Assembly (NCBI GenBank): GCA_043732185.1
Contig: JAYTHY010000025.1
Coordinates: 1 to 15,393, forward strand
Reading direction: 5' to 3'
Origin: Fibrobacteria bacterium
Lineage (GTDB): Bacteria; Fibrobacterota; Fibrobacteria; UBA11236
Length of the DNA stretch: 15,393 nucleotides
Position 1 is the first letter of the stretch. The number at the start of each line of letters is the position of its first letter. Below, piece after piece: positions 1 to 15,393 of the stretch. Both the position numbers and the translations under genes were made by a program. The notes under the pieces are model-generated. The model ran no database searches and had not been told where the DNA came from. It worked only from the letters and a program-made list of their open reading frames with translations.

Positions 1-4
1 ATTG

Positions 5-10
5 TATATT
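5..10 (+). promoter_or_regulatory. Possible -10 element (TATATT) for the tRNA-fMet gene
   Basis: TATATT matches TATAAT at 5 of 6 positions and ends 12 nt before the tRNA 5' end. The -35 region is outside the window. Confidence 0.35.
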
Positions 11-22
11 CTTTTTCATCGG

Positions 23-99
<77 letters not shown>

Positions 100-104
100 T
101 TTTC

Positions 105-140
105 AAAGCACCTAGGGAGACCTAGGTGCTTTTTTTATTT
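105..140 (+). terminator. Rho-independent terminator, probably bidirectional
   Basis: Perfect 12-bp inverted repeat AAAGCACCTAGG (105-116) / CCTAGGTGCTTT (121-132) with a GAGA GNRA loop and a T-rich tail on +. It sits between the tRNA and the stop codon (135-137) of the convergent gene; the minus-strand U-tract is weaker (TTTG). Confidence 0.9.
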
Positions 141-2105
141 CCGGTCCAATTGGCTCATGGCTTCAGGTTGCGTCAGGTATTTCCCATTTATTCTGATTGA
201 TTTGCGGATATACTTTGGCCTTCCTTTGCTCTCTTCCAGAATTTTGCCCAGGTATTCACCCAATATGGATAGGCTCAAAAGATTTATCCCTCCGAAAAAA
301 AGGATGAGGACAATAATGGTAGTGATTCCATGGGGAATTTCCGGCATCAGAATTTTCGAAATAATCCCGAATACAATCGCCAGAAAGGAAATCAGGGTTA
401 ATACCAATCCTGCGTAACTCAGAATTTCCAAAGGCACAAAGGTAAAGCTGAAGATCCCTTTTTTAGCCCACCAAATATTTTTTCGCCAGTTATTGGTGGA
501 TACGCCGAACATGCGTTCCGGTCGGTAGAAGTTTACGCCGGTTTGTTTAAAACCCACCCAGGCGCGCAATCCGCGTAGAAACTGTTCTTTTTCAGGCAAG
601 GCAAGAATGTGTGTGATGACTTTTCGATCCAAAAAAGAAAAATCACCGGCATCCAATGGAATAGTTATGTTCGACAGATTTTTGAACAGCCGGTAGAACT
701 GATGATAAAACCAAATAAGAATGCGGTTTCCCTCGCGTTTATCCCGCACGCCATAGATGACTTCATACCCAAGCTTCCATTGCTGGTAAAACTGGGGAAT
801 GGTTTCTGGCGTGTCTTGTAAATCTCCTTCCAGCCAAATGACCGCGTCTCCAGTAGCAATGCTGGAGCCACTGATTAAGGCTGCCTGAGAGCCGAAATTT
901 CGGGAGTGTTCGATGGCGATCACATGCGAATCTTGCGCGGTGATTTGTTCCAGCACCTCATTCGAATTATCGGGACTGCCATCATTGACAAAGATGATTT
1001 CATAATTCACGCCCAAATCAGTAAACATTTTAGTTAAGCGAGTGTACATGAAGGGTATCGCCTGGCCATCTTTGTAACAGGCGATGACGGCTGACAATTT
1101 TTCCGTTTTTTGCGCAGGAGCAGGAACAAAATCCTTCAGCCATTGTAGCTGTTTTGCCAGACCCTCTTGTAAGAGCGTTTCGGCCTGCCAGTGCAAAGCA
1201 GTTTTCGCCAGGGATGCGTTCCCGTACCAGTCCTTTGAATCCCAGTTGCGATTGGGCATGGTCCCCCAAGTGGGATCGCCGGGTATGGCACATAAATCTT
1301 TTACTGCATCGACTACCTCTTTGAGGGTCGTCTTTATGCCGGAAGCAATATTGATACTGGCGCCTCGGTATTTTTCCATTCCATGAGTCGCGGCTAGAAT
1401 AGTTGCGGCAACGGCATCGTCGATATAAACATAATCATGGGACACTTCTGGGTTAACTAGCGGCGGGTATTGCTTGTTTAGGCCTTTGTTTAAGAGTACC
1501 GGGAACAGTTTTTCCGGGGATTCATAGGGGCCATAAATGGAATAGTAGCGTAAATGGATCACTGGAAGTGTTTTCACTTCACCCAAATACTGGATGTAAT
1601 AGGCTGCCGCAATCTTACTCACGGCATAATCGCTATTGGGTCTTAGCGCATCTGTTTCCAACGGGGCTTGGCTATTCAAGCCGTATTCCGAAGAGGAGCC
1701 GCCTTGGACAAAGGCTGTGAACTTAAACTTTTCGGCAACACCAATGAGATTCACCAATCCCAGCACATTCGTTTGGTAGATCAACTCAGGGTCTTTTTGA
1801 AATTCGAAAGCGCCATACGTGGACAAATTGAAAATGGTACTGAACGAATGCAGGCCGAAAATTTTTTCCAAGGAAGGTTTATCGGTAACATCCGCATGCA
1901 CTATTTTATCCGGACGGATATCGTGAATCCGATAGGGGACACCTGTTTGATGCGTGACGGCGAAACAATCTTCCCGATGAACGGAAATGGCACGGAATAA
2001 ATTGGAGCCAATAAACCCCCCAGCTCCGAAAACGGCGATGGGTCCTTTTAGCTTGGCAATTTCATCGGCTATTCGATAAGCAGGTTTCCTATGGAAGTCG
2101 TTCAC
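135..2105 (-). CDS. Fusion: N-terminal NAD(P)-dependent nucleotide-sugar epimerase/reductase (extended SDR) plus C-terminal GT2 GtrB/ArnC-like polyprenol-phosphate glycosyltransferase with two transmembrane helices
   Basis: N-half has GAGGFIGS (GxxGxxG), GSSSEYG, YAVSK (YxxxK) and YSIYGP. After a PAPAQK linker the C-half has YEIIFVNDGSPD, SRNFGSQAA, EGDLQDTPE, AGDF, FLRGLRAWVGF, two hydrophobic helices and GEYLGKILEESKGRPKYI, typical of the GtrB family. The GTG start overlaps the upstream TGA (GTGA). Confidence 0.9.
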   Translation of the reverse strand: MNDFHRKPAYRIADEIAKLKGPIAVFGAGGFIGSNLFRAISVHREDCFAVTHQTGVPYRIHDIRPDKIVHADVTDKPSLEKIFGLHSFSTIFNLSTYGAFEFQKDPELIYQTNVLGLVNLIGVAEKFKFTAFVQGGSSSEYGLNSQAPLETDALRPNSDYAVSKIAAAYYIQYLGEVKTLPVIHLRYYSIYGPYESPEKLFPVLLNKGLNKQYPPLVNPEVSHDYVYIDDAVAATILAATHGMEKYRGASINIASGIKTTLKEVVDAVKDLCAIPGDPTWGTMPNRNWDSKDWYGNASLAKTALHWQAETLLQEGLAKQLQWLKDFVPAPAQKTEKLSAVIACYKDGQAIPFMYTRLTKMFTDLGVNYEIIFVNDGSPDNSNEVLEQITAQDSHVIAIEHSRNFGSQAALISGSSIATGDAVIWLEGDLQDTPETIPQFYQQWKLGYEVIYGVRDKREGNRILIWFYHQFYRLFKNLSNITIPLDAGDFSFLDRKVITHILALPEKEQFLRGLRAWVGFKQTGVNFYRPERMFGVSTNNWRKNIWWAKKGIFSFTFVPLEILSYAGLVLTLISFLAIVFGIISKILMPEIPHGITTIIVLILFFGGINLLSLSILGEYLGKILEESKGRPKYIRKSIRINGKYLTQPEAMSQLDRK

Positions 2106-3838
2106 GTGGATTCCATTCCGGCCGGTTTGACAAAGGGTTCCATTTCCGTAATGGGATTCCCGTAACTCATTTTGGGGTACACGTTGGTATGTGGGTCAAT
2201 CATGACTTGCAATAAAAATGGTTCGTCTACATTTTCCCACATTTTTTTGAGCCCTGTCTCTACATCCTTATTGTCTTTTATTGTAAACGAATGGATGGTA
2301 TAGGCTTTGGCTATGGCTTCAAAATCGGGAGCGCTATACCCCCAAAATGTGCTTTGGTATCGACTTTGAAAGTAGGTGTCTTGAAATTGACGGATCATAC
2401 CCAAACAACGGTTGTTCAGCACCACCATTTTAATTGGCAACTTATTTCTCACTACGGTTTGCAGCTCCTGGATATTGAGCTGAAATCCACCGTCACCTGC
2501 TAGGACAACCAAGGGCGTTTTTTTATTGGCCAGACAAACGCCAATCGCAGCAGGTAAGGCAAAGCCCATGGCTCCCATACCACCCGAGGTCACAAAGGTT
2601 TGCGAGCCTGATAATTCTAGGGATTGCGCCGCCCACATTTGATGGCTGCCCACATCTGCCAAGTAACCTTTGGCCCGTAAAGACACCTTGGCCAGTTGAT
2701 GGATGAATATGTTTGGATTTATGCCTTGGATTCGATTCTTTAACTCGTCCGTATCCAGCCATTTTAATTTCAATTCGGAAAGTTCATCCAGCCATGGTTG
2801 ATAGGAATTAGGAGCAATTTTATCATGGATAAAAAAGTCATTCGCCGCAACTAGGAAATCTTGAAGGTCGGCCTGTACCGCTTCGCACCCGTCTAGGCGA
2901 TTGTTGATTTCCCCTGCCTCGCAGTCAACATGGTAAATAGTTCGGGAACCTTTAAAATCTTTGGTATTGACTCCCGTTTGGCGGATATCCAAGCGACTTC
3001 CTAGGACAAGGATCAAATCGCTTTGACCGATAGCCATGTTGGCCCAACGATTGCCATAACTACCGATGAAGCCGATGCGCTGGGGGTGATTGTATTCAAG
3101 CACATCCAAACCCAGTAGGGACGTTACGACCGGAATGCAAGTGGATTCCACCAAGGATTTGAAGAGATCCACGCAGTCGCCAGCTCTGACGCCTCGGCCC
3201 GCCAGTATTAATGGTCTACGGCTTTTTAATAAGGCAGCCTGCAATTTTGAAAAAAAGGTCGTACTTAACGGAGTGATGGTCTTTTTAAGGCGGTGCAGGA
3301 CCAGAATTTCACCGGGATCAACTTCTGCTCTTTGCATATCCATGGGAATGTCAATGAGCACCGGTCCAGGACGGCCGCTTATAGCCAAGGTGTAGGCTTC
3401 CGCCATAACCGTCGGCAACTGGTCGACGGAGGTGATGCGGTAGGCCTTTTTTACAATTGGAGTGGCCATGGCCACGATATCCGTTTCCTGAAAACCCAAT
3501 TGACGGATGTCTTTTTGGCCGCGCTGTTCGTTGGGATTCACCTGACCGGTTATAAACAAGCCCGGCGAAGAATCGAAATAGCAACTGCCAATTCCGGTCA
3601 GTAAATTCGTGGCTCCGGGGCCACTTGTGGCCAGGGCTATACCAGGTTTATTTGAAATTCTTCCATAGCCATCGGCTGCAAAAGCGGCACCCTGTTCGTG
3701 GTGCATGGTGATAATTTCAATTCCTTTGATTTCAGCGATGGAATCGAGGATATGGGTAATCATACCCCCGGACAGCTCAAATACATGGGTGATCCCTTGG
3801 GTTTTTAGAAAGGCGGCAATAAAGGCGGAAGCCTTCAT
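2102..3838 (-). CDS. ThDP-dependent acetolactate-synthase-like carboligase, YerE-like (branched-chain sugar synthesis)
   Basis: MHHEQGAAFAADG (catalytic Glu), TSGPGATN, GRPGPVLIDIP, LGSRLDIRQTG and the ThDP motif GDGG...NN. It is embedded between two nucleotide-sugar genes with no ilvN/ilvH small subunit beside it. The N-terminus MKAS...FELSGGMITHILDSI resembles Yersinia YerE as I recall it (not aligned). Fold is certain; the YerE function is inferred. Confidence 0.85.
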   Translation of the reverse strand: MKASAFIAAFLKTQGITHVFELSGGMITHILDSIAEIKGIEIITMHHEQGAAFAADGYGRISNKPGIALATSGPGATNLLTGIGSCYFDSSPGLFITGQVNPNEQRGQKDIRQLGFQETDIVAMATPIVKKAYRITSVDQLPTVMAEAYTLAISGRPGPVLIDIPMDMQRAEVDPGEILVLHRLKKTITPLSTTFFSKLQAALLKSRRPLILAGRGVRAGDCVDLFKSLVESTCIPVVTSLLGLDVLEYNHPQRIGFIGSYGNRWANMAIGQSDLILVLGSRLDIRQTGVNTKDFKGSRTIYHVDCEAGEINNRLDGCEAVQADLQDFLVAANDFFIHDKIAPNSYQPWLDELSELKLKWLDTDELKNRIQGINPNIFIHQLAKVSLRAKGYLADVGSHQMWAAQSLELSGSQTFVTSGGMGAMGFALPAAIGVCLANKKTPLVVLAGDGGFQLNIQELQTVVRNKLPIKMVVLNNRCLGMIRQFQDTYFQSRYQSTFWGYSAPDFEAIAKAYTIHSFTIKDNKDVETGLKKMWENVDEPFLLQVMIDPHTNVYPKMSYGNPITEMEPFVKPAGMEST

Positions 3839-3840
3839 GA

Positions 3841-5151
3841 TTATTTATCGGCCCACTTTTGCAGGACGGATTCAATGTATGCAAAGGTATCGTCGGTATA
3901 ATGCGGGGCGGCGCCGATGAAGAAAACTTCTTCAATCACACGATTGGCATTGGGATATTTTTTATAATCATCCAAAAATTTGTACGCGGGGTGTTGCAGT
4001 ATATTTCCGGCAAAATAATTTCTCGTTTGAATCCGATTGGCTTCCAAAAATTGCACTAAATCGCCTTTCAAATTTTTATTGGCACAAATAAATGGGGTGC
4101 CAAACCAGGATGTATGCGCCTTTTCACGCTCTTTTAAAGTTCGAATGCCCGGTACAAATTTTTCAAAAAGCGCGTCCAAGGATTTTTTACTGTTTCTTCT
4201 TTTTTTGTGAATGTCATCGTACTTAGCTAGTTGAGCTAAGCCAATCGCACCTTGCAAATCCAGAGGCTTGAGGTTGTATCCCATTTCCGTGAAGAAATAT
4301 TTGTGGTCGATAATTGCATCGCTGCCTTCCATCCATTTGTCAAAACGGTTTCCGCACGTTCCGCAGGGTAAGATATTCGCTGCGCCCACGCAGTAGCAAT
4401 CTCGTCCCCACCAGGCGATTTTTCGGGCCGTTTTAATGAGATCTTTATTTTGAGAGGAAACCATTCCCCCTTCTCCGGTGGTAATGTGGTGGGCAGGATA
4501 AAAGGAACAGGAGCTCGCGACACTAAAATCGGTAAGCAATTGATTGTCCCAACGGCTCCCTAAACTGTCACAATTATCCAGGATAAGTTTAATATTGTGT
4601 TTGTTGCAGATGGAGAGAATCGTATCCATGTCCGGCGCATTGCCTAAGACAGGCGAAACGACAATACCTTTCGTTCTTGCTGTGATTTTCCCTTCTAGCA
4701 AGGTTAAATCAAAATTTAAATCGTCCATGGTGATGTCGATGAACACAGGTACCAAACGATTTTGATAGATAGGGGCAATGGTAGTAGGAAATCCAACAGG
4801 AGAAACAATCAACTCATCGCCATCATTCCATTTGAAATAGCTTTTCAAAGCGGCAAACATGACAAGGTTTGCCGAACTTCCTGAGTTGACCATCAGAGAA
4901 TCGGCATGATTGAATTTTTGGGAGAACTGCCCTTCAAACCGATGGATATGCTCGCCGGCCGAAAGCCATTTACCGGTCAGGATTGCCGAAAACATGCCAA
5001 TGACTTCTTCATTATCCCAATAAGGACCGGAGTAATAGACCCAATCTTTTTCGGTGTCGAATTTTCTGTCTTTATTGTAAACGAACTTGAAAACCTGGTT
5101 TTCTTTGGCCACATCCTTGATAAGCTGGGTGATTTGATCTTTCACAGGCAT
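3841..5151 (-). CDS. rfbH: NDP-4-keto-6-deoxyglucose 3-dehydratase (RfbH/DdhC/AscC, E1-type; DegT/DnrJ/EryC1/StrS fold)
   Basis: VNSGSSANL, DNCDSLG and SFYPAHHITTGEGG, with His in place of the Schiff-base Lys of the aminotransferases. It has the E1 iron-sulfur signature WGRDCYC...CGTC...DHKY...GYNLK, and QTRNYFAGNILQHPAY near the C-terminus. Confidence 0.88.
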   Translation of the reverse strand: MPVKDQITQLIKDVAKENQVFKFVYNKDRKFDTEKDWVYYSGPYWDNEEVIGMFSAILTGKWLSAGEHIHRFEGQFSQKFNHADSLMVNSGSSANLVMFAALKSYFKWNDGDELIVSPVGFPTTIAPIYQNRLVPVFIDITMDDLNFDLTLLEGKITARTKGIVVSPVLGNAPDMDTILSICNKHNIKLILDNCDSLGSRWDNQLLTDFSVASSCSFYPAHHITTGEGGMVSSQNKDLIKTARKIAWWGRDCYCVGAANILPCGTCGNRFDKWMEGSDAIIDHKYFFTEMGYNLKPLDLQGAIGLAQLAKYDDIHKKRRNSKKSLDALFEKFVPGIRTLKEREKAHTSWFGTPFICANKNLKGDLVQFLEANRIQTRNYFAGNILQHPAYKFLDDYKKYPNANRVIEEVFFIGAAPHYTDDTFAYIESVLQKWADK

Positions 5152-5265
5152 GGCTTTGCTGACCGTATCTTTTTTACATCAGACTATCCCTAATCTGAAT
5201 CAGCAAATCAAGGAATAATTTCTTAGGAGGGAATATTTTTAGCCCGTAGTCCAGGCTGTTTCAAG

Positions 5266-7230
5266 TTAGGGATGTACCCCAAGTCCGCCTAATGCCTGGC
5301 TGAGACCCAATCGGGCTTCTTCCAGTTGCGGATCAATGGTCAATGCGCGGGAATAGAAGTTGATTGCGTCAGGCACATTTCCTTGTAACTGGGCGCGCTT
5401 CCCTAATTCCAAGAGAGACCGAGCCTCCTCTGATTGGCCATGATGCTTCCGAAGCGACGCCAATTTAGCGTTGGCTTCCATATCGGTGGGATCGATTTGC
5501 AATATTTTCATGAATTCAATCTCAGCCGCTTGATTGGAATCCAAACGGAGCAATGCCGCGGCCAAATATTGATGCGAGAGAAGATTATTACTGTCCAAAC
5601 GAATCGCCCTGCGGTAGTGCAAAAGGGCTTCTTGGCCTTGACCATGACGCTCTCGGGCTGCGCCCACAAAAAGTGAACTCCAGATGGCTTCCAGGCCCTC
5701 GGAGTCTACCGTCAAAGCTCTTTCTGCAATGCGCGCAGCATCTTCATGTTTGCCCGCCCAGTTGATCACTTTAGCCAGGTTGTGCAGTCCCTCGCCTCGT
5801 TCATGAGAGCCCATGGTTGCCAAAACTTTATTCGTAACTGTTTTTACTTGGGTATCTCCAAAGTCCGGAGCTTTTTTAACCACACCGAGGGCTGCCAGTT
5901 TATCAAGGATGGAAAGGGCTATCAGTTGATAATTTTCTATGGAAAGATGTACATGATCCACAAAGTTCGGTTCACCCAGAATATCATTTCCGGAATCGCG
6001 AACAGTCTTTTCCTCCAAGATTCGTGTAATGTCGACTGCCTGAGCGGCGTGTTCCCGTGCTACTTTCAAAACGATGTCTCGCATGGCGGGAAGCGCGCGC
6101 AAAGGACAAATATCCTCGTCTAACGCTCGTCGAAAGTGCTGTTTGGCTTCCTGGTTCTGGTGAGAACTCCAGGCGGCTTGTCCTGCCGCGTATGCGATTG
6201 AGGCGTTTCTACCATCGAGGGAGAGGGCGGAATCGAAATACATCAGGGCTTGATCTGGTCTATCGGCTAAGGCTAAAGCATGAGCCTGGGACAGCCATGC
6301 TGTCACTTTGTTTTGCATTTCGGGCGTTAATCCCGGGGTCGCTTCGCTTTTAAATGGAGAACAGTCTTTTTCATTTCCAGGGGTAGTCATAAAAATAACT
6401 TCGGCACCCACGGAATGCGCCAATTCCGCCATGCGACCCAAAGAAATCTGGTAATGTTCCAAAATGTTCTGTCGCAAGGTGTCATCACGTCGGTAAGAGG
6501 TGGGGCCGATGGTATTGGCCAGTATATCGTTCACTTCCCCTTCAAGCCTGTAGCCATTCGTCTTGACGGCAGATTTTTCTTGCGATGAACTAGATGGATT
6601 CTTCTGGCTTTGGACAGAGCGAATCAGTCTTTTTAATGCCGAGTAAGTGCGGGTATGATCGAGCCGGGCGCTCAAATTGCGGATGAAAGCAGGAATGCCG
6701 ACTGTTTTACGGTAGGTGCGTTCTTCCAAGAATTCATTGTGGCCGCTGTAGACTAGAAAAAGATCCGGTTGATACTGGATCAATTCAGCGATGAGTACGG
6801 CTTCCCGATAACTCGCGTAACTGATGCCACCGGCATTGATGACTTCCCAAGGATGGCGGTTATCCGCCGCAGGAAGGAGTTCACGCAGCCAGCCACTAAA
6901 GGAAACGGGATCACGCCAAGGATGTCCATAGGCCGTTGAGCCGCCGACGCTAAAAATGCGGTAGGTGCCGGGAGCTTTTTTGCGCGGAAATTTCTGTGCA
7001 TTAAAATGCGTTAACTTGACCGGATTTGTGACCATGAAAATTTGGCCATCCGGCTCAGTTTCCTCAACAAATAGAGGCTGAGAATTGGAATATCCCACAT
7101 AGGGGTCTTCGGTGAGTGCCAGGGGCTGAACGCCTGCCATCCAAAGTACGCCTTCGCATAAAAGAAAAAATAGGGTCGGAGCTACAACGGCCAGTCCTAA
7201 ATTTCCTAAAAGGTTGCTCTTGATCCGCAT
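5266..7230 (-). CDS. Membrane-anchored SGNH/GDSL-hydrolase-like protein with TPR repeats
   Basis: N-terminal hydrophobic helix (LGLAVVAPTLFFLLCEGVLWMAGV). SGNH blocks are FSVGGSTAYG (I), VINAGGISY (II), YSGHNE (III) and FVDHVH (V). TPR-like helical pairs lie between blocks III and V and across the C-terminal region (e.g. ALLHYRRAIRLDSNN, AINFYSRALTIDPQ). Confidence 0.8.
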   Translation of the reverse strand: MRIKSNLLGNLGLAVVAPTLFFLLCEGVLWMAGVQPLALTEDPYVGYSNSQPLFVEETEPDGQIFMVTNPVKLTHFNAQKFPRKKAPGTYRIFSVGGSTAYGHPWRDPVSFSGWLRELLPAADNRHPWEVINAGGISYASYREAVLIAELIQYQPDLFLVYSGHNEFLEERTYRKTVGIPAFIRNLSARLDHTRTYSALKRLIRSVQSQKNPSSSSQEKSAVKTNGYRLEGEVNDILANTIGPTSYRRDDTLRQNILEHYQISLGRMAELAHSVGAEVIFMTTPGNEKDCSPFKSEATPGLTPEMQNKVTAWLSQAHALALADRPDQALMYFDSALSLDGRNASIAYAAGQAAWSSHQNQEAKQHFRRALDEDICPLRALPAMRDIVLKVAREHAAQAVDITRILEEKTVRDSGNDILGEPNFVDHVHLSIENYQLIALSILDKLAALGVVKKAPDFGDTQVKTVTNKVLATMGSHERGEGLHNLAKVINWAGKHEDAARIAERALTVDSEGLEAIWSSLFVGAARERHGQGQEALLHYRRAIRLDSNNLLSHQYLAAALLRLDSNQAAEIEFMKILQIDPTDMEANAKLASLRKHHGQSEEARSLLELGKRAQLQGNVPDAINFYSRALTIDPQLEEARLGLSQALGGLGVHP

Positions 7231-7297
7231 GGTGGTGGCTTAAAATGCCTAATAGAGGCTGCCTAGTCAATTCAAAAAAAGTAACTTTCCTATAATC

Positions 7298-7849
7298 ATG
7301 GAAGTACAGCAAACGGCATTAGACGGTGTTTTAATATTACGGCCGCGAATTTTTAAAGACGGCCGCGGATGGTTTCAAGAATCCTATAATAGGGATGCGT
7401 TCTTGGCTGCGGGAATTACCGAGACCTTTGTGCAAGACAATCATAGTCGGTCCGTCCAACACACCTTACGAGGCCTACATTTTCAAACGCAACCTGGGCA
7501 GGCCAAATTAATTCGGTGTAGCTTAGGCAGAATTTGGGATGTGGCCGTAGATATTCGCCCGCAATCGCGCACCTATGGTGAGTTCTTTGGCATGGAAATT
7601 TCGGCTGAGGATGCCGTGCAAATCTTGATTCCGGTGGGATTCGCGCATGGGTTTATGGTTCTATCCGAATGGGCGGAAGTGCAGTACAAATGTTCCAATG
7701 TATACAATGGGGCAACCGAATCAGGTATCCAATGGGATGATGCAGAATTGAAGGTGGCGTGGCCATTGGGCTCCGCGTTGCCGCTGTTATCGGAGCGGGA
7801 CAAGAAAAATCCAAGTTTTGCCGAACATCGAGCGAAACTCGTCTCTTAA
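7298..7849 (+). CDS. rfbC: dTDP-4-dehydrorhamnose 3,5-epimerase (RmlC/RfbC cupin family)
   Basis: FKDGRGWFQESYN, FVQDNHSRS, TLRGLHFQ, QAKLIRC, DVAVDIR, IPVGFAHGF, YKC and LSERD are all conserved RmlC segments. Confidence 0.93.
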   Translation: MEVQQTALDGVLILRPRIFKDGRGWFQESYNRDAFLAAGITETFVQDNHSRSVQHTLRGLHFQTQPGQAKLIRCSLGRIWDVAVDIRPQSRTYGEFFGMEISAEDAVQILIPVGFAHGFMVLSEWAEVQYKCSNVYNGATESGIQWDDAELKVAWPLGSALPLLSERDKKNPSFAEHRAKLVS

Positions 7850-7853
7850 ATTT

Positions 7854-8621
7854 TTAAGCGCAATCCAATTCCAAGCCGTCATAGGCGAGATGTAGGCCCG
7901 GAGGCAATTCTTTTTCCGTTTCCTCATGTTCTAGGTCATGGGTCATGTGTATGAAATAAGTGCGCTTCGCGCCGATTCTCAAGGCATATGCAATGGCTTG
8001 ATCCAAGCATAAATGGGTGGAATGCGGTTCCCGCCTTAAGCAATCCAATGCCAATACATCCAGGTTTTGCATCAGATCAAGTGTCGAATCCGGAATGACC
8101 GTGACATCGGTTATAAATGCAAAATCATTGACGCGAAATCCGAGAATAGGTTGGGGCCCATGCATTACGGGTAAGGGTGTAATCCGTAATCCAGCAATAT
8201 GTACGGGTTCTGAAAGGACATTGAGCTGATACTGAGGGACGCCACCACCATACTCCTTAGGCGGTTGAAAGGCATAGGAAAATCGTTCCCGAATATCGGC
8301 AAGCGTGCGGGAATCGGCGAAAATGGGAACACCTTTTCCTGTTCGCTGGGAAAAGATTCGTAAGTCATCCAAACCGGAAACATGATCGGAATGGGTGTGT
8401 GTCAAGAGTGCGAAGTCCACTTCCTTCAGCCCATATGCAAGTGCCGCTACCCGGAACTCGCTGGACACATCGATTACACCGGACGCGCCGGGACCTCCCT
8501 GCAACCAGATGCCGATTCTATTACGGTGATTCTTGGGGTTAGGGGAGAGGCAAACCGGGCACGTGCAGCCTATAACCGGAATTCCATGGGATGTGCCAGT
8601 CCCTAGAAAAGTGATACGCAT
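7854..8621 (-). CDS. Metallo-beta-lactamase-fold hydrolase, PhnP-like phosphodiesterase family
   Basis: MRITFLGTGTSHGIP start, GCTCPVC Zn motif, THTHSDH (HxHxDH), VMHG, FITD, HSTH, IHMTH and AYDGL. Start moved from the ORF-track Met at 8648 to the family-typical Met at 8621. Confidence 0.88.
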   Translation of the reverse strand: MRITFLGTGTSHGIPVIGCTCPVCLSPNPKNHRNRIGIWLQGGPGASGVIDVSSEFRVAALAYGLKEVDFALLTHTHSDHVSGLDDLRIFSQRTGKGVPIFADSRTLADIRERFSYAFQPPKEYGGGVPQYQLNVLSEPVHIAGLRITPLPVMHGPQPILGFRVNDFAFITDVTVIPDSTLDLMQNLDVLALDCLRREPHSTHLCLDQAIAYALRIGAKRTYFIHMTHDLEHEETEKELPPGLHLAYDGLELDCA

Positions 8622-8731
8622 GTTGGAAAAATAGTTTATCCAGGCCATCCGTGCGGGCCATCACAGCCGGTTTTCGCCTCCTGCCCTACTTTGTTGTCCA
8701 ATGTTCCGCACACCCGGGGCTATAAACCAAA

Positions 8732-8736
8732 AGGAG
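8732..8736 (+). promoter_or_regulatory. Shine-Dalgarno site for the 8744 CDS
   Basis: AGGAG ends 7 nt before the ATG at 8744. Confidence 0.75.
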
Positions 8737-8743
8737 ACGTATC

Positions 8744-10054
8744 ATGAAAAAGGTTCCAGTTTTCACTTCGATTTATCTCATCACCTGCCTTTTCTTATCC
8801 GAAGGATGTCTTTTCTCCCAACGCGAAGAAATAAGTAACCGCCCGGATGGAATTGCTGGCAGCGCGGAAGCCCGGTTAGTATTGGCTCCGGCCGCATTAG
8901 TACGTGGCGACCTACGGGCACCGGCAATCTTGGACTCAGTGCATATACGCATTACTGGGGAAGATATGGTACCCCTTGAGTTTGCTTATTCCGGTGATTC
9001 TCTAGCGTGTGTATTACAAAATCTACCTGCAGGACCCGTTCGTGTTGTCACGGCTGAGCTGTTCCGGGCCGGCCGATTGCTCTATTTGGGGCAAGGAACC
9101 TTTGCGTTCAAGCGAGAGGCACGCGTACAAATTGTGTTGCGTTGTGACCCACAATTCTCAAGGGTAACATCGCAGTTTCATCTACCCATTGGAATGCCCG
9201 TGCCAATTGCCGATGGCATGCTCCACTTGGTTGGCAAAGCCGGTGCCTATACTGCAAAGCTCTCTAAACATGGAGAATTCGGAAGCTTCACCGTCGATGA
9301 AATTCCTGGAGGCGTGAGTTATGATGTCGACCTGGCACTTGCCGACAGTTCCGGGAAAACCCGGTACGAGGCAAAACGGACTTCGGTTTTTCTTCCTCTT
9401 GGGGAAGAGGCCAAGTGGGATTTGTCCCTGTTGCCGACGGAAGCGCAGGCGGGCGTGGCCCTAAATTTGGAGCCCACTAAAGTCACTCAGTTTTCGGTAA
9501 AATTTCCGTCCCTTAAACGATCGCCACAGCAATGGGGTGAAATTGTGATCAGTGAGTTTTATGCCGCGCCGTCTACGGCGGATTCCGGATCGGAAGGAGA
9601 ATGGTTTGAATTGTTCAACCGAACCGGCGACAGCCTGTCCCTGGCGGGTTGCCGCATGTCCCGTGACCATGGCGGGGGTGTCAGCCGTTCGTTGCCCCTC
9701 GATTCGAGCCTTGTACTGGCTCCCGGTCAAGCGATGGTCTTTGGGCGTTCCGCCGCTTTGGCGGACGCACACTACCTTGATTTCAGTCTTGTAAATACCT
9801 CGGCAACTTTAATTTTGTTTAGCAAGAACGATGCTCTCCCTTTAGATTCGATTCGCTATGCATCCACAACTGCGGATAGTCTTGCGTTGCAACCACCACT
9901 TCCCATCAAGGAAGGAATGGTAACGAGTCTAGATGCGGATTCACTGGGGAAACGGGCCTCAGTGCTAAGCTGGTGCCTGTTGAAACAGAAGACGTCGGCT
10001 TCAGGGCTTGGCGTCTACGCATCACCGGGAAGTTTGGAAAGCTGCCCAAATTAA
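8744..10054 (+). CDS. Exported, probably lipid-anchored protein with two N-terminal beta-sandwich repeats and a C-terminal lamin tail domain (LTD)
   Basis: MKK plus hydrophobic stretch ending FLSEG-C22 (non-canonical lipobox). The LTD signature GEIVISEFYAAP...EWFELFNRTGDSLSLAGCRM starts near residue 265, with a terminal ASPG motif. A strong SD precedes it. Confidence 0.75.
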   Translation: MKKVPVFTSIYLITCLFLSEGCLFSQREEISNRPDGIAGSAEARLVLAPAALVRGDLRAPAILDSVHIRITGEDMVPLEFAYSGDSLACVLQNLPAGPVRVVTAELFRAGRLLYLGQGTFAFKREARVQIVLRCDPQFSRVTSQFHLPIGMPVPIADGMLHLVGKAGAYTAKLSKHGEFGSFTVDEIPGGVSYDVDLALADSSGKTRYEAKRTSVFLPLGEEAKWDLSLLPTEAQAGVALNLEPTKVTQFSVKFPSLKRSPQQWGEIVISEFYAAPSTADSGSEGEWFELFNRTGDSLSLAGCRMSRDHGGGVSRSLPLDSSLVLAPGQAMVFGRSAALADAHYLDFSLVNTSATLILFSKNDALPLDSIRYASTTADSLALQPPLPIKEGMVTSLDADSLGKRASVLSWCLLKQKTSASGLGVYASPGSLESCPN

Positions 10055-10087
10055 TCCAGTGTGCAGGCTTACCTTTGTATGACAGTC

Positions 10088-10891
10088 CTAGTCGCTATTA
10101 GGCACCGAAACGGGTGCGAACATAAGGCCTTTTTTGAAAAACCCAAAAGAAAATCCAACTACACCATAGCAAAGCAACATGGCTGCCAGGTATTCCGGAA
10201 AAAGCATGCCAAAGCCACAGCTGTAGCCGACAAGAATATTGATGATTTGCAAAAAATTGAAAAACTTATGTTCGCGACGCACCAATTTAGGCAGATAAAG
10301 CGGGCTAATCATAAGGATACCCGTCAAGATCAATAAAAGCGGCAAGGCAGCCATGAATCCCGGAAATTTCCAAGCCAATTGGTATTTGGAATAAAGGATG
10401 ACGCTTAAGGCCATGAATCCACCTGCAAAGGTGGTAGGAAGCCCATGAAAATAGTTGACCAGCTCTTCGGAGTCGACGGCATTGTACCTAGCCAAGCGCA
10501 TGGAGGCTCCCAGTACATAGACGGAAAGAGAGACCAACATCAATGGTCGATGTCCGGCAAACCAGGCGTAGTCAACGGTTTGTATGTAATAATATACGAG
10601 GAGTGCTGGGGCGACGCCAAAAGCGACCAAATCCGCCAGGCTATCGAATTGAGCGCCGAAATCGGAAGATGCTTTTAGAATCCGGGCGGCAAAACCATCC
10701 AATTTATCTAAAAGCACGCACCAGATTATCATCCAAGCCGCCAATAAAAGTGGGGCCTTGGTAAATCCCAATATGGGTTGTCCGGAGTTGGGACTGGAAA
10801 AAGTTTCATGCATGACAAGAATGGAGTACATGCCAAGCAGGAAATTTAAACCTGTAAAGAGATTTGGAATTAGGAAACGCTTTTTGACCAT
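10088..10891 (-). CDS. pssA: CDP-alcohol phosphatidyltransferase, phosphatidylserine synthase-like (membrane, type II)
   Basis: IPNLFTGLN, the family motif DKLDGFAAR-x8-GAQFDSLAD followed by FGVAP, then RLARYN and FHGLP, with multiple TM helices. Substrate (serine versus another alcohol) is not proven. Confidence 0.8.
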   Translation of the reverse strand: MVKKRFLIPNLFTGLNFLLGMYSILVMHETFSSPNSGQPILGFTKAPLLLAAWMIIWCVLLDKLDGFAARILKASSDFGAQFDSLADLVAFGVAPALLVYYYIQTVDYAWFAGHRPLMLVSLSVYVLGASMRLARYNAVDSEELVNYFHGLPTTFAGGFMALSVILYSKYQLAWKFPGFMAALPLLLILTGILMISPLYLPKLVRREHKFFNFLQIINILVGYSCGFGMLFPEYLAAMLLCYGVVGFSFGFFKKGLMFAPVSVPNSD

Positions 10892-10991
10892 GCTGCCTTG
10901 CTTTGCTTTAAAATCTTGTAAAGGGCTTTAATTTACTAGAACTGTACCTAATAATTAAATAATTCCGGAGGGTATGTAATGGAAAATCGAG

Positions 10992-13574
10992 TCACGATGG
11001 AAAGGTTAGGATAAAGTTGTCCAGAGTGCCGATAAAAATTGAATTTCCAAACATGACTGGGCTGCCGGGTAAATCCGGCAATTTATACTTGAGCAAAAGT
11101 TCATGGTTGAAATTCCTTTTTTCCAAGGCGGGTTCGGTGGTCCCAATCCAATAACCATGGTCGAAGACTGTTGGTCGATTAAATAGGTAGGACTGGATAC
11201 GTACTTGGGACAGCAAAGCGCCGGTTGCCGCCTGCAGACAAATGAGCTTCTTGGAGGCCGTAGTGAGCACTAAGGTATTGTCACGGTTACCGGAAAGACT
11301 GAAGATCTGCTCGCCAAAATCAACTGTCCAGGCAATGGATTGTCGTGCCCGATCAATACAGATTAGGGTGCCCTGGTTATAACCGGCGTAAATGAAATCT
11401 TTGTTGGAAAAGGTTTCGGTAATGGTACCGGGTGCTAAGGGTAGGCTCCAAATGACTTTTCCGGATGAGGGACTTATAGCGAAATATTTTCCTTCCAAAT
11501 CAATGATGTCTAATAATTCGGAATATTTTGACTTCCCTACCAGGAGCCCACTTTGCCCTAATTTTTTTTCCCAACGTAATGTCCGGTCGGGAAATCCGAC
11601 CATGTTCAGGCCGCCGTACCAATCGCTATAGACAAGGCCTCCGGTGACAGCCTGGGCTTGGCATACCGGATTCTTTAGGGGAATTTGGCCTAATCCACCT
11701 TTACTCAGGACTGGTGGAATAAAGTAAAGTCGGGAGGGGCTACTTACGCAAATGGTATCGTTCTTCCAAACGCTCACCTTCATATCGAGTTCTTCTGAAA
11801 AGTGAAAGGAGTTAACTAACTCCCCTGATTCATGGTTCAAAAGGACTAAAGTCTGATTGTCGTTTTCGAGGTAAAAAGAATTTTCCTTATGGGGCACCAA
11901 GGTGGGATAAAATTTTGGACCGAATTGACGCTTCCACGCCCACGTGGCTCCAAGGCCAATTGCCATGTTTTTAAGTGTAGGCCCACTCGACCAGTTTGGT
12001 GTTTGCATGGAGCGCGAAACCTCAATAAGCGCCTGAACCTGTTCTTGATGTGTACCACCCATATTTTTAAGCACAGCCGCACGCGATTTCCAGGCTTCAC
12101 CATTACCTGGCTCAAGTGTCAAAACATGACTTAACGCACTAAGTGCCCCTTTCCAGTCTTTTTGCAATTCTTTGTCATGGTACTCCCGAAATTTAAAACT
12201 ATCGGCATTTCCAGAAATGGATAGGAGTTCACGATTTAACTTAAGAGAACGCCCGTCACCATAATGCAGAACCAACCATTCTTCATTAGGCAATAACATC
12301 GGTTCACGGTCCCATCCATATTCATGTGTCCAAAGTGTTCGGCCATGGAGGTCCAGACAAACCGCAGTTTGCGCGAATGTCGTAGCAAAAAGGACGCCGT
12401 CAAACGCAGCCATCTGACTGACCAGTAAATCGTGTTGCCATTCAAGTTGCCCAGTTTCAAGTTTAAGGGATTTAACTACGCCTTTTGCATTGACCAAATA
12501 GACACGATTATTACCAAGGACTATTTTCTCTTGCAAAGGACTGGTCATTTCCCATTTTACAGTTTCAAATCCGGAACCATTTCGAATTTCAAACCGGTCG
12601 ATGTAACGGACAATTACAAATTCAGATTCCCATGCAACGCTAAGGACTTTACTTTTAATTCCACCAATGGGGTAGATGGATTTTTTTTGGACATCGACTT
12701 GATAAATGTGGTTCTCGGCACATTGAAGTAGCCCTTTCACGGATTTTTCAGGCTTGGCAATCCAGACACAGCCATCTTGGTCAAGTGGTGTCACCCAGTA
12801 TGGCTGGCCCTGTCGGTAGTAGCGTAATGTACTCGGGGTTATTAGTAGAATAGAACCGGGTTCATTAGCCAGAATTGCGCCGGCTTCTGTAGGTTCCTGA
12901 ATTTGGAGATTCCAATTTTTTCCACCCTGTAAGGGTCTCAAGGAAATTTTATGGGTGGAAGGATCGTTGAATAGACATTGATTTCCCTCTACGTCTAAAA
13001 TTTCTTCACCCTCTTCGAGGTGAAAGTTTAAACTTACCAAATCTCCGTTTACATCTTGTAATAAAAGCTGCTTGGACCGATTCAATTGCCCGTCTGGTGG
13101 ACCCCGGTACTCCAACGCATATGTAGATTGTCCGTTGGTCTGGAAAGGGAAGACTTTGGAGGGTCCGGTATTCTGTTGGGCGCCTTCCACAATTGGAGTG
13201 ACCGACGAGGGGTTGAGATTTGAAAGGTGTCGGTACAACTTAATTTTTTCTCCCCTAGGCAGACCCTTGCGAAGCAAAGCGAAAGAATATGCAGCCAGGG
13301 CTGAATCCCGTTTATTTATTTGTTCATAAATGCATCCCAGTAAGTAACTGGCTTGGCTTTTGATCGCCTCATTTTTGGATTGGGCAAAAAGACTTTCTAA
13401 TCGGTGCTTTGCGCCATCATAGTCGCCTTCAATTCGGTACAGGTAACGCGCCGCCTCAACCGCATATTGTTCCGTACTAAAATGCGTGTCCCGTTCTCCA
13501 GCACTCGAAGGGATCGATTGTGATAGAAGAATGGCAAGCAATACGATTCCCCGGGTTTGCAACGAACGATTCAT
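10992..13574 (-). CDS. Exported TPR plus PQQ-like (BamB-type) beta-propeller repeat protein
   Basis: Signal-peptide-like N-terminus (GIVLLAILLSQSIPSSA). TPR-like segments ASYLLGCIYEQ...ALAAYSFAL and ALSALSHVLTLEPGNGEAW. Repeated Trp-docking blade motifs LETGQLEW, LHGRTLW, SSGKVIW, RQSIAW, QAATGALL. ATG overlaps the regulator's TGA (ATGA). Confidence 0.8.
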   Translation of the reverse strand: MNRSLQTRGIVLLAILLSQSIPSSAGERDTHFSTEQYAVEAARYLYRIEGDYDGAKHRLESLFAQSKNEAIKSQASYLLGCIYEQINKRDSALAAYSFALLRKGLPRGEKIKLYRHLSNLNPSSVTPIVEGAQQNTGPSKVFPFQTNGQSTYALEYRGPPDGQLNRSKQLLLQDVNGDLVSLNFHLEEGEEILDVEGNQCLFNDPSTHKISLRPLQGGKNWNLQIQEPTEAGAILANEPGSILLITPSTLRYYRQGQPYWVTPLDQDGCVWIAKPEKSVKGLLQCAENHIYQVDVQKKSIYPIGGIKSKVLSVAWESEFVIVRYIDRFEIRNGSGFETVKWEMTSPLQEKIVLGNNRVYLVNAKGVVKSLKLETGQLEWQHDLLVSQMAAFDGVLFATTFAQTAVCLDLHGRTLWTHEYGWDREPMLLPNEEWLVLHYGDGRSLKLNRELLSISGNADSFKFREYHDKELQKDWKGALSALSHVLTLEPGNGEAWKSRAAVLKNMGGTHQEQVQALIEVSRSMQTPNWSSGPTLKNMAIGLGATWAWKRQFGPKFYPTLVPHKENSFYLENDNQTLVLLNHESGELVNSFHFSEELDMKVSVWKNDTICVSSPSRLYFIPPVLSKGGLGQIPLKNPVCQAQAVTGGLVYSDWYGGLNMVGFPDRTLRWEKKLGQSGLLVGKSKYSELLDIIDLEGKYFAISPSSGKVIWSLPLAPGTITETFSNKDFIYAGYNQGTLICIDRARQSIAWTVDFGEQIFSLSGNRDNTLVLTTASKKLICLQAATGALLSQVRIQSYLFNRPTVFDHGYWIGTTEPALEKRNFNHELLLKYKLPDLPGSPVMFGNSIFIGTLDNFILTFPS

Positions 13575-14287
13575 TCGGGTGTGGCCTCGGGAGGATCAAA
13601 TTTATACCCAACGCCACGTACGCTTTTGATAACTGTTGGGTTTTCCGTGTCTATTTCGATTTTTTGGCGGAGTTTTACAATCTGATTGTCTACAGTGCGG
13701 GTGGTGGGCATATTTTCCAGTGAGTAACCCCAAATGGCCTGCAAGAGATCTTCGCGCGTTACCACTTCGCCTTTTCGAGTTGAAAAATATTTTAGAATTT
13801 GGAACTCTTTGGCAGAAAGTTCCATTGGCATTTTGGATTTAAATGCTTCGTACCTTTTAAAATCAATCCGGATGTCATCGAATTCCAGCACTTCATGGGG
13901 CCCACTGCCGGGCGCTTTATCGTGTTCTACCCTCCGCAGCATACTCTTAATCCGGGCCATCAGTTCAAAAACACTGAAGGGTTTCGTCACATAGTCGTCG
14001 GCACCCATTTCCAAGCCCTGGATTTTGTTGATTTCTTCGGTTTTAGCAGTCAGCATAAGGATGAAAATTTGCGGAAAAGTTTTCCGAATATACCGGCAAA
14101 CATCATAACCACTTACTTTCGGCAACATCAAATCCAGGATAACCAGATGAGGCTGACGCTGTCGTACCATATCCATGGCTTGTTCCCCGTCTACGGCGAC
14201 TTCGATGGTATAGCCTTCAATTTCCAGTAAATCCACCAATCCTAATCGGATGGCATCTTCATCTTCGACAATTAAAATCCTATGCAT
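13571..14287 (-). CDS. OmpR/PhoB-family response regulator (receiver plus winged helix)
   Basis: LIVEDE, LDLMLP (phospho-Asp), MLTAK, GADDYVTKPF and the C-terminal RTVDNQIVKLRQKIE...SVRGVGYKF. Confidence 0.96.
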   Translation of the reverse strand: MHRILIVEDEDAIRLGLVDLLEIEGYTIEVAVDGEQAMDMVRQRQPHLVILDLMLPKVSGYDVCRYIRKTFPQIFILMLTAKTEEINKIQGLEMGADDYVTKPFSVFELMARIKSMLRRVEHDKAPGSGPHEVLEFDDIRIDFKRYEAFKSKMPMELSAKEFQILKYFSTRKGEVVTREDLLQAIWGYSLENMPTTRTVDNQIVKLRQKIEIDTENPTVIKSVRGVGYKFDPPEATPE

Positions 14288-15392
14288 GCTGAGCCTTTGG
14301 AAAGGTGATGATCATCTCAGTGCCTTCGTTCAATTTGCTATTCACCTTTACTTGGGCTTTATGCGAATCGAGAATTTGTTTTACAATAGCCAAACCTAAG
14401 CCACTCCCTTTGGTTTTACGGGTCATCTCATCACCGGCCCTATAAAATTTGTCAAAAATTCGTTTTATATCCAAACTGGAAATACCAATACCTTCATCCT
14501 TGACACGCAAGACAGCCCTGTCCATAAAATTTTCAACATACACAGTCACTGTTGTGTTAGGTTTTGAATATTTCAAAGAGTTTTCTAGCAGATTCTGGGC
14601 AACGGATCTTAGGGAGTCGTAATCCCCGAGTATGTTGTTTGCCGGTTCCAGCTTCAGGACAAGTTTGATCCCAGCCTTCTCAAAAGTGTCTGCCATAAGT
14701 CCGGCGACTTCTTGAATAGGATGGGAAAGGTCTAATGACGAAAAATTGAGCTTGGCCCGTTTTCCTTCCAGCTTGGTGAAATTAAGTATGCCCTCAATCA
14801 TTTTGTGAAGGCGCATCGATTCCTCACCGATTAAGTGGGCATATTGTTTCTGTTTGATCTCTTGCGTTTGCCTTCCACTTTCCAATATTTCCGCGAACAT
14901 GCGAATTGCCGTCAGTGGCGTTTTCAATTCATGCGAGACTGCAGAAAGAAAATTTGATTTCATCAGGACCATGTGTCTTTCGTTTTTAAGACTTTTGAAT
15001 ACGGAAAAAGATCCTAGTAAGAGCGCCGCCATGGAGAATCCCAGCAAAGTATAAAGTAGCGTCAGCTTACGCCTTCCCAGGGCAATGACTTCGCTGTCCT
15101 TCTTTTTGTAAATAATGAGTTTCCAAGCCGGTAACTCACCTGTTAAGGCCGTTTCCAGGGCCACCTTCCTATCTTCTAACGAATCGGACTTCATGACGAT
15201 ATGATCTTGTTGATTGACCAAAGCAAAGTCCATGTCTTTCCAGGCACTTTTCTTAGACTGGAGAATTTCTCCTTGGATGGCCTCGATGAATACGGATTCA
15301 TTCAGTCGAGCGATGATGCGAGTTTCTTTATCCAACCAGGGGTAGCCGATTATTAAGTAGGGGGCACCTTCTAAATATTCCATCTGGATGGG
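14280..15392 (-). CDS. Membrane sensor histidine kinase (HisKA plus HATPase_c), 5'-truncated by the window edge
   Basis: One TM helix, then H-box SHELKTPLTAI, N-box NLLENSLKYS, DEGIGI, IFDKFYR and GSGLGLAIV. The frame is open from the Met at 15383 to the window end and no first TM helix is visible, so the true start is probably upstream. It overlaps the regulator start by 8 nt. Confidence 0.93.
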   Translation of the reverse strand, partial: PIQMEYLEGAPYLIIGYPWLDKETRIIARLNESVFIEAIQGEILQSKKSAWKDMDFALVNQQDHIVMKSDSLEDRKVALETALTGELPAWKLIIYKKKDSEVIALGRRKLTLLYTLLGFSMAALLLGSFSVFKSLKNERHMVLMKSNFLSAVSHELKTPLTAIRMFAEILESGRQTQEIKQKQYAHLIGEESMRLHKMIEGILNFTKLEGKRAKLNFSSLDLSHPIQEVAGLMADTFEKAGIKLVLKLEPANNILGDYDSLRSVAQNLLENSLKYSKPNTTVTVYVENFMDRAVLRVKDEGIGISSLDIKRIFDKFYRAGDEMTRKTKGSGLGLAIVKQILDSHKAQVKVNSKLNEGTEMIITFPKAQHA

Positions 15393-15393
15393 A

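Follow-up and report, generated by a model that had tools for sequence, protein, structure and literature searches.

A putative operon for a lipid-linked branched deoxy sugar in a Fibrobacteria bacterium, a rare variant of a transketolase-linked gene set

One of the nearest described systems is the CDP-yersiniose A pathway of Yersinia pseudotuberculosis O:6 (DdhA-D/E1/E3, YerE and YerF), together with the YerE-like enzymes ErwE, JanthE, PpYerE and MMAR_2332. According to two sources, the YerE-type route consists of acyl transfer to CDP-4-keto-3,6-dideoxyglucose followed by NAD(P)H-dependent reduction (PMC12247030, PMC9306805). One of them also treats the ThDP-dependent addition of two carbons to a keto sugar, yielding a tertiary alcohol, for miharamycin and amipurimycin (proposed to be of transketolase type) and for the avilamycin-like AviB1/AviB2 (PMC12247030). 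Other relevant systems are Gtr glucosylation (GtrA/GtrB/GtrC; Synechocystis GtrB, 5EKP), the Ara4N pathway with ArnC, and PgfS of Streptococcus mutans.

The locus compared with them here lies in a 15,393-nucleotide stretch of DNA from a Fibrobacteria bacterium (the window), in which three adjoining genes encode an E1-type dehydratase, a YerE-like ThDP-dependent enzyme and an SDR-GtrB fusion protein (Table 1). At the first junction the E1 stop codon TAA is followed by TC and the ATG of the ThDP gene, leaving a 2-nt gap (3839-3840); at the second, the ThDP gene ends in ACG TGA and the GTG start of the fusion overlaps this stop (GTGA, 2105-2102), with no later in-frame ATG in the stretch read (to 2040). 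Junctions as tight as these point to translational coupling. The arrangement described in a sequence-only reading of the window was thus confirmed by the ORF listing, by sequence reads and by domain content. The trio are real genes rather than chance reading frames, as full-length homologues of each number in the hundreds to thousands and the arrangement recurs in other genomes. The operon ends at a predicted hairpin terminator, 3 nt past the fusion stop codon (135) and before the tRNA gene. The start of the contig overlaps the end of contig C59 of the same assembly. On the other side, 114 nt upstream of E1 and next to a weak promoter-like site (5264-5235), is a gene for a GDSL/TPR protein with a hydrophobic N-terminus. 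It also precedes E1 in two related genomes, G002 and G008 (90-92%), and is absent from the L022 locus; it may be co-transcribed with the trio, yet outside its conserved core.

Table 1. Features of the window, with positions and supporting matches.
Feature	Position	Strand	Basis and remarks
tRNA-Met (CAT)	23..99	+	ARAGORN; convergent with the operon, boundary mark
Hairpin	105..132	.	12-bp stem, 12 pairs (6 G-C), loop 4, flanking A and T runs
SDR-GtrB fusion gene	135..2105	-	ORF listing; 656 aa, GTG start
GtrB/ArnC/PgfS-like polyprenyl-phosphate GT2 domain and C-terminal membrane part of fusion (residues 331-656)	135..1115	-	Glycos_transf_2, PgfS and ArnC models (residues 332-636)
Extended-SDR domain of fusion (residues 1-330)	1116..2105	-	Epimerase and GDP_Man_Dehyd Pfam matches (residues 23-318)
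YerE-like ThDP-dependent carboligase (decarboxylase superfamily, AHAS-related)	2102..3838	-	ORF listing; 578 aa, ATG start; TPP_enzyme_N, M and C
E1-type (RfbH-like) PMP/[2Fe-2S] NDP-4-keto-sugar 3-dehydratase, divergent 'type B' clade	3841..5151	-	ORF listing; 436 aa, ATG start; profile and structure matches
GDSL/SGNH-hydrolase and TPR protein, membrane-anchored	5266..7230	-	Pfam Lipase_GDSL(_2) and many TPR families

We judge the chances somewhat better than even that the operon produces a 3-deoxy sugar branched at C4 and attaches it to polyprenyl phosphate. An NDP-4-keto sugar, most likely CDP-4-keto-6-deoxy-D-glucose made by RfbF and RfbG, would be supplied from outside the operon. The E1-type PMP/Fe-S enzyme would then remove the C3 hydroxyl, as its conserved catalytic residues suggest, and the YerE-like enzyme, judged by its family, would place a 2-oxoacid-derived acyl unit (acetyl, if the donor is pyruvate) on the C4 ketone. 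In what is the weakest step, the SDR domain would reduce a carbonyl, most likely the side-chain ketone. By homology, the fused GtrB-like domain would transfer the finished sugar to undecaprenyl phosphate, and we speculate that a GT-C enzyme encoded elsewhere might use the lipid-linked sugar outside the cytoplasm.

The first of these enzymes contains a DegT_DnrJ_EryC1 domain (237.6 bits), and its top solved relative is Y. pseudotuberculosis E1 (3bcx, 244 bits, against 155 bits for ColD). In its YPAHHIT motif the His that stands in for the Schiff-base Lys is conserved, as are all four Fe-S cysteines, aligned with C193, C251, C253 and C261 of Yersinia E1. Its match to the RfbH equivalog (359 bits) falls under the cut-off of 423, and it is 34-38% identical to RfbH of canonical cassettes as against 50-79% to its counterparts at L077, L103 and L022. 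The earlier assignment to the E1-type 3-dehydratases therefore holds for the catalytic residues, but has to be qualified by membership of a divergent clade that scores below the RfbH cut-off. A close E1 (at least 69% identical) was found on only four of 26 contigs with a close ThDP homologue and two of 14 contigs with both ThDP enzyme and fusion (same contig inferred from equal size in each case), so that C3 deoxygenation may be an accessory step outside the core. Moreover, the L077 locus holds an E1-like gene (50% identical to that of the window), TK-N, TK-C, a GtrB-like GT2 and an SDR, which suggests that this dehydratase clade feeds transketolase too.

In the fusion protein, the GT2 half matches Synechocystis GtrB (5ekp, 227 bits) over almost the whole chain (residues 333-634 on 24-326 of 341), ArnC at 123-132 bits, and the PgfS (223 bits) and ArnC (146 bits) NCBIfam models, both under their equivalog cut-offs; the description of this half as GtrB-like stands. 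The SDR half, with an AlphaFold model at pLDDT 93.4, has an invariant S-Y-K triad (columns S138, Y160, K164), and its closest structures are nucleotide-sugar 4-epimerases, 4,6-dehydratases, decarboxylases and 4-ketoreductases, with no discrimination among them. It had been matched to the reducing step of YerF. This did not survive as a statement of orthology, since identity to the SDR of canonical cassettes is only 19-24%, as against 51% to transketolase-linked fusions; a YerF-like role is a guess at function.

The SDR domain could instead be the entry enzyme, either a NAD-retaining 4-oxidase or a decarboxylase like the C-terminal domain of ArnA or UXS, which would convert a common NDP-sugar into the NDP-4-keto sugar for E1 and YerE and make CDP-glucose 4,6-dehydratase unnecessary; the NADH that stays bound might then serve to reduce the branch, which would keep the route redox-neutral. 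We consider this unlikely, but several points are suggestive. The sequences and structures closest to the domain are NAD-retaining 4-epimerases and decarboxylases, the E1 gene belongs to a divergent clade, and RfbG and E3 are missing from the window's assembly: no RfbG scored above cut-off there, and no PaaE-type E3 reductase was found in genomes G000, G002 and G008 of the window's genus or by tblastn of the window's own genome. All of these also count against our preferred pathway. In addition, a conserved 4,6-dehydratase is missing from cassettes of the transketolase type, where just 17 of 80 loci contain an SDR cluster of GDP_Man_Dehyd type, so that under this alternative the ketone must arise within the four-gene set. 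However, and in favor of the preferred pathway, RfbF and RfbG are above cut-off in all three other genomes with the trio, in one of them (G208) on the trio's own contig about 10.6 kb away. Two rfbF copies are present in the window's genome, each truncated where its contig stops, and we infer from contig C506 of G008 that the missing rfbG sits in an assembly gap. Neither the Asp/Glu pair of 4,6-dehydratases nor an acidic residue closing beta-2 is present in the domain (the sequences are GSSSEYG and AVTHQ), which has an invariant R59 and a near-invariant T51 instead; we take such an acidic residue to be usual in NAD-retaining epimerases, and the R59/T51 pattern to resemble NADPH-dependent ketoreductases.

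The fusion is one member of a very large family, a fact that was unforeseen in the sequence-only reading and changes what the operon is. Among 104 informative loci (fused, with at least 2 kb upstream), 100 place the two transketolase subunits immediately before the fusion (49 of 51 from genomes, 51 of 53 from metagenomes), and L022 alone has YerE and E1 instead. On this evidence the operon is a rare form of the widespread but unstudied combination of split transketolase and SDR-GtrB fusion, one in which a YerE-type carboligase, here with E1, took the place of transketolase as the C-C bond-forming enzyme. In a tree of 75 fusions, the 25 of the window type form one clade (SH-aLRT 100, stem 0.4), which is consistent with a single exchange of transketolase for YerE. 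This clade lies inside Bacteroidota, as sister (99) to a transketolase-linked Chitinophagaceae-type clade; the cassette probably came to the window's genus by horizontal transfer from Bacteroidota. As for conservation of the trio, which had been proposed as a check, the complete set recurs at L022 in G208 (fusion 69%, ThDP enzyme 73%, E1 79% identical). Partial sets occur in G002 and G008, where E1 and the ThDP gene are 97-99% identical and the contigs break inside the latter; G008 has the C-terminal half of the fusion (98%) at a contig end.

It could also be argued that the neighbours are independent, with the product of E1 and YerE going to a cytoplasmic glycosyltransferase and the fusion loading an unrelated common sugar onto Und-P. 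This seems quite improbable to us, even though the SDR domain is no orthologue of the cassette SDR and about 100 loci have relatives of the fusion that operate in the absence of YerE. A further point in its favor is that 26 of 28 canonical CDP-yersiniose-type cassettes in Bacteroidia have no GtrB-like enzyme within 7 kb, from which most yersiniose-type sugars clearly appear to go to ordinary cytoplasmic transferases. In the other two, L198 and L199 (one of 26 in the order sampled), E3-RfbF-RfbG-SDR-YerE-RfbH is followed by a stand-alone GtrB-like GT2. The proposed coupling of a branched-sugar route to Gtr-type lipid loading thus has independent precedents, but rare ones. In the search for GtrA and GT-C partners, genes for GtrA and for a polytopic membrane protein of 533 aa were found after the GT2 at L198, and one for a PMT_2 GT-C near the cassette at L199, whereas the window's genome has no GtrA, no GT-C gene in or adjoining the operon, and PMT_2 matches only on contigs C49 and C95. 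Against independence, the GTGA overlap lies in an operon without any other gene, which would be left with neither a reductase for the acyl branch nor a CDP-sugar transferase, and YerE occupies the exact slot of another ThDP enzyme in 100 of the 104 loci. The pairing also recurs on 14 metagenome contigs carrying close homologues of both the fusion (65-76%) and the ThDP enzyme (68-78%), the shared contig being judged from equal longest-contig sizes in the two homologue searches. Finally, fixed differences between 24 YerE-type and 48 transketolase-type fusions fall in only eight columns, four beside the catalytic GSSSEYG of the SDR (96, 100, 134, 135) and four in and just before the DXD motif of the GT2 (410, 414, 424, 426), as expected if the sugar has changed. 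Around the DXD motif the sequence is LEGDLQD here and LDGDLQD in relatives linked to transketolase; this replacement of the first Asp by Glu, found throughout the window's fusion subfamily, was counted against our preferred reading of branching and lipid loading.

The carboligase on which that reading depends has the solved structure 5ahk as its top PDB match (440 bits, with E. coli AHAS I at 296). That it is an acetohydroxyacid synthase isozyme of branched-chain amino acid or acetoin metabolism, placed here by chance, is barely credible: its best NCBIfam matches are acetolactate synthase models and its relatives are often annotated as such in the sources, but it falls under every AHAS equivalog cut-off (460 bits against 538 for TIGR00118), has no adjoining small subunit, and coexists with a true IlvB (776 bits) that adjoins IlvN on another contig and to which it is 35% identical, as against 58-60% to the ThDP enzymes inside E3-RfbF-RfbG-SDR-x-RfbH cassettes, with which it has in common a 6-residue insertion and a W-to-F change (RQFQ for the RQWQ of IlvB). 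The same evidence upholds the earlier view that it is not the housekeeping enzyme.

Compared with miharamycin, amipurimycin and AviB1/AviB2, the window has in common the ThDP-dependent branching of a keto sugar, but those routes lead to specialised metabolites on nucleotide or nucleoside sugars, without a lipid carrier. Its GT2 aligns near full length with GtrB, including the C-terminal membrane region, and also with ArnC and PgfS, and the pairing of SDR and GT2 recalls PgfE/PgfS and ArnA/ArnC; in contrast to these systems, SDR and transferase are joined in one polypeptide, GtrA and an adjacent GT-C are lacking, the DXD reads EGD, and a C-branched deoxy sugar is the predicted donor, in place of Glc, Ara4FN or a common hexose. 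With the uncharacterised cassette of transketolase, SDR-GtrB fusion and, in part, methyltransferase, found in many phyla, the window has the same fusion (SDR halves 51% and GT2 halves 65% identical at L020) and a ThDP enzyme in the same position directly upstream of it. However, this enzyme is a single-chain YerE type rather than a two-subunit transketolase, E1 is added, the downstream methyltransferase (38 of 50 and 46 of 55 loci) is absent, and the fusion has the eight class-specific substitutions at its two active sites. Finally, the CDP-yersiniose A pathway likewise combines an E1-type 3-dehydratase, an AHAS-like ThDP carboligase of the YerE subclass and then an SDR. Here the operon does not contain RfbF, RfbG or E3, the E1 is divergent and under the RfbH cut-off, and the SDR is non-orthologous and fused to a membrane GT2, so that the presumed product is a polyprenyl-monophosphate sugar instead of a CDP-sugar for cytoplasmic transferases.

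The best-supported reading of the trio is a five-step scheme in which a branched sugar would be made and then loaded onto a lipid. An NDP-4-keto sugar, probably CDP-4-keto-6-deoxyglucose, would be supplied to the operon; the E1-type dehydratase would remove its C3 hydroxyl, the putative YerE-like carboligase would put an acyl branch on C4, the SDR domain of the fusion would tailor the sugar, with reduction of the side-chain ketone as the likeliest reaction, and the GtrB-like domain would place the product onto undecaprenyl phosphate. The gene junctions are those described in the sequence-only reading: the dehydratase gene stops at TAA, which is followed by 'TC' and then by the ATG of the carboligase gene, and the GTG start of the fusion shares GTGA with the stop codon of the carboligase gene. 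A hairpin beyond the fusion and a convergent tRNA-Met gene (see table) therefore mark the fusion as the last gene of the operon.

Positions of the features discussed (in the window unless a contig or a locus is named)
Feature	Location	Strand	Remark
E1-type 3-dehydratase	3841-5151	minus	ORF listing
YerE-like ThDP carboligase	2102-3838	minus	ORF listing
SDR-GtrB fusion	135-2105	minus	ORF listing
Hairpin	105-132		strong, 12-bp stem, 3 bases beyond the fusion's stop
tRNA-Met (CAT)	23-99		convergent with the operon, near the contig's very start
GDSL/SGNH hydrolase with long TPR array	5266-7230	minus	654 aa, N-terminal membrane anchor; 114-nt gap upstream of the dehydratase gene
Stand-alone RmlC-type dTDP-4-dehydrorhamnose 3,5-epimerase	7298-7849	plus	221 bits against an equivalog cut-off of 156
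Lamin-tail-domain protein	8744-10054		near the two-component genes
PssA-like CDP-alcohol phosphatidyltransferase	10088-10891		near the two-component genes
OmpR/PhoB-type response regulator, PhoR-like histidine kinase, 860-aa TPR and PQQ/BamB-like beta-propeller protein	10992-15383	minus	
rfbF copy, contig C90	1-723	minus	own genome
rfbF copy, contig C122	20424-21140	plus	own genome
Canonical cassette with GtrB/PgfS-like GT2, L198	5537-15433		
Canonical cassette with GtrB/PgfS-like GT2, L199	4022-13960		
E1-like and split-transketolase set, L077	6885-12234		Verrucomicrobiae
885-aa polytopic protein, L022	11967-14624		C-terminal Laminin_G_3 domain
Homologue of the 885-aa protein, L124	9952-12600		48% identical
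PgfS/GtrB-like GT2, GalE-like SDR and PMT_2 GT-C, L212	4208-7812		same contig as the trio of G208

The window is a complete contig, C25 (15,393 bases), of an assembly of 4.46 Mb in 139 contigs. Its first ~100 bases are repeated at the end of contig C59, which probably precedes it; the genes that close C59 encode a haem-binding ChaN-like protein, a YchF, a bifunctional nuclease and unknown proteins, none with a tie to glycan synthesis. Upstream of the trio, the GDSL/TPR gene keeps its position only within the genus (two congeners) and is not found in L022, the trio-bearing locus of the uncultured Bacteroidia genome G208; its product may act on glycans as an O-acyl esterase or transferase. The RmlC-type gene is divergent from it, and the window holds no further rml genes. 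The regulator and kinase genes lie directly upstream of the beta-propeller gene, with overlapping stop and start codons.

The fusion is composed of an extended SDR (residues 23-318) and a GT2 half, residues 332-636 of which correspond to nearly all of the Synechocystis GtrB chain. Against 5ekp, residues 333-634 align with 24-326 of 341 (227 bits), ArnC matches across residues 333-638, and PgfS also matches; the full-length alignment with GtrB takes in the GT-A domain as well as the juxtamembrane and two transmembrane helices. In the DXD region the fusion reads E426-G-D428 within LEGDLQD, in place of the D-G-D of transketolase-linked relatives, and Glu426 may bind the metal even so. The SDR domain is not an orthologue of the SDR encoded beside YerE in canonical cassettes, since it is only 19-24% identical to the SDRs of loci L197, L198 and L199 versus 51% to those of transketolase-linked fusions. 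Its structure model is good, and the Foldseek matches mix epimerases, dehydratases, decarboxylases and reductases, so that the reaction is not discriminated. For these two reasons the SDR step is the weakest of the five. In the main rival reading, the SDR creates the ketone while the architecture is otherwise the same. A 4,6-dehydratase is unlikely, as the GSSSEYG motif of the domain has no Asp/Glu pair, which 4,6-dehydratases carry at this position. Strand beta-2 of the domain does not end in an acidic residue, R59 is invariant and T51 near-invariant, a pattern that hints at NADP(H) as its cofactor.

The proposed branching step depends on the ThDP enzyme. It has the three domains of an acetohydroxyacid-synthase-like fold (TPP_enzyme_N, M and C), and 'AGDGGFQLN...VVLNN' provides the GDG...NN ThDP motif. 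As the sequence-only reading anticipated, the enzyme stands apart from housekeeping acetohydroxyacid synthases (AHAS): it is 58-60% identical to the ThDP enzymes within E3-RfbF-RfbG-SDR-x-RfbH cassettes versus 35% to the IlvB of its own genome, and it shares with the cassette enzymes a 6-residue insertion and the sequence RQFQ (RQWQ in IlvB). On TIGR00118 it scores 460 bits, below the cut-off of 538, and the genome has a separate IlvB (776 bits), adjoined by IlvN on contig C111; a housekeeping acetolactate synthase is therefore rejected. By far its top PDB match is 5ahk (440 bits, with E. coli AHAS I at 296 bits), which we take to be the YerE homologue of Pseudomonas protegens (PpYerE). As sequence evidence for a YerE-like enzyme, we consider the identity to the cassette enzymes firmer than this match.

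The top-scoring solved relative of the dehydratase is 3bcx, the Yersinia pseudotuberculosis E1, at 244 bits, well ahead of ColD at 155 bits. Its 'YPAHHIT' aligns with the 'YPAHHIT' of E1, in which His (H220 in E1) replaces the PLP-binding Lys, and this His is kept in all seven aligned sequences. It also has all four Cys aligned with C193, C251, C253 and C261 of E1 (numbering counted from the alignment), presumably the [2Fe-2S] ligands, with a 4-residue insertion between the third and fourth that is typical of its clade. That clade is a large sister of RfbH (4386 proteins at E<=1e-100): the window protein falls below the curated RfbH equivalog cut-off (359 bits against 423 on NF011936), and it is only 34-38% identical to the RfbH proteins scoring about 700 bits (696-700 for those of the cassettes). 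With the E3 of L198 as query, a search of three genomes of the genus (G000, G002 and G008) yielded no PaaE-type E3 homologue. At two E1-like loci from other genomes (L103 of G032 and L104 of G040), no RfbF, RfbG, E3, GT2 or ThDP genes were detected in the neighbourhood, which gives no clue to the substrate.

Turning to the supply of the substrate, the own genome has two rfbF copies above the cut-off, ~94% alike, both cut at about residue 240 by contig ends with common sequence, and its assembly contains no rfbG. The congener G008 has the series GT2-rfbF-rfbG-C-methyltransferase-3,5-epimerase-SDR, and the own contig C122 ends in GT4-GT2-rfbF, from which we infer that the rfbG of the window's genome probably sits in an assembly gap. 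This suggests that a CDP-linked C-methyl deoxyhexose pathway is hidden there. The other three trio genomes all have RfbF and RfbG; those of G208 lie on the contig of the trio, ~10.6 kb from it.

The Gtr-style partners expected near the trio, a GtrA flippase or a GT-C transferase, were not found there. The operon has no GT-C gene, the own genome, 100% complete by marker genes, gave no match to GtrA (PF04138), and its PMT_2 matches lie only on contigs C49 and C95. A search of it for homologues of GtrA, E3, RfbG, the 533-aa protein of L198 and the PMT_2 protein of L199 yielded nothing beyond weak SDR paralogues. The relatives L198, L199 and L022 do have partners of GtrA or GT-C type. In L198 and L199, a stand-alone GtrB/PgfS-like GT2 directly follows the RfbH of a canonical cassette; in L198 it is followed by GtrA, the 533-aa polytopic protein and then legionaminic/pseudaminic-type genes, and in L199 a PMT_2 GT-C, encoded on the other strand, precedes the cassette by ~0.5 kb. 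Such a GtrB link is rare in canonical cassettes (2 of 28 loci; 1 of 26 in the sampled order). In L022 an 885-aa polytopic protein is encoded directly after the fusion, and its homologue in L124 lies ~1 kb downstream of a transketolase-type fusion. The L022 protein is a candidate periplasmic transferase, its membrane part having no Pfam match; it has no homologue in the own genome, and among the 159 other loci only 5 have a homologue of it near a fusion. In G208 a second module, that of L212, whose stand-alone GT2 scores 227 bits, adjoins rfbF-rfbG, ~12.6 kb from the trio.

The fusion belongs to a family with thousands of full-length relatives, single chains of ~640-660 aa in which an extended SDR at the N-terminus precedes a GtrB-like GT2 at the C-terminus. 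When we clustered the neighbours at 80 genome and 80 metagenome loci of fusion relatives, the two genes directly upstream of the fusion were at most loci the N- and C-terminal halves of a split transketolase (TK-N and TK-C). Both halves occur at 49 of 51 genome and 51 of 53 metagenome loci that carry the fused form with at least 2 kb upstream, and also at 19 of the 24 genome loci whose GT2 relative is not fused. Next after the fusion, 38 of 50 and 46 of 55 loci have a methyltransferase. The window has no split transketolase directly upstream of its fusion and has the YerE-like enzyme there instead, an arrangement that recurs at one of 104 informative loci. This is L022, where an E1 (79% identical) and a YerE-like enzyme (73%) lie directly upstream of a fusion 69% identical to that of the window. 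A metagenome scan with an alignment of the close subfamily gave, among the matches listed, transketolase-type relatives at no more than 58% identity.

In a quick IQ-TREE phylogeny of 75 fusions (SH-aLRT support, midpoint root), the 25 window-type sequences (P0001-P0024 and that of L022) form one clade with support of 100 and a stem of 0.4. Its sister group is of Chitinophagaceae type and transketolase-linked (support 99), and it is nested in the transketolase-linked fusions of Bacteroidota. Only eight columns are fixed differently between 24 YerE-type and 48 transketolase-type fusions, four of which flank the catalytic GSSSEYG of the SDR and four of which fall within the DXD of the GT2 or immediately ahead of it, D426E among them. 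Judged from these columns, the change of ThDP enzyme seems to have been matched by adaptation at both active sites of the fusion, as would be expected if both domains handle the product of that enzyme.

Among the 208 species genomes of the window's class, a close ThDP homologue was found only in G000 and G002, and of 15 genomes of the genus 3 gave an E1 at 97-100% identity (the negatives include the unpublished G011). Such patchiness, together with the nesting of the fusion among Bacteroidota sequences, suggests that the cassette was acquired horizontally. Outside the genus the full set is present in L022; close E1 copies (at least 69% identical) share a contig with just 4 of 26 close ThDP homologues and 2 of 14 ThDP-fusion contigs. 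The 14 contigs on which a close fusion is accompanied by a close ThDP homologue, like these counts, derive from equal longest-contig sizes across two match lists. Thus, on this indirect evidence, the conserved core would be the ThDP-fusion pair, which E1 accompanies in a subset. L077 presents a fourth arrangement of the same parts, with an E1-like protein (50% identical to that of the window), TK-N, TK-C, and a GtrB-like GT2 and an SDR encoded by two separate genes; the pairing of an E1-like protein with the transketolase halves implies that the dehydratase clade of the window also feeds transketolase. A YerE-like enzyme was found in 4 of 401 sampled Bacteroidia genomes and, within one Bacteroidia order, in 26 of 401 sampled genomes. 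In that order (L240-L264), the six-gene cassette E3-RfbF-RfbG-SDR-YerE-RfbH is strikingly uniform, in the same order in 20 of the 26 genomes, and yersiniose-type sugars may be common there.

Because the family chemistry of its ThDP enzyme is known, the window may serve as a 'Rosetta' case, and its wider value would lie in unlocking what the transketolase cassette does chemically. SDR-GtrB fusions with a split transketolase are among the commoner uncharacterised envelope cassettes, with thousands of proteins in many phyla, and the presence of a YerE-type enzyme in the transketolase slot leads to a hypothesis for the whole family, in which a keto sugar is C-branched by a ThDP-dependent reaction before it is loaded onto the lipid. 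Tentatively, as a generalization that we regard as possible rather than probable, there could be an undescribed route general to more than ten phyla that brings carbon-branched sugars to the cell surface, in which a ThDP enzyme (usually a split transketolase, here a YerE-type enzyme with E1) branches an NDP-4-keto sugar, the SDR tailors it and the fused GtrB loads it onto polyprenyl phosphate for periplasmic transfer. In the review PMC12247030, YerE-like enzymes are described as LPS sugar-branching enzymes, and transketolase-type sugar branching is assigned only to antibiotic pathways; measured against that review, primary envelope biogenesis would be a new role for it. PMC9306805 gives the reaction scheme of YerE and YerF. 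Our literature search for lipid-linked yersiniose or a transketolase-GtrB link returned nothing relevant, and a 2024 survey of YerE clusters could bear on novelty. That survey, by Krug et al., reportedly covers more than 200 YerE-like clusters in silico.

If the proposed scheme is true, a lipid-linked branched deoxy sugar would give periplasmic glycosylation a donor of a new class. To our knowledge, yersiniose-type branched-chain sugars are known only as nucleotide sugars for cytoplasmic transferases in O-antigen assembly, and the sugars that we know to travel on lipid-monophosphate carriers are few and simple (Glc, Man, GlcNAc, Ara4N, GalN and arabinose). We thus rate the trio as a combination of YerE-type branching with Gtr-type lipid loading, each of which is known by itself.
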